From positions 370,836 through 434,835 of the forward strand of contig CAWEJX010000006.1 in the NCBI GenBank assembly GCA_963809485.1: a stretch of DNA of 64,000 nucleotides, given 5' to 3'. Both the position numbers and the translations under genes were made by a program. How positions within the stretch are numbered: position 1 is the first letter of the stretch; each line of letters begins with the position of its first letter. Source of the DNA: an uncultured Acidobacteriota bacterium (GTDB taxonomy: Bacteria; Acidobacteriota; UBA6911). This document shows, one piece after another, positions 1 to 64,000 of this stretch. The notes below the pieces were generated by a model, which had not been told where the DNA came from, did no database searches, and was given only the letters and a program-made list of their open reading frames with translations.

Positions 1-730
1 AACGGTTGTGCACGTGCTGGCGGGGGTTTCCGCGCTCGGGTCGGCCATGGTCATCGGCCCGCGCCATAAAGGCGCCCATGGAGCGCGTCCCAGCAATGTT
101 CCTTTCGTTATACTCGGCGCGGCGCTGCTCTGGTTCGGCTGGTTCGGCTTCAACGCCGGCAGCGCCCTGGCCATGAACGGCGTGGCCGTGAATGCCCTGG
201 TTACGACCAATATTGCGGCCGCGTTTGCGGCCCTGAGCTGGATGGCCGTGGACTGGACCCTTTGGGGCAAGCCTTCGGCAACCGGCGCTGCCACAGGCGC
301 GGTGTGCGGATTGGTGGCGATTACGCCGGCCGCAGGCTATGTCGACTCGACGGCGGCCGTCATTATCGGCCTTCTTGTCGGAATGATCTGCAGTTTCGCC
401 GTCGTGTTGCTGGATCGCACCAAACTGGACGACACGCTGGATGTCTTTGCCTGCCATGGCATGGGAGGAATTTTCGGCGCCATCGCGACCGGATTTTTCG
501 CTCAAAAATTCATCAATCCCGCCGGAGCGGACGGGTTGCTTTACGGCAACCCGAAGCAGGTCCTGATCCAGATTGCCGCGGTCGCAGCCACAGCGATTTG
601 GGGATTCGTGATGTCCATCGTGCTGCTCAAGATCATTGACCGGATCATGGGTCTTCGGGTTACGGCCGAGGAGGAAGAGGTGGGTCTGGATCTTTCACAG
701 CACGGAGAGAGCGCTTACAGCGCCGATTAA
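1..730 (+). CDS. amtB: Ammonium transporter AmtB (5' end truncated by window edge)
   Basis: Motifs VH..AG, LLWFGWFGFNAGS, GLVAITPAAG, DDTLDVFACHG, EEEVGLDLSQHGESAY; directly upstream of a P-II gene. Confidence 0.97.
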   Translation, partial: TVVHVLAGVSALGSAMVIGPRHKGAHGARPSNVPFVILGAALLWFGWFGFNAGSALAMNGVAVNALVTTNIAAAFAALSWMAVDWTLWGKPSATGAATGAVCGLVAITPAAGYVDSTAAVIIGLLVGMICSFAVVLLDRTKLDDTLDVFACHGMGGIFGAIATGFFAQKFINPAGADGLLYGNPKQVLIQIAAVAATAIWGFVMSIVLLKIIDRIMGLRVTAEEEEVGLDLSQHGESAYSAD

Positions 731-819
731 GGATTGTGGTATCGCACCGGTGTCAACGAATCAATGAATGACGCCCAAAGCGCAAATATCGAACCAGGGT
801 TTAATTGAGGAACAACATC

Positions 820-1158
820 ATGAAACTGATTCTGTCGATCATACGGCCTCATCGCCTTCAGGATGTAAAAGAAGCACTCTCACAAATCGGAGTCGCCGGG
901 CTGACGGTGACGGATGTGCGGGGAGCAGGCAGGCAGAAGGGCCAGGTAGAGCGATATCGCGGTTCGGAATACAGCATCGATCTTCTGGCAAAATGCAAGA
1001 TCGAGGTTGCCGTCACCGATGACCAGTGCGAAGAGGTTATCCAGGCGATACGAAAAAGCGCCTATTCGGGGGAAATTGGAGACGGCAAGATTTTCATACT
1101 TCCGCTCCAGGATGCCATGCGCATTCGCACCGGTGAAAGGGGAGAAGACTCCCTCTAG
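820..1158 (+). CDS. glnK: P-II nitrogen regulatory protein (GlnK/GlnB)
   Basis: ATG at 820 after GAGGA; T-loop GRQKGQVERYRGSEY with the uridylylatable Tyr, and GEIGDGKIF...RIRTGERG; linked to amtB. Confidence 0.95.
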   Translation: MKLILSIIRPHRLQDVKEALSQIGVAGLTVTDVRGAGRQKGQVERYRGSEYSIDLLAKCKIEVAVTDDQCEEVIQAIRKSAYSGEIGDGKIFILPLQDAMRIRTGERGEDSL

Positions 1159-1216
1159 CCGGGACGAGGGCTCTCTGTGCCCGGACCCTGATCCGTAATT
1201 GGATTTTTCGTGAGGA

Positions 1217-1304
1217 CAGGTCTCCAGGGACCGTCTCAAAACTACTTTCGCAAGATCCTCGCCGGCAGTTTTGAGACAGTCTCTCCAGACCCGTTCGGCT
1301 AACG
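1217..1304. repeat. ~90 bp MITE-like inverted-repeat element, copy 1
   Basis: GGGACCGTCTCAAAACT (1227-1243) pairs with AGTTTTGAGACAGTCTC (1267-1283); similar copy, including flanks, at 56452-56540. Confidence 0.8.
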
Positions 1305-1345
1305 GTACCTTTCAAGGCTGAACGGGCGCGTGCTTCCGGACTGCC

Positions 1346-3917
1346 ATGAATAAAAAAATCGAGCTGCTTCAGCACAAATTCCGTGAAGGGCGGTCGGAAT
1401 TGTTCCGCCACGTGACATGGAATGCGCCGTGCCATGTTCTGCTCGAGGCCCACGCATCGCTCGTCGATGGACTTGTACATGAAATCTACCAAATCTCCTG
1501 CGAGGCCGCGGACCGCAAGACTGCCCGTTCATCAAATTCGGGTCTGGCCATCGTGGCCACCGGCAGCTACGGAAGAAGGGAGCTGAATCCCTATTCCGAC
1601 ATCGACATCGCCTTCATCCCATCGGAGGAGGAGGATCCCTGGGTTGAGGCCCTGGTACACACGGCCTTCAGACTGGTTATGGATGTATTCCTCTCTCTTC
1701 GCGATGTCCATGTGGGGTATTCGTTCCGACCTGTGGCCGAGGCAAGCGCGTGGGACGTGCCAACCAAAACGGCCCTTCTTGATCTGCGGCACATTTGTGG
1801 GGACCGCCCCCTGGCGGACAGGCTGGCGAGTCGGATCCTTGGGGTGCTGTCGCCTTTGGACCTCATGCTCGAATCCCGGCCCGCAGGCGGGCCGCAACAA
1901 AATTCGCGCCCCTGCCTCTATTCGGTGGAACCCAATCTGAAAGAGGGGCCGGGTTCACTGCGGGACCTGCATCGTGCCCGATGGATATTCAGACTGCTTC
2001 CTGCATCGAATAACCTTAAGCTCGACCAGGCGCTCGAGGACCGCGCAGGCATATCAAAACAGCAGCTTGCAGAAGTCCGTGATGCCGCGGAGTGGTTCTG
2101 GCGCGCCCGGACCTGGCTCCATCTTGCTGCCGGCAGGCTTTCGGATGTGCTGATCACGAACTATCAGGACCGGATCGCGCGCGAATTGGATGGCTGTACG
2201 GCCCAGGAGTGGCTTTCGCGCCATCTGGCCCATTCCGAAACGTTGGCCAGGTTTCGGGAAACGGCGGTGCGAGCATTGCTTCAAGGCCCGCTGACGGTGA
2301 ATGGATCTGTTTTGGAAAATGGGTCCCTTCACCTGCAGGAAAAATTCTCCGTATCCGGCGCATGCAACAGGCATGTTCCTTGTTGCGCAGCGCTATTCGC
2401 TCCCCGTGAGCCTGAAGGACCTGAATCGACTGGAGGAAGAGAGAGCCAGTGCCCTGAGAATCCAGGAACCTTCCCGTGAAGAGGTCCGGGCATTCAATCA
2501 GATCCTTGGTGAGAGCCATGGGATTTCTTCTACGCTGCGGCTGCTGTCGAGGTTTGGAATCCTGGATCGGTTCATTCCGAACTATTCGGAAGTCATGCGC
2601 TTCGTGCCTCCGGATCCCGCCCACCGTCATACTGTGGGTGAGCATTCGATGCGCATTGTCGAACACCTCGAAAACCTTCGGGCGGGGCGGGATCCGGCAG
2701 GGCAGCGCTTCTCGGACTTGCTCGGCGAGTGTGCGCATTTCGATATGCTTTGCCTGGCCGCATTGCTTCACGATGCCGGGAAACTGGTGCCGGCAAAGGA
2801 TCACTGCCGCGCCGGCGCAGAGCTGGCAAATTCGGTTTCGGCCAGACTGAATCTCGCTCCCGAAAAGCAGGAGATCCTCGAAATCCTGGTTCGTCAGCAC
2901 CTGCTGCTCGTCCGCACGGCAAGGCTTCACGATCTGAAATCGACCCACGTCATCCGGAAGGCGGCGGCGCAGGTGCCCAGTCTCGAGGCATTGCGGCATC
3001 TCTATGTCTTCACGTATGTCGACAACGGCGCGGTGGCCGAAAACAACTGGACCTCGATGGATCTGAGAGACCTGGAGGACCTTTACGGGAAATTGAAGGA
3101 TTATGTCGCACGCCGCTCCGATGAAGCTCCCGATTTGAATGGACAGGAGGATCGGAGCGTCTCGATCCGCAAAAAACTGACCGCACTTCAGGCCCGGAAT
3201 GAAACCGCCGTTCTGAAGCACTGCGATGCAATGCCGGCCGGTTATGTTCTCAACACCCCTTTGGAAGAGATCGCCTTCCATCTGCAGCTTCTGGACAGGC
3301 TCGAAACTGAAGGTGTTGTGTTTGACTTCTACAATCGGCCGGGGGATGACTACTCAGAACTCACCGTCTGCACGCTGGATGATCCAAGGCCCGGCATGCT
3401 GGCAAAAATTGCAGGGGTTCTCTATGGATGCAATGTGGATATTCACAAAGCCCAGGCTTTCACCATCCGGAAACAGAAGCCCGTAGTTCTGGATACGCTC
3501 TGGATCCGATCCAATGGGATGCAGATTTCAGAAAGCAAAGCCCGGAGAATCCGGTCCGCGCTCAAAGAAGTCCTGACAGGCGCCAAAACCATCGATAATT
3601 TTCTCAAGCTGGCGGGAAAGACGCCGCCCGGCGGCATTGTGCTGGATGCCATCGATCTGCACAACGATCTTTCTGAAGAGCACACGGTGGTCCACATCGT
3701 GGCGCACGACCTGCAGGGCCTCCTCTATTTAATGACGCGAAGCCTGTCGCGTTGCGGGCTGGATATCCATTCTGCCAAAATCACCACGTGGAACGCGCGC
3801 GCCGAAAACAACTTTTACGTCACATCAATCACCGGCGGTCAGATACCCGATGAAGATTTGCAGGCATGGACCAACACGCTTGCCCGGGTATTGAGGGGCG
3901 ATGCCTTTGGAGCCTGA
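1346..3917 (+). CDS. glnD: [Protein-PII] uridylyltransferase GlnD, split by one frameshift at the A5 run 2340-2344
   Basis: ORF 1346-2479 has the NTase motif GSYGRRELNPYSDIDI and EPNLKEGPGSLRDLH; ORF 2301-3917 has an HD domain (HRHTVGEHS...ALLHDAGK) and two ACT domains; removing one A joins them. Confidence 0.92.
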
Positions 3918-4124
3918 ATCGTCGGCAGTTTCAAATCTTCTGGGTATTGTCGTTTGTGATTTGGGCAATCAAAGCCCTCATCGTCATTGTGCTCTATCGC
4001 CAAGGCGTCCATGCTTGAAAACCTGGAGATCAAGAACCACATTCGGCGGCTGCGGTTTGATACAAGCTATTTGCGACGGCAATGATGTAGAATAAACAAA
4101 ACCCGAAAAATCAGGAGGCAAAGA

Positions 4125-5105
4125 ATGGCGGAATTCAAACCAAACTACATCATCACAGAGATGAAGAAGAACGTCGTGCTGGCCTGGGGGCGTCCGAACA
4201 CACCTCTCGATGAATATATCCCCGGCCAGAATCGATCTATGGAGCACGTGCTATATATAGACGGCGATGTGGAACCCGGCACTTTTTACTCCGAGTGCCT
4301 CTGGTTTCTTTCACCGGATAAGGTCCACCCCGAGGCTGCAAGGAAGAATGCCGAAATGATGAAAACCCTGAAGCCCGGGCAAAAAATCGGGCCGCAGCCG
4401 CATATTCATCCGTTTGACGAGATTTTTACCTTTTTCGGCAGCAATTTTGACGATCCTTCCGACCTGTGCGGTGAAATGGAGTTCTGGCTGGAAGACCAGC
4501 CGGTGACCTTCAACAAAAGCTGTATTGTTTATATCCCTGCCGGATTGAAGCATTGCCCGCTGAATACGAAGAGGATGGACAAGCCGCTCTTTCACTTCAG
4601 CATGGGATACACTTCTTCGTATGACCACACCGTGCTCCAGGATAAGGGCGGGAAATTCGCGGGCGAAAAGGACATGCTCAAGTATTTTGTCTTTCAGGAC
4701 AAGGCGGACCGGAAAACTCCCGCTTACAGGCACAAAATCCCGGAAGGCTTTATAACCCGCGTAGCGCATCTTGACGCCGAGACTGTCCCGTGCTCCGAAT
4801 TTCATGCTGAAACATCGTGGATATGGCCTCCGGAAAGGTCCGGGCTCAAAGAACAGGATGTTTGTTTTGTCGACAAACACAAGCATTCCTTCTCGGAAGT
4901 CATTGCATTTTTCGGGAGCGACCTCGATGACATCCACAACCTTCACGGAGAAGTGGAACTTTGGGTGGAAGGGAAGCCTTATAGCATAAAGAAGAGCTTC
5001 GCCGCGATCATTCCGGAAGGCGTGGAGCACGGGCCGCTGACGATCCGGAACGTCAAAAAGCCCATTTTCCACTATACCGTCGGTCGCGCAAAATTGTACG
5101 CGTAG
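4125..5105 (+). CDS. Hypothetical protein with two tandem cupin-like repeats
   Basis: Repeated motif HxH.F.E...FFGS..DD...L.GE.E.W.E.....KS....IP.G..H.PL in both halves; RBS AGGAGG. Confidence 0.75.
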   Translation: MAEFKPNYIITEMKKNVVLAWGRPNTPLDEYIPGQNRSMEHVLYIDGDVEPGTFYSECLWFLSPDKVHPEAARKNAEMMKTLKPGQKIGPQPHIHPFDEIFTFFGSNFDDPSDLCGEMEFWLEDQPVTFNKSCIVYIPAGLKHCPLNTKRMDKPLFHFSMGYTSSYDHTVLQDKGGKFAGEKDMLKYFVFQDKADRKTPAYRHKIPEGFITRVAHLDAETVPCSEFHAETSWIWPPERSGLKEQDVCFVDKHKHSFSEVIAFFGSDLDDIHNLHGEVELWVEGKPYSIKKSFAAIIPEGVEHGPLTIRNVKKPIFHYTVGRAKLYA

Positions 5106-5280
5106 CTTCTCGGACGCCTGCTCATCCGCAATGATTTTTGGCGAGGATGGCCCGGAGAGGCTACCTCAAAGCTTGCGAGGGTGGCCGGAAGGCCGCCCCC
5201 AAAAAAACGAACGAGCGTAGTTTCGCACTCATGCGAACCGCTTCTATGCAAAATCCTGCCGGAAGCGCCGCGGAAACCCG

Positions 5281-5598
5281 TTACTCTATCGTCACCGCCG
5301 TACCGCTGGCGCTCACCATCAGCATGGTGCCCTTGCCGATCGTTTCATAGTCCAGGTCGACGCCGACGATTGCATTGGCGCCCATCGCCTGTGCCTGCGC
5401 CCCCATCTCCTCGACCGCGATACTTTTGGCTTTGCGCAATTCATTTTCGTAGGATGCCGAACGGCCGCCGACGATATCCCGGATCCCCGCAAAGAAATCC
5501 CTGAAAATATTTGCGCCCAGGATGGCCTCGCCGCTTACGAGCCCGTGATATTTGAGAATCTTTTTCCCTTCGATTGAGGGCGTCGTTACTGTGAGCAT
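5281..5598 (-). CDS. YbjQ/UPF0145 family protein
   Basis: [10 protein letters not shown]...[25 protein letters not shown]...GVDLDYE...[11 protein letters not shown]. Confidence 0.92.
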
Positions 5599-5686
5599 TG
5601 TCTCTTCCTTTCAGGTTATCTGGCTAATGTAGCACCCGGAACAGAGTATCACGACTCTATCCGTAATCCGGCCGAAGAATGCAGCG

Positions 5687-5920
5687 AGGTGTTCGGACAG
5701 GCGCTTCAACAGGCAATGCCAGGTGCAAAACGATTGTCAATCCAGCCAGCTGAAAGACTCAGCCCTGTGGATAAAGCTACGGGCATTATATACATCGACA
5801 CCGTGAAGTGTGACGGAAAGGTGTGTAGCTCTGCGGTGAAGCCTGGTGTGGCTTTTGCGGCAGTAGCAGCTCTGAAAGCAGCGGGAAGGGAAACATCCTG
5901 TCCCGGAAGCCGGGCACAAA
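5687..5920 (+). ncRNA. Putative structured RNA; possibly a degenerate group II intron 5' (domain I) remnant
   Basis: Several short hairpins (GCTGA-AAGAC-TCAGC, CCCTGTGG..CTACGGG, GGGAAGG..CCTGTCCC, CCCGG-AAG-CCGGG); resembles from memory the 5' ends of class IIB introns; no RT ORF follows. Confidence 0.4.
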
Positions 5921-6031
5921 CAGTTTTGGGCTTATGACCATGATAACAATCGTCCTTGTCTCCATCGACCTTGACTGCGTCCGCTTACAGGGCTATTTTG
6001 ACGGGACGATTCGCTTCCGGAGATATTTTAC

Positions 6032-7855
6032 ATGCTCCGTTGTTATGCTGCGGTGCGGAATATAGGCTTGATTCATGTCCTTGCGGCAGTAGTGGCTTAC
6101 GGGCTGGTTCCTGCCGCGACAGCGCAGCAGCCGGGGCCTCGCGATCAGGTCGTGGTCACTTCAAACCTGGATCCCGTCCCATTCGAAAACCTCTCCCGCA
6201 CTGTCACCGTCCTGACTCGCGAAGAGATCGGGCGAATGCCGGTTCGTTCCATCGCGGAGGTGCTGGATTATGCAAGCTCTGTCGATGTCAAATCGCGTGC
6301 GCCATTCGGATTACAGGCGGACCTGTCGGTGCGGGGCTCTTCCTACTCGCAAGTGCTCGTTCTGGTGGACGGAATCCGCATGAACAATTCCCAGACGGCT
6401 CATCACAATTCCGACTTTCCCGTCCAGCTGCAGGAGGTGGAAAGAATTGAAATCCTGAAGGGTGCCGGCTCGTCTCTCTATGGTGCCGATGCGTTCGGAG
6501 GCACCATCAATATCATAACGAGGCGTGACGTCGGAAAGGTGAACGCTTCGCTAATGGGTGGGCAGTTCGGCTTTTTCGAAGGAAGCTTCGGTGCGAGTTT
6601 CCGGAAGGCCGGCATCGATCAGTCCTTCAGCGCTTCGGCAGATCGTTCCACCGGTTTCATGTACGATCGCGATTTCACCAGCTTGAGTTTCAGCTCACGA
6701 ACGGGATTCGGAAAATCGTCGCTTTTCATCTCGCACCGGCGCGATGAATTTGGAGCGAATGGCTTCTATGGTCCGGCCCCCTCCCGGGAGTGGGAAAACC
6801 AGACGATGGTTTCGTTCGAACAGCAGATCGCTGTGCCTGCGCTCGACAGCAGTGTGTTTCGTGCGTACTATCGGACGCACGGAGACACATTTCTCTACGA
6901 TGTCCGGACCCCTGACCGCAATAGAAACAATCACCGGACCCACGAGGCTGGAACAACGGTGAAATCGAAATGGTCTTTGGCCGACAAGGCTGTGTTCTAT
7001 TTTGGCGCCGAGGCAGGCGCCGACGTCATACGCTCCAGCAATCTCGGGGATCATGAATATGGACGGTTGAGTCTGTTTGGAGAGGTCGAGTGGAAGCCGA
7101 AGAAGCAATTAACGGTCTACTCCGGTATCCGCTGGGATCGTTACACCAATTTTGGCGCTGCAGCCAACCCGTCGCTGAGCGCCAGCTGGTGGGTCGCTGC
7201 GCGCATCCGGCTCCGATCCTCAATCGGGCACGCCTTCCGGATCCCGACATTCACAGAACTGTACTACCATGACCCCAACAACGAGGCAGATCCGAACGTC
7301 GGGCCGGAGTCCTCGTGGTCGGGCGACGCGGGAGTCGATTTCCTCCCGGCAGGGAACTGGATGGGATCTCTGACATTCTTTTTTCGCAACGCGGAAGATG
7401 TGATCGACTGGATCCGCGACACGCCCGATGAAAAATGGCGCACTGCCAACATCCGCAAGTTGCGCGTCCGGGGCATGGAGGCGGGACTCGAACACTCGTT
7501 TTCTTCAGGCGTTCGCCTCGCGGTTCACTACACAACGATGGAAAACACGGCCGGCAAAATCGACTATTTCTCCAAATATGTATTGGATACTTCGCGGCAC
7601 TCGTGGGCTGCGTCAGGTTCGGTGGAACTGCCGTTCTCAATGACCTGCGGGCAGAAACTGGCTTTTACGAAACGCGCCAATGGCATGGACTACTGGCTCT
7701 GGGATCTGCGTCTCGAACGTCGCTTCCACATGTTCACGGCTGTGATGGATGTTACCAACCTGCTTAGCAGTCGTTATCAGGAAGTCATCGGCGTAGATAT
7801 GCCCGGTCGCTGGTTCATCGCCGGTCTGCGCTTTAACCTCCCCAGCCACCCATGA
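6032..7855 (+). CDS. TonB-dependent receptor, BtuB/CirA-like
   Basis: TonB-box-like DQVVVTS; plug motifs LSVRGS..QVLVLVDG and ERIEILKGAGSSLYGADAFGGTINIIT; barrel motif FRIPTFTELY; C-terminal PGRWFIAGLRF. Confidence 0.9.
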   Translation: MLRCYAAVRNIGLIHVLAAVVAYGLVPAATAQQPGPRDQVVVTSNLDPVPFENLSRTVTVLTREEIGRMPVRSIAEVLDYASSVDVKSRAPFGLQADLSVRGSSYSQVLVLVDGIRMNNSQTAHHNSDFPVQLQEVERIEILKGAGSSLYGADAFGGTINIITRRDVGKVNASLMGGQFGFFEGSFGASFRKAGIDQSFSASADRSTGFMYDRDFTSLSFSSRTGFGKSSLFISHRRDEFGANGFYGPAPSREWENQTMVSFEQQIAVPALDSSVFRAYYRTHGDTFLYDVRTPDRNRNNHRTHEAGTTVKSKWSLADKAVFYFGAEAGADVIRSSNLGDHEYGRLSLFGEVEWKPKKQLTVYSGIRWDRYTNFGAAANPSLSASWWVAARIRLRSSIGHAFRIPTFTELYYHDPNNEADPNVGPESSWSGDAGVDFLPAGNWMGSLTFFFRNAEDVIDWIRDTPDEKWRTANIRKLRVRGMEAGLEHSFSSGVRLAVHYTTMENTAGKIDYFSKYVLDTSRHSWAASGSVELPFSMTCGQKLAFTKRANGMDYWLWDLRLERRFHMFTAVMDVTNLLSSRYQEVIGVDMPGRWFIAGLRFNLPSHP

Positions 7856-8262
7856 GCATTGCCTAATGAAAGCCGGCGAATTTCATTCTGAGTCCAATCG
7901 AGTCCCGCGTATTTGGGAATGGTAGAGACCAAGCCTTGCAGGGCATTCGCTTCAAGCTGAGCAAAAGGCAGCTGCAGCGCTGGAAGTACGACATAGCTGG
8001 GGCGAAGGCTGCAAAGCGTCCGATGTCGTTATGTCCCTTAAGGGAGCATTCAGCCGGCCCCGCTGACGCCCGCGCAATAGAGCGATGGAGTTGCTCACGA
8101 AGCCGCGGACTGCCTGGATGCAGGATATCCCAGACCGCTTTGCAAACATGCCCCTTTTTTCTATTTTGGCAAAGCATAGGGATCTGCACGTCTGCGGACG
8201 GCTTGTGAAGTCGCATTCATTGGATTGCCTTCGCCCGGCCGCGACGCGAAATCTGTGGTTTT

Positions 8263-11028
8263 TCAGAAGGAATACTTCAGGGCGATCTCGATTTCACGGG
8301 CATTTTCTGCGTTGGAAATAACTCCAAATGTGGGGGTTCCCATGAAATTGCCCGGCTGCTGAAAATTGGCATGATTGAAAGCATTAAAGAACTGCACCCT
8401 GAACTCGAGAAGATTGCCGTCGGCGGAAACTCGGATTCTCTTGAGAATGCTGATGTCCCATGTTCGTTCGCCGGGAGTCATCAGGATGTTGCGTCCTGAA
8501 TTCCCGAACCATTGAGGATTCGTTCCCGAAAGATCGGGCATAACAAAATCAGAGGTTTCAAACCACTTATCCACGGATCGCTGAGAGCCGGGAAGCGTGC
8601 CCGGTCCGATCCGATTCGGGCGGTCACCCCAGACGCCGTCATTGTTCGGATCTCCGAACACCTCCGGATTAAAGGGCCATCCGGCCATGATGGTCGTAAT
8701 CCCCGAGATCCTCCAGCCTTCAAATAGCGGGGAGAGCTTGCCTGCCCAATCCGTCGAGATCAGCTTGCCCCGCCCCACCGGCAGATCCAGAATGTAATTC
8801 AGGTTGAACTGCACAGGCGGCTGAAATCCCCACAACGACCGTTCGGCCGCCATGTCCCTGGGATTGCCGGGATTGACGAAAGCCCATCCCCAACCGTCGC
8901 TGACGGCCTTGGTCCATATAAAACCGGTTTGAATCGAAAAAGCACCCGTCAGGCGGCGCTTCAACTGAGCATTCAGCCCGTCGCTGCTGTAGGAAGCGCC
9001 GCTTGACAGGATTTCAAAACGGCCGTAATCCGGGTTCGGCCGCCGCGGTTGGATCGGAACTCCATAGGCTGCCGGAAGAGGAACGTTGGCTGGAATCGTG
9101 CGGAACAGCCTCGTCGTTTTCCGTCCTTCGTAGATCAGTTCAAGGCTCCAGCTGCGAAGGAATTCGTACTGGAGAGACAGTTCCCGCTGCTGGATGTAAG
9201 TGTTGCGCAGATAGGGATCCACGGCTTGAATGGTCTGTGCCGCCGGCGCGACGGAGGTAAAGGGCCGGGAGAGATCCAGGTCGGGTTTTGTCGGGGACTC
9301 GGCTCTTTCGAGATAGAAAAATGGATAATTGCGCCCGATGCTGTTGAGCGCCTGAAAATAATTCATGGGACTGTGCGTCAGCCTATAGGATGCCCGCAAC
9401 ACGAGGCGGTTGTTGCCGAACGGGCTAAATGCGATACCCAATGCCGGTTCCCAATCGTTCCTGTCGTCGTAGGCTGCATGCCCGGACTCAAGGCTTAGTC
9501 CGAGTTCGCGGGCTCTGGGGCTCCCGGTAATGACGATTTCTCCATCGAGGGGCGGTTCAAAGAGCAGCGGATAGAACAGCGACACATTGTCGTGGATCGA
9601 ATGCAGGAAGGGGGCATAGCTGTAAGCGAGCGCCATGGAAAGCGTCAAATGACGGCTGATTTTCCATTCGTCCCTTATCGAGAGCTGCCAGGATCTCTGA
9701 CGCAGATCCGCTCGATCGGAACCATTTCCGCGAGTGGCCGTATAGGGAATCCCCAAAAGAAAATCCGCAAAGGCATCGCCGCTGAACTGTCCTGAAAAGC
9801 CGAACTGGCCACGTCGAGTCCCCCACGTCATGCTCCCGTTAAGCTGGCGAAAGCTCAGGTTCCCTCCGAATCCAAGAGTGTGATTTCCATGAACGTAGGT
9901 ATAGTCGCCCTTGTAAGCATAGGTGTTTTGAACAAAGATTTCCGGAGACCCGCCTCCCGGAAATCCTGCAAATCCGAATCCGAAGTTGAGGCTCGCATAG
10001 CCCATAATCTCAAATTCGGGATAACCTTCGTCTATCGGACCCAGGATGTTCACTCCCTCGATTCCCAAAGAAGCGAGCAAACCCGTCTGATAGGCCTGTT
10101 GGGATAATTGAAGGCTGGACTCCCGGTTAAAATCGGCACGCAGGTTCAGCACTTTATTGGAGCTGAAGGAATGCGTCAGATCCAGCGAGATCGATTGCCT
10201 CCGTTGATCGGTTGTGCTTCCGAAGGATGGCACATAGGCGGTGAAAAACTGGCTTCCGTCCGCAATGTTGTAGTTGCCGAAGAGCTTGGTCTCGGGGCTG
10301 AATTCATAATCCACACGCGTGGTAATGCTGTTGTTGTTGTTCACGATGGGCTGGTTGTTGACGTAATTCCGGGCCGGATCATCCCGGTTTGGATCCGGGA
10401 ACAGCGACAGCAGCTTGGTGGATACCGGGTGAATGCGCGATGTGGGTATTTGATTGTCGGGAAAGGGAATGCCTGTGAACGGATCCAGGATCTTCCGGCC
10501 GGCCGGCGCGCTGAAATCCCCCTGCTTCATTTGCGGCGTAGGCACCAGCGAAAGCATGGTGGAACCCTTGATGATCCGCAAACCGTCGTAACTTCCGAAC
10601 ACCTGCAGCTTTTTCGTGATAAAGGCGCCCAAGCTGAATCCGAACTGGTTTCTCTTGAACTCGGGCAGAGGCTCGCCCACAGGATCGAAGAAATTGCGGG
10701 CATCGAAATTGTCGTTTCGGTGGTACTCATAGACCGAGCCGTACATCTTACCCCGCTTGCGCACTGAAAAGGGATTTACGATCAGCGCAAAGGCCTTATC
10801 GTTGGACGCTCCGGACGGGATCCATGATTCTTTCAGCTCTACGCCAAAGGAATCAATCTGCTGGAGATCCGTTTCCGGCGGCGCTTCGAATCCACCGAGT
10901 GATTCCTGGGCGGCCGTTGCGGCTGCAGACGGCGAGTCCGCCTTCTCCTGACCAACCCTGATGGGATCCGCTCCATGAACCAGGGCAGGTAAGAGGAGGA
11001 GCAGTGCTATAGGCCACAGTTTGATCAT
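8263..11028 (-). CDS. Oar-like TonB-dependent receptor barrel, apparently lacking the N-terminal carboxypeptidase-like and plug domains
   Basis: GSVYEYHRND..DARNFF, FKRNQFGFSLG, EFRVQFFNAFNHANF, C-terminal REIEIALKYSF; only ~95 aa precede the barrel motif. Confidence 0.8.
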   Translation of the reverse strand: MIKLWPIALLLLLPALVHGADPIRVGQEKADSPSAAATAAQESLGGFEAPPETDLQQIDSFGVELKESWIPSGASNDKAFALIVNPFSVRKRGKMYGSVYEYHRNDNFDARNFFDPVGEPLPEFKRNQFGFSLGAFITKKLQVFGSYDGLRIIKGSTMLSLVPTPQMKQGDFSAPAGRKILDPFTGIPFPDNQIPTSRIHPVSTKLLSLFPDPNRDDPARNYVNNQPIVNNNNSITTRVDYEFSPETKLFGNYNIADGSQFFTAYVPSFGSTTDQRRQSISLDLTHSFSSNKVLNLRADFNRESSLQLSQQAYQTGLLASLGIEGVNILGPIDEGYPEFEIMGYASLNFGFGFAGFPGGGSPEIFVQNTYAYKGDYTYVHGNHTLGFGGNLSFRQLNGSMTWGTRRGQFGFSGQFSGDAFADFLLGIPYTATRGNGSDRADLRQRSWQLSIRDEWKISRHLTLSMALAYSYAPFLHSIHDNVSLFYPLLFEPPLDGEIVITGSPRARELGLSLESGHAAYDDRNDWEPALGIAFSPFGNNRLVLRASYRLTHSPMNYFQALNSIGRNYPFFYLERAESPTKPDLDLSRPFTSVAPAAQTIQAVDPYLRNTYIQQRELSLQYEFLRSWSLELIYEGRKTTRLFRTIPANVPLPAAYGVPIQPRRPNPDYGRFEILSSGASYSSDGLNAQLKRRLTGAFSIQTGFIWTKAVSDGWGWAFVNPGNPRDMAAERSLWGFQPPVQFNLNYILDLPVGRGKLISTDWAGKLSPLFEGWRISGITTIMAGWPFNPEVFGDPNNDGVWGDRPNRIGPGTLPGSQRSVDKWFETSDFVMPDLSGTNPQWFGNSGRNILMTPGERTWDISILKRIRVSADGNLLEFRVQFFNAFNHANFQQPGNFMGTPTFGVISNAENAREIEIALKYSF

Positions 11029-11080
11029 ATCAATCTTTCAATTGCGAATGGGGCAATCGGATATCTCAGGATAGAACCGG

Positions 11081-11779
11081 CTAGAAAACGAGTTCGTTGC
11101 CGACGATCATTGGCTTGACGGAAAAAACGGACCTCAGGCGGGAACTAGGGCCCATCACTTCAAGCAGTTCAAGCGTGATGGAATCACATTCCTTGGTAAG
11201 GATTGGAACCCCATTCAGCTCCCTGCTGAAGACAAACTTCGCGCCAATACTCTCCTCTCGAGGGGGAAAATATGCGCTGAGTTCCAACTGCGGGCACTCC
11301 GTTGTGGAAAGGTAGGCCTTGTTTTTCAATGTTTGGGCTGTTTGGCTTTGAAAGAAACGCCGGACCATGCTTTCCTCGTTGGGATCATTGGATCGGAACC
11401 CGACCGATACGACGATCCATCGTGACGTATCCATTTCAAGGTTGGGCTGCTGAGCCGTTTCAAACCGCTTTTTCTCTTCCGGAGACATTTTGTCGTATCC
11501 GTTTTGAATCTGCTGAATTCGGGCGTAGGCTTCGCGTATGGGGCGGGCTGAGAGAAAACGCACGTAGAAGGTATTGTAGATTTCCTTTTCACCCGATATG
11601 CCGCTTCCGACTCCGCTGATAACGCGGGTAAAGGTCTCCTGCCTCGCCCAGGGCGAAACGTTCAGCATTTCTACCGCTTTATCCATGGACCAGGATCCAA
11701 AAAGGCTGGGGGCAGACCTTGCAGCGCCGGCTTCCGACATAAATGCAAGCAAAATGCAGAAAAACATCGATGCAATCAT
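11081..11779 (-). CDS. Hypothetical exported protein
   Basis: 232 aa ORF with hydrophobic signal-peptide-like N-terminus and RBS GCAGGA; 52 bp upstream of the Oar-like gene on the same strand. Confidence 0.7.
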   Translation of the reverse strand: MIASMFFCILLAFMSEAGAARSAPSLFGSWSMDKAVEMLNVSPWARQETFTRVISGVGSGISGEKEIYNTFYVRFLSARPIREAYARIQQIQNGYDKMSPEEKKRFETAQQPNLEMDTSRWIVVSVGFRSNDPNEESMVRRFFQSQTAQTLKNKAYLSTTECPQLELSAYFPPREESIGAKFVFSRELNGVPILTKECDSITLELLEVMGPSSRLRSVFSVKPMIVGNELVF

Positions 11780-12237
11780 ATTCCTGCTCTCGCTAGAATA
11801 GTTTCACCATAAAAAGATAGCAGTGTAGCATTTCGGGGCGCCCGATACAGCCCAAATTTACGCTGCTGTTGTGGTTCGGGGGGTGATTCTTCCTGTCCCT
11901 TGCTCCTTTCCCCAGTTTTGATCCTGCTCCGCAGGATGGAAATGCCAATAAATCAATGCCTTGACAACCCCTTTAAAAGGCCCAAGAATCGAGAGAGAGA
12001 AGCTTGGCATAAGGGGTAAGGCTTCGAACATACGGCGCTGTCTGCTGACCCGGCGCCGAAGAACTGTCATGTCGAAGATTGTGCCGGCAAAAGTGCCCTA
12101 TGACGCGATGGTCCGGTTCAGGCTGACAAGGAATTAGGGCAACGATCGACCCTGAGTTATGGGCGCGCATAACTGGAGATTGACGGCAAGGCCATCTCTG
12201 TCGGCAGAAAAAGAGCATGTGCGCGGAGATAAATGGC

Positions 12238-12549
12238 ATGGTTTGCTGCACATCCTGTGGAAAAGCTTCTGGCGATGTGGGTGAAGGCCGGAGCGTAGCG
12301 TCGATTTCCGGCAGTTTCATGGGCGACGAATACACAGAGTCCTATTTTTACTGCGTACAGTGCGGGGTGTATACAGTTGAGATTTATCACGACCGGTTCC
12401 TGGGGGAGAGTTCCGTCTTTCTCAAAGGGCCCGTTTTAAAATCAGAGGGCGATGCTAAGGTCAGATTGATTGGGGAGTGCCTCGAGCCCTGGGACAAAAA
12501 ATGCCGCTGCAAGGCTCATATGAAATATTTCGATGGATGCCTTGATTGA
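12238..12549 (+). CDS. Small Cys-rich hypothetical protein, possible zinc finger
   Basis: CTSC, CVQC and C....KKCRC..H motifs in ~103 aa. Confidence 0.65.
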   Translation: MVCCTSCGKASGDVGEGRSVASISGSFMGDEYTESYFYCVQCGVYTVEIYHDRFLGESSVFLKGPVLKSEGDAKVRLIGECLEPWDKKCRCKAHMKYFDGCLD

Positions 12550-12622
12550 CCGGCTATCACCCGCGAAACGCGGATAAGTAATTCACCGGTAAAAAACCGG
12601 CAGGAGCAAAGGAGTGTGCGAC

Positions 12623-13063
12623 ATGGCAAAGGCGCTTGTTGTATATGCAACCAGGACAAAAAATACTAAGGCGATCGCGGAATCCATCGCGGAAGGGCTC
12701 CAAGAGCAGGGAACCGAGGTCACGGTTGTCGATGCCAATACTGTGACGGGCGAGTACGACCTTGAAGGGTACGATGCCTATATGTTCGGCTCAGCAACTT
12801 ATCACGGGGACATGATGCCCGTGATGAAAGAGATGCTCTTTATTGCCGAGAGAGCCAATCTGGCCGGGAAGGCAGGGGGCGCGTTCGGTGCTTACGGATG
12901 GAGCGGGGAAGCAGCGCAAAGAATATACGACACCATGAAAAATCTCTACCGCATGAATATGGTGAAAGGCGCTTTGAGGGTCCAGACGCCGGCACAGCCT
13001 GAACGCCTTCGCAAAAACTCCCAGGAGTACGGAAAAGAATTGGCCGGCAAACTAAAAGCCTAG
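12623..13063 (+). CDS. Flavodoxin-domain protein (FprA C-terminal-like)
   Basis: YATRTKNT FMN loop, FGSATYHG, GAFGAYGWSGEA; RBS AAGGAG. Confidence 0.88.
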   Translation: MAKALVVYATRTKNTKAIAESIAEGLQEQGTEVTVVDANTVTGEYDLEGYDAYMFGSATYHGDMMPVMKEMLFIAERANLAGKAGGAFGAYGWSGEAAQRIYDTMKNLYRMNMVKGALRVQTPAQPERLRKNSQEYGKELAGKLKA

Positions 13064-13116
13064 CGGTGCGCGACAACTGAATACAGTCACAATCCCCTAA
13101 GCTCTGCTTGGCGGCC

Positions 13117-13240
13117 GACAGAGGTTGAACGTTCCTGCATTTTTTTACGCTGACATACGCTGAAAGAACCCTGACGAACGCTGATCACCAGGGCGACGGT
13201 TGGCTTTTGCCGGCGTATATCGGCGATGAAAGCCGCTCTA
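13117..13240 (+). repeat. ACGCTGA-unit intergenic repeat, copy A
   Basis: ACGCTGA-like units at 13147, 13157, 13168 and 13178 (10-11 bp period); 3' part GGCTTTTGCCGGCGTAT resembles 43184-43200. Confidence 0.7.
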
Positions 13241-13336
13241 AAAAGTTGGCCCGATGCACCTGAAGTCTACCTATCCACCGCTTCTTCCCGGGATTTTGTG
13301 GCGACCTGATTTTTCGGTCGTTGCCTGGTTTGAAGA

Positions 13337-14419
13337 TCACCGCTGAATGCGCGCGGATCCGCCCTGGGCAAAAGCCCGGACCTGCTCGACCGTCGCCATG
13401 GTCGTATCGCCGGGAAACGTTGTCAACAAAGCTCCGTGCGCCCAGCCGAGCCTGACTGAATCTCCGGGAGTCTCGCCCGTCAGCAGTCCATAGATGAAGC
13501 CGCTGGCAAAGCCGTCGCCGCCGCCTACGCGGTCGTAGATATCCAGCTCGCACGTGGGTGAGACGTGCGCACTGCCCTGCACCCAGGCGACCGCACCCCA
13601 GCTGTGGCGGCTTGTCGAGTGGACTTCGCGAAGCGTTGTGGCTACAGCCTTGATCTGCGGATGCTTCTTCACAACCTTCTCGATCATCCCGAGAAACGCG
13701 CCGGGATCGAGCTCGGATTTGGCCTCCACTTCCGGGCCCGCGATGCCCAGGCCTTTCTGAAGGTCCTCTTCGTTGCCGATCAGTATGTCCACGTTTTTGA
13801 CGATACGCGCCACGACTTCGACAGCTTTCCGCTGTCCGCCCCAGATACTCCAGAGCTTTTCGCGGAAATTCAAATCGAAACTCGTCACGGCTCCCGCATC
13901 CCTGGCGGCTTTCATGCCCTCGGCGATGAGAGGTCCGGTCGTTTCCGAAAGCGAGGCGAAGATGCCTCCGCTATGAAACCAGCGGAGGCCTCCGGCGAAG
14001 ATCGTTTTCCAGTCGAAATCCCCCGGCTTCAGGAGGGCTGCGGCCTCATTGGACCGGTTATAGAAGACCACCGGCGCGCGCACGCCGTATCCCCGGTCGC
14101 TGTAAACGGTTGCCATATTGGGGCCGTTGACCCCGTTATGATCAAAATATCTATAGAAGGGTTTTACTCCCATTGCCCGGACCCGTTCCGCGATCAGGTC
14201 CCCGATGGGATACTTTGCCAGGGCTGTGATGATGGCCGTTTTCATTCGAAAACAATCGGCCAGATTGGCCGCGACGTTGAACTCGCCGCCGCTGACGTGG
14301 ATCTGGCATGTGGTCGCCTTGCGAAAGGGGATGATGCCGGGATCCAGGCGGTGCACAAGCGCGCCCAGCGAAACAAGATCGAATTCCCCATCCGGCCGGA
14401 TATTCAGTTTGTTGCCCAT
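13337..14419 (-). CDS. kdgK: PfkB-family sugar-acid kinase, KdgK-like
   Basis: SGGEFNVA, SFDLNFREKLW, GNEED, DRVGGGDGFASG; sits in the hexuronate cluster. Confidence 0.8.
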   Translation of the reverse strand: MGNKLNIRPDGEFDLVSLGALVHRLDPGIIPFRKATTCQIHVSGGEFNVAANLADCFRMKTAIITALAKYPIGDLIAERVRAMGVKPFYRYFDHNGVNGPNMATVYSDRGYGVRAPVVFYNRSNEAAALLKPGDFDWKTIFAGGLRWFHSGGIFASLSETTGPLIAEGMKAARDAGAVTSFDLNFREKLWSIWGGQRKAVEVVARIVKNVDILIGNEEDLQKGLGIAGPEVEAKSELDPGAFLGMIEKVVKKHPQIKAVATTLREVHSTSRHSWGAVAWVQGSAHVSPTCELDIYDRVGGGDGFASGFIYGLLTGETPGDSVRLGWAHGALLTTFPGDTTMATVEQVRAFAQGGSARIQR

Positions 14420-14521
14420 AGCCTACTCCTTATGTCTTTCCACTTTCCATCTTCCACCTTCCACATCGCCGCCAACCCGCATCGCACCACCGACTATCGG
14501 GTGCCTATCCCATATTTCGAA

Positions 14522-15991
14522 TCAAACCGTATATGATGATGATGCCGTCTCCCCGCCGTGCCCGGTCCAGTTGGTGTGGAAGAACTGACCGCGGGGCCTG
14601 TCGATGCGCTCGTATTGATGTGCGCCAAAAAAATCGCGCTGCGCCTGCAGCAGGTTGGCCGGAAGGCGGGCATTTCTGAATCCGTCGAAGTAGCACAAGG
14701 CCGTCGACATGGCCGGGATCCAGACGCCTTGCAGGACGGCTTCGGAAACCACACGCCTCCACGCCTGTTGCGACCTCTGGATCCGTTCCCGGAAAAAAGG
14801 ATCGAGCAGCAGGTTGGAAAGGCGCGGATTTTGATCGAATGCCTCTTTGATCTTCGCGAGAAACACCGAACGGATAATGCATCCTCCGCGCCAGAGAAGG
14901 GCGATGCTGCCGTAGTTAAGATTCCATTTGTATTCCTTGGCCGCCTCCTGGAGCAGGACGAGGCCCTGGGTGTACGAAATGATCTTTGCGGCATACAGCG
15001 CCTGCTCGAGGTCTTTCAAAAAGGCCCGGCGGTCCCCTGTGAACATTTGGTTAGCAGACGAATACGCCTGGGAAGCCGCGACCCGTTCCTCTTTCAGGGC
15101 AGAGAGGCACCGGGCAAATACGGCTTCGCTGATCAGGGTCAGAGGGATGCCCAGGTCAAGGGACACGACGCTTGTCCATTTCCCCGTTCCCTTCTGTCCG
15201 GCAGTATCGAGAATTTTTTCCACCAGCGGCTGGCCGTCCGTATCCTTGAAGGCGAGAATGTCCCGGGTAATTTCTATCAGGTAGCTGTCCAGGTCCCCCG
15301 TGTTCCATTCTTTGAATGTCTCGTGCATCTCTCCGGCCGACATGCCGAGAAGCTCTTTCATGATCTGGTAGGCCTCGCAGATAAGCTGCATATCGCCGTA
15401 CTCGATGCCGTTGTGTACCATTTTGACAAAGTGGCCGGCCCCGTTTTCGCCCACCCAGTCGCAACAGGGAGTGCCGTCGGCAACCTTGGCGGCAATAGCC
15501 TGGAAAACAGGCTTGATGTGCGGCCAGGCGGCGGATGAGCCGCCCGGCATGATGGACGGGCCGCGCAGAGCTCCTTCTTCGCCGCCCGAAACGCCCGTAC
15601 CGACAAACAGCATTCCTTTGGACTCGATGTGCTTTGTCCGCCGGATCGTATCGGGGAAGTGCGAGTTCCCGCCGTCAATGAGGATGTCGCCCTTGTCCAG
15701 GAGCGGGAGAAGCTGCTCGATCAGTTCATCCACGGGTTTGCCGGCCTTTACCATCATCATGATCTTGCGTGGACAGGCAAGCGATTTCACGAGATCCGCG
15801 GTCGTCTCCGATCCGATGAAGTTTTTTCCCTTTCCGCGCCCGTTGATGAACCGTTCGACCACGCCCTCTTCCACGCCGGGAACGGTGCGGTTGTAAACGG
15901 CGACGGTGAAGCCCCTGCTTTCCATGTTGAGCGCAAGGTTTTCACCCATGACGGCCAAACCCATCATCCCGATATCCGCTTTATCTTTCAT
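14522..15991 (-). CDS. gnd: 6-phosphogluconate dehydrogenase, decarboxylating (NADP+)
   Basis: GLAVMGENLALN, IDGGNS, GVSGGEEGA, GHFVKMVHNGIEYGDMQ, QKGTGKW, QAQRDFFGAH. Confidence 0.98.
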   Translation of the reverse strand: MKDKADIGMMGLAVMGENLALNMESRGFTVAVYNRTVPGVEEGVVERFINGRGKGKNFIGSETTADLVKSLACPRKIMMMVKAGKPVDELIEQLLPLLDKGDILIDGGNSHFPDTIRRTKHIESKGMLFVGTGVSGGEEGALRGPSIMPGGSSAAWPHIKPVFQAIAAKVADGTPCCDWVGENGAGHFVKMVHNGIEYGDMQLICEAYQIMKELLGMSAGEMHETFKEWNTGDLDSYLIEITRDILAFKDTDGQPLVEKILDTAGQKGTGKWTSVVSLDLGIPLTLISEAVFARCLSALKEERVAASQAYSSANQMFTGDRRAFLKDLEQALYAAKIISYTQGLVLLQEAAKEYKWNLNYGSIALLWRGGCIIRSVFLAKIKEAFDQNPRLSNLLLDPFFRERIQRSQQAWRRVVSEAVLQGVWIPAMSTALCYFDGFRNARLPANLLQAQRDFFGAHQYERIDRPRGQFFHTNWTGHGGETASSSYTV

Positions 15992-16003
15992 GCTTGCCCT
16001 CCG

Positions 16004-17284
16004 TTATCGGGGGTCTTCAAAACGTTTTCGATGTGCCCAGAGACCCAGGCCGGGATTTGAAATAAAAAAGATTTCTTCTCCATCCGGCAGCCTGTTGAAA
16101 CCTTCCGCCAGGACCGCGGGATTGTACCGGGCCGTCATCGCGCGAAGATCGGCATAGCGGAAGCCTGCCGCTTCAACCTGCTGTTGCGTGAGGCCGCCGG
16201 GACAATAGGTTATAGTGAACCGGCCTTCCGAAGACCCATGGATGAGGTGGGCCGCCGTCCCCAGGCTGTTTTTGAGATCCTCCTGCTTTTGGACCAGGTC
16301 CAGAATGCGCGGCGTCCCCACGTACCCGTATTTATGGATCAATCCGTCAATTTGATCGTCTTCGCCAAACCGCGAAATCCCCGGAGCCAGGATGATGAGT
16401 TCCCCATCGTCGGCCAGCGCCATCCGCGTCCTGTAAATGCTCTTGTTACCAACCCACGTGCTTTTGAATTCCGACGGATCAAGGTACACAACCACTTTTC
16501 TGAGCGGCGCATCCAGCATCTGGAAATTGACCGCAAGAGACAGCCCTGCGGCACGGAGGAAACAATCCGGTTCATCTCCGATGAAAATCCCCCGGATGAC
16601 CAGCTCTCCCCTGTCGTTTTTCCCGACGACCGTCAATACGTACACAACCGGCAGGTGCCTGGCAAAATGCTCGGAACCGTAGTTGAGGATCCGGCGCACA
16701 GGAGTATCGGCCCGTCCCATCATGCGTTCCATCCCATACACCGCGCCCAGAAAGTGGGTTTTGTTTATGGCCTCGGCTCCGCCAGTGCCTACGAAGATGT
16801 TTTTGTTGTATCCCGCCATCCCGATCACTTCATGGGGCACGATTTGCCCGAGGGAGAGAATCAGATCGTGAGAACCGTCCGCGATCATGCTGTCGACCTG
16901 GATGGGGATCGCATAGTCAATTTTGCCCTTGGATACCTCCTTCACGAATGCGGCCGGCACCTCGCCCAGCATCGCCAGGCTGTTGTGCCAGTCGTGAACG
17001 CGAAACAGGCTTGTGGGGACCTTGCCGAACATATTCCCGATTTCTACTCCGGTCATGGGGCTATGAGTGCCGATGGCGGGCAGAACATCCGTCAGACGGT
17101 TTCCGTAATATTTCCAGGCCAATTCGGTCAAAATCCCTGCCTGGGAATGGTAGCGTGTAAAATCGGGCGGGACGGCAAGCACACGCCTTTTTTCTCCGAG
17201 ACGATCCAGGGAGGAAAAGAGCGCCTGCCTGGTTTCTTCGGGAGAAAACTCCGTATAGGCTGAACCGCGGCTGAAAAGGATCAT
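16004..17284 (-). CDS. LarA-superfamily nickel-pincer epimerase, probable D-mannonate/D-gluconate 2-epimerase (GntE-like)
   Basis: LarA motifs PPDFTR, GTH, VPHEVIG..G..K, TH; located between a mannonate oxidoreductase-like SDR and gnd; ATG just after the SDR stop. Confidence 0.8.
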   Translation of the reverse strand: MILFSRGSAYTEFSPEETRQALFSSLDRLGEKRRVLAVPPDFTRYHSQAGILTELAWKYYGNRLTDVLPAIGTHSPMTGVEIGNMFGKVPTSLFRVHDWHNSLAMLGEVPAAFVKEVSKGKIDYAIPIQVDSMIADGSHDLILSLGQIVPHEVIGMAGYNKNIFVGTGGAEAINKTHFLGAVYGMERMMGRADTPVRRILNYGSEHFARHLPVVYVLTVVGKNDRGELVIRGIFIGDEPDCFLRAAGLSLAVNFQMLDAPLRKVVVYLDPSEFKSTWVGNKSIYRTRMALADDGELIILAPGISRFGEDDQIDGLIHKYGYVGTPRILDLVQKQEDLKNSLGTAAHLIHGSSEGRFTITYCPGGLTQQQVEAAGFRYADLRAMTARYNPAVLAEGFNRLPDGEEIFFISNPGLGLWAHRKRFEDPR

Positions 17285-17289
17285 CGCGC

Positions 17290-18120
17290 TTATATTCCTG
17301 AATATGCCGAGAATCCACCGTCGATGGGGAGCACAATCCCTGTCACGAATTGGGACACCGGCGAGAGGAGCCACAAAACTGCCCCGAAAAGATCTTCAGG
17401 CTCTCCGAACCGGCGCATCGGAGTGTGGGCCAGGATCTGCTCACCGCGGGCAGTCCGTTCGCCCGTGCTTTTATCAATCAGGAGATAACGATTCTGTTCC
17501 GTGAGGAAAAAGCCGGGGGCTATGGCGTTGACGCGGATCCGGGGCGAATATTCCTGTGCCATGTGGACAGCCAGCCATTGGGTGAAATTCGACACGGCCG
17601 CCTTGGCTGCGGAATAGGCGGGGATTCGGGTCAGCGGGCGGAAGCCGTTCATTGAGGAAATATTCAGGATGACGCCTTCCCCGCGTTGAGCCATGAGCTT
17701 GCCAAAAACCTGGCTGGGCAGGATTGTTCCCAGCAGGTTGAGATCGGAGACAAATCGTAGGGCATCCTCGGGGAGATCGAAAAAAGCCCTGTCCCCCGTG
17801 GTCGCTCCCGGATTGTTTCCCCCTGCTCCGTTTATGAGGCAATCCACCTGTCCCCAATCGGCGATGATCCTTTGCGATGCAAGCTCAATCGAGGCCTTTT
17901 TCAGGACGTCGCACTCGATCACCATGGCACGGCCTTTTGCCGTTTTGAGCCGCGGCAGAAGCCGCTCTGCCCCGGCAGGTTCCCGGTCGAGAATGACGAC
18001 GCTTGCGTTGCATCCCGCAAGGGCGCACGCAATCCCGCCGCCCAGGATGCCGGCGCCGCCTGTCACGACGACAACCCGGCCGCTGAAGTCATAGTGTCGG
18101 GTGAGTTCATCGAGGTTCAC
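17290..18120 (-). CDS. uxuB: SDR family D-mannonate oxidoreductase (fructuronate reductase)
   Basis: TGGAGILG, INGAGGNNPGATT, NISSMNGFRPLTRIPAYSAAK, DGGFSAYSG; GTG start after GGGAGG. Confidence 0.85.
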   Translation of the reverse strand: MNLDELTRHYDFSGRVVVVTGGAGILGGGIACALAGCNASVVILDREPAGAERLLPRLKTAKGRAMVIECDVLKKASIELASQRIIADWGQVDCLINGAGGNNPGATTGDRAFFDLPEDALRFVSDLNLLGTILPSQVFGKLMAQRGEGVILNISSMNGFRPLTRIPAYSAAKAAVSNFTQWLAVHMAQEYSPRIRVNAIAPGFFLTEQNRYLLIDKSTGERTARGEQILAHTPMRRFGEPEDLFGAVLWLLSPVSQFVTGIVLPIDGGFSAYSGI

Positions 18121-18262
18121 AGTGCCTCCCTTTTCCTGGATGAAAACTTCGGAACTCCTGACATACTCTCCCAAAAATTATGAAAACTTGCAATCTATCG
18201 GACATGGGTGCAGACAAAAACCTGTCCGCTTTTTTTTGCAGGTAGCACCGATATCTCGTTCG

Positions 18263-18441
18263 GCCGCGTAGCGGCTCGGTGAATTTAGGCCGGCCTTTTA
18301 AGGCCGGCATTATGACCGATGAGCAGGATGCGTCGCGTCAGCGACGCCTGAATTCAACCGTAGCTGACGCGACGGAATCTATTTCAAATCGTTGTCCGGG
18401 CCTTGAAAGGCCGGGCTAGAATCATACTGCCGCTACGCGGC
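18263..18441. repeat. 179 bp REP-like nested palindrome
   Basis: Perfect IRs GCCGCGTAGCGGC (18263-18275) with GCCGCTACGCGGC (18429-18441), and CGTCGCGTCAGC (18331-18342) with GCTGACGCGACG (18363-18374); GGCC-N-GGCC hairpins lie between them. Confidence 0.85.
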
Positions 18442-18477
18442 AAACCTATGAAACGGCGTTAAGCGTTTCGCAGAGCG

Positions 18478-18594
18478 GCGGACATATTTTCATAGGAGTA
18501 TTTCAGAAGTTCTGAAATCCGGTTCAAAGCTGACTCGATTCGCGCGGGCCTGCAGCCGAATGCGCAATTCGCGGCTGATTGTGAAATATTCCCT
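18478..18594. repeat. Possible MITE with internal palindrome
   Basis: Imperfect terminal IR ATATTTTCATA / TGTGAAATAT; perfect ATTTCAGAA-G-TTCTGAAAT at 18500-18518. Confidence 0.5.
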
Positions 18595-18605
18595 CCCGGC
18601 CATTT

Positions 18606-19859
18606 TCAGTCAGAATCGAGGAACAGGGGCCGGATGTGCCTGTCATACAGGTTTTCGGTGACATTTTCCTCTATGGCGTCGCGGTATTCGAGAAGCATCT
18701 CCGTGAAGCGGGTTCGCATCTCCGCGGCCACCGTAAAGCCGACGTGCAGGAGCTGGCGCAAATGCGGATTGTAACTTCTGCACGATTCATCGTGGCGCAG
18801 CGCGCGGACAAACTCCTCGGAACTCCACGAAGCCGCCTCGGCGGGCGATGGAAGCCTCTGCCTGTCGATACGGATAACAGCGAGGTATGGTTTGCACAAT
18901 TCTTCGCATCGCCGGTAGGATTCTTTATAGATCTTTTTGGCAAACGCCAGTCCGGTGTTGCCCGAAGCGGCAATACCGGCCAATTCTTCCAGCCAGGTGG
19001 TCCCCGCCGTCTTGAGGTGAATCCCTGAATCCATGCTCTTGATGGCGCGGTGCATGATGGGGTATAGAGAAAATTTGTCGCTGCCGGTGTGGATGCTCAG
19101 TTTCAGGTTGCGGGGTAGATTGAAATTATTAACAGCAAACCTGATGACGGCAAGGTAGTCGCGGAAGTCCCGTGTGAACTGCTGCCGGTCGCCCACATAA
19201 TCGCAGCCTTTCAGAAAAGCTCCTGCAAATTTGGGCGCAACGGCCTGGGCTGGAATACCTTCGCGTGCAAGGGATGCAAGAATGAGCAGCAGCTCGACAG
19301 ACGTTTGCGGATTCTGAGCTTCGTCTACAGACACCTCGGTAACAAATTGGGTTCCTTTTCTTTCTTCGATGTGCCGGTAAATGTTGCCAGCCTCCGCGAT
19401 CGCGCAAAGGTATTTCCGGGCGAAATCCGTAAGGGTCAGGTCCGTGATCTGAACTGGCGCCTGCAGGTCCGGAATTTCAAAAGATCCCTTGAGCCCGGCC
19501 ATCGCGGCGAGGAAAGACGCCGTGGGCTCTTCGCCAGGCGGTTTCCCGATGTAATCCGCGACATCGATGGTGAAATAGTCGTGGGTGGGAAGAAAAGCAT
19601 CGACCGTAGCCAGTCCGATATGGTCGGCGTCGACATAATAGGGATCTGTCCAGCGGCAGGCCAGAACTCCTTCGTCGGCCGCCTTTCGGGCGGCTTCCGG
19701 CACGGTTCCGGCGATATTGTGCTCACGGTTGGATTTGTTCCAAACGGGCGCAATCCGGACGCCATCCGTGGCGGCCGCCTTCTGCAGCGCGCGCAATTGA
19801 GCCACGCATTCGAAGCCGAATCTGTCGCCGATGCCCAAAGAATATTTTTCCAATTCCAT
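18606..19859 (-). CDS. uxaE: Tagaturonate/fructuronate epimerase UxaE
   Basis: GIGDRFG, VDADHI, FTIDVADYIG, EVSVDE, KLSIHTGSDKFSLYP, HLKTAGTTWLEE, RQLLHVGF. Confidence 0.93.
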   Translation of the reverse strand: MELEKYSLGIGDRFGFECVAQLRALQKAAATDGVRIAPVWNKSNREHNIAGTVPEAARKAADEGVLACRWTDPYYVDADHIGLATVDAFLPTHDYFTIDVADYIGKPPGEEPTASFLAAMAGLKGSFEIPDLQAPVQITDLTLTDFARKYLCAIAEAGNIYRHIEERKGTQFVTEVSVDEAQNPQTSVELLLILASLAREGIPAQAVAPKFAGAFLKGCDYVGDRQQFTRDFRDYLAVIRFAVNNFNLPRNLKLSIHTGSDKFSLYPIMHRAIKSMDSGIHLKTAGTTWLEELAGIAASGNTGLAFAKKIYKESYRRCEELCKPYLAVIRIDRQRLPSPAEAASWSSEEFVRALRHDESCRSYNPHLRQLLHVGFTVAAEMRTRFTEMLLEYRDAIEENVTENLYDRHIRPLFLDSD

Positions 19860-20078
19860 GCTTTTGAATCCTTCCTTCACCGGTCCCCCGAGCCCGGCGA
19901 AGGCTGACGAGAAGCAGGTCAGCGACGGTCTCCGGTCGTCCCTGAGAAGTCATTCTCGCATGTATATATGCAGAAAGCCGTGCGAAAAAACAAGAAACTG
20001 GAAGGCCGAATGGCGATGCATTGGCAATCCCCCGTCTATTCCGGAGAATATGTGGAGTTCCGCTGCTGAGATAAGAAT

Positions 20079-20121
20079 TGACGCCGACATACGCTGAAGA
20101 AAACGCTGATTAACGCTGACA
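20079..20121 (+). repeat. ACGCTGA-unit intergenic repeat, copy B
   Basis: ACGCCGA/ACGCTGA at 20081, 20091, 20103 and 20113. Confidence 0.7.
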
Positions 20122-20323
20122 AGGGATTTGAGGATAAGCGTATGAAAGCAGACGGAGCTCCTGCAAACACTTCGAGCAGTTTGCAGTCAGGCATCCGCTT
20201 TTGCCAGAAGCTGAAGGTTGGCCTTGTGTTTCGCTATCGGCAAGGGCGTTGATGAAGCCGATGTGCCTGCAATGGACCAAGAGGAGTATACTTTGTTTTA
20301 AGGAAAGCCGAGGAGGTGCAACC

Positions 20324-20956
20324 ATGGAGGAGTACGAGAAAACCTATTACCATAGTCTGTACCAGCTGGCCGCAACGCTGAACTCAGCCCGTTCGCCGGA
20401 GAGCATTCTCCGCTCCATTGTAGAAAATGTCGCAAAAGCCATGGCCGCAAAAGGCTGTTCATTGCTTTTGCTTACGCCCAACAAAGAAGCGCTCCTTCGG
20501 ACTGCCGCCTATGGATTGAGTGATTGGTACGTCCGAATGGGCCCTGTATCGGCCGACAAGAGCATGTCGGAATCGCTTATGGGCAAATCCGTGGCGGTTT
20601 TCGATGCCACGACCGACGAAAGGGTTCAGTTCCGACCCCAGGTGAAGCAGGAGGGAATCGCCTCAATATTGAGTGTCCCCGTCAAGCTGAGGGAAGAAGT
20701 AGTCGGAGTGATGAGGGTGTATACATCCGAACCGCGCCGCTTCACGGATGCCGACATTAATTTTGCCGGCGCGGCCGCCAACTTCGGCGCCATCGCGCTG
20801 GAGAGCGCCAGGTTTTACCAGTTTCTTCAGAAGGACTACGACGATTTCAGGGAAGGGCTGCTGCAATGGCGCGCTGATCTGGGATACGAGTGGATGGCGG
20901 AGGAGTCCGTCATCCCTGCCGAAGAGGAAGGCCCCACCATGCCTCCCGGCGGGTAG
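20324..20956 (+). CDS. Stand-alone GAF domain protein
   Basis: KGCSLLLL...AYGLS...EGIASILSVPV..EVVGVMRVYTSEPRRFT...AIALE; RBS GAGGAGGT. Confidence 0.85.
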   Translation: MEEYEKTYYHSLYQLAATLNSARSPESILRSIVENVAKAMAAKGCSLLLLTPNKEALLRTAAYGLSDWYVRMGPVSADKSMSESLMGKSVAVFDATTDERVQFRPQVKQEGIASILSVPVKLREEVVGVMRVYTSEPRRFTDADINFAGAAANFGAIALESARFYQFLQKDYDDFREGLLQWRADLGYEWMAEESVIPAEEEGPTMPPGG

Positions 20957-21259
20957 TCGGGGCACGCGTCTTTCGGTCTCTCCCAAAAGCGAGTGAGGAT
21001 GGCTCTCCGAAGCTATCCTCACGTGGTACCTCCAGTATACCCGTGCCTACCTGCATTGTTTGTTCTTCCCGCGTATGTCGGAGGCCAGGATCCGTGGCAT
21101 TCACGGAACCGCTCCAAGCGGTTCACGATCAGGTTTTCGCCTTTGTCGGCCTTTCTTGCTCCACCCATAATTTTTTCGCTCACTTCCGGGCCTGTTCATT
21201 AATAAGGAGAGGGCGGGGGATCATTGCCGCCCGAAACAACCGCGGGAAAGGGGAATACC

Positions 21260-21805
21260 ATGGGAAAACGTGCGAGAGAGCGTCGGGAGAGACGTGCCAA
21301 GATGGATGCGAATAGGGCATTCGCCGGCTGTCGTAATGCAGGGCGGACTGCTTCCATCAGTGATTTTGATAACGAGCTGAACAAACTGGCGGGGGATGCA
21401 GCGTTCCAGGCATCATCGGATTATCCGGCCGAGATGAGGGAATCCGATCTGGAGGATATTCGTCAATTCGAGTCGGTCGGATCCGGCATCAGTCTTTTTG
21501 AGGGCCTGCAGCAGCGCGGCATGGTACTCCCGCATCCCGAAGGGCTGGATGAAGCGCAGAGCAAGCGCAAAGCCCTGGAAGTGCTGGGTGCGCTGGCGGA
21601 TCTGCGCATTTTCCTGATCGGATTCGAAAAGATGTCGGCCCGGCAGCTGTATGCGACGCTCTGGAACGAGACGCTCTGGGAAGCGTGCTATGTCAGGAAG
21701 CGCAATCCGTGGGCGATTACGATGATCGACCTTTCGCGCCGGAAACCGAGGTCGGGGATGCTCGGGGTCCTGGAAAAACTCAAAAAACCACTATCGGTTC
21801 ACTGA
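21260..21805 (+). CDS. Hypothetical protein
   Basis: 181 aa ORF with purine-rich RBS; no recognised family. Confidence 0.6.
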   Translation: MGKRARERRERRAKMDANRAFAGCRNAGRTASISDFDNELNKLAGDAAFQASSDYPAEMRESDLEDIRQFESVGSGISLFEGLQQRGMVLPHPEGLDEAQSKRKALEVLGALADLRIFLIGFEKMSARQLYATLWNETLWEACYVRKRNPWAITMIDLSRRKPRSGMLGVLEKLKKPLSVH

Positions 21806-21829
21806 AGCAGGCTCGGAATTTTCCTGGCC

Positions 21830-22312
21830 CTACAAGAGCTTTTTCTCAACCAACGAGATGGCTCTAAATCCGCATCTCTCGTAAAAACGGATGGCAGATT
21901 TGTTTTCGGCTCTTACATTGAGTGTAATGAAGGGCATTTGCCTTTCTCTTGCCCATTCTTCGAAGGAGTTCAGCAATAAAGCCCCAATTCCTTTATTCCT
22001 CTCGCTTTCGACAACGCCCAGACTGTCCACATAAGCCTGGCGGGGCGTCGTGAAGATTGGAGGCAGCTTCCGGAGTTCACCTAAAAGGAAGCCTATGATT
22101 TCTCCATCGCGCTCTGCGATGAGGGCTTTGCGAAGCCTGGATCGAACATGTCTTTCAAAATATTTCCTCCACATATCACGGGCGCCGGGAACCATGTCAA
22201 AATCGTGAGCGGATAAATTGCTGTGATAGGCCATAAACTCGTCCCAGGCAGGAAGGGTTTTTTGGCTGTCCTTTGTCCGCGCGTCTCTGATCACTACCAA
22301 TCCATGATCCAT
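21830..22312 (-). CDS. GNAT family acetyltransferase
   Basis: YVDSLGVVESERNKGIGALLL, LNVRAENKSAIRFYERCGF. Confidence 0.88.
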   Translation of the reverse strand: MDHGLVVIRDARTKDSQKTLPAWDEFMAYHSNLSAHDFDMVPGARDMWRKYFERHVRSRLRKALIAERDGEIIGFLLGELRKLPPIFTTPRQAYVDSLGVVESERNKGIGALLLNSFEEWARERQMPFITLNVRAENKSAIRFYERCGFRAISLVEKKLL

Positions 22313-22315
22313 TCG

Positions 22316-22561
22316 CTACTCCAGTCCGCATTTATGCAGCAGGCTATGGGCGCGTTCTTCTTCCTGGGGCATGACGTAAAAATACGCCCCTACCTTGGTG
22401 GTGCGAAAGAGCAAGCCGCTCTGGTAGGGTCCGGTTTCCACGACATAGTCGAGACTGCCTTCGTTGAAAGCCTTTTCGACGGCAAGGGCGTGTTTCAGGC
22501 GCCTTGCCATGTAGACAAGAACCAGTTCCTGGTCTTCAAAAAATTCCGGTTCGCGCCGCAT
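22316..22561 (-). CDS. Small hypothetical protein (DUF2007-like ferredoxin-fold pattern)
   Basis: 81 aa, LVLVY....A..VE..F....DY.V...FYV....EERA..LL; 3 bp upstream of the GNAT gene. Confidence 0.65.
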   Translation of the reverse strand: MRREPEFFEDQELVLVYMARRLKHALAVEKAFNEGSLDYVVETGPYQSGLLFRTTKVGAYFYVMPQEEERAHSLLHKCGLE

Positions 22562-22616
22562 GGACTCTTTGCAGGATGATGGGTTTTGAAGGGCCTATTC
22601 TGCCGGCTGCGCCGTC

Positions 22617-24341
22617 CTACTCGAATTCCTCATCGCTCGGCCATTCGGCGGGGCCGCGCTTCAGGCTGCTTTCGGCCTGGCCCCGACGAATACGTCCCCT
22701 GAGAACAAGCACGTCCCGGTAGTCGGACCAGTTGCTGACGACCATGTAAATGCCGAAAGCAAGCACCCCGAGCACCAGGATCGACACGATTGCCACGGCT
22801 CCGTAATGATACCCGGCCGTATGGGCATCCGGCTGGAAAAAGATGCGCTCGAAATTACGGCCGAAATTCATGCCGAAAAATCCGGTCAGGATGGCGCCGG
22901 CGCCGATCAGGAGGCTTAAAATGGCCAGACGGTTCACGGCATCTGTGTTGCGTGAAGCGGCATAGCTTTGCAGAGATGTGTTCAGCTTTTCGATCTCCTG
23001 GTCTACTTCGTTCTTGACCGTCTGAATCCGCAACGCGCGGCAGTGCAGGATGAAGTGCTCGAATTCCTCTTCCTTGTTGGCCAATTCGTCGAAATACCAG
23101 TAATTGGAGAAATGCAAAAATTCCGACCGCAGGTCACTGGCCAGTCGGACATTCCCCTTGCTGAGTTTTCCGTCTTCCCAGTCCCTGTAGATGCGCTTGG
23201 AGACGAGAGCGGTGCGTTCGGCGAAGTCCAGCAGCGTCGCACGATAAAACAGAGCAATCAGGGCCATCAGGTAGTAACGGGTGCTGAACATGCGGTGAAT
23301 GAGGAACCCTTCGCGCAAGGTGTGCTGGTCGCAATCGAATGCGCCGATGGTGGCGGTGATGTTGCTATAGCTGGTGTAGCCGTAATACGTCCCTGTGTGG
23401 GCCCACCTGTGATAAAGATGACGCTCCAGTTGTTTGCGGGTAAAATCGGGATCGTATCGATACGATTCCCCGTCGAGATCGACATACAAAAGCCGGCTTA
23501 AAAATATCCTGTAAGTTTCCGAATGCGCGAAATTTGCGGAGACGGAATCCGGATTCAGGCAGGCATAGGTGTAAACCAGCATCCGCTCGTCCAGGACCGG
23601 CTCGAACTCCTGCAGCGAGTAATCGCAAAAATAGAGCAGAGACGAAATCGTTCCTGCCAGGGGCGGCAGGTAGCCGATCAAAGCGGCTTTTTTAATTTCT
23701 TCCTCTGCAATGATTTGCCGGTGCCCTTCCTTTTCAACGATCAGCTGCATCTTCGACGGAGTCCGCCCTTCGCGGATCTGGCGCCCGCTGGACGGATAAA
23801 CCTTGCGAAACGCCTCGTTGATCCAGAGCGCGTCCGAAGCCGGCAGGTGGAAGGCCTCGACGCCGACCGACAGGATTCCGATGCCATTGGCGAACAGGAA
23901 TAGCCGCAGGTCCGTTATTTGTACCGAAGCGGACCGGCCTTTCACATCCTCCGCGTAGAACCAGAGCTTTCTGTCGGCGGGAATGGGCAGGGTAAAACAG
24001 CACAATAGCGCTTCCCGCTCCTCGGTTTTTTTCGCGACTTCACCCGTATCGAAGAACACCCGGCGCACATAAGGGTGGAAGAAGACCATGTCCTGAAAGG
24101 CCGGGGATTCCAAGTCGAAGCGGGCGTAGGGATCGCGGCGCCAGTAGCCCAGATGCTTCCGGAGAGGGCCCTGGGGACCTGTGTGGTGTGCGGCAATCCA
24201 TTCGTCCAGCCCGTCGATCCAATGGTTGTACTTGGCCCATAAATCCCTGTGGTTCTCGACCACGGTCACTTTATCGATCGAAAACGGGAAGAAAAAGTAT
24301 GTATGCAAATGAAGCAGTTCGATCGGATTTTGTCGCGCCAT
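22617..24341 (-). CDS. CorA-like membrane protein with large N-terminal soluble domain
   Basis: C-terminal TGFFGMNF signature between two TM helices; N-terminal HTYFFFPF motif; ~574 aa. Confidence 0.8.
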   Translation of the reverse strand: MARQNPIELLHLHTYFFFPFSIDKVTVVENHRDLWAKYNHWIDGLDEWIAAHHTGPQGPLRKHLGYWRRDPYARFDLESPAFQDMVFFHPYVRRVFFDTGEVAKKTEEREALLCCFTLPIPADRKLWFYAEDVKGRSASVQITDLRLFLFANGIGILSVGVEAFHLPASDALWINEAFRKVYPSSGRQIREGRTPSKMQLIVEKEGHRQIIAEEEIKKAALIGYLPPLAGTISSLLYFCDYSLQEFEPVLDERMLVYTYACLNPDSVSANFAHSETYRIFLSRLLYVDLDGESYRYDPDFTRKQLERHLYHRWAHTGTYYGYTSYSNITATIGAFDCDQHTLREGFLIHRMFSTRYYLMALIALFYRATLLDFAERTALVSKRIYRDWEDGKLSKGNVRLASDLRSEFLHFSNYWYFDELANKEEEFEHFILHCRALRIQTVKNEVDQEIEKLNTSLQSYAASRNTDAVNRLAILSLLIGAGAILTGFFGMNFGRNFERIFFQPDAHTAGYHYGAVAIVSILVLGVLAFGIYMVVSNWSDYRDVLVLRGRIRRGQAESSLKRGPAEWPSDEEFE

Positions 24342-24713
24342 GGTTGGGAATATTACCACCGCACGCGGCCACACCCAAACAATTACGGGCTATCCGGCGG
24401 TATATTTTGTATGGAAATCCCGGGTCCGGGCATTTAATGGGTCCCGGTTTTCAAGGACGCTGATTATGCTCCCGAACATGGGACCCTGTCGCATCTTTGC
24501 CCCGAAATTCCTTAAGGATGCAGCAGCGCGGCCATTCAGACGGTTATGGATATCATTGGCCCCGACAAGAGACTTGCAGCCCGTGGCCTGCAGCCTGTAA
24601 CCTGTGACCTGCGGCCTTCGGACAATGACTGCCGATTCTCACACTGTCCTGTTCCATGATTCCGGACAGCAAAGGCCTCACGATGCGCCGCGCACGGCAG
24701 CCTTTGATTTCTT

Positions 24714-25556
24714 ATGCTATATCTAATACTTGTTTCGATCTTGTGGGGATTCTCCTTCATACTCATTAAGGGGATACTTGTCCCCCTGGATTCCAATTTT
24801 GTCTCCTTTGCCAGGCTGCTGCTCTCCTTGCTTGTTTTTTTGCCCTTTGTGCGCATATCCGGCATCGCGGCGCCGGACAAGCTCCGGCTCATGTTTATCG
24901 GCGGCGTGCAATTCGGCCTGATGTATGTTGCTTACGTCGCGTCCTACCAGTACCTTCCTGCGCACGTCATCGCCCTGATGACAACCACGACTCCGTTGTT
25001 CGTTACGCTCTTGAACGACCTGTGCTCGAGGAGGTTTCACCTGACATTTCTGGCGGCTGCGCTGTTGGCTGTTGCCGGAGGAGCCGTCATACAGTTCCCC
25101 CACCAGTCTTCGTCGGCGAGCGCTGTCGGGGTGGTGCTTGTCCAGATATCCAACGCAGCCTTCGCTTACGGCCAGATCGCCTACAAAAGACTGATGGATT
25201 CGAGGCCTGCCCTGCGGGACAAAGACGTCTTCGGGCTCATGTACGGCGGGGCGGTTGTTGTTGCAGCCATATTCTTTTTGGCAACAATGGATTATGGCCG
25301 GATGCGGGTTCAGCCGGATCAATGGCTCGTCCTGCTGTATCTGGGCGTGGTGGCTTCGGGGCTGTGTTTTTTCCTGTGGAACCTTGGGGCCCGCAAGGTG
25401 AATGACGGGATGCTGGCAATCATGAACAACCTAAAAATTCCCATCGGGGTGGTGGCGAGCCTGGTGATACTCAAGGAAGGCACCGACTATGGCCGGCTGC
25501 TTGCCGGATGCGTTTTATTTGCCGCGGCACTGTGGGTAAACCGGTGGCACCGCTGA
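24714..25556 (+). CDS. EamA/DMT family transporter (YigM-like)
   Basis: LWGFSF, GGVQFGLMYVAY, YLGVVASGLCFFLWNLGA, AIMNNLKIP; ~10 TM segments. Confidence 0.9.
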   Translation: MLYLILVSILWGFSFILIKGILVPLDSNFVSFARLLLSLLVFLPFVRISGIAAPDKLRLMFIGGVQFGLMYVAYVASYQYLPAHVIALMTTTTPLFVTLLNDLCSRRFHLTFLAAALLAVAGGAVIQFPHQSSSASAVGVVLVQISNAAFAYGQIAYKRLMDSRPALRDKDVFGLMYGGAVVVAAIFFLATMDYGRMRVQPDQWLVLLYLGVVASGLCFFLWNLGARKVNDGMLAIMNNLKIPIGVVASLVILKEGTDYGRLLAGCVLFAAALWVNRWHR

Positions 25557-25726
25557 AAATTGGAAGGCTGTTTTACATACTTCGCCGGAGTCGAGGTCAA
25601 GGGCCCGGGAATGCAGCCTGGCTACTGGGGAATCCAGCTGCTTATGGATTTCAAGCCGGAATCCCCGTTCGCGGAAGTGTCGAACGCGGATTTCCGAAAA
25701 AATCCCGATTTGTTCGGCGAGGGTCA

Positions 25727-26007
25727 GCGAGCAAAAGCCGATGAGGCGCTTCCGATGGAGTTTTCTGCGGCGGCACTGTGGCAAACGCCCGATTTCTCAT
25801 ACCCTTCATCTCCTTGCCGCACGGCGCTTGCCACAGTGCCGCCGCAGAAAACTGTCCAGCTCGGAGCGCTGGCCCCTGCGGGGATCGGAACCGCCTCATC
25901 GGCTTTTGCCCGCGTAAGTCAGCGTTCAAGACCGGCGTAACTCGTGCAATCGCTTTGCGCGGTTCCAATCTTTCAAGGCCTCCGGCTTTGCCGGAGGTCC
26001 CTGACTG
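25727..26007. repeat. Long nested hairpin plus IS200/IS605-like end motif
   Basis: Perfect 26 bp IR 25759-25784 / 25828-25853; 30 bp IR with 2 mismatches 25727-25756 / 25884-25913; CCTCCGGCTTTGCCGGAGG at 25979-25997; 25877-26007 is repeated at 47383-47512. Confidence 0.85.
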
Positions 26008-26189
26008 GCAAAGAAGAATATGCCCAATTGATATTGCCATTTTTCCGGTTGGCAGCCTGGAAATGAACCCGAGAAGCCATCGGTATCCCGATTCACCGAT
26101 CCATGCACGTATCGCGGGACGCGGATCATCGATTCCTTCAGGCTCATGGACGTGCCATTCAGGCTGTCTATCAAGAGCGAGATAAGCAG

Positions 26190-27461
26190 TCAAACCTCCG
26201 CGTAGGCGCAGCGGAACCCGATGTCCTGGGCGATCCAGGAGCGCTCTTCCCGCATATACAGTTCCCACAGACTTGCCGTCCGGCCGTCGAACCAGGATCC
26301 GCCCTTGCACAGCATGCGTTCGCCGTAATTGCGCAGGAAGAACACCGGCTCCCGCTGCATGCCGTCGACAGGATACATGCCGAGCTGTTTCAGGAGCCTA
26401 TGCGGCGGAGCGCTTTCCGTATGCGTCATGCCGGCAAACGAAAACACGGTATACGCGCGGTGCGTTATGTCGGGATTCCTGCCTGTGTAATGCGGATTTT
26501 TGATCTCTGTCGAAAGGCAGGCGATGCTCTTGATATTGACAAAGTCCTCGTTTGAACGTCCGGGAATAGGACTGTCGAGCTTGTAGGTGCCGGGTGTGCC
26601 TGGCATCACGAGGGCGCCATCGGTCGAGATGGCGCGCCAGAGCGGGCTGTCGGGCCCCTCGTCCACATTCAACGCGCTGTCGTTGTCCGGGATAATCTGG
26701 ATCTCCCCGTTTTTAAGGCGCATCCCGGCAAGCGTATCCCAGAGATTCCCGATGAGGTCGAAAATCCCGAATGCCGTGCCGTCGTGGGACCAGGTGTCGG
26801 GTCCGGTCCCCGTCAGCGTCGGCCACATGTGCATATCAAAGCGAATACCTTTGAACGACCCCATATACCGGCGGATGGCGTGCTCGTGTTTGTTGAAAAA
26901 ATCGCTGCCCGAATTGCTGTTTCCGTGCGGAAAATGACCGTTTTTGCGGCACCAGTGCGCGATCGCCATATATTCCGCGTTCGTCATCAGATGCCAGCCC
27001 CGGCCTTTAGCGGCGCAGGCGGCCTTCATCTCGCCGCGCGTGTACATGCTGGCCGGGTTGCGGCCGGGAAGCGAATACCCGCGCCCGTGTTCCATGACAT
27101 TCAGGTACTTGCTGACATAAATCGACTCAAGCACCTGGCCGCCGCCGACGAACGCCGAACAGGGCTCCTCCGGCGCACCCTCCAGCACGTCCGACCAGAG
27201 GAACATCGGGATGCGCACCATGACCGACGGGAGCCCCAGGTCGTCAAACAGCAGCGTGTTTTTGCCGCCGCTGGCCGCCTCCAGCGCAGCTTTCTCGGCC
27301 TTCCAGTTGGCAGGATCGGCGGGAGGCGGAGCGGGCGCCGGGATATACCCCGGCTTCGGACGCTTCGCGAAAACGCGGAAGCCCATATCGTCGATATACT
27401 CGGTCTCGTAATGCTCATAGGCCTCCACCGGCAGAATGACGGGCGTATGTTCCGTGGACAT
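26190..27461 (-). CDS. C-type-lectin-fold (FGE/Mtd-like) protein resembling phage DGR target proteins
   Basis: EAASGGKNTLLFDDLGLPSVMVRIP, IYVSKY, GWHLMTNAEY, GIFDLIGNLWD and a C-terminal GGSW...RS.....IGFRCA VR-like motif; RBS GGAGGG. Confidence 0.8.
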   Translation of the reverse strand: MSTEHTPVILPVEAYEHYETEYIDDMGFRVFAKRPKPGYIPAPAPPPADPANWKAEKAALEAASGGKNTLLFDDLGLPSVMVRIPMFLWSDVLEGAPEEPCSAFVGGGQVLESIYVSKYLNVMEHGRGYSLPGRNPASMYTRGEMKAACAAKGRGWHLMTNAEYMAIAHWCRKNGHFPHGNSNSGSDFFNKHEHAIRRYMGSFKGIRFDMHMWPTLTGTGPDTWSHDGTAFGIFDLIGNLWDTLAGMRLKNGEIQIIPDNDSALNVDEGPDSPLWRAISTDGALVMPGTPGTYKLDSPIPGRSNEDFVNIKSIACLSTEIKNPHYTGRNPDITHRAYTVFSFAGMTHTESAPPHRLLKQLGMYPVDGMQREPVFFLRNYGERMLCKGGSWFDGRTASLWELYMREERSWIAQDIGFRCAYAEV

Positions 27462-27760
27462 GACGCGTACCCTCCTATGGATCATCCTTGTCTATTTGCA
27501 GTTTCTCCATGCGCCGATAGGAAAAATTATCCCATGTTTGAAAAAAATGCTCCAGTATCAGGCCTTCTTTTGTTTCGGATAAAATACATGCGCGAAAAAT
27601 AGCAAGAAAATATAATCAACTGCAACAGAACCACCAGGCATCTTGCCGCACATTTTCAAATGCGGGAATTAGGCTGAAAAAGGACAAAGTTACCTATGCT
27701 GGCCGAGAAGCCATTGATAGCTCCCACGAAGTTACGTTGTGGGAATGGTGCCATCTGCGT

Positions 27761-28249
27761 TTAAGCAGCGGTTCTTTTCCTGAGCTTAATTTCAATGCTA
27801 TATCCCGCGACTTGGGCGATTTTGGAAAGCTGCAGGAAATGCTTTGAAGCCCGATTCTCCTGCAGGAGACGCACGACTTGGGTTGGTGACGTATTGAGGG
27901 CATCGGCCAGCACGCGAAATGAGAGCTTCGAATCGGAAATCTTAGCCTTCAATGCTCGCTTGAGCTGATTGATGGGCGACCATTGGTAGGTGGGATCTGA
28001 ATAATACAGCACGAAATCGGCAGGAAAATCCCCTCGCGTTCCATCCTCCAATATGAACGTCGCGCCTTGTTCCGCGAGATCAGCCTCGATCGTAATGGAA
28101 GCAAAGCGGTTGTCGGATCCGATCTTCATGCCTGTGAAGACCGCAAAGGGGAGGTTATAGCGGTTCAGTCTTTTTCCTTCTCGGAGCACAACTTCGAGCA
28201 CTCTCTTTCTGTAGTTAGGAGTGATCTGCTTAAATTTCGGATTTCTCAT
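27761..28249 (-). CDS. Putative antitoxin with C-terminal XRE-like HTH
   Basis: SFRVLADALNTSPTQVVRLL HTH; overlaps the upstream DUF4160-like gene. Confidence 0.7.
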   Translation of the reverse strand: MRNPKFKQITPNYRKRVLEVVLREGKRLNRYNLPFAVFTGMKIGSDNRFASITIEADLAEQGATFILEDGTRGDFPADFVLYYSDPTYQWSPINQLKRALKAKISDSKLSFRVLADALNTSPTQVVRLLQENRASKHFLQLSKIAQVAGYSIEIKLRKRTAA

Positions 28250-28442
28250 CGAGCATCCCCTCTCTCCGGAGTGACTCCAGAGCTCTGCGTGCTTTTGGTG
28301 TCATTTTGCCCTCCATGACCGTCCAGTTTTCAATGTCGAACTTGAGGATCCGCACGCCGTCCTGAAAGACATGGACGTGCTGTGGATCATGGTCGGTCAA
28401 GTATTTGACAACCAGGACATCAAAGCGTTTCCACCTGACCAT
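28230..28442 (-). CDS. DUF4160-family small protein, putative toxin
   Basis: 70 aa with DHDPQHVHV motif; overlaps the HTH gene by 20 bp. Confidence 0.75.
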   Translation of the reverse strand: MVRWKRFDVLVVKYLTDHDPQHVHVFQDGVRILKFDIENWTVMEGKMTPKARRALESLRREGMLDEKSEI

Positions 28443-28670
28443 GGCTAAGTGTACCCTAATATGATTACAGATGTCTATCGGTATTCAGACACAAGGAAAT
28501 GGTTCGGTCGCGAATTATTATCCATAAGTCCCGTTCATTTCCGGTTCTGGGAAGTTCAAGCTCATGCGCAGTTGAATTCCCGGGCCACCGGCCGCACGCG
28601 GAAATTGATAGCATAAAACTGATTGTGTCGCTTATATGTTCCAGAATTCACTATATCTTTTTGAACCGCG

Positions 28671-28752
28671 GAATATCGAATGCGGAATGATGAATTTCGA
28701 AGGCTGGCCTGACCTTCTGCGGTTCGACATTCGAAATTCGACATTCAATATC
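28671..28752. repeat. Inverted heptamer repeat (GAATNTC)n...(ATTCGAC)n
   Basis: GAATATCGAATGCGGAATGATGAATTTCGAAG followed by TTCGACATTCGAAATTCGACATTC; same family at 37894-38010. Confidence 0.75.
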
Positions 28753-28853
28753 TGGCGGCGCTTATCTTCCCGACTGCTCCCGGAACGCCAGGAAAAGAAT
28801 TCTCCAGCATTTATCAAACTGATTTCGCCGGATCGGCAAAGCCGGCAGCTCTC

Positions 28854-30266
28854 TTAATGGGTCAGCCGGCCGGGGGCCAGGTCGGTATCCCTTTGCAGGT
28901 AGCGTGTCCCCATCAGCCAGAAAATCCCGGCGGCCAGAAACATCAACCCGATAACCAGAAAGGATTTGTTCATGTCCCCGTAGCGGTCGTTCAGGAGCCC
29001 GATGATCACGGGAGAGATGACGTCTCCCAAAGCGTGAATCACAAATATGTTGACGGCAAAAGCAATGGCGCGCATGGAGGGATGCGTGACGTTGGCCAGA
29101 ATGGTATTGGTCGGCCCGGTATTGAAGAACAGGCAGAAGCAGGCGAGGAAAATCAGCAGCCAGATCGCATACGGAAAAGGTGCATGCAATGCGGCCAGAA
29201 AGATCGGGAAGCCGACAATCATCGCCGTCCCTGAAACCAGAAAGTATGAGCCCTGGAAACGGGTGCGCAGCTTATCTCCGGCAATTCCCCCGAGTATCGT
29301 GGCCGCCAGGCCGGAAACCGCCGTGATCCCGCCAAGGATGATCGTGGAATGCTCGGGCGCTCCCGGCCGGCTTTCGAGGTAATACGGCATCCAGAATGCG
29401 ATCCCGCCGATTGCGAACGTCATGGCTGTCTGGCCAAGCGTGCAGAAAACATACGACGGTGTGCGCACCAGGATCCAGTATTCGCGCCATGGGATGGCTT
29501 TTGCTTTAGCCTCGCACTTGAGGTCCGCCAGCCCGCGCGGGGGGTCGCGCATGAAGAAACTCCGCAGGCCAAGGACGATTCCGGGCAGCGTTACCAGCAA
29601 AAAAGCCCATCGCCAGCTTTCCAGCTTGATCCCCATGAGCCGGGCGCACCAGCCTCCGATGTTCGAGTTCCCAACCAGGCCTCCGAGAACATAGCCCAGG
29701 GCGCTTCCAACAGGTATGGCGACGTAAAACCAGGCCAGGACCTTTCCGCGGATGCTGACCGGAAAGATGTCGGAGATCATGACCGGCGCCACCGGTCCGT
29801 AGGCAGCCTCGCCGATCCCGACGAAACACCGGGTAAGCAGGAGCATGCCAAATGTGGCAGCAAGTCCGGACGCGCCGCTGGCAAGGCTCCAGAGGATCAC
29901 TCCTATGCCCACGATGGCCCAGCGGGATTTTCTTTCCGCGAGCCGCGCGAAAATAGGGGAGCCCGCCATATAGACCACCATAAAGGCCGTCCCGAGCAAA
30001 CCGAGCAGGGCATCCTCGGGTTTGAAACCCAACCTGTTTTCGAACCACCGGATGACGGCAAGCAAAAAACCGCTGCCGACGGCTTCGGCTCCTCCGGCGC
30101 CGAAAAAGGTTGTCTTTATGGGGCCCACGACCGCGGACAGCATCTGGCGATCGATATAATTAAAGAGGTTGATCAGAAACAGCAGGGCGAGCGTGGACCG
30201 GGCGCCGGGAAAGAGGGCGTCTCGATCCCTGGCACTATAACCGGCGTCTGAAACAGCAGTTTTCAT
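28854..30266 (-). CDS. MFS transporter, Spinster-like
   Basis: INLFNYIDRQ, LTRCFVGIGEAAYGPVAP, IHALGDVISP. Confidence 0.9.
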   Translation of the reverse strand: MKTAVSDAGYSARDRDALFPGARSTLALLFLINLFNYIDRQMLSAVVGPIKTTFFGAGGAEAVGSGFLLAVIRWFENRLGFKPEDALLGLLGTAFMVVYMAGSPIFARLAERKSRWAIVGIGVILWSLASGASGLAATFGMLLLTRCFVGIGEAAYGPVAPVMISDIFPVSIRGKVLAWFYVAIPVGSALGYVLGGLVGNSNIGGWCARLMGIKLESWRWAFLLVTLPGIVLGLRSFFMRDPPRGLADLKCEAKAKAIPWREYWILVRTPSYVFCTLGQTAMTFAIGGIAFWMPYYLESRPGAPEHSTIILGGITAVSGLAATILGGIAGDKLRTRFQGSYFLVSGTAMIVGFPIFLAALHAPFPYAIWLLIFLACFCLFFNTGPTNTILANVTHPSMRAIAFAVNIFVIHALGDVISPVIIGLLNDRYGDMNKSFLVIGLMFLAAGIFWLMGTRYLQRDTDLAPGRLTH

Positions 30267-30470
30267 GGGGCTCCTGCTTTTCCCATAACCCTGCCGCCGC
30301 CGCGGCAGATGCAGCTTTATGTCGACTGCCCGGCCCGCATTTGAGGATGGCTTTGGAGCCATCCGGCCAAATGAGATTCGTGCAATGGCCGCTGAAAACA
30401 CATTCTAGACTGACACAGGCTGTGGGACAATTAACCTTTAAGACTAAACGGAGGATTCCGGGGAGACGGG

Positions 30471-32477
30471 ATGGACGAGCTTGAGAAAATCCGGAGTGAA
30501 ATCAATTCAGTGGATGAGCGCATTCTTGAAGCGCTGGCCGACCGGCGCAAACTGGCGGAAAGCATAATCCAGGCAAAAGACCAGCTGGGAACGCCCATCC
30601 GGGATGCTCTGAGAGAAGAGCAGATTCTGGCGAATCTTATTGACAGGGGACGCAACCAGGGACTTGATGCGCATCTGGTCACACGGGTCTTTCACGAAAT
30701 CATCGACGATTCGATCCGGTCCCAGCAACTCCACCTCCTCGATTATCAGAAATCCGGCTTGAAACGCGTCGCCTTTCAAGGGATCGAAGGCGCCTACAGC
30801 GAGCTGGCGGGACGCAAATACTTCGCTCCATATCTGGATCAGACGCTTTTTGCGGGCGTCAACACGCTGGAGCAGGTTGTGAATTCCGTGGAGGACGGAG
30901 ATGTCGATTACGGCCTGCTTCCGGTTGAAAACACGGCGGCGGGAAGCATCAACGAAGTCTATGACCTCCTCTCCTGCGCCCAGCTCTCGATTGTCGGCGA
31001 GGAAGTTTTGCGGGTCGAGCACTGTCTGCTCGCGCTCGATGAGGTGCCGCTGGCCAATATCCGCCAGATTTATTCTCATCCTCAGGCTCTGGCCGAATGC
31101 ATGAAATTTGTGGCAAAACTGCCGAATTGCCAGGCCTTGCCCTATGCCGATTCGGCGATGGCTGTAAAGAAGGTCAAGGAGGAGAAGGATCCCTCGTTGC
31201 GGCAATTGCCAGCGAAGAAGCCGGACGGCTTTATGGATTGAAGATCCTGCGTCGCAATATCGAGGATCAGCAGAACAACTACACGCGGTTTCTCGTGCTG
31301 GCCAAAAAGCCGTCGGCCGTCGACTTGCGGATCCCGTGCAAGACTTCGCTGATCATGGCAACTTCCCATGAAGAGGGATCCCTGCTGAAGGCATTGAGCC
31401 TGCTGCACGAATATAAAATCAACCTGTCCAAGCTTGAGAGCCGCCCCATTCCGGGAATGCCTTTTCAGTACATCTTCTATATCGATTTTGAGGGGAACAC
31501 GGCGGAAGACCGGGTCGCGGAGGCGATTGAAAAACTGCGCTCGGCCACGACGTCGCTCAAAGTCCTCGGATCCTATCCGACGCAGCATCGCGCCAAGACT
31601 CATCCCAAAATCGAAATACTTGCCGGAGGGCCTCCGGAAGCCAGTTGAGACGTCGGCGGAGCCGGCGTCCCGGCAAAAGGAAAAAGTCAGCTACAAACTG
31701 GCCAGCCGCGAACACAAACCGGACGACACCATCATTGCCGTGCGCGGAGTCAAGATCGGCGGTCCCGGCTTCGTCGTGATTGCCGGACCCTGCGCCGTCG
31801 AGTCGCGGGAGCAGATCCGCAAATGCGCCCGGTACGTCAAGGAATGCGGCGGCCAGTTGCTGCGCGGAGGATGCTTCAAGCCGCGCACTTCTCCCTACAG
31901 TTTCCAGGGACTGGGTTTTGAAGGGCTGCAAATGCTGGCGGAAGCGGGGAGGGAATACGACCTGCCCATAGTCACCGAGGTCCTGTCGCCGGCAGATGTG
32001 GAGCCTGTGGCGCGCTACGCGGACGTCCTCCAGATCGGGGCCCGCAACATGCAGAATTTCAGCCTGCTGAGCGAAGTCGGCCGCTCCAACCGTCCGGTGC
32101 TGCTCAAACGCGGCATGATGTCGACCATGGAGGAGTTCCTGAACGCGGCCGAATACATTCTCGATCGCGGCAATCACCAGGTGATTCTGTGCGAGCGCGG
32201 CATCCGGACTTTCGAGACCGCCACGCGCAATACGCTGGATCTCGGCTCGATCCCGATTCTGAAACGCCTGACCCACCTGCCGATCCTGGTGGATCCGTCG
32301 CACGCGGCGGGGCGACGGGAACTGGTAATGCCGCTGGCTCTGGCGGCGCATGCGGTGGGGCCCCATGGGCTGATTGTCGAGATCCACCCGGAACCGGAAA
32401 AAGCACTCAGCGATGGCCCGCAGGCGCTGCGCTTTTACGAATTCGCCGATCTGATGCGCCGCATCTATCAGGGCTAG
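30471..32477 (+). CDS. pheA: Chorismate mutase-prephenate dehydratase-ACT (PheA) probably fused to a type I-beta DAHP synthase; two frameshifts (~31195, ~31640)
   Basis: AroQ domain ([12 protein letters not shown]...[10 protein letters not shown]); PDT motifs ([32 protein letters not shown]); DAHPS motifs ([32 protein letters not shown]); the DAHPS frame has no own start or RBS. Confidence 0.85.
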
Positions 32478-32486
32478 GATAATGGA

Positions 32487-33152
32487 TTAGGCGCGGATTA
32501 CGGCGTTGGTACGCCGCTCCTGCTCGATGGTCGAGGTTGGAGTTATGCCGTAGTTGTGACCCGGGAGAATGACTGTGTTGCCGGGAAGCGTATAGAGCTT
32601 CGTGCGAATGGAGCGCTCCAACTCCGCGTAGGACCCTCCCGGAAAGTCTGTTCTTCCCGCGGAACCGACAAACAGGGTATCGCCGGTAAACACCATTCCA
32701 TCGGTGTAGAGACACATCCCTCCCGGCGTGTGTCCGGGTGTGTGGATGACCTTGAGTGCGACACCCCCGACCTGTATCCGTTGGCCGTCCGAAACCAGTA
32801 TATCCGCCGGAGGAGATTGCACGGCGCCGAAAAGCTCGATCATTTCGGGGTCCGTGTGCCCCAGCCATGGCGCATCCGCTTCGTGAATGACTATCTTTGC
32901 GCCGGTCCTGCGGACCATTTCGCGGTTTCCCATCACATGGTCGATGTGATGATGAGTGTTGACAATGTACTTGATGGCCAGCTTCAGGGATGCCGCTTCC
33001 TGCAAAAGCATGTCCGGACTGTCGGACGGATCAATGAACAGGGCCTCTCCCGACTGCTCGTCTCCGACCAGGTAACTGAAAATGCTGAAATTCCCCACTT
33101 CAAATTGTCGGATAAGCAAAGTCGTATCTCCAGTTGTCTGCTCCAAAAGCAT
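32487..33152 (-). CDS. MBL-fold metallo-hydrolase, glyoxalase II-like
   Basis: THHHIDH, HTPGHTPG, FTGDTLF..GRTD, PGH. Confidence 0.92.
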   Translation of the reverse strand: MLLEQTTGDTTLLIRQFEVGNFSIFSYLVGDEQSGEALFIDPSDSPDMLLQEAASLKLAIKYIVNTHHHIDHVMGNREMVRRTGAKIVIHEADAPWLGHTDPEMIELFGAVQSPPADILVSDGQRIQVGGVALKVIHTPGHTPGGMCLYTDGMVFTGDTLFVGSAGRTDFPGGSYAELERSIRTKLYTLPGNTVILPGHNYGITPTSTIEQERRTNAVIRA

Positions 33153-33230
33153 ACATCATACTACGCGGAAGGCTTTGAGTCTTTAAGGCTTTGATGTAAC
33201 ATTCGAAATTCGCGGACAGGGATTCTGCCC

Positions 33231-33728
33231 ATGCCAACAGAGAACCACTTGGGCTCGTCGTCTGGAAATCGGGCATCGACGAAATCGCCAATCTGGCTGT
33301 GGATACTGTTGAGTATCCTCGTGGGAGGATTGGCCGGATTCGGCGGATTCACCTTTCAATATGCGCGGGGCAGTTCCTATCTTTCGGATGATCCAGCCGC
33401 CTGCGTAAACTGCCACGTGATGCGCGGCGTTTTCGACGCGTGGAACCATGGAAGCCACAAAGCCGTGGCGACCTGCAACGATTGCCACACCCCGGAAGGA
33501 TTCCTGGGGCACTGGACCGTGAAAGGAATCAACGGCTTCAAGCACAGCAGCGCTTTTACCCTGGGCGGCTTCCACGAGCCTATACGCATTGCGGACTCTG
33601 ACAGAGATATTGCCAGGGATAATTGTCTCCGATGTCACGGTGACTTGACAGCCTGGATGGATTGCCGGAACGGGCCGGAACCGACGGACTGCCTGCACTG
33701 CCACCCGGGCGTCGGACACGATGAATAA
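33231..33728 (+). CDS. nrfH: Cytochrome c nitrite reductase small subunit NrfH
   Basis: N-terminal TM helix; SYLSDDPAACVNCH; four haem motifs (CVNCH, CNDCH, CLRCH, CLHCH); GVGH. Confidence 0.95.
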   Translation: MPTENHLGSSSGNRASTKSPIWLWILLSILVGGLAGFGGFTFQYARGSSYLSDDPAACVNCHVMRGVFDAWNHGSHKAVATCNDCHTPEGFLGHWTVKGINGFKHSSAFTLGGFHEPIRIADSDRDIARDNCLRCHGDLTAWMDCRNGPEPTDCLHCHPGVGHDE

Positions 33729-33851
33729 TTGCGCCAGGCTATGCGGATCCTGGCTTTGAATCTCGAATTTCGAGTCAAACAGGACGGATTTTAGCGAGCG
33801 TTGCTCCGCTGATATTAAGGCTGCACGGATCGGCATTTCGGGAGGCGGATA

Positions 33852-35159
33852 ATGAGTCAAAACCCCTGGCTGAAGGGACGAAATCTCGCTCTTGTCGCGG
33901 GTATCATTGGTATCGCGGCTCTGGCTTTCGCCGGATTGGCCGCGTTGCTCGTCAATATCCAGCAGCGGAAGGCTGAGGGACGGGAGTACCCGCTTAAAAT
34001 TGTGGCGATCGGGGCCGATGAGCTGGACCCGGAGGTCTGGGGCAGAAATTTCCCGCGCGAGTACGATACATTCCTGAAAACCGAGGACTCCACGCTGCAA
34101 ACCAAATACGGCGGCTCCGTGCCGTACAGCAAGCTGGAAAAATATCCGGCGCTGGTTCGTTTGTATGCCGGCTATGCCTTCAGCATCGATTACAACGATG
34201 CGCGCGGCCACTACTGGGCTTTGGAGGATCAGAAACGGACCAAGCGGCAGGATTTCGCGGCCCAGCCCGGAGCATGCGCCAATTGCCATGCGGCGGAAGC
34301 CCCGCAGCTGATCGCAAAGATGGGATGGGAGACCTTCAACCACATGCCCTACAAACAATTGCAGGATCAGCTGCATCGAGGCACTTCGTGCGCAGACTGC
34401 CACGATCCCGAGACCATGAGCCTGCGCATCACCCGGCCCGCTTTCCTCAACGCAATGCGGGATCGGGGGGTAGACCTGACCAAGGCGACGCGTCAGGAAA
34501 TGCGCAGCTATGTCTGCGGCCAGTGCCATGTCGAATATTATTTCGCGGGCGAGAAAAAGCTGCTGACCTTTCCCTGGAAGAACGGCCTGAATATCGACGA
34601 TATCGAGAAATATTACGAGGACCTTGGATTTACAGACTGGACCCATAAGGAAGCCAAGGCGCCGATGCTGAAAATGCAGCATCCTGAGTTCGAAATATAC
34701 AACAGCGGCATTCATGCGCGGTCCGGGGTCGCCTGCGCGGACTGCCACATGGCCTACGAGCGGACGGGCGCTGTCAAAGTTTCGGACCACTGGCTGCGCA
34801 GCCCGCTGACGAATATCAACAAGGCCTGCCAGACCTGTCACCGCCAGGAGGAAAAAGAGCTGCTTGCGCGGGTTGAGCTGATCCAGGACCGGACGGCAGT
34901 GCTCAAACAGAGCACCGAAAAAGCGCTGCTGGACGCCATCGATGCAATCGCCGCCGCCGAAAAGGCGGGCGCAAGCGAGGAAAGCCTGAAACGGGCCCGT
35001 CATCTGTACCGCCGGGCCTCCATGCGCTGGGATTTTGTTTCATCCGAAAACAGCATGGGCTTTCACAGCTCACAGGAGGCGGCGCGCATTTATGCAAACG
35101 CCATCGACTTCGGCCGCCAGGCGCAGTTCGAGGCGCTGAGGGTGACCCCAGCCAGGTAA
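33852..35159 (+). CDS. nrfA: Pentahaem cytochrome c nitrite reductase NrfA (CxxCH first motif)
   Basis: AGYAFSIDYNDARGH; five haem motifs (CANCH, CADCH, CGQCHVEYYF, CADCHM, CQTCH); KMQHPEFE; ENSMGFH. Confidence 0.96.
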   Translation: MSQNPWLKGRNLALVAGIIGIAALAFAGLAALLVNIQQRKAEGREYPLKIVAIGADELDPEVWGRNFPREYDTFLKTEDSTLQTKYGGSVPYSKLEKYPALVRLYAGYAFSIDYNDARGHYWALEDQKRTKRQDFAAQPGACANCHAAEAPQLIAKMGWETFNHMPYKQLQDQLHRGTSCADCHDPETMSLRITRPAFLNAMRDRGVDLTKATRQEMRSYVCGQCHVEYYFAGEKKLLTFPWKNGLNIDDIEKYYEDLGFTDWTHKEAKAPMLKMQHPEFEIYNSGIHARSGVACADCHMAYERTGAVKVSDHWLRSPLTNINKACQTCHRQEEKELLARVELIQDRTAVLKQSTEKALLDAIDAIAAAEKAGASEESLKRARHLYRRASMRWDFVSSENSMGFHSSQEAARIYANAIDFGRQAQFEALRVTPAR

Positions 35160-35272
35160 GTCTTGCGGCCTCCGCGCGCTCCGCGTCTCCGCGCGAGACA
35201 AAAATTTCTCTGAACCCGCGGCTGTTCTCTTGCAGGGCTTTTTCTGCTAGTATAGGCACCGAAGGAAGAGAA

Positions 35273-35410
35273 ATGACAGCCGAGTGCTCGAATCGTTTTT
35301 ATTACCGCAGCTCCTATGAGGCCGACCCCTGAGGGCTGCGTCTTTCCTTTCTTTACAGAGATCAGAGAGAAAACAACGGCCCACCAGGAAAACTTGGTGG
35401 GCCGTTCGCA
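35273..35410 (+). promoter_or_regulatory. Putative Tyr/Phe attenuator: leader peptide MTAECSNRFYYRSSYEADP plus hairpins
   Basis: RBS GAAGGA (35261-35266); ORF 35273-35332; hairpin CGCAGC..GCTGCG (35306-35340); hairpin AACGGCCCACCA..TGGTGGGCCGTT (35375-35406) before CGCATTTT; precedes aroF-tyrA. Confidence 0.7.
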
Positions 35411-35426
35411 TTTTAGGAGAAAGACA

Positions 35427-36458
35427 ATGATCATCATTTGTGAAACAAAAGCGACGGAAACGCAGATCGCGGCATTGCAGCAGAAGATCCGCGAGGCCGG
35501 CCTGGATGTGCACCGGTCCGACGGCGTGGAGCACACGATCCTGGGGGTCGTCGGCGACCGCAACCGGCTGGATGTCGGAGGCCGTATCCATGATGCCCGG
35601 CGTGCGCGATGTTGTGCTGGTTTCCACTCCCTACAAGCTGGCGAGCCGTGAGTTTCATCCGGAGGACAGCGTCGTGCGGGTCGGCGAGACGACGCCTGGT
35701 GGGTGGGATGGAAGTCGCCGTGATGGCCGGTCCCTGTGCCGTCGAAAGCGAAGAGCAGATCGAAGCCAGCGCCGAATTCGTGGCCGCCAGCGGCGCGCGG
35801 ATCCTCCGCGGCGGCGCGTTTCAAGCCGCGCTCTTCGCCCTACTCCTATCAGGGTCTGGGGATGGACGGACTGAAGCTGCTTCGGCAGGCCGCGGACAGA
35901 CACGGCCTGGCAGTGGTAACGGAAGTGATGACGATTGAGCAGATCGAGACGGTATCGGAATATGCCGATCTGCTGCAGGTCGGCGCCCGCAACATGCAGA
36001 ACTATCCGCTGCTGACGGCTCTGGGACATGCGGGAAAGCCCGTTCTTCTGAAGCGCGGCATGTCGGCCACCATTCAGGAATGGCTGATGAGCGCCGAGTA
36101 CATATTGACCGAGGGGAATCCGGATGTCATTTTGTGCGAGCGCGGCATCCGGACTTTCGAAACCGCCACACGCAATACGCTGGACCTTTCCGCCGTCCCG
36201 GTGATCAAGCATTTATCCCACTTGCCCATTATCGTGGATCCGAGCCATGGCGTGGGCAACCGCCGGTTCGTGGCCCCCATGGCAAGAGCGGCAGTGGCGG
36301 CCGGCGCGGACGGCATCATGATTGAAATCCACCCGAATCCCGACAAAGCTCTCTCCGACGGACCGCAATCGCTGAACTTTGAGGAATTCGGCCTCATGAT
36401 GAACCGCTGCCGGATCATCGCAACCACGATCGGCCAACGGCTCGGGAAGGCAAAGTGA
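35427..36458 (+). CDS. aroF: DAHP synthase type I-beta with N-terminal ferredoxin-like regulatory domain; three frameshifts (~35577, ~35693, ~35820)
   Basis: Fragments MIII...[71 protein letters not shown]; RBS AGGAG. Confidence 0.9.
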
Positions 36459-36467
36459 TGAAGGGAA

Positions 36468-37591
36468 ATGAAAATTACTATTATCGGATGCGGATTAATC
36501 GGCGGATCCATCGCCCTGGCTCTCAAACGGCGCCGGCCGAAATTGCTCATTGCCGTGTCTTGATCTGCCGGAGCGCCTCCCTGCCATTCGGGAGGCGGGA
36601 GTTGCAGACCAGCTCGGAACGCATGCAGGACCTTGCGTCCCACGTTCCGGAAAGCTCCATCGTGATTCTGGCCACGCCGGTGCAGACGGTCCTGGAAACC
36701 CTAAGCCAGCTTCAGCCCATTCCTGAGCGAGAACAGACGATCGTCACGGATGTCGGAAGCACCAAAAAGCGGATCATGACGGAAGCGCAAAAGCTCTTGC
36801 CTCCCGGAGTTCATTTCATCGGAGGCCATCCCATGGCCGGATCCGAGCATTCCGGCGTCGAAGCCGCCGACCCGCTTCTGTTCAGCGACCAAGTCTATGC
36901 GCTCTGCCCCTATCCGGATACTCCTCCGGATGCGTTGCTGTCTCTCATGGATCTTGCCGAGAGTCTTCTGGCACTACCCATTACCGTCGATCCGGAAGAG
37001 CACGACCGGATCATGGCAATGGTCAGCCATCTGCCGCAGCTTATCTCCGTGGCGCTCATGCACGCCGCTCAGGCAGGAGACGCCGAACATGCCATGCTGG
37101 ATAAACTCGCGGGGCGCGGATTCCTGGACATGACACGTTGTCGGCCTCCAGCTTCGGGATCTGGAAAGGGATTCTGGAAACGAATCCCGAGGCGATCCAC
37201 GCAATCGCGCAGTTCAACAAAAGCCTGGAACTTCTGCACCGCGGATCGCTCGACCGCAAAACCGCGCTTGCCTGGGAACAGGCCGGCAAACGCGGCGGAA
37301 GATGGGCCCGGAAAGCCTGGCCCGACCACGAAAACATGATTTGCGCAGCATGATCGATCGCTATGACAAACAGATCCTCTCGGCCCTGGGACATCGCATC
37401 GAGATTGCGCGCAAAATCGGAAAACTGAAAACAACCAGGCCGCGCCAGTCGTCGATCCCGACCGCGAACGGCGCATGATGCTGCAACGCGGAGAATGGGG
37501 AAAATCATTGAGCCTGCCGGAGGATTTGGTCGAAGAGCTCTTTGCCGTCATCCTGAAACACAGCTCCCGCATTCAGGCGGAAAAGCTCTGA
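36468..37591 (+). CDS. tyrA: Prephenate dehydrogenase with C-terminal AroQ chorismate mutase domain; several frameshifts
   Basis: [16 protein letters not shown] (read from 36468), [19 protein letters not shown]....VSHLPQ, GFLDMTR; C-terminus reads [14 protein letters not shown]...DPDRE...[15 protein letters not shown], with TGA at 37589-37591. Confidence 0.85.
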
Positions 37592-37628
37592 GGTTACCGC
37601 TCCGGCAGCCCGAATGCACGGGGGGTTA

Positions 37629-38136
37629 GGATCAAAGGAATCAAGGATCAAAGGATCAAAGGGGAAAAGGATCATGGGAGTCGAGGATCAAAGGATCAAG
37701 GGGGAAAGGATCAGAGGGGTCGAGGATCAAAGGAATCAAGGATCAAAGGGGTGCGCAAGTCGGGGAGGGGTGGTTATCTGGCCTCAGTCCGGCAACACGT
37801 CATTATTTCGCATTATGGTAAACCGCCGTCTATGGCGGCGTGACTCGAAAAAACTCTGCCGTTCCGGGGTGCGTCCTGAAGAAACAGAAAAGAGAATGAT
37901 GAATATCGAATGATGAATGTCGAATGTCGAAGTAGATGTCTGGAGAGGCGGGCATCGCAAAATATGCAAGGGTTCAAATACTTCATTATTCGACATTCGA
38001 TATTCGCATTGATCTCGCTGCCCCCATCCTGGCGGCTTCCTGATACCACCCGCTCTGCGGGTGGAGTATTCATTTTCCCTGCTTCTCTATGCTCCTCGAT
38101 CCCTTTGATCCTTTGATCCTCTGATCCTTTGATCCT
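37629..38136. repeat. Nested inverted short-period repeat cassette
   Basis: (GGATCAAA)n 37629-37748 vs (TTTGATCC)n 38096-38136; GGGTGGTTATC vs GATACCACCC; inner (GAATGAT/GAATGTC)n 37894-37932 vs (ATTCGAC)n 37980-38010. Confidence 0.85.
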
Positions 38137-38167
38137 TTATACCGGGCCTTTCATTGACAATAAGGGG

Positions 38168-38632
38168 CTAGGGCTTGAATTTGGCGGTCTTTGGATCGTG
38201 AAGCCTCCAATGGGCGATCCTTATGCGTTTCATCTTGCCGTCCACCATGTCGTACATCACCCAGTTTGTCGACAAAACAGGTTCGCCCACCTTCCATGCC
38301 TGCCGGCCGTCGCTCTCCGGAGTATCCTTGAAGGGGTGAAACTCAGTGTAGAGCTCTGCGAAAAGCCTGTCTTCCGTGGATAAAAAATCGCGCAACTCCA
38401 AAACCTCTTTCACTGCGGATGTAAGCGCCTTGTAGTTTTCGATGAATTCCTTGGGGCCACGGAGTGTCCTGGCCGGGACTGCAAGCCCCGTGGCGTTGTC
38501 GTAATATTCCACGGTAATATCCGGGGTAAAATAGCCGGCGACCTTCTCAAAATCCTTTTTATTGAAGTAACTGACGTATTCCAGATATTCCTCCCGGGTC
38601 ATGGCGCGGCCCTTGCGTTCGGCAGTAGTCAT
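38168..38632 (-). CDS. SnoaL/NTF2-like protein
   Basis: YVSYFNKKDFEKVAGYFTPDITV...LRGPKEFIENY...YDMVDGKMKRIRI; RBS AGGAG. Confidence 0.8.
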   Translation of the reverse strand: MTTAERKGRAMTREEYLEYVSYFNKKDFEKVAGYFTPDITVEYYDNATGLAVPARTLRGPKEFIENYKALTSAVKEVLELRDFLSTEDRLFAELYTEFHPFKDTPESDGRQAWKVGEPVLSTNWVMYDMVDGKMKRIRIAHWRLHDPKTAKFKP

Positions 38633-38720
38633 GTGTTTTCTCCTTTCATCTCGGATGGCGCAAGTCAACCGTAGACCAGTCCCGGAACAAAGTTCAAGCA
38701 CAATTCGGCTGTCCCGCCCG

Positions 38721-40961
38721 CTAGAAGCGGAAGGTATAGTTCAGCTTGATCCGGAAACGGGTTTGGGCAGATTCGAACCGGTCCATTGCGTTCTCCTGCC
38801 AGCTGTGATTAAGCACCACATAGAACTCGTTCCCTGGTTTGAGGATCCAGCGCAGGCGGCTTTGAAGGCCGATGTTGCGCGAATCCGTGTCGTATTGCAC
38901 AAAATTGGCCAGGCTGATGAAGGGGGTGAAGGAGTAGTCCAGGCGGTACATCACCAGGCTCGAATTAAAATTTCCCTCCTTCAACCGGATCCAGTACTGC
39001 TCCCAGCTGAAGGATGTCGTCAGATGGCGGTCTTTTCTCCAATCCAGCTGCGCGGACAATCGGCGGCGGGTGCCTGAGTAAAAAGAACCGGTCCAAAATT
39101 CGCTCGAAGCCGAGACCGGCCGGGACTGTGAAGTCCAAAGCATAAGGGCATGGGTGCCGAATTTGTATTCGCCCGGGGGAAGCGTAATTCCGTGCCTCGG
39201 ACTTATCGTCCAGGGTTCAAAGAGCTGCTCATGGTTAATTATGTAGTTGTAGCCGAAGAAATCTCCGCTGTTCATCCGCCACTGGAAAGGAGTCAGTTCC
39301 AGTTCTCGGCTTTCCCAGCTGCCGTGTTTTAGGCTGAAATAGTCGGTGTAAGAAAATTCGTGAGACATCTGGCGGATATTCCAGAACTCAGGCCTGGGGG
39401 AGATTTCGCCATTGAAAGATGAGATCCGCACTCCGGTCCGGGGCACAAACCCGAGCGCGGGATTGTAGTTCTCCCCTATTTTAAGCCACTTATAATCAAA
39501 ATTTATAAGATCGTTGGGGTAGGCGACAACACCTCCAAAGGAATTGTCGAGGTTTTCCAGGCCCGTCGTGCTGGTTTTTGTTCCGAAAAGGGTCAGGCTC
39601 AGGTTCTTCCCCCGGTCCAGGAAGTTGGATGTGGCCAGCTTCAAATCGATGCCGCCCATCTGGTTGCTGGTCCGGCCGGTGGGATCCCCGTTGGTGAACA
39701 TGGCGCCGAGATAGGATTGTCCCCCAAAATTGGCTTTCACGCGCCCGACAAAGAGATTCTTGCTGGCCAGCTTGAGGTCCGGCTGATCCGGTTCATCGAA
39801 GCGGCCGGTCTGGACATCCAGGATTCCCACATCGAACTTCCCGATTTTCCCGGTCAGTTTTTCGCCGACGAGAATAGGTATCTCATTGCCCTCCACCAGG
39901 CCGATCCTGCGTGAGAAAAAAGGCATGAGTTCACTGCCCATGTTAAATCCCGGGGGGCCGTTATCGGCCGGCAGACCGAACTCAAAAATCCCCGCATCCT
40001 CCAGAAAGAAAGAACGTTTTTCGGGGAAAAACAGGGGGAAGCGCGTCAGGTTGACCTGTCGCGCGTCGACTTCAGTTTCGGCAAAATCCGTGTTGACCGT
40101 CGTGCTCGACACCAGATTGGCCGTAATGCGATAGAACATATCGAAACCCGCGTCGCCGGTCCCCTGAACCTTGTCCTCACGGTTGATGTCGCGGCTGAAT
40201 CCGGTAATGCCGTACGGCTTGATATCCAGCCCGACTCCCTGGGATGGCTGCTCGATGCCTGTGATATGGCCGGCCCGAACCACCTGGAAGAGCTGTACAT
40301 CCAACGATGGTGATGCCCATCTTGATGTTTCCCGCCCCCGCGCAAGAAAGCGGGAGATGTTGAATCCCCATTCCGAGATTCGCGGATTGAATCCGATCGT
40401 CTTGAAAGGAATTTCGAATTCGGCCGTCCACCCCTGGTCATCGATATGCGTTCGGACGTTCCATATGCCATCCCATTCCAGTGAAGCTCCCTGGTTTTCG
40501 GTTATCCGGCCTTCCACCAGGGCTCCGGCAGCATTTGTGGAAAAGTAGTATGCGTTCCGGTTGTCGTGATAGGTGTCGAGCACGATCTCGATATTATCGT
40601 TTTCCTCCAGGAATGCATCCCGCTTCATCTCCGTTGCCACGATCTGCCCCGGATTGTGGTCTTCACACCGGACAGCTATGTATAGTGACTCCTTGCTGTA
40701 GGCGAGCCAGACTCTCGTTGCTTCGGTCGGGGGATCGCCTGAGCGGGGTTCCACCTGCACAAATTGGGTGATACTAGGGCTTTCCTGCCACGCCGGTTCG
40801 CTCAAGATTCCATCGATCTGTATTTTTTCGGAAATACGACGGATGGCAACGCTGTAATCCTCGGCCGGGAAAAGCGGTTGAAGGTAAAACATAATCAGTC
40901 CGACGAGGATTGCAGCCCGAAGGGCGAATCGATGGATACGGGACACAGGGTGATCATTCAT
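38721..40961 (-). CDS. CBM9-like plus DUF5916 outer-membrane protein
   Basis: IQIDGILSEPAW, GWTAEFEIPF, TVNTDFAETEVD..QVNLTRFPLFFPEKRSFFLE, FFSRRIG; terminal IKLNYTFRF. Confidence 0.88.
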   Translation of the reverse strand: MNDHPVSRIHRFALRAAILVGLIMFYLQPLFPAEDYSVAIRRISEKIQIDGILSEPAWQESPSITQFVQVEPRSGDPPTEATRVWLAYSKESLYIAVRCEDHNPGQIVATEMKRDAFLEENDNIEIVLDTYHDNRNAYYFSTNAAGALVEGRITENQGASLEWDGIWNVRTHIDDQGWTAEFEIPFKTIGFNPRISEWGFNISRFLARGRETSRWASPSLDVQLFQVVRAGHITGIEQPSQGVGLDIKPYGITGFSRDINREDKVQGTGDAGFDMFYRITANLVSSTTVNTDFAETEVDARQVNLTRFPLFFPEKRSFFLEDAGIFEFGLPADNGPPGFNMGSELMPFFSRRIGLVEGNEIPILVGEKLTGKIGKFDVGILDVQTGRFDEPDQPDLKLASKNLFVGRVKANFGGQSYLGAMFTNGDPTGRTSNQMGGIDLKLATSNFLDRGKNLSLTLFGTKTSTTGLENLDNSFGGVVAYPNDLINFDYKWLKIGENYNPALGFVPRTGVRISSFNGEISPRPEFWNIRQMSHEFSYTDYFSLKHGSWESRELELTPFQWRMNSGDFFGYNYIINHEQLFEPWTISPRHGITLPPGEYKFGTHALMLWTSQSRPVSASSEFWTGSFYSGTRRRLSAQLDWRKDRHLTTSFSWEQYWIRLKEGNFNSSLVMYRLDYSFTPFISLANFVQYDTDSRNIGLQSRLRWILKPGNEFYVVLNHSWQENAMDRFESAQTRFRIKLNYTFRF

Positions 40962-41695
40962 TCGCAGACACTCTCCGCAAGCTGGAGCATTGATTGAAAC
41001 GGCGGCGCACGAAACGAGCCGGCGCCCTTGGGCCCACAGTATAAGTTCTGCCGCGGGCACGAGCAGCTTGGCTCCAGCCGGCGGTGTGATGCAGGTATTA
41101 TCTGCGGGATGCACATTACGGACAGGACTGGCCTCCCCGTAATGCACACAGACATAATACGCGAGACAGCCAGAATGTTACATTTGGAACTCTCCTGGAT
41201 ATCGGTGCGGGCCCCTGCCTGTGCCTGCCGCAGGCTTCCCCGAATTTCTCACCGCTTTCATGCTGCGGCGGCTCAATCGGGCCTGTGTGCTCTGGATTGA
41301 GGGGCGCAAGCCACCAGGTCGAATGTCAGTACCAGTTGCGGATAATGCCCAAGAGCTTTTTGAGAGATTCCCATACATCGCCGGTGAAGTCATAGATCCA
41401 GAGGGCCCCGTTTTTTATCGCGGCCAGAACCGAAGCCGTGGTCCCGGGTCGCAAGGCCTCTAATATTATGAGAAGAATGGCAACGGACAGAGTTGTGACC
41501 AGAATTCTTTTTGTCCAGCTTTCTCCTTTCAATATCACCTGTAGTTGCGTCATGGCGCAGAGAACCCGCATCGATCCGAGTGGATTTATCTTTTGAACTA
41601 ATTATAGCGAAAAGCGAAGCGAATAAGGTCAAATCATGGTAAAGAATTGTTAATCCTGTGTCCGGGATCACATCCGGCCGTGGGGATTGCCGGAT

Positions 41696-42970
41696 TTACG
41701 GTTGTTTCAGGCAGGGAATCGTCTGGGGGCCCTCGGGGAGGACGCCGATGCGCGCCGAAGGCCCGTATTCCTTCACCAGCCCGGCCAGCGTGGCATCAAG
41801 GTCGGGTGCGGGCTTGAGCAGGGCCGAGCGTATCTGCTCTTCAGTCAGGCCTGCACTGTGGATATATACGCTTGCCTTCAGCTGAATTTGTGCCTGGATC
41901 TGAACCTGCCACTGGTCCTGCTGCGGGCATTGTTCCGACAATACGCGGTCCAGCAAAGCCTGTGGACTGCCGGCCCGGCGCAGCAGATTTCCGTACAATC
42001 CATGTTCGGGGATGCCGTCGCAGCATCCGGAAACCATCACTATGGCGCCGCCCGGCCGCACGATCTGCGCCGCCGCACTCATCCCTTTAACGGTCTGATA
42101 GAGATTCAGGTCCAGCGGATAGCCTGAGTTGGTTGCCACGACGATGTCGAACGCCTTTTCAACGGCGAGCATCGCCGTTTTGCGGACGAAATCGACACCC
42201 CGGGCGTGGGCAAGGTCGAGATCCCCGGCAAAAACACCCGTAATCGCCTGGTCCCTGTTGAGGGCGACGTTCAGGAGGAAAATGCGCCCTGCGCGGTGCG
42301 CGGCCTCGCGCGCTTCCTCCCAGATGGGATTTCCTTGCGTGATGCCCCAGGTAGCTTTGGGATCGGCAATATTTTGCGCACAATGATTGCGCAGGATCGT
42401 CTCCAGACCGGCCATGCCCGGCATGAGGGCCTTGCCAGCGCCTGAAAATCCGGCGAAAAAGTGCGGCTCGATGAAACCGGTAAGAATCTTGACGGAACAC
42501 CCGGAAAGCTCCCGGTTGATCCGTATCTCATTGCCGCTGCCGGTGCACCCCAGGCTGACCTGGGTGCTTGAATCGAAAGCGTTGTTCTGGAGGATCTCAT
42601 GCCCGGCGCCGGCAAATGCGCCCAGCATGCGGTGAAGCTCGCCAACGGTTTCGGGCCGGTGTGTCCCAAGGGCGATAAACAGGCGGATATTCGATTGCGG
42701 GACATGGGGCATCTCCGCAATCAGCGCTTCAAGTAGGAGTTCATTGGGCGTGGCGCGGGTCAAGTCGTTGACGACGATGCCTACGGTATCCCCGGCGTTG
42801 ATGTATTCTGCCAGCGGCAGGCTTCCGATGGGAGTCTGCAAAGCTTCCCGCAAAGCTTTGCGGGGATCTTCGATGCCCGGGACAAACCGCGGTTCGATAA
42901 CCTGAACATCCCAATTGTCGTCGAGATGGAGATCCAGTCCGCTTGTGCCGTAGGCTAGATGAACTTTCAT
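41696..42970 (-). CDS. larA: Nickel-dependent lactate racemase family protein LarA
   Basis: NDLTRATPN, ALGTHRP, IEPHFFAGFSGAGKALMPG, RNH, SGYPLDLNLYQTVKG, DQWQVQ, LPEGP. Confidence 0.93.
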   Translation of the reverse strand: MKVHLAYGTSGLDLHLDDNWDVQVIEPRFVPGIEDPRKALREALQTPIGSLPLAEYINAGDTVGIVVNDLTRATPNELLLEALIAEMPHVPQSNIRLFIALGTHRPETVGELHRMLGAFAGAGHEILQNNAFDSSTQVSLGCTGSGNEIRINRELSGCSVKILTGFIEPHFFAGFSGAGKALMPGMAGLETILRNHCAQNIADPKATWGITQGNPIWEEAREAAHRAGRIFLLNVALNRDQAITGVFAGDLDLAHARGVDFVRKTAMLAVEKAFDIVVATNSGYPLDLNLYQTVKGMSAAAQIVRPGGAIVMVSGCCDGIPEHGLYGNLLRRAGSPQALLDRVLSEQCPQQDQWQVQIQAQIQLKASVYIHSAGLTEEQIRSALLKPAPDLDATLAGLVKEYGPSARIGVLPEGPQTIPCLKQP

Positions 42971-43084
42971 GGTATTCGGCTCATGCAGGCAAAGGCTTCC
43001 GGGATTGTGCTTCCGGAAGAACAATTAGTGCAACGATGGAAAGCAGTAACCTAAATAAACCCGTAATCGCAAGCTTTGCTGGGA

Positions 43085-43278
43085 GACTCACAGAGCTTGA
43101 CAGGTTCAGGATCATTGAACGCCGACAAACACGGACGAAACGCTGACGAACGCTGATCAATGATGCAGCGGAAGCGTCTCGATGGCTCTTGCCGGCGTAT
43201 GGCAGCGGTTGGAGGCGGCTCAGCTCATCCAACCGCTTTGAGCCGTAAACAATCAAGCCGGCTCTGTCGGAGGTAGTT
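43085..43278 (+). repeat. ACGCTGA-unit repeat copy C followed by a degenerate IS200-like end motif
   Basis: GACTCACAGAGCTTGACAG leader, ACGCCGA/ACGCTGA units, then AACCGCTTTGAGCCG (43231-43245) and AAGCCGGCTCTGTCGGAGG. Confidence 0.75.
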
Positions 43279-43355
43279 GTAAATTTCCGCGAACTGAGAA
43301 GGTCTGTATCTGACCATGCCGCGCAATTCGCAAATGCTATTTGAATCCGCACCGG

Positions 43356-43766
43356 TCACTTGCTGCCGGCATTGGTCAGGACAAGCCTGCCGTGCTTCAC
43401 GCCCTTTAGGCTCAGGAGGTGGTCGGCGAATACTTTGGCCTCCGTCCCCCGCCCTTTGAGGATGATCACTTCCAGGCAGTTGTGATGATCCAGGTGGACG
43501 TGTGTGCTGGCCAGCACCTGACCCTTGTAATCATGCTGCGCCTCAATCAATTGCTCGGACAGCTTGGGCTGATGATGATCATAAACGAGCGTGAGGGTCG
43601 CCACCACAACTTTGTCGGATACAATATCCTCTTCTACGAACTGATCCCTCACCAAATCCCGAATCGCCTCCGATCGGCTGCCATAGCCTTTTTGACGGAT
43701 GGTCTGGTCGAACCTCTCGAGCAGATCTCGCTCGAGGGATATGCCGGTTCTTATCAAGGATGTCAT
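43356..43766 (-). CDS. nikR: Nickel-responsive regulator NikR
   Basis: RHH domain RTGISL...FD....GY.SRSEAIRDL; nickel site YDHH...QH...THVHLDHHNCLEV; GVKHG. Confidence 0.96.
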   Translation of the reverse strand: MTSLIRTGISLERDLLERFDQTIRQKGYGSRSEAIRDLVRDQFVEEDIVSDKVVVATLTLVYDHHQPKLSEQLIEAQHDYKGQVLASTHVHLDHHNCLEVIILKGRGTEAKVFADHLLSLKGVKHGRLVLTNAGSK

Positions 43767-43900
43767 AAGGGATGCACCTCCAATGACCAGCTCGAATGCT
43801 GGCAATTTACATCCACGGGACCCATCAAGCGGAAGCAGCCGGAAGGTCCGTTACAATAGATCTTTCCTCCGGATACTTTTAGATCATGGCACATGAGCCC

Positions 43901-44764
43901 TCAAATCAGATCTCTGGTAGCGGCGTCCAAATTCTCCGGATCAAACCGCACGAGCGCCAACTCGAGCCCGTCATGGGCGGCCGAAAAAGAGAAGGTTCTG
44001 CCGATCCGTTCCCTCCAGGTGCCCGTAATCCGGGCGGATTCATGGATATGGCCGTGCAGGGTCAACAGCGGCTGCCGGGATTCGATGAACCGGCGGACCG
44101 CGATGCTTCCCACATGGACGTCGAGATCCACATAATCGAATTTTTGCCCATCCAGCGCAGCCCTGTCGAGACTTGTGTTGTAGGGGGGCGTATGAAACAG
44201 CAGGATGGTGTGCGAAAGGTTCGTCTCTTGCACCAGCTTTTCGAGATCGTTCTGGATGGTTTCGTGCCTCAGCACCCCCTTGGGAACCTCAATCGAGAGC
44301 CAGCCTTCCTCGGGTGAAATGCAGAGCGGATCCACATAGCGGGAAACGTCATAGCGCTCCCAGTCTTTCAGCATGAACGGCGTCGGCGGCACATAGGCGT
44401 AACCATAAATGGCATAGTTTTTCCATCGAGCACATCGGCCATGCATATAGAACCAGAGTCCCTGGTCGTGCAACTCCTCCATGCGCTGTTCTTCAAAACG
44501 GCCGTCATCATTTCCCATTATGATGAAAACGGAAGGGTACGAGGCGCCCAGGTCTTTCTTGAGCCTGGCAAATCCATCGGCCAAAATGCTTTTAAGAAAA
44601 TCGTCATAGGTTGCCTTCGCGCTCGCAAGTGCCCCGAAGCCCGAAGGGAAAAGGTCTCCACCCAGAAATACGGCGCCGGGCTTTTCTTTTTTGATGGCTT
44701 GAAACAGTTTTCCGTAACGGTCTTCCCTTCCGTGAAGATCCGCCGCAAAAAAGCAAATTTCCAT
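43901..44764 (-). CDS. Metallophosphoesterase, Icc-like
   Basis: ADLHG, GGDL, GNDD, FHTPP, HVGS, LHGHIHES. Confidence 0.9.
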   Translation of the reverse strand: MEICFFAADLHGREDRYGKLFQAIKKEKPGAVFLGGDLFPSGFGALASAKATYDDFLKSILADGFARLKKDLGASYPSVFIIMGNDDGRFEEQRMEELHDQGLWFYMHGRCARWKNYAIYGYAYVPPTPFMLKDWERYDVSRYVDPLCISPEEGWLSIEVPKGVLRHETIQNDLEKLVQETNLSHTILLFHTPPYNTSLDRAALDGQKFDYVDLDVHVGSIAVRRFIESRQPLLTLHGHIHESARITGTWRERIGRTFSFSAAHDGLELALVRFDPENLDAATRDLI

Positions 44765-45007
44765 ATGTTCCTCGCATAAGTTAATACCTTTTTTTGCGCG
44801 TTCGTGCACCATGAAATGTGCTGGAAGGAGTGGCCTCAAATCGAAGGTTGCAGGTTTCAGCTCGCAAGCCTTCCTGTCGGGAATCGCGGCTCCGTCAAAA
44901 TAATCTCTGGCTTTGAGTCATTGTATAGCCCCAAAACTATAGTGCCGGCGTGTGCAGGATTCGTGCTAATTTGTAGCTGCAAGCTTTCCATCGGAAGGAG
45001 GACATTG

Positions 45008-45982
45008 ATGATATCCCAGGGTGAGGGGAGCGGGAACGCCAAAATCCGGTTGGGCATAAGCCGGTGCCTTCTGGGAGACAAAGTCCGGTATGACGGCGGT
45101 CACAAGCTGGACCGGTTTGTAACGGAGACACTGGGCCGGTGGGTGGAATATGTCCCGGTATGTCCCGAGGTCGAATGCGGGATGCCTATCCCCCGGGAGC
45201 CCATGCATCTTGCGGGGGATCCCGCGGCGCCGCGGCTCGTCACCATAAAAACCGGCGACGACAAAACCGATCAGATGGTGCGCTGGGCTCAAAAGCGCGT
45301 GGCGGAGCTGGAAAAGGAAGAGCTTTTGGGATTTATCTTCAAAAGCGATTCTCCCAGCAGCGGGATGGAACGCGTCAAGGTGTACGGCGACAAAGGCATG
45401 CCGGCGAAAGTCGGCGTCGGCATGTTTGCCCGCATTTTCATGGAGCATTTTCCCCTTCTGCCGGTGGAGGAGGACGGCCGCCTGCACGATCCCGCCCTGA
45501 GGGAAAATTTTATCGAACGTGTTTTTGCCCTGGCCCGCTGGAGAGAGGTCCTTGCGCAGCGGAAAAACCGTCACGGCCTGATCGAATTTCATACAAGACA
45601 CAAGCTGCTCATTCTCTCTCACAGCACATCCTCTTACAGGGAAATGGGGAGACTTGTCGCGCGATCAAAGGAAATTGCGCCCGCGGATCTTTTCGGGCAG
45701 TATGAAAAACAGCTGCTGGAAGCGCTCAGGATTCGGACTACTGCCAGGAAAAATGCCAACGTGCTGATGCACATGGCCGGCTACTTTAAGAAGCAGCTCT
45801 CTCCGGACGAGAAGGAAGAGTTGCTGGGCATCATCGATCAATACCGGAGAAATGTCGTGCCCCTCATCGTCCCAATAACGCTCATCAATCATTATGTCCG
45901 GAAATACGATCAACCGTATCTGAAGGAGCAGTGTTATCTCAATCCCCATCCCGGGGAGTTGCAGCTGCGCAATCATGTTTAA
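45008..45982 (+). CDS. DUF523 (TudS-like)-DUF1722 (YbgA) protein
   Basis: GISRCLLG..VRYDGGHK, VCPEVECG, KSDSPSSG, EEDGRL.D..LRENF, FH..HK, NVL.H..GYFK, YL.PHP.EL.LRN. Confidence 0.9.
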   Translation: MISQGEGSGNAKIRLGISRCLLGDKVRYDGGHKLDRFVTETLGRWVEYVPVCPEVECGMPIPREPMHLAGDPAAPRLVTIKTGDDKTDQMVRWAQKRVAELEKEELLGFIFKSDSPSSGMERVKVYGDKGMPAKVGVGMFARIFMEHFPLLPVEEDGRLHDPALRENFIERVFALARWREVLAQRKNRHGLIEFHTRHKLLILSHSTSSYREMGRLVARSKEIAPADLFGQYEKQLLEALRIRTTARKNANVLMHMAGYFKKQLSPDEKEELLGIIDQYRRNVVPLIVPITLINHYVRKYDQPYLKEQCYLNPHPGELQLRNHV

Positions 45983-46061
45983 AGCAGGCTTTTCCGGGCA
46001 AACGGAAGGCCGTCTTGCTCGAATAAGTGATTGACCGTAGCGCAGGATATGGAGCTTGGCC

Positions 46062-47231
46062 ATGAGCAGGCTATCTCAGGGAAATCCGGCCCTCGGCGGA
46101 CTCTCCGCATCGATATATTCTTCCTATGTTGCACGCGCCAGGGCATCCGGAGCGCCCTACTGTCCGCTTCATGAAGGGGATACGTACCTGGTTCCTCCTG
46201 TGGGCGCCCGGTTGTTTGATGGACCGACCTACGAAGTTCCGGGCATCCACAAATACAGCCCGATTCGCGGAAGGGCGGAGCTTATTGAAGCAATTCTTGA
46301 ACAGAGAAAAGAAAAGGATGGGCAATCGCTTCTGCCGTCCCAGATTCTCATAACTGCCGGGGCGACGAGCGGCATTTCGTCGGCCATCCGGGCGCTGTTG
46401 GTTCCCGGCCAGAGCATGATTGCGCTAACGCCTTTCTGGCCGCTGATTCGCGGTATCACCACCAGCCACGGAGTTGCCTTCAATGAAATCCCCTTCTATA
46501 ACATAAAGCATGACCGCTACACCCTGAAGGAGGCCCTCCACAGTGCTGTGGAAGGCGACACAGCCGCGATTTACGTAAACTGGCCGAACAGTCCTACCGG
46601 GCACATTTCTTCACCGGAGCTGGTTGAGGTCATTGCGGAATTCTCCTGTGATCGGGATCTCTGGGTCTTTTCGGATGAGGTGTATGAGGACTATGTCTAT
46701 GGCGACGGCCCCTTGCCCAGCATTTCCGCATTTCCCGGAATGCAGGAGCGCACACTTCGGTTTTTCAGCTTCTCGAAGTCGTATGCCATGGCGGGCAACC
46801 GTGTCGGGTATATATCGGGCCCGGCGATAGCCATCGCCGCGGTGGAGCGATATACGACGTTCGCTGTTTACAGTGTCAACGGCGGGGGACAGATCGCGGC
46901 CGAACGGGCAATCCGCGACGGCGCCGCCTGGCAGGAAGAAGCGCGGGCGGGCTATCGGTGGACCGGAGAGCAAGCTGCCCGAATACTGAATATCGGCCTG
47001 CCGATGTCGGGCGCGTTTTTGTTTTTGGATGCGGCGGATTCACTGGACGACAGGGGCATGAACGGTCTGCTCGAAGACCTGGCCGGCCAGGGCGTACTCG
47101 TGACTCCCGGAGGCTCCTTCGGCAAAGACTACTCGACCTGGATTCGGATCTGCTTTACATGCCTGCCGCCAGAGGAGGTATTGCGCGGCATGCATATCAT
47201 TGCCCGCAGGCTCGGAAGGATTCAACGGTAA
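46062..47231 (+). CDS. PLP-dependent aminotransferase, class I/II
   Basis: ILITAGA, NWPNSPTG, SDEVYE, FSFSKSYAMAGNRVGY, PGGSFG, WIRICF. Confidence 0.92.
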   Translation: MSRLSQGNPALGGLSASIYSSYVARARASGAPYCPLHEGDTYLVPPVGARLFDGPTYEVPGIHKYSPIRGRAELIEAILEQRKEKDGQSLLPSQILITAGATSGISSAIRALLVPGQSMIALTPFWPLIRGITTSHGVAFNEIPFYNIKHDRYTLKEALHSAVEGDTAAIYVNWPNSPTGHISSPELVEVIAEFSCDRDLWVFSDEVYEDYVYGDGPLPSISAFPGMQERTLRFFSFSKSYAMAGNRVGYISGPAIAIAAVERYTTFAVYSVNGGGQIAAERAIRDGAAWQEEARAGYRWTGEQAARILNIGLPMSGAFLFLDAADSLDDRGMNGLLEDLAGQGVLVTPGGSFGKDYSTWIRICFTCLPPEEVLRGMHIIARRLGRIQR

Positions 47232-47302
47232 CGGCCCACAGACAGCTCGCTCTGAACCGGCAAATCCTTTAATTCTATTGGTAAATCCACTGCTCTGCCG
47301 GG

Positions 47303-47512
47303 GGACTCATAGAGTTTGACAGCTCCGTATTTTGAAACGCTGAGATACGCTGACAAAGGCGCTGACAAACGCCGATTTGTTCTGCGGGGATCGGAAGCGC
47401 CTCATCGGCTTTTGCCCGCGCAAGTCAGCGTTCAAGACCGGCGTAACTCCTCCAACCGCTTTGAGCGGATCCAATCCTTCAAGCCTCCGGCTTTGCCGGA
47501 GGCGCCTGACTG
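47303..47512 (+). repeat. ACGCTGA-unit repeat copy D fused to the ~130 bp module shared with 25877-26007
   Basis: GACTCATAGAGTTTGACAGCTCC, ACGCTGA units, ATCGGAAGCGCCTCATCGGCTTTTGCCCGC, AACCGCTTTGAGCGG (47454-47468), CCTCCGGCTTTGCCGGAGG (47484-47502). Confidence 0.85.
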
Positions 47513-47546
47513 CTTCGATATCGCGCCACGAAATGGCATCAATCCT

Positions 47547-48956
47547 TCAGGAAGGCTTCTCGAGGCGGATTGGGCGATTGTCGATGGCTGCCACGATAAA
47601 AAAGACGGCGAGACACACAATCCAGGAACTGAAGACGGCGTGAGGCGTGAGGCGTGTCACGGGCAGGGTGATCCATGCGGCAATGACAAGCACATTCGCC
47701 GCCAGGACCCAGGCCGCGGAGCTTCTCCTGCAGAAGCGAGGCGCATAGAAGACAAAAAGAATGACGATGGTCATGCCGGTTCCCAGGCTCAGCCCGATCA
47801 TGAGGGCTTCCAGAATGCTCGAGATCTTCAAAGCCAGGAAAAGAGTCAGGGCGCCGATAATCAGCACAACCGCTCTGTTGAAGCCAAGCTGCCGCTTTTC
47901 CGTGACTTCCCTCCGGAAGATCGATATGACGACATCCTTTATTACAATCGTGGACGAGCTGAGCAGAAGGCCGATAGCCGTGGAAATGTCCGCAGCCCAA
48001 AGAGCCGCCAGGGCAATCCCCGCGATCCACGGATTCAGGCTGGTGATCATGGTCGGCAGCGCCAGCCTCGGATCGGCTATATGCGGGCTGGCGGCCTTGG
48101 CCGCGATGCCAATCAAAGCCGCGACAAACCCGATCGGAATCATGAGAAGTGCGCCCGTGAAAAAGCCGTTGCGCGCGGCCTTCCCGTCGCGGGCCGCAAA
48201 TACTATCTGAAGCGGTCCCTGAAATGAGAAATTGGCCGTGGCCGACGCGACAATCCAGATCGTGATCTGCATGAATCCGGCGCCTTCAACCCAGGAGAAA
48301 TAGTCCGGGGTTTGAGGCAGCCTGGCGGAGAGACCGGCAAAACCTCCCAGGGATTCCACGCTCAGCCAGGCGGCCAGTGACATGCCTCCGTAAATCAGGA
48401 CCACGTTCAGCACATTGCTCAAACTGGCGCTCCAGAGCCCGCCGAAAAAAGTGAGCGCAATGAAGACTATCGCGCTGAATATCATCCCGGAGCGCAAATC
48501 CGGAAAAACTTCGGGAAGCAGTTCCGACAGAATCGCCCCGCCTGCGACATATTGCAGAGACGTGATGGTCAGTTGAATAAGCACCTGAACCAGAATGCAG
48601 GCGGTATAGCCGGCTCGATCGAAATACAGGCGAAATAGCTCCGGGACGGTGACAAGATTCAATCTGCGGAATTGTACGGAGCTGACAAATGCGATGATGA
48701 GGGCGGACACCGACCAGGCGATGCAATACCATCCGGCCGCCAATCCCTGGCCCCTGAAAGCGTTCTCGGCAACGCCGATAGTGGATGCCCCCCCGATCGC
48801 AAGTCCGGTCAGGGTGCACGCGATCAGCGGAGCGGGCAAATTGCGGCTTGCGAGCAGGAATCCTTCTCTTCCGCGGCGGACCAGCCGCGCAGCCCAGACC
48901 GCTGTGGCAAACAACATCACCAGATATGCGATGACGACAATCAGCTGAATATTCAT
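47547..48956 (-). CDS. Sodium:solute symporter family protein
   Basis: FLLASRNL, AIGGASTIG.AE, TVPELF, TFFGGLWS, ALWAADIST; ~13 TM segments. Confidence 0.9.
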   Translation of the reverse strand: MNIQLIVVIAYLVMLFATAVWAARLVRRGREGFLLASRNLPAPLIACTLTGLAIGGASTIGVAENAFRGQGLAAGWYCIAWSVSALIIAFVSSVQFRRLNLVTVPELFRLYFDRAGYTACILVQVLIQLTITSLQYVAGGAILSELLPEVFPDLRSGMIFSAIVFIALTFFGGLWSASLSNVLNVVLIYGGMSLAAWLSVESLGGFAGLSARLPQTPDYFSWVEGAGFMQITIWIVASATANFSFQGPLQIVFAARDGKAARNGFFTGALLMIPIGFVAALIGIAAKAASPHIADPRLALPTMITSLNPWIAGIALAALWAADISTAIGLLLSSSTIVIKDVVISIFRREVTEKRQLGFNRAVVLIIGALTLFLALKISSILEALMIGLSLGTGMTIVILFVFYAPRFCRRSSAAWVLAANVLVIAAWITLPVTRLTPHAVFSSWIVCLAVFFIVAAIDNRPIRLEKPS

Positions 48957-49017
48957 ATCGGAGCAGGATGCCGGCTCTTCGGGACTATCCAGGCGGCGGC
49001 CAGCAAGACAAAACTTC

Positions 49018-49092
49018 AAACCTCCCGGTCAAGAAAGCCTGCGCGGAACACAAAGCCAATCCATTGGGAGATCCGCCGGCTCTGCCGGAGGG
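49018..49092 (-). mobile_element. Possible IS200/IS605 left-end remnant
   Basis: Minus strand reads CCCTCCGGCAGAGCCGGCGG...GTGTTCCGCGCAGGCTTTCTTGACCGGGAGG, resembling from memory the hairpin and RBS upstream of IS200 tnpA; no tnpA present. Confidence 0.45.
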
Positions 49093-49118
49093 TGTTCCCG
49101 GTAATACCGATAGGGGCG

Positions 49119-49805
49119 TCAACCGGCAAATTTATATCCCATGCCGTGCACTGTAAGGATCCACCGGGGCTGTTTGGGATCGTCCTCAAGCTTCTGCCTC
49201 AGCCAGGCGACATGAACGTCCACGGTCCGTGTGTAGGGTGTGGAGACATAATCCCAGACTTCCTGAAGTAGAATCTCCCTGCTTAGAGTTTCTCCCCTGT
49301 GATCGATCAGGTAGCGGAGCAATTGAAACTCTTTCGCTGAAAAAACCATCACCTCCCCGTCCCGGACGACCTCGGTCTTTCTGAAATCCACATGAATCGA
49401 TCCAAACTGGTACACCATAGGTGCCGGAGCAAACGAGCGCGTAGCTCGCCGGAGCAACGCTTCCAAACGGGCCAGAAGCTCCAGCATTTCAAACGGCTTT
49501 GTGACATAATCGTCCGCCCCGATCTTCAGGCCGAGGACCTTGTCCACTGTCTGTGTCCTGGCCGTCAGCATCAGGATAGGGATAGCCAGGCCCATCTGGC
49601 GCAAATCGCGGCAAATATCTATGCCGTTTTTTTTAGGCAGCATCAGGTCCAGCAGAATGAGGTCAAAAGCCTGGCTGGCTGCCAGTTTGAAACCCGCCTC
49701 CCCGTCCTGAGCAACTTCAACCCGGTATCCCTCCTTTTGCAGCCTGTCGCTGAGCGTCAGGCATAAGCCGGGCTCATCTTCTATCAACAATACTTTATAC
49801 TGCAT
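49119..49805 (-). CDS. OmpR-family response regulator
   Basis: LIEDE, LLDLMLP, LTA, GADDYVTKPF, RTVDVHVAWLRQKLE, TVHGMGYKF. Confidence 0.97.
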   Translation of the reverse strand: MQYKVLLIEDEPGLCLTLSDRLQKEGYRVEVAQDGEAGFKLAASQAFDLILLDLMLPKKNGIDICRDLRQMGLAIPILMLTARTQTVDKVLGLKIGADDYVTKPFEMLELLARLEALLRRATRSFAPAPMVYQFGSIHVDFRKTEVVRDGEVMVFSAKEFQLLRYLIDHRGETLSREILLQEVWDYVSTPYTRTVDVHVAWLRQKLEDDPKQPRWILTVHGMGYKFAG

Positions 49806-51642
49806 TCCCGGGTTCCCCGTCCCTTGCGGCTGCAGCCGCGTTATCGTTGTTTTCCGGAAGGGCAGGAAGATGGATCGTGAATGCACTTCCTTTTCCGGGG
49901 ATGCTCTCCACGCTGATACTCCCTCCCATTCCGGCCAGAGATTCTTTCACCATGAAAAGGCCCAGGCCTGCGCCGTGTATTTGAGCGTCCGAGGCCGCCC
50001 TCCCGCGGTAAAACGGCTCAAAGATATGAGGCAGCTCTTCTTTATCGATGCCGGTGCCCTTGTCTTTTACGATGATCCTCGCTTCCATGCCGTGTTTCGA
50101 GACGGCTTTCTCGGTGCGGACCGCCAGCCACCTGCTGTCTCCCGCGTATTTGACCGCGTTTTGAATGAGGTTCTGGATGGCACGCGACAGAACAACAGAT
50201 TCGGCGCGGACCATCGGCAAGTCCGAAGCCAGGCTCTTTTCCAGTGTGAAACCTGCAGCGGCAATTATCGGCTTCGCCTGTTCCAGAGCGGCATCTGTGA
50301 TTACGTTCACGCGCGCCGGGCGCAGATTATACCGGCGGCGGCCGCTTTGAATGCCGGCGAACTGTAAAATCTGATCGATCATGCCGGCAAGCCTCCGTCC
50401 CTCATTTCGGATCAGATCCCCGTATTTTCGGGCGGACTGGCTCGAGTCGTCAACCACTCCGTCGGCGAGATTGTCTCCGGCGGAACAGATGACGGCGAGC
50501 GGTGTCCGGAGTTCGTGGGATACTCCCGCCACAAAATCCATCTGGAGCCGGGCAAGACGCTGGGCCCGGCGCGCCGAAACGATGATCAGCGCCATGCTCA
50601 CGCCCAGCAGGATCAAGCTTCCGAAGCTGATGGCCAGGTTCCGCCGCCGCAATCCCGCCACGGCAGCTTCCAGGGATCCTTCGTGGTGTTTGGCGACCAG
50701 TTCCCAGTTGGAGCCGTCGTCCTCCGACAGGATGGGAAACATACCAGGTCCCTCGCCCGGCGCCTCCCGGGGAGCGAAAGCCGGGTCAAAGGGAATTTGG
50801 GGCGGCGGTCTGGCCGGACCTTCCGACGCCCTGCGACCGAAGCGCTCCCTCGGATTTTCAATTAAAGGGATCCTGCCATCCGGATGGTCGAACGCCGCCG
50901 CGCTCAGGCCAGGATCGGACCGGTACACAATCTCTCCCGGGCTGCGGCCCTTCAGGACAGCAACCTGAAAATCGAATCCTTCCGGACCTCTGAAATGCCG
51001 GTGGGCGAGTTCCGGCAACAGCTCTTCCTGAATGACCTCAAGACTCAACTCCGCCATCAGGTAGCCCGCAAGAGGACTGCGGAGTCCGGGGGCATCCGGT
51101 GAAGGCTGGGATGCCGGCAGCGGCCGGAGTAGCATCGGGATCTGAGGCATCATCGTCCAATCGAGCTGCCGCATGCCGGGGCCCGGCTGCCGCGGAAGGG
51201 CAAAAGAGTCGTCGTAGCGGCTCCTCACAATTTTGAAACTGTCCGGCCAGGAAACCGGTTCGAATTTCCGGGCCTGTCGGTTCAGTATGAGCAGCCCGGA
51301 GCTGCCGGAGTTTTGCGGAACCCACAGGTAGACGTTGCGAACCAGATGAATCTCGGGGGCGGCCAAAGCGCTGCTGCAGCTTTCCGCGTAGCTTTTCCAG
51401 TCCCTGTGAATCAGAGCGGATGTGTCCGGCTGCAGCAAAAAACCAAGCTGCCGGAACTCACTGTTAAATTGCATCCGGAACTGGTTCATGGAAGCAAGCA
51501 GGTTGGTCTGCATGCGTTCGTGCACGGACTCGCTGACCTGCCCGCTCCAACGGTATTGAAGAGCGGCGAGCGCCACCAGGATCAGGGCGAGCAGAACAAT
51601 GAGCACGATCGAGGAAACCGTGCCTTTGGGCAAAAGCCTCAT
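49795..51642 (-). CDS. Membrane sensor histidine kinase
   Basis: Two TM helices; H-box FVAGVSHELRTPL; NLIQNAVKY; D.G.GI; IFEPFYRG; GAGLGL; overlaps the response regulator start. Confidence 0.95.
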   Translation of the reverse strand: MRLLPKGTVSSIVLIVLLALILVALAALQYRWSGQVSESVHERMQTNLLASMNQFRMQFNSEFRQLGFLLQPDTSALIHRDWKSYAESCSSALAAPEIHLVRNVYLWVPQNSGSSGLLILNRQARKFEPVSWPDSFKIVRSRYDDSFALPRQPGPGMRQLDWTMMPQIPMLLRPLPASQPSPDAPGLRSPLAGYLMAELSLEVIQEELLPELAHRHFRGPEGFDFQVAVLKGRSPGEIVYRSDPGLSAAAFDHPDGRIPLIENPRERFGRRASEGPARPPPQIPFDPAFAPREAPGEGPGMFPILSEDDGSNWELVAKHHEGSLEAAVAGLRRRNLAISFGSLILLGVSMALIIVSARRAQRLARLQMDFVAGVSHELRTPLAVICSAGDNLADGVVDDSSQSARKYGDLIRNEGRRLAGMIDQILQFAGIQSGRRRYNLRPARVNVITDAALEQAKPIIAAAGFTLEKSLASDLPMVRAESVVLSRAIQNLIQNAVKYAGDSRWLAVRTEKAVSKHGMEARIIVKDKGTGIDKEELPHIFEPFYRGRAASDAQIHGAGLGLFMVKESLAGMGGSISVESIPGKGSAFTIHLPALPENNDNAAAAARDGEPGNAV

Positions 51643-51951
51643 GGAATTATCCGATCTCTGTTCCGGGAGCGAAGCATCGGCACCTGTTGATCCTAACACG
51701 CCCGCGTCTGCCAAAGATCCTGATTCCTGACAAAAATGATGGGCGGCTTGAGATGGCGCCGTGCCGCTTAAACCTGCCGAATGGGGATTTACACGGAGAC
51801 ACGGGGATTGCGGAGATCCCGGTCCAGGGCATCCGGGACTCCGCGCCGCCGTGGGAGAAGGTTCTTGCTGCATTGGCCGCGGGGGAATTGCAGTTCGACT
51901 TCCGCCCACGGCAATTTCCTTTTGCCTGAGAAATCCACGGAGAAATGCCGC

Positions 51952-52497
51952 CTATGGCTGCGGAGGCCTGCCCGGGCCACGCCCTCCGGGGCCGAATCCG
52001 CCCGGCCCGCCTGCCAGGCTGAGAATAAGCCTCACAAATCCGCGCTTGCCGAGTTGGGTGACGATCGCATCCACCTGCGCGGTTGAGTCCACCTTCAATA
52101 CCTCAATGATCTTGATGGCCAGAGCAGCGGCTTCGGCCTCTCTTTGGGCCATTCCGGCAGCCCGGGCATTGGCCAGGGTCTCGGCCTCAGAGGTTGCCGT
52201 CGCGCTGTCCCCGCTGAGAATCGCATCCTCATAAGCCGTGCGCGCGCTCTCATCGTCAGGAGCGGCCTGAGGCTGATCCTGACGCGAATTCATGAATTCA
52301 ACAATGAGGGTGTTGATGCTGGCCTCCTGGGGGCTTGTGAGCGCTGAAGCGCCGGCGGCCTGCAGCGAATTCTTGAGACGCGCCAGAATATCGGTCGAAG
52401 GCATTTCCGGCTGGGCAAAGGCTAAGGCGGCGCCGCCGGTCAGCCCCAATAAAAGGACCGGTATCAACAGGCGGCCGGTATGGAATCTGTTTTTCAT
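51952..52497 (-). CDS. Periplasmic Spy/CpxP-like protein
   Basis: Signal peptide, LTSPQ (LTxxQ) motif, helical Ala-rich body, GP-rich tail; upstream of the HK-RR pair. Confidence 0.6.
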   Translation of the reverse strand: MKNRFHTGRLLIPVLLLGLTGGAALAFAQPEMPSTDILARLKNSLQAAGASALTSPQEASINTLIVEFMNSRQDQPQAAPDDESARTAYEDAILSGDSATATSEAETLANARAAGMAQREAEAAALAIKIIEVLKVDSTAQVDAIVTQLGKRGFVRLILSLAGGPGGFGPGGRGPGRPPQP

Positions 52498-52613
52498 CTG
52501 CAGCTCCTTTTCATTCAAATCCGTTCAGGCTCAAGAGAAGCCCTGCAACGAAAATTCAATGTGCTGATGTTTTCTCTCAGTGAATTATTACGGCTGCCGG
52601 GTCCGTTTGCTCA

Positions 52614-52649
52614 TTAAATCGAGGTAAAAAGTGCTTAACATATTTTTAC
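52614..52649. promoter_or_regulatory. Two opposed CpxR/OmpR-like boxes
   Basis: TTAAA-N5-GTAAA (+, 52614-52628) and GTAAA-N5-GTTAA (-, 52635-52649) in an AT-rich divergent intergenic region. Confidence 0.5.
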
Positions 52650-52790
52650 ATACGCCGGCTTCACCGGAGTTGTCTGATCCTTCATAGGAGGCTATCCTCG
52701 AAGGGGTTGCAAACATCGGATCATGTCCTTATGATCAATAGATCCGGCAATGATGGCTGTGAGTTTTCAGGGATGGAGTGATTATTATAT

Positions 52791-55700
52791 ATGCGCAAAA
52801 CGGTGATTGCACTGTGTTGTTTGTTTTTTGCTGCCGCAGCGGTATATGGACAGGAGGCCCGGGGTTCGGTCACGGGTCTTATTGCCGACCTCGAAGGGAA
52901 TGCAATCGCCGATGTCACCGTAGTTGCGGAGAACCTTCAGACCGGCTTGAAGTACCAGACCGTCACAACTTCCACAGGAAACTACCTCCTGCCGAATCTG
53001 ATGCCGGGCGCTTACCACCTCTCGACATCGCACGGCGAGTACAAGTCCTTTCGCTACGAAGATGCCATCGTTGCTTCGACCCAGCCCGCGCGCATCGATA
53101 TTTATCTCGAGCCCAATGAGGGCGGAGATGATCCGGATGCCCATTCCCATGCGATACCGCAGCGCTTTGACAGCGGTCAATGGACCCATAACGTAACTTC
53201 CGAAACGACCGCCATGGTTCCGCTTTTCGGATTCCCTGCCGGGACAAATACCGAGGGGAGAATACGCAATCCTTTGTTTGCGCTGCAGGTGACTCCCGGC
53301 TCTTTCGTCACCGAGCTTGAGTATCTGCGCATCAATGGAGCGCCCAGCAATACCGCAGCCATTCGAGTCGAGGGCCAGGATGCCAACAACGGATTTTTGT
53401 TGAGCCAGACCATGCAGAACCAGGTCGGGATCGACGCAGTGGAGGAATTTGCCGTTCAAACGGCCGGTTACTCTCCGGAATTCGGGCAGGCGGGGGGCGG
53501 CATCATAAATATCTCGTTGAAGTCGGGCGGCAATGCTTATCACGGTTCCGGTTATGAGTACTGGTCCAACGAGATCATGAACGCGAGCCAGCCGTATACC
53601 AACATCAGGCCGCGCAATCGCCGGAACAACTACGGTGCTACTTTGGGCGGGCCGCTGCCTTTCCCCAGTTTAAGCTCCGGCCACGAGAAGACCTTTTTCT
53701 TTGCGAATTTTGAACAGTTTCGCCAGGACATTATCTACAACGATCAATATCTCACGGTTCCGACCAAGGCATACCGGGATGGCGACTTTCGCAAAGCCCT
53801 GACAGGACGCAAGCTGGGTACAGATCCGGTGGGACGGTCGATTATGGAGGGCACCATATATAACCCGGCTACGGAGCGCATTGTCGACGGCAAGCGGGTG
53901 CGGGATCCGTTTCCCAGGAACACAGTTCCGAAGTCGCTCATGGACCCGGTGGCTTTGAATATTCAGAACCTGATACCTCTGCCGACGAACTCGGATCTCA
54001 CGGACAACTATCGAGCCGACTGGGAAAGCAAACAGCATGATACTCTCGGATCGATTAAGGTGGACCAAAAGTATTCCCGTTCCAGCATTTCGTTTTATTA
54101 CGGCTTCAACAAAGAGGCTTCTTCGCAGAGGCTGGACCAGGGCGGGGACGGATTCCTGAGCGCCGTGACAAGCAACCGGCCCACCGATGCCCGGGCTGAC
54201 ACCTTCCGGGTTTCTTACGATCGCCTTTCATCGCCGACACGGACGATGCACCTGGGTTTCGGATATCAGCGCATGAAATGGTCGGATGAGGTGGAAAACG
54301 ACAATTTCAACCAGGAGACGGAACTCGGGCTTACGGGCGCAAATCTCAACATCTTTCCGTACATCACCGGCCTGAGAGCATCGATGGGCGGCATGAAGGA
54401 CATGGGGCCGAGCATGCAGAGCCTGTCCAATCTGCGGAAACCTACGGCAAATGCCAGCCTGACGTGGATCAGGAAAAACCACACCTATAAAATCGGCGCG
54501 GAATTCCGGCTCGAGAAATACCCGACGACGGTAAAGTATCCCGGCTACGGCTATTATAATTTCAGCGTGGATCAAACGGGGCAGCCTTCCACCGAGGGCC
54601 AAAACCTGCAGGGCGGCACGATAGGATTTCCCTACGCCAGTTTCCTTCTGGGACTTGTAAACAACGGGGATATTGGAGTAGTCAGCGAGCCCGAGTTGGG
54701 AAAGAGCGCCTGGGCTTTTTACGCCCAGGACAGCTGGAAGATGTCTCCGAGACTGACCTTCGAGTATGGCGTGCGGTATGACTATCAGACCTATTTCAAG
54801 GAATCCGAAGGCCGCATTCCCAGCTTCTCGCCGACTGAGCAGAATCCTTCAGCCGGCAACCTGCCGGGCTATGTCATTTACGAAGGTTCCGGGACGGGGC
54901 ACTGCAACTGCGATTTTGCCAGGGTTTATCCCTATGCCTTCGGCCCCCGGCTGGGCGCGGTCTTTGAGTTGATGCCAAGACTTGTGTTCCGCGCCGGATT
55001 CGGCATCATGTACGGGCAAACGGCCGCGGAGAACCGCACGACACTTCGCTCAGGTTCGACAAACGCCTTCGCGTCCACCACCTTCGGAAATCCCGCGCTT
55101 CTCTTGAAGAATGGGGCCCCGGATTCAGGCTCATGGCCCAATTTGAACAGGGATCTGTATCTCATCGGTAACGGCGGCTCCCTCACGGCTGTAGACATCA
55201 ACGCCGGACGGGCTCCGCGGCAGATGCTGTTTAATTTCAGCGTCCAGAGCCGCATTACCAAAGACATGTCGGTTGAGGTCTCCTATGTCATGGCCCGCGG
55301 CACAGGCTGGGAATCGAACGGCCTCATCAATGTCAATGCATTGTCCCCGGAGAGGCTGGACGCCAACCAGCTCGACCTCGATGTCGCGGAGGACCGGGAG
55401 CTGCTTATGTCCCCAATCAATTCCTCACTGGCGATAAGGCGCGGATTCAACAAACCGCCCTATGATGGATTCCCGGAGAACGAGACCGTCGCGCAATCCT
55501 TGCGGCCTTTTCCGCAGTACGGGGATATCGCTTACCGCTGGGCTCCTTTCGGCCGGACCTGGTACGACTCCGCACAGATTAAATTGATCAAGAGATACTC
55601 GCATGGGTTCGCGGTTGACCTGGGCTATTCCTGGCAGCAGGAAACGGCCTCCGGCGCCGAAAACATGGGAGGATACACCTCGCTCGAAGCTATCAACAAC

Positions 55701-56336
55701 GCTTACGACGCGAACGCGAATAAACACACTTCCGCTCTGTCCCGGACAAGCGTTTTCTACGTTGCGCCGACTTTCACATTCCCTCAATTCTCCGGCCGCA
55801 AGACACTGTCGCCGCTGCTGCGAAACTGGAGATTCAGTGCCATCGTGCAATATGCCCCCGGGCTGCCGATCCGCACTCCGGTCTCAAACAGCAAACTCTA
55901 CCTGATGATCTTCCAGAGCACTTTTGCCAACCGAAATCCGGGAACAGGGCTGTTCACCGCCGACCTGGACAAAGAAGGCATTAATCCGCTGGAGCAATTT
56001 GCGCTCAAACCGGAGGCCTGGAAGGATCCGGATCCTGGCAAATTCAGCACGTCCCCCGGGTACTACGACGACTACCGATTTGAGCGCCGGCCTTTGGAGC
56101 AAATGAGTTTCGGGCGGATTTTCCGGGTCAACGATAAAGTTCAGCTGTTGCTCCGGATCGATTTCCAGAATGTCTTCAACCGTCTCGAGATGGCGGATCC
56201 TGTCTATGAGAATGCCGGCGCTACTCAGGTATATGACAGCGATGATGTGCCGCAATCCGGATTCGGATATGTGAACTACAAGACGGTAGGCGGCAATCCC
56301 CGCACGGGCCAGGTCGTTGTCCGCCTGCAATTCTAG
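52791..56336 (+). CDS. Oar-like TonB-dependent receptor with carboxypeptidase-regulatory-like N-terminal domain
   Basis: RGSVTGLI.D..G, TTSTGNY, DAVEEFAVQT..YSPEFG..GGG, RNNYGATLGGP, FGPRLG, terminal GQVVVRLQF. Confidence 0.93.
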   Translation: MRKTVIALCCLFFAAAAVYGQEARGSVTGLIADLEGNAIADVTVVAENLQTGLKYQTVTTSTGNYLLPNLMPGAYHLSTSHGEYKSFRYEDAIVASTQPARIDIYLEPNEGGDDPDAHSHAIPQRFDSGQWTHNVTSETTAMVPLFGFPAGTNTEGRIRNPLFALQVTPGSFVTELEYLRINGAPSNTAAIRVEGQDANNGFLLSQTMQNQVGIDAVEEFAVQTAGYSPEFGQAGGGIINISLKSGGNAYHGSGYEYWSNEIMNASQPYTNIRPRNRRNNYGATLGGPLPFPSLSSGHEKTFFFANFEQFRQDIIYNDQYLTVPTKAYRDGDFRKALTGRKLGTDPVGRSIMEGTIYNPATERIVDGKRVRDPFPRNTVPKSLMDPVALNIQNLIPLPTNSDLTDNYRADWESKQHDTLGSIKVDQKYSRSSISFYYGFNKEASSQRLDQGGDGFLSAVTSNRPTDARADTFRVSYDRLSSPTRTMHLGFGYQRMKWSDEVENDNFNQETELGLTGANLNIFPYITGLRASMGGMKDMGPSMQSLSNLRKPTANASLTWIRKNHTYKIGAEFRLEKYPTTVKYPGYGYYNFSVDQTGQPSTEGQNLQGGTIGFPYASFLLGLVNNGDIGVVSEPELGKSAWAFYAQDSWKMSPRLTFEYGVRYDYQTYFKESEGRIPSFSPTEQNPSAGNLPGYVIYEGSGTGHCNCDFARVYPYAFGPRLGAVFELMPRLVFRAGFGIMYGQTAAENRTTLRSGSTNAFASTTFGNPALLLKNGAPDSGSWPNLNRDLYLIGNGGSLTAVDINAGRAPRQMLFNFSVQSRITKDMSVEVSYVMARGTGWESNGLINVNALSPERLDANQLDLDVAEDRELLMSPINSSLAIRRGFNKPPYDGFPENETVAQSLRPFPQYGDIAYRWAPFGRTWYDSAQIKLIKRYSHGFAVDLGYSWQQETASGAENMGGYTSLEAINNAYDANANKHTSALSRTSVFYVAPTFTFPQFSGRKTLSPLLRNWRFSAIVQYAPGLPIRTPVSNSKLYLMIFQSTFANRNPGTGLFTADLDKEGINPLEQFALKPEAWKDPDPGKFSTSPGYYDDYRFERRPLEQMSFGRIFRVNDKVQLLLRIDFQNVFNRLEMADPVYENAGATQVYDSDDVPQSGFGYVNYKTVGGNPRTGQVVVRLQF

Positions 56337-56397
56337 CCAATGCAGCCGGAATGCCCCAATCAACATTACCTGCTGAGAAATTAGTGTTTATTTATAG

Positions 56398-56440
56398 TTT
56401 TTCAGCGTGCGTCAGCGTTTATCGGCGTTCCTCAGCGTTA
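56398..56440 (-). repeat. ACGCTGA-unit repeat, copy E
   Basis: Plus strand TCAGCGT/TCGGCGT units at ~10 bp period. Confidence 0.7.
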
Positions 56441-56451
56441 AAATTCATGGG

Positions 56452-56540
56452 CAGGCCTCCCGAGTCGGTCTCAAAACGACTGTCATGAAACCCTCCTCCG
56501 CAGTTTTGAGACAGTCTCTCCAGAGACCGTCCGGCTGACG
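56452..56540. repeat. ~90 bp MITE-like inverted-repeat element, copy 2
   Basis: GTCTCAAAAC...GCAGTTTTGAGACAGTCTCTCCAGA..CCGT.CGGCT.ACG; matches 1217-1304. Confidence 0.8.
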
Positions 56541-56564
56541 AATTGCGGTTTAGGAAGCTTGTGG

Positions 56565-58496
56565 CTAGTTTTGTTCCGCTGCAAAATCGGATTCCAGGAT
56601 CTCCGGCCTCTGGCCCTGCATGCCGTAAAGCTTCGCGTAGAAACCATCCGCCTTACTCATGAGCTGATCGTGTGTCCCCGACTCGATGATGCGGCGGTTG
56701 TGGAGAACCAGGACCTGGTCTGCGTTGCGGATGGTTGAAAGGCGGTGAGCGATGATCAGACTCGTGCGCCCCTTCATCAGGCGCATGAGACCTTCCTGTA
56801 TGTGGGATTCGGTCAGGCTGTCCACGCTGGAAGTCGCCTCGTCCAGGATCAGAATCCTCGGATCCGCCAGGATGGCCCGGGCGATGCCGAGCAACTGGCG
56901 CTCGCCTTGCGAGAGGTTGTTCCCGCGCTCGGACAGCAGCGTGTCATAGCCATGGGGGAGGCGCGACACGAAATAGTGGGCGTTGGCGGTCCTGGCCGCG
57001 GAGATCATCTGTTCTTCCGTTGCATTCGGCCGGGCATAGAGCAGATTCTCACGGATGGTTGTGGCAAAGAAAAAAGGCTCCTGCAGGACCACGCCCATGC
57101 TCGTGCGCAGGTCGTCCAGCCTGATGGATCTTATATCGTAACCGTCAATGGTGATGTGACCGGTCCGGACATCGTAAAAGCGGCTGAGCAGGTTGATAAT
57201 CGTCGTTTTTCCCGCCCCTGTGGGACCGACGATTGCGACAACCTGGCCGGGCTGCGTGCGGAAATTGATATCCTCGACGACTGTCTTGCCTTCTTCATAG
57301 CCGAAGCACACGCCGTGAAATTCGACGGCGCCGCGGATGTCGTTCAGGGGAAGGGCATCGGGCTTTTCGACGACCTCCGGTTTCGTATCCATCATCTCGA
57401 ACAGTCGCTCCGCGCCTGCCAGGGCTGACTGGAGCATGCTGTAAACCTGCGTGATTTGGCGCAGCGGTTCGAAGAAGCGCTGGGAATACAGGATAAAGGC
57501 GGTCAGGAGGCCGATGGAAACGCCGCCGGCAGCGGCATTGCCGATGCCGGAAACCTGCGCGCCGGCGCCGTTGATTGCCAGGTAGCCGCCGATCCCGACG
57601 ATGAGGCCCAGTGTTAGCGAGGTCATGACGTTCATCAGGGGCATGAAGGCGTAGGAGATCAGTTCCGCCTCCACTCCCGCCCGCTGGCTTCCGTCGTTGA
57701 CTTTTTCGAATTTGGCGAACTCGGCTTCTTCGCGCCGGAAGGTTTTGATCACCTTGACTCCTGAAACCGATTCTTCGATGTTGGCAGTCAAACGGCCGAC
57801 CCACTCCTGGTTTTTGCGAAAGGCGCCGCGGATCTTTTTCCCGATGATGCCCGTGATCACGGCCATTATGGGAACAACGGCCAAAACCACGAAGGAGAGC
57901 GGGATGGAAAGAACGAACATGGCAACCAGGACGGTGATCATGGACAGCAGGCCTCCTACCAGGCTGGAGAAGCCGTTGTTCATGGCGTTAAAAACCATCT
58001 CGATGTCGTTCGTCATCCGGCTGATGAAATCCCCGATCCCGCGCTTGTCGAACGATGCCATGGAAAGCGTCTGGATATGATCGAAGGAATCCGCACGCAT
58101 CCGGTAGACGATATTGTTGGAGAGGCGGGTCATCAGAATGCCTGAGCCCGCCTCAGTAATCCAAGCGCCCAAAATCGTCGCCAGAACGATTTTCATGCGG
58201 TAGATGAAGTCGGGCAGGTTCTGGGACAATTCCAGGTCGTATTTAATGGCGTCGCCGATGAGAGCGGGGCCGAGCGTCCGCAGCAGGGTGCCGGCTGCGA
58301 TGAATATCGTGGAAGCGATGATCAGCGGCTTGTTGCCCCCGAAGTAGCGCAGCAGGCGCTGAAGGGTTCTGCGGTAGTCCCTCGGCGCTTCGATGCGCAG
58401 GCCCATCATCATGGGGCCGCGAGGGCGGCCCGGCCCGCCGGGTCCGGGTCCGGCCGGAGGTGGCGGCATCCTGGCTGGGGCCTGAGAAGCGCTCAT
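56565..58496 (-). CDS. ABC exporter subunit (TMD+NBD), TM288-like consensus subunit
   Basis: GPTGAGKTT, LSQGERQ, ILDEATSSVD, IIAHRLSTI. Confidence 0.95.
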   Translation of the reverse strand: MSASQAPARMPPPPAGPGPGGPGRPRGPMMMGLRIEAPRDYRRTLQRLLRYFGGNKPLIIASTIFIAAGTLLRTLGPALIGDAIKYDLELSQNLPDFIYRMKIVLATILGAWITEAGSGILMTRLSNNIVYRMRADSFDHIQTLSMASFDKRGIGDFISRMTNDIEMVFNAMNNGFSSLVGGLLSMITVLVAMFVLSIPLSFVVLAVVPIMAVITGIIGKKIRGAFRKNQEWVGRLTANIEESVSGVKVIKTFRREEAEFAKFEKVNDGSQRAGVEAELISYAFMPLMNVMTSLTLGLIVGIGGYLAINGAGAQVSGIGNAAAGGVSIGLLTAFILYSQRFFEPLRQITQVYSMLQSALAGAERLFEMMDTKPEVVEKPDALPLNDIRGAVEFHGVCFGYEEGKTVVEDINFRTQPGQVVAIVGPTGAGKTTIINLLSRFYDVRTGHITIDGYDIRSIRLDDLRTSMGVVLQEPFFFATTIRENLLYARPNATEEQMISAARTANAHYFVSRLPHGYDTLLSERGNNLSQGERQLLGIARAILADPRILILDEATSSVDSLTESHIQEGLMRLMKGRTSLIIAHRLSTIRNADQVLVLHNRRIIESGTHDQLMSKADGFYAKLYGMQGQRPEILESDFAAEQN

Positions 58497-60263
58497 GCGG
58501 GGATCCCTCCTTGTGCAACCGCAGAACCTGTCTGGGTCTCAAAAATTGTCCGGTAGGTCGGATCGGATTGCAGGAGCTCCTCATGAGTCCCCGTTGCCAC
58601 GATTCGGCCGTCTTCCATCACTATGATCCGGTCGGCGAAGCAAATCGTTGTGATCTTCTGGCTGATGATGATGGCAGTCCTGTCCCCAAATTCGCGATAA
58701 AGCCCTTCCACAATTCTTTGTTCGGTGGTGATATCCAGGGATGAGGTAACGTCGTCCAGTATGATTATATCCGGCTTGGCTGCTATGGCCCGGGCGATCG
58801 CGACGCGCTGCCGCTGGCCTCCGGAAAGCCCGGCGCCGCGTTCTCCTACGGATGCCTCCCATCCCTCGGGCTTTTCCTGGATAATTTCCGTGGCACAGGC
58901 GATCATGGCGGCTCTTTCCAGTTCGAACCGGCTTGCCTGGGGTGCACTGAACGCCAGGTTTTCCCGTATCGTTCCGCTGAAAAGCACCGTCTCCTGCAGG
59001 ACCATCGCCACCCGTGTGCGCAGGGTATCGAAAGTCAAATCCCTCACGTCCACATCGTCGAGCAGGACGCTTCCTTCCTCGGGATCATAGAAACGGGGTA
59101 TCAAACTAACCAGGCTGGATTTGCCGGCGCCCGTCGTGCCGATGATTCCCAGCTTCTCTCCGGGCTTTATGAGGAGGTTGATATTGCTAAGGGCTTTTTC
59201 TCCCTCTCCGTAGCGGAAAGATACGTTCCGGAATTCAATCTTTCCTTTCAGGGAGGAAAGGCTGCGTGCGCCCTGTCTTTCCTCGACGCTCGGCTTTTCA
59301 CGGAACAAGCCGTCCAGACGGACAGCCGATGCCATCGCCATGCTGATGAAATTCAGCACCATCCCCAGCATCAGGAGGGGGAACATGGCCATGGTGGCAT
59401 AGTTGTTGAAAGCGACCAGCTTGCCCAGCGTAAGGTTCCCGGCCGCGCCGCCGACCGCATCCTCGATGATCGTCGTCCCGCCCGACCACAGGACAATAAG
59501 CGTTGCCAGCTGTGCAATGAGAAAAAACAAGGGGAAGAACAGGGACAGCTTATAGCCTACGTTCAGGCTGATGCTGAAGAAATTCCTGTTGCGGAGGCCG
59601 AACTTCTCCTGTTCCTGGGCCTGGCGCGCGAAGGCGCGGACGATCTTGGCGCCTGCGAGGTTTTCCTGGAGGGTATTGTTCAACTCATCGAGAGCAGTCC
59701 TGGTTTTCATGAAAAGGGGGCGTATGAGGGCGGCCACGGCGAAGAACAGGACCAGGGTCAGGGGCATAAAGGCTGCCATGATATGCGCCAGTCCCGGGAT
59801 CTGTCAGGTACATGGCGATGACAGCCCCGATGATCATGATGACGGACTGCACGATGCTGAAGACGCCCATGCGTACAAACATGCGGATGGTATTGACATC
59901 GGAATTCAGGCGCACCATCAACTCCCCGGTTCGCCAGCGGTCCAGGTTCTCGAAAGAGAAGCTCATGACCTTGCGATACAGGGCGTTGCGCATTTCGTAG
60001 CCCATGGATTGAGAGGACTTGATCAGCGTGTAGCCGGAAGCCATGTTGAGGGCAGCCGCAAGCAGGGCCGTGAGGATGATGCCCGATGCGCCCCAGACGA
60101 CGGCGGAAACAATTCCGGGCTTGATGCCGTTATCGATGGCGTACTCGATCAGCCGGGGCTGAACCAGCCCAAGGCCCGTAGAGGCCATAAGAAGGATGAA
60201 CGAGACAACGAGCGCGCCTGTGGAGTTTTGCAGGAATCGGAAAAGTCTCAGCAGAGCCGCCAT
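58493..60263 (-). CDS. ABC exporter subunit, TM287-like degenerate subunit; frameshift near 59790
   Basis: ORFs 59685-60263 and 58493-59779; GTTGAGKSS, LSGGQRQR, degenerate ILDD and IISQK. Confidence 0.9.
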
Positions 60264-60539
60264 CGAACCTCCATCCCGGGCAACAAGACTAATACAACTT
60301 GAGGATCAGGCAATAAAAAAAGATATAGGCAGCTGCGAAATGCCTGGATGCCGAATTCGGGATCTGCATGAGATCTCTCATTATGGGCTGCATTTTTGTT
60401 GTCGGGGACGCAATAGCTTGATTGGGGAGCGGAGTATACAGGGACCAATACGATTTATGTTCTCCACGCATCGCCTAGATCGCGGTGCTTCCGCGGTGAC
60501 CAGTTTTCATCCACGAGCGGATTGGGACACGGACCGCTA

Positions 60540-61130
60540 TCAATTGCCGTCTTGGGAATTTTGTTGAAGAGCCATCTGTGGATTTGGTCTTGCTGAGCGC
60601 AATGCCCATGCCTCCAGGCCTGAGAGAATCATGGAAACATCCTGCACTGTAAAGTCGAGGGGCTTGAACCTCATATCCACCAGGTCCTTCGCGCTCCAGT
60701 TTGCCTTCATGACACCCTCCTCGGAGTGCCCGTTGGTTCCCTGCAGAATGTGAGTGATTTCATGAGCCAGGACATGCGCCAGAAAGGATGGCATATTATT
60801 GGGATCAACCATCTTCCGCAGGCGGTCGACAAACACATGGATATGGACTCCTTCGAAGGGAAGGGCAAAAGCAAGCACGCCTGGACGATAGTGAGTTTTG
60901 CTTCTTTTCGTTACCAGGGTGATGTGAACCATGCCGTCGGCGGTTGCCGGACAAGCACGCCCATCCTTCCAAATAGTTTTTATGCCTATATTTAAGAACA
61001 TTTTTTCGGCGATTACCTGAGCGAGACCGGCTTCCGGTGTTGCCCGGGTTTCAACACAGATTGTCACCCCGCGCTCCGCGATTCCCATTTTATCCTCCGC
61101 ACGGGCGAAGGTTCCTGCCAATACCGCCAT
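60540..61130 (-). CDS. Hypothetical exported protein with HExxH motif
   Basis: GVLAFALP...LAHVLAHEITHILQG..GHSEEGVMKANW. Confidence 0.7.
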   Translation of the reverse strand: MAVLAGTFARAEDKMGIAERGVTICVETRATPEAGLAQVIAEKMFLNIGIKTIWKDGRACPATADGMVHITLVTKRSKTHYRPGVLAFALPFEGVHIHVFVDRLRKMVDPNNMPSFLAHVLAHEITHILQGTNGHSEEGVMKANWSAKDLVDMRFKPLDFTVQDVSMILSGLEAWALRSARPNPQMALQQNSQDGN

Positions 61131-61270
61131 TGTATCATCTTGTTGATCTTCATTGCCCCTCCCGCTGCCTCTGCTTCGGTAAGCGGAAGTGGCGGGACGG
61201 AACTACAACGGCCTGCAGATGTTTTTTGTATTATCTTTGGGGTATATAATCTTCTGACCTGGAGCAGCAT

Positions 61271-61849
61271 ATGCATCCCCTGCCGTCAGCCGAAATCACG
61301 GGTCTGCTGCGGGCTTGGGCCGGCGGAGATCAATCCGCGCTGGATCAGCTCACGCCCCTGGTCTACGCAGAGCTTCGCCGCATGGCCAGGGGGTATATGC
61401 GGCGCGAACGCCCGGGCCAGACACTCCAGACCACGGCCCTGGTTCATGAGGCCTATATGCGACTGGTGGATGTGACCCGGGTGGATTGGCATGACCGGGC
61501 CCATTTTTTCGCTATCTCGGCACAGATGATGCGGCGGATTTTGGTAGACGCAGCCCGGGCGCGCACCTCCGTCAAGCGCGGCGCCCGCTCGCCTCGAGTC
61601 AACCTCGACGACGTTCCCGAAATTTCCTCAGAGCGGGCTCATGAACTGGTCTCTATTGATGAGGCGTTGAAGGTTTTATCGAAAGTGGATCCCCGAAAGG
61701 CACAGGTCATCGAATTGCGCTTCTTCGGCGGGTTGAGCGTGGAAGAGACTGCGGATGTTTTGAAGATCTCCCCTCAGAGCGTTATGCGCGACTGGAGGCT
61801 GGCCAGAGCCTTTTTGATGCGGGAAATCAAGGGAAGCGCAAAATCCTGA
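61271..61849 (+). CDS. ECF sigma factor, TIGR02999-like
   Basis: EITGLLRAW..GDQSALDQLTPLVYAELRR, TLQTTALVHEAYMRL, DRAHFFA, ELRFFGGLSVEETA, RDWRLARA. Confidence 0.95.
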   Translation: MHPLPSAEITGLLRAWAGGDQSALDQLTPLVYAELRRMARGYMRRERPGQTLQTTALVHEAYMRLVDVTRVDWHDRAHFFAISAQMMRRILVDAARARTSVKRGARSPRVNLDDVPEISSERAHELVSIDEALKVLSKVDPRKAQVIELRFFGGLSVEETADVLKISPQSVMRDWRLARAFLMREIKGSAKS

Positions 61850-61880
61850 TAATTAAATAGGTGATCCCCAGCTCCGTTAG

Positions 61881-61956
61881 GGGACTCACAGAGTTTGACA
61901 GCTCCAGGATCACAGAACGCTGACACAGGCCGAAAAAGCGCTGACCAACCCTGATA
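61881..61956 (+). repeat. ACGCTGA-unit repeat, copy F
   Basis: GGGACTCACAGAGTTTGACAGCTCC leader, then ACGCTGA/GCGCTGA/CCCTGA units. Confidence 0.75.
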
Positions 61957-62094
61957 TTTATCCCGCGCTGGCCCGCAATTTGACATAGAGTTCGAGCGGG
62001 GATGCGGGGAAGCGACTCAATATTGAGGGCAAGGGCCCGGTCAAAGAAGCACTTGCTGCACTGGCTATTCGATGGTAACGACAGTAAAGGCAAT

Positions 62095-62345
62095 CCCTTA
62101 AGGCCCTGCATGCTGATCTTTATCCTGTATGTGCCAAGGTCTACTGCATGGAGCCGGTATATCTTCGAAGGATTGGTCACGGTGGTTCTCACGATGCCGG
62201 TGTTGACATTGGAGAGCTCGATGGCGATGCCAAAAATGACCGCGCCGGAGATGTCCGACACTGTGCCGGATACCGTGCCGCGGCTGGTCTGTGCGTGCGC
62301 AACGGGAGAAAGAAGCACTATCGCGGAGCAATCCGAGAGGGACAC
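62095..62345 (-). pseudogene. Truncated carboxypeptidase-regulatory-like domain (5' remnant of an Oar-like receptor)
   Basis: AHAQTSRGTVSGTVSDISGAVI....NVNTGIVRTTVTN...Y...GTY.I....QG, after which similarity ends. Confidence 0.7.
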
Positions 62346-62399
62346 GAAACCCAGTATTTGACGGGTTCGCTCTCATAAGCCCACCCCATTATTGGAGTG

Positions 62400-64000
62400 C
62401 TATCGTAATGTTTTCGACGCTTTCCCGGAATTCCGAATAAAGCTGGGGTGCGGACACGGGCCGTATATCGACGTTTGCGGCGAGAGCCCTGTCAAAAAAG
62501 CTCTGCCAGCTTGGCGGGGCTTCAGGAAATGGGTCCGCAAAGGCATCACTTGTCCCGCCAATATCCGGTTGCTCATGTCCAGTGATGTGGAGCCGTCAAA
62601 GGGATGGATGCCCGTCAGCATTTCGTAAGCCACGACTGCCAGCTGCCCAAACATCCCAGCTTTCGGCCGGCTGGCCTCCGCGCAGTTCCTCCGGCGACAT
62701 GTATTTCAAGGTGCCCAGCAGCATTCCGGGTCCTGTCTGACTTGAACGGGTTGAATCCGTTGCAGCAAGAGGTTTCGCGACTCCGAAATCGAGGATCTTC
62801 ACGACCTCGGTTGTTTCAGAGTTTGAGAGAAAGATGTTTTCGGGCTTGAGGTCCCGGTGCAACAGCCGGAGGCGATGGGCGGCGTCGACGGCAGCGCAAA
62901 CGCCATTGAAGATCTCCGAGGCCCGAGAAGGCGGCAGGTGGCCATGCCGGTTCAATTCCTGGCGCAGAGTCGAGCCCTGCAACAGTTCCATGACTAGGTA
63001 GGCGCGCTGTCGTCGGCGACGCCGAAATCATAGACGGTGACGACGTTCGGGTGGGAAAAGCTTGCGACCGTCTTTGTCTTCCCGCCTGAATCGCGTGACG
63101 GCTTCGGTGCTCGATGTCAGGTCGGGCCGGATGAGTTTAACGGCGACATGGCGTCCGAGCTGAGTGTCGAGTGACTCATAGACCATTCCCATGCCGCCCT
63201 CGCCCAGGCGTTTTTCGAATCGATAACGATGGGCCAGCAACCGCGGGAAGAGAGCGGTGTAAGATCCGCTCCTTCTTTGCGGCACTTGCCGGACCCGGTG
63301 TCGTAGCAGGTTCCGCATTCGGGACACACTTCGAAGCCTTTGGACGAGGTTTGTTCCAGCAGCAGGGCAAGGCTGCCGATGATTCCCTGCAATAGTTCCT
63401 GGTCTTCCCAGGAGTAGGGCTCTTCGGACTTTTTGGGTCCCATCACGAGCAGAGCCTCGGTCTGGCCTTCGATCAGGGAGACAGGGAACAGCCATTCGAC
63501 ATGCGCCTGCTGTAACAGACGGATTTCCTGCTGGGGCAATTGGCGGAGCCAGCCGGACTGGCTGGGCGAGACCTCGAGGGGCTTCCCGAGGAGGCGAGCC
63601 ATCCCTATCAGTTTGCTGTCGGCCGGAATGGAGGGAGGGGCGTTTCCGCTGGAAGAGAGAACCCGATATTTGGGCTCTCCGGGTGGACGCATGAGAAGGG
63701 CTGCGAACTCGGGATGGAGGGCGCTTTCGACTTGCGAGACCACGAGCGGGGCGACTTTCTCGAAGTCGGGGATTGGCAGATCTCGTCGACTACGGCACGC
63801 AGGTACGCTGGGCGTCGTAATGCTCGCGGAAGAAGCGGCGGTCGAGAGCATCGAGCCACATCCGTTGGCGATAATGCAACAGGAATGCTCCGGCGGCCAG
63901 CAGCGCATAAAGCCAGACGCGCCGGCTCATGATGTCAGCGAGCGGCTGGGCGCGGTGGAGGAACAGATCGCCCACGAACAAGGCGCCAATGACAGGAACA
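62400..64000 (-). CDS. Membrane Ser/Thr protein kinase (5' end truncated by window; multiple frameshifts)
   Basis: Fragments: TM + LDRRFFRE.YDA, GAF-like region, CPECG..Y, LGEGGMG.VY, VAVK, HRDLKPEN, DFG, GTLKYMSPE, YEMLTG.HPF. Confidence 0.85.

Follow-up and report, generated by a model that had tools for sequence, protein, structure and literature searches.

Introduction

To our knowledge, the CRISPR-associated CorA proteins are the only known receptors of the SAM-AMP messenger. The excerpts of Chi et al. [quoted passage not shown] According to the same excerpts, the type III-B CorA of Bacteroides fragilis is toxic when expressed alone, and two pairs of residues, RR (R152/R153) and DD (D219/D220), are needed in this protein, as judged by mutagenesis.

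Here we describe a CorA homolog, P0001, encoded in a 64,000-nucleotide stretch of DNA (the window) from an uncultured Acidobacteriota bacterium. We propose that P0001 is a stand-alone, CRISPR-independent, ligand-gated channel of the CorA type, with a putative RK/DE pocket, that works as a single-gene unit, a reading to which we give a probability of roughly 60%.

Results

Locus and gene boundaries

The features of the locus are listed in Table 1. An upstream GTG at position 24374 would extend P0001 to 585 aa; the ATG start was retained because the orthologs start at the ATG position. The P0001 gene is separated by 55 nt from an 81-aa ORF, itself 3 nt from a GNAT gene, and the three are co-oriented. 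The ORF coordinates thus agree with an earlier sequence-only reading of this DNA, which had seen a ~574-aa protein followed by a small gene and a GNAT with these same gaps, and the acetyltransferase assignment was upheld by Pfam.

Table 1. Coordinates of the P0001 locus in the window
Feature	Position	Strand	Basis or remark
CorA-like channel gene (P0001)	22617..24341	minus	574 aa from ATG, stop codon included
N-terminal sensor domain, predicted cytoplasmic, ~residues 1-440	23022..24341	minus	PADLOC profile coverage, signature residues
R179-K180, putative pocket pair (RR in CRISPR-type CorA)	23802..23807	minus	Codons checked
D251-E252, putative pocket pair (DD in CRISPR-type CorA)	23586..23591	minus	Codons checked
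Pore region: TM1, GMN (22866-22874), ~20-residue loop, TM2	22725..22943	minus	Hydropathy, codons, Pfam and PDB CorA matches
81-aa ORF, directly downstream of the P0001 gene	22316..22561	minus	Lineage-restricted
GNAT acetyltransferase gene, 160 aa	21830..22312	minus	Pfam Acetyltransf_1, E 2.1e-20; outside the feature

The surroundings of the P0001 gene in the window are metabolic (UxaE, SDR, GAF, EamA and MFS), with no defence island, and the flanks of its orthologs are metabolic as well. A promoter and terminator scan gave a signal no better than that of shuffled sequences, and an operon boundary was not obtained. A riboswitch or leader was also considered; the Rfam scan of positions 20000-27000 (E<=1) returned two sub-threshold eukaryotic matches, to a miRNA and a snoRNA, which were taken as chance. 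It should be noted that four sequencing runs contributed zero reads over positions 21800-24450, which says nothing for or against expression.

A CRISPR-type sensor domain joined to a CorA-type pore

P0001 matched the PADLOC CorA-like profile PDLC01174 with an E-value of 1.6e-57, residues 77-529 aligning to positions 49-435 of the 446 in the profile, and a second CorA-like profile of the PDLC01174/PDLC01043 family with an E-value of 2e-50. The same CorA-like match was found in other members of its clade (6.9e-56 and 5.6e-25, respectively, for P0241 and P0245), and for P0005, a homolog 86% identical to P0001, the ESM Atlas gave CorA-like clusters only. The likeness to type III CRISPR CorA effectors, noticed by eye in the sequence-only reading, is therefore a real homology that takes in both sensor and pore.

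Matches to canonical CorA were confined to the C-terminal end of the protein. Pfam CorA (PF01544) covered residues 445-534 only (E 5.4e-7; profile positions 210-289 of 292), and in a search of the PDB with the family profile only positions 420-508 matched the CorA of Thermotoga maritima and its relatives (E ~7e-7); a single-sequence PDB search with P0001 gave 0 matches. Judged by these profile matches, the N-terminal domain shares homology with the CRISPR-associated CorA sensor, and none with the cytoplasmic alpha/beta/alpha and funnel domain of canonical CorA. Its predicted boundary at residue 440 is approximate. The PDB sequence and profile searches found no solved structure of a CRISPR-CorA sensor domain.

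A Kyte-Doolittle scan of P0001 revealed two hydrophobic segments only, at residues ~467-493 and 509-539, with the GMN motif at residues 490-492, as verified at the codon level. The scan and the extent of the PF01544 match bear out the early description of a GMN signature and two transmembrane helices at the C-terminus only. GMN was kept in all 43 rows of the clade in our alignment; in the 37 other rows, G was found in 29, M in 24 and N in 27. A separate gene of this genome encodes a canonical CorA (E 1.9e-63), and P0001 is therefore not the housekeeping copy.

Signature residues and the putative pocket pairs

The four motifs singled out in the sequence-only reading are all present, HTYFFFPF at positions 24282-24305 together with YHRWAHTGTYYGYTSYS, YYLMALIALFYRATLLDF and FLHFSNYWYFDE, and they sit on columns conserved family-wide, i.e. 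at 90% or more across 80 relatives. These columns are F16, P19 and F20; Y310, R312, W313, G317, G321, Y325 and S326; Y356, R367 and F373; and F411, N413, F417 and E419. Outside the motifs, N175, D251, R253, M254 and D288 reach the same level of conservation, and W67, R179 and F417 are invariant over the 80 rows. The sensor residues common to P0001 and its CRISPR-type relatives are W67, N175, R179, D251, R253, M254, D288, Y310, W313 and G321.

Two pairs of adjacent residues deserve particular attention. R179 is kept in 80/80 rows, and the position that follows it is K in 43/43 clade rows vs. R in 34/37 of the others. D251 is similarly kept in 79/80 rows, followed by E in 42/43 clade rows vs. 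D in 32/37 of the others. These pairs would be the counterparts of R152/R153 and D219/D220 of B. fragilis CorA, a correspondence drawn from motif position and not from direct alignment; the mapping rests on a Parabacteroides homolog (RR at 149-150, DD at 220-221) and on the excerpted text of PMC10600005. A search with the Parabacteroides CorA homolog gave no row named as B. fragilis among the 120 matches listed. The uniform change from RR/DD to RK/DE in the putative pocket suggests a ligand other than that of the RR/DD relatives.

CRISPR machinery in the genome and near orthologs

The assembly that carries P0001 is a MAG of 21 contigs, 95.67% complete with 7.3% contamination. Cas10 profiles TIGR02577, TIGR02578 and PF22335 gave no match in it at E<=1, nor did short Cas10 and Csm3 queries; Cas1 was not found and there were no array-like repeats. 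About 4% of the genome is missing from the MAG, so a cas locus could lie there and its absence is unproven. The genome-wide cas10 search advised in the sequence-only reading thus returned none in the assembly, and the CRISPR-independence proposed there is supported as far as this assembly shows. The same reading had reported no cas10, NrN phosphodiesterase or array in the window, which is confirmed for the region of the window examined. The NrN profile PDLC01149 had no match in the genome, but its positive control matched nowhere either. No DHH domain was detected in P0001 itself by Pfam or PADLOC.

A similar picture was obtained around the orthologs. No conserved neighbour was found across 45 ortholog loci. 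For the 121 ORFs closest to the orthologs at 43 loci, the PADLOC families listed (25 of 28) included no cas or NrN family and no DHH_CorA, and each listed family was matched by at most 2 of these ORFs. Of the 9 same-genus genomes with an ortholog that were searched, 1 had a clear Cas10; genomes with CRISPR-type CorA relatives had Cmr2 in 37 of 38 cases, 34 of them above the cut-off.

The neighbouring 81-aa and GNAT genes

The 81-aa gene lies downstream of CorA in 6/10 same-genus loci and in 0/38 loci outside the genus. It adjoins CorA in all 7 genomes that have both, is found in 5 genomes of the genus that lack CorA (G002, G007, G012, G015 and G020), and is not beside CorA in loci L013, L014 and L020. 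In the genomes without CorA, its neighbour is often an isopropylmalate-dehydrogenase-like gene, and L020 has this gene close to CorA; its presence in both settings points to shared synteny. The 81-aa protein, for which the sequence-only reading had proposed a ferredoxin fold, has 118 homologs, all 52-100% identical, and no match in Pfam, NCBIfam, PADLOC or the PDB profiles (0 at E<=10 in the PDB family-profile search). Its gene has a dN/dS of 0.09-0.15.

A GNAT homolog was beside CorA in none of the 10 same-genus orthologs. Indeed, at the closest locus, with a 95%-identical CorA, the 81-aa gene is directly followed by a 193-aa gene instead of the GNAT gene. These neighbourhood counts argue against the three-gene module of CorA, 81-aa protein and GNAT that the sequence-only reading had inferred. 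The 81-aa gene is adjacent to the channel gene but is probably not a functional part of it.

Phylogeny and selection

The P0001 clade is monophyletic (SH-aLRT 100), almost confined to Acidobacteriota, and sits on a long stem of 1.43 substitutions per site. Its sister groups include 4 DHH(NrN)-CorA fusions. In the representative search, the NrN(DHH)-CorA fusions and the CorA of type III-D/III-D2 loci had the highest E-values outside the clade, with 28-37% identity over the aligned part. A further NrN-CorA fusion directly precedes a type III-D-like cas operon with a short Cas10 (519 aa) and Cas7/Cas5 fusions. For the closest outgroup, P0266, one metagenome scan for its contig yielded only a 25%-identical relative. 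The tree is unrooted, and the clade could therefore be either a derived (domesticated) or the ancestral form.

The P0001 gene is maintained under purifying selection, with a dN/dS of 0.04-0.12 against 8 same-genus orthologs (dS was saturated for the ninth pair). The ortholog is also better conserved than its syntenic flanking genes (95% vs. 80-94% in L012; 84% vs. 71% in L021). A pseudogene or decaying remnant was ruled out by these dN/dS values and by intact ORFs in all 10 same-genus loci. Orthologs are carried by 10/24 same-genus genomes and by 0/16 genomes in other families of the class, a patchy distribution of the kind expected of accessory or defence genes, with which a physiological reading is compatible as well.

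Discussion

A proposed stand-alone, ligand-gated channel

In the reading that we favour, P0001 joins a large cytoplasmic sensor domain to a two-helix CorA-type pore with an intact GMN filter, and by homology would most likely be pentameric. Binding of a small molecule by the sensor domain would open the cation-conducting pore. Type III machinery was not detected in the genome, so Cas10 would not be the source of the signal in this lineage. The gene would act singly, the 81-aa and GNAT genes being neighbours by synteny rather than partners, and its output may be either defence, through membrane depolarisation, or a physiological cation flux. What survives of the earlier interpretation is thus the homology to CRISPR-type CorA and the independence from CRISPR, whereas the three-gene module does not stand up to the neighbourhood counts. 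Much more tentatively, the clade might represent a CRISPR effector that turned into a self-sufficient signal-gated channel or was one from the start, its pocket, retuned to RK/DE, sensing a Cas10-independent adenylate- or SAM-derived molecule, either an endogenous messenger of the Acidobacteriota or a phage metabolite.

Other explanations have to be weighed against a stand-alone ligand-gated channel. The invariant GMN, the CorA-type transmembrane hairpin and the database name 'CorA family divalent cation transporter' would all fit an ordinary CorA transporter of Mg2+/Co2+ whose regulatory domain is unusually long. We nevertheless consider this quite unlikely: the N-terminal ~440 residues match the CRISPR-type profile and not the canonical CorA domain of Pfam or the PDB, the genome has its canonical CorA elsewhere, and the P0001 ortholog is missing from 14/24 same-genus genomes. 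The single gene might instead encode an abortive-infection channel against phages, one that depolarises the membrane on sensing infection, either directly or via a phage-derived molecule. Descent of the clade from immune effectors, or a sister relationship to them, its patchy presence within the genus and the toxicity reported for B. fragilis CorA alone are consistent with such a role. We regard it as unlikely all the same, given the metabolic neighbourhood and ortholog flanks, a tblastn search that found no phage or plasmid homolog of P0001, and a very high conservation and low dN/dS unlike those of typical fast-turnover defence genes; furthermore, the GMN is invariant in the clade but often degenerate in CRISPR effectors.

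The CRISPR-linked ancestry of the CorA family also raises the question of whether P0001 acts in trans as the effector of a type III CRISPR system encoded at another site in the genome, answering to SAM-AMP or a related signal made by Cas10 in the manner of B. fragilis CorA. In Bryobacterales, a short-Cas10/Csm2-5 operon is present in 29/31 ortholog carriers vs. 43/120 non-carriers, and none of the 4 loci examined has an effector gene adjacent to this operon. However, the short Cas10 occurs in 114/121 genomes at the family level in this order irrespective of CorA, so the co-occurrence comes down to descent, and a functional Cas10-CorA link in Bryobacterales was dropped after this control. CorA and the short Cas10 are never adjacent (the distances on shared contigs are 111 kb and 717 kb), Cas10, Csm3, Cas1 and an array all went undetected in the genome of P0001 itself, and 8/9 same-genus carriers are likewise without a clear Cas10. 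A trans-acting effector is thus highly improbable in our judgement. We give still less credence to a CRISPR-independent signalling or abortive-infection module made up of CorA, the 81-aa protein and the GNAT, which we consider extremely improbable. It would explain the co-orientation and short gaps of the three genes, and the adjacency of CorA and the 81-aa gene in 7/7 genomes with both, but it is largely refuted by the neighbourhood counts given above, and the three proteins had no PADLOC match beyond CorA-like, save a weak one for the GNAT.

Significance

A large conserved clade that has kept the sensor and an intact GMN pore while shedding its CRISPR links would amount to a natural experiment on sensor recognition and, with its many well-conserved orthologs, would give structural and ligand studies a single-gene target. 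The clade also bears on the question of whether immune effectors are put to other uses by domestication or have themselves been recruited from such uses. If sensing is independent of Cas10, P0001 would bring to light a way of signalling in which the CorA sensor fold works outside CRISPR; an ancestral position of the clade would in addition show where the CorA effector of type III systems was recruited from. At the level of annotation, the name 'CorA family divalent cation transporter' given in databases is corrected for the P0001 clade.

Comparison with known systems

The type III-B CorA of B. fragilis (CorA-1 cluster), as described in the excerpts of PMC10600005, likewise has a large N-terminal soluble sensor and a C-terminal two-helix CorA-like domain; both proteins fall under the same PADLOC CorA-like profiles, and P0001 shares signature residues with its CRISPR-linked relatives, including the first residue of both the RR and DD pairs. 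P0001 differs from B. fragilis CorA in its RK/DE pairs, with only ~20-25% identity, and is ~70 residues longer; an insert near residues 29-60 is specific to its clade, and the C-terminal tail is conserved. Unlike the B. fragilis protein, it has no cas10 or array nearby or elsewhere in the assembly, and no gene for NrN, DEDD or a SAM-AMP lyase next to it. In the tree, the closest relatives outside the clade are the NrN(DHH)-CorA fusions and the CorA of type III-D/III-D2 loci (described in the excerpts consulted of PMC13294483 and PMC12669027), from which P0001 is set apart by its lack of a DHH domain and by belonging to a long-stemmed clade that is not cas-linked. With canonical CorA, such as that of T. 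maritima (PDB 2IUB, 4I0U and 4EEB), only the TM1-GMN-TM2 region can be aligned; the cytoplasmic domains are unrelated by sequence and the proteins differ in length (574 vs. ~320-370 aa). Finally, Cam1, Csx23 and Csx28, as presented in the excerpts of PMC11229360 and PMC10600005, belong to folds and families unrelated to P0001, and it is by analogy only that they follow the same logic, that of a ligand sensor coupled to a membrane-perturbing domain.

The 574-aa protein is by sequence a CRISPR-type CorA

The sequence-only reading had described this gene correctly: the three minus-strand ORFs are co-oriented with the spacing it gave (gaps of 55 nt between the CorA-like and 81-aa genes and 3 nt between the latter and the GNAT gene), and the CorA-like protein (P0001) has its GMN motif at residues 490-492 and only two membrane segments, both C-terminal (~467-493 and ~509-539 by hydropathy). 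An alternative GTG at 24374 would lengthen the protein by 11 residues; the ATG position is the start in orthologs. Purifying selection on the gene is strong, with dN/dS of 0.04-0.12 in comparisons with 8 same-genus orthologs (dS was saturated in a ninth), and the gene is conserved more strongly than its syntenic flanks.

The sole Pfam CorA match of P0001 covers residues 445-534 (E 5.4e-7). A profile of 80 relatives (43 rows from the clade of P0001 and its Acidobacteriota orthologs, 37 from other relatives) matched PDB entries for T. maritima CorA and related proteins at positions 420-508 only (E ~7e-7), and a single-sequence PDB search with P0001 gave no match. The two PADLOC "CorA-like" profiles, those recognising CorA as an accessory protein at type III CRISPR loci, both match residues 77-529 (E 1.6e-57 and 2e-50), and the four motifs picked out by eye in the sequence-only reading fall on columns that are either invariant or conserved in 90% or more of the 80 relatives. 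The homology to type III CRISPR CorA effectors proposed there thus holds for both sensor domain and pore, and its sequence places P0001 in the CRISPR-type CorA family. GMN is present in 43/43 clade rows; among the 37 others, the G is retained in 29, the M in 24 and the N in 27.

Coordinates of the genes and loci discussed (window positions unless a locus or contig is named)
Feature	Position	Strand	Basis or remark
CorA-like ORF (P0001), 574 aa from ATG	22617-24341	minus	ORF and translation
81-aa ORF	22316-22561	minus	ORF and translation; also L026, L027, L029, L031, L032, L034
GNAT ORF, 160 aa	21830-22312	minus	Pfam Acetyltransf_1, E 2.1e-20
Overlapping small genes, 70 and 162 aa	27761-28442	minus	DUF4160 in the 70-aa product (E 1.8e-6); no Pfam match in the other
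431-aa ORF	26190-27485	minus	no Pfam match at E<=1e-3
Short Cas10-Csm2-5 operon, type III-A-like	L189:4926-9905 (G090:C16)		also L190, L191, L192
NrN(DHH)-CorA fusion (920 aa), short Cas10, Cas7-Cas5 fusion, further Cas7	L199:9011-18913		Deltaproteobacteria MAG
Tandem arrays of the genome holding the window	C11:4287-4536; C19:41522-41820		outside the window

An Acidobacteriota clade with an altered putative pocket

Of 698 homologs returned by a word-index search with P0001, the 120 listed show 59-97% identity and lengths of 514-586 aa; the organisms named among them are Acidobacteriota, Bryobacteraceae or Terriglobia. Among 1.84 billion representatives, 1473 matched at E<=1e-3, with only about five full-length clusters more than 40% identical to P0001; below 40% came proteins of 490-690 aa (20-36% identity) and of 780-900 aa, the latter matching by their C-terminal part only and being DHH(NrN)-CorA fusions (PADLOC DHH_CorA). 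Family-level orthologs stood at 42 loci of the genome contig collection, under titles naming Acidobacteriota (UBA6911 lineage, Bryobacteraceae, Solibacteraceae, Acidobacteriaceae, Terriglobales). Two off-lineage titles, Arcobacter sp. and Acidimicrobiia MAGs (L081 and L049; orthologs 54% and 61% identical), may stem from misbinning and not from transfer; the genome titled 'Arcobacter' (G123) also holds a Bryobacterales-type short Cas10. All genomes compared are MAGs. The gene occurs in 10 of 24 other genomes of the window's genus (75-95% identity, no internal stops) and in none of 16 from other families of the same class. In an unrooted maximum-likelihood tree of 51 rows, built by a quick method, the clade is monophyletic (SH-aLRT 100, stem length 1.43); its sister is one orphan protein, P0266 (SH-aLRT 96), followed by four NrN fusions together with the P0301 group (SH-aLRT 98).

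Chi et al. 2023 (PMC10600005) place R152/R153 and D219/D220 of B. fragilis CorA at a putative SAM-AMP site and report that R152A/R153A and D219A/D220A abolish function. Two motifs mark the CRISPR-type relatives: GRR(I/Y)P, which is invariant, and IDDRM. The mapping rests on a Parabacteroides CorA rather than on the B. fragilis sequence itself; in the former, RR and DD lie at 149-150 and 220-221, from which we infer that they are the counterparts of the B. fragilis pairs. P0001 has R179-K180 and D251-E252 here. R179 is kept in 80/80 rows and D251 in 79/80, whereas position 180 is K in 43/43 clade rows vs. R in 34/37 others, and position 252 is E in 42/43 vs. D in 32/37. With the first residue of each pair conserved and the second switched clade-wide, the putative pocket appears to be retained in the clade yet uniformly altered.

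The CorA gene stands alone

A gene-neighbourhood check did not bear out the unit of CorA, 81-aa and GNAT genes that the first reading had proposed: the GNAT lies beside CorA at 0/10 same-genus loci and the 81-aa gene follows it at 6/10, the other four having downstream an amidohydrolase (two), a response-regulator/formate-nitrite-transporter gene (one) or a contig edge (one). The 81-aa gene occurs in 13/30 genomes of the genus. Of 24 searched for both genes, six have the two, always adjacent, four CorA only, five the 81-aa gene only and nine neither. Where CorA is missing, the 81-aa gene often adjoins an isopropylmalate-dehydrogenase-like gene. Such a gene also stands close to CorA in L020, so that the adjacency points to shared synteny and not to function. 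Searches of Pfam, NCBIfam, PADLOC and the PDB gave no match for the 81-aa protein, whose narrow family comprises 118 homologs at 52-100% identity; its dN/dS of 0.09-0.15 indicates purifying selection.

All-against-all clustering of the flanking ORFs of 45 ortholog loci, our own included, gave no recurrent neighbour of CorA other than the 81-aa gene (7/45, none outside the genus) and a generic SDR cluster (10/45, at variable distance). For the ORFs closest to CorA (121 at 43 loci), no PADLOC family had more than two ORFs, and no cas or NrN family was among the 25 listed of the 28 PADLOC families matched; by Pfam, SDR came top (6/121), ahead of a mixture of metabolic and transport families. The gene is flanked in the window by UxaE, SDR, GAF, EamA, MFS and DUF4160 genes. 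It is a singleton outside any defence island. The overlapping DUF4160 pair is laid out like a toxin-antitoxin pair.

Cas10 in the clade's genomes

Searching the genome for cas10, a check suggested with the sequence-only reading, found none: the assembly (6.04 Mb, 21 contigs, 95.67% complete, 7.32% contamination) has no Cmr2, Csm1 or Cas10 palm2 match at E<=1, no Cas1 and no spaced-repeat arrays. A k-mer scan picked up two tandem repeats only, with ~80-100-nt units and no unique spacers; they are not CRISPR arrays.

Across 45 ortholog-bearing genomes, Cmr2 exceeded the cut-off in four and Csm1 in three, with a clear Cas10 in one of the nine same-genus genomes. Unexpectedly, sub-threshold Csm1 matches appeared in 33/45. 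In G090, one such genome, the match is a five-gene operon in which Csm2, Csm3, Csm4 and Csm5 come after a 486-aa Cas10 that keeps an intact GGDD and lacks an HD domain; the operon is conserved in 4/4 loci examined and has no CRISPR-like repeats within ~5 kb. Of 151 sampled genomes of G090's order, 72 carry short Cas10 and 31 a member of the CorA clade; 29 of these 31 have both. The apparent link was rejected, since short Cas10 is present in 114/121 sampled genomes of G090's family (37-74% identity); the overlap reflects only common descent. No case of adjacency between the two genes was seen, and the genome holding the window has neither short Cas10 nor its Csm3. We conclude that the CorA clade is independent of Cas10.

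The short Cas10-Csm2-5 operon is itself unusual, a near-core, apparently vertical type III effector module without adjacent effector gene or array, and merits separate study. Cas1 is found in only 72/121 genomes of the family; many of its matches sit in ~585-620-aa open frames, about twice the usual length, which suggests a Cas1 fusion.

The relatives of alignment A3 (Desulfobacterota, Campylobacterota, Bacteroidota, Clostridia) are CRISPR-linked: they have Cmr2 in 37/38 genomes, over cut-off in 34, often on the same contig as CorA and within ~15 kb. A profile of the P0301 group led to an NrN-CorA fusion that lies immediately upstream of a 519-aa short Cas10 and III-D-type Cas7/Cas5 genes. According to a review, III-D loci do not encode any known SAM-AMP-cleaving enzyme; this locus, by contrast, does carry an enzyme of that type (NrN), fused to CorA.

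A proposed ligand-gated channel and its rivals

We give a probability of roughly 60% to P0001 being a pentameric, ligand-gated, cation-conducting CorA-type channel whose sensor responds to a small molecule that, in this lineage, has a source other than Cas10. Such a molecule would reach the sensor domain, whose response would open the cation-conducting pore of the pentamer. Because GMN is invariant, dN/dS low and the contexts metabolic, we lean towards a physiological or domesticated output. These same features weigh against a single-gene defence role, which immune ancestry and patchy presence across genomes would favour and which we consider doubtful. That P0001, with its invariant GMN, is a plain Mg2+ transporter seems distinctly unlikely; a normal CorA is encoded elsewhere in the genome (PF01544, E 1.9e-63).

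That P0001 acts in trans for a type III system hidden elsewhere in the genome, to which the co-occurrence with short Cas10 might have pointed, is very unlikely given the independence of the clade from Cas10. Least credible is a module in which CorA, the 81-aa protein and the GNAT work together: the 81-aa gene is CorA's neighbour in part of the genus, the GNAT at none of the ten other same-genus loci.

Comparison with known CorA systems

We found no description of a stand-alone CorA clade in the accessible text of the literature on CorA, SAM-AMP and type III CRISPR (PMC10600005, PMC11229360, PMC13294483, PMC12255297, PMC12669027, bioRxiv 10.1101/270033), whose supplementary material may hold one. 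At the level of the system, P0001 lacks both the cas10 linkage and the linked degrading enzyme of CRISPR CorA effectors. Its likeness to canonical CorA is confined to the pore.
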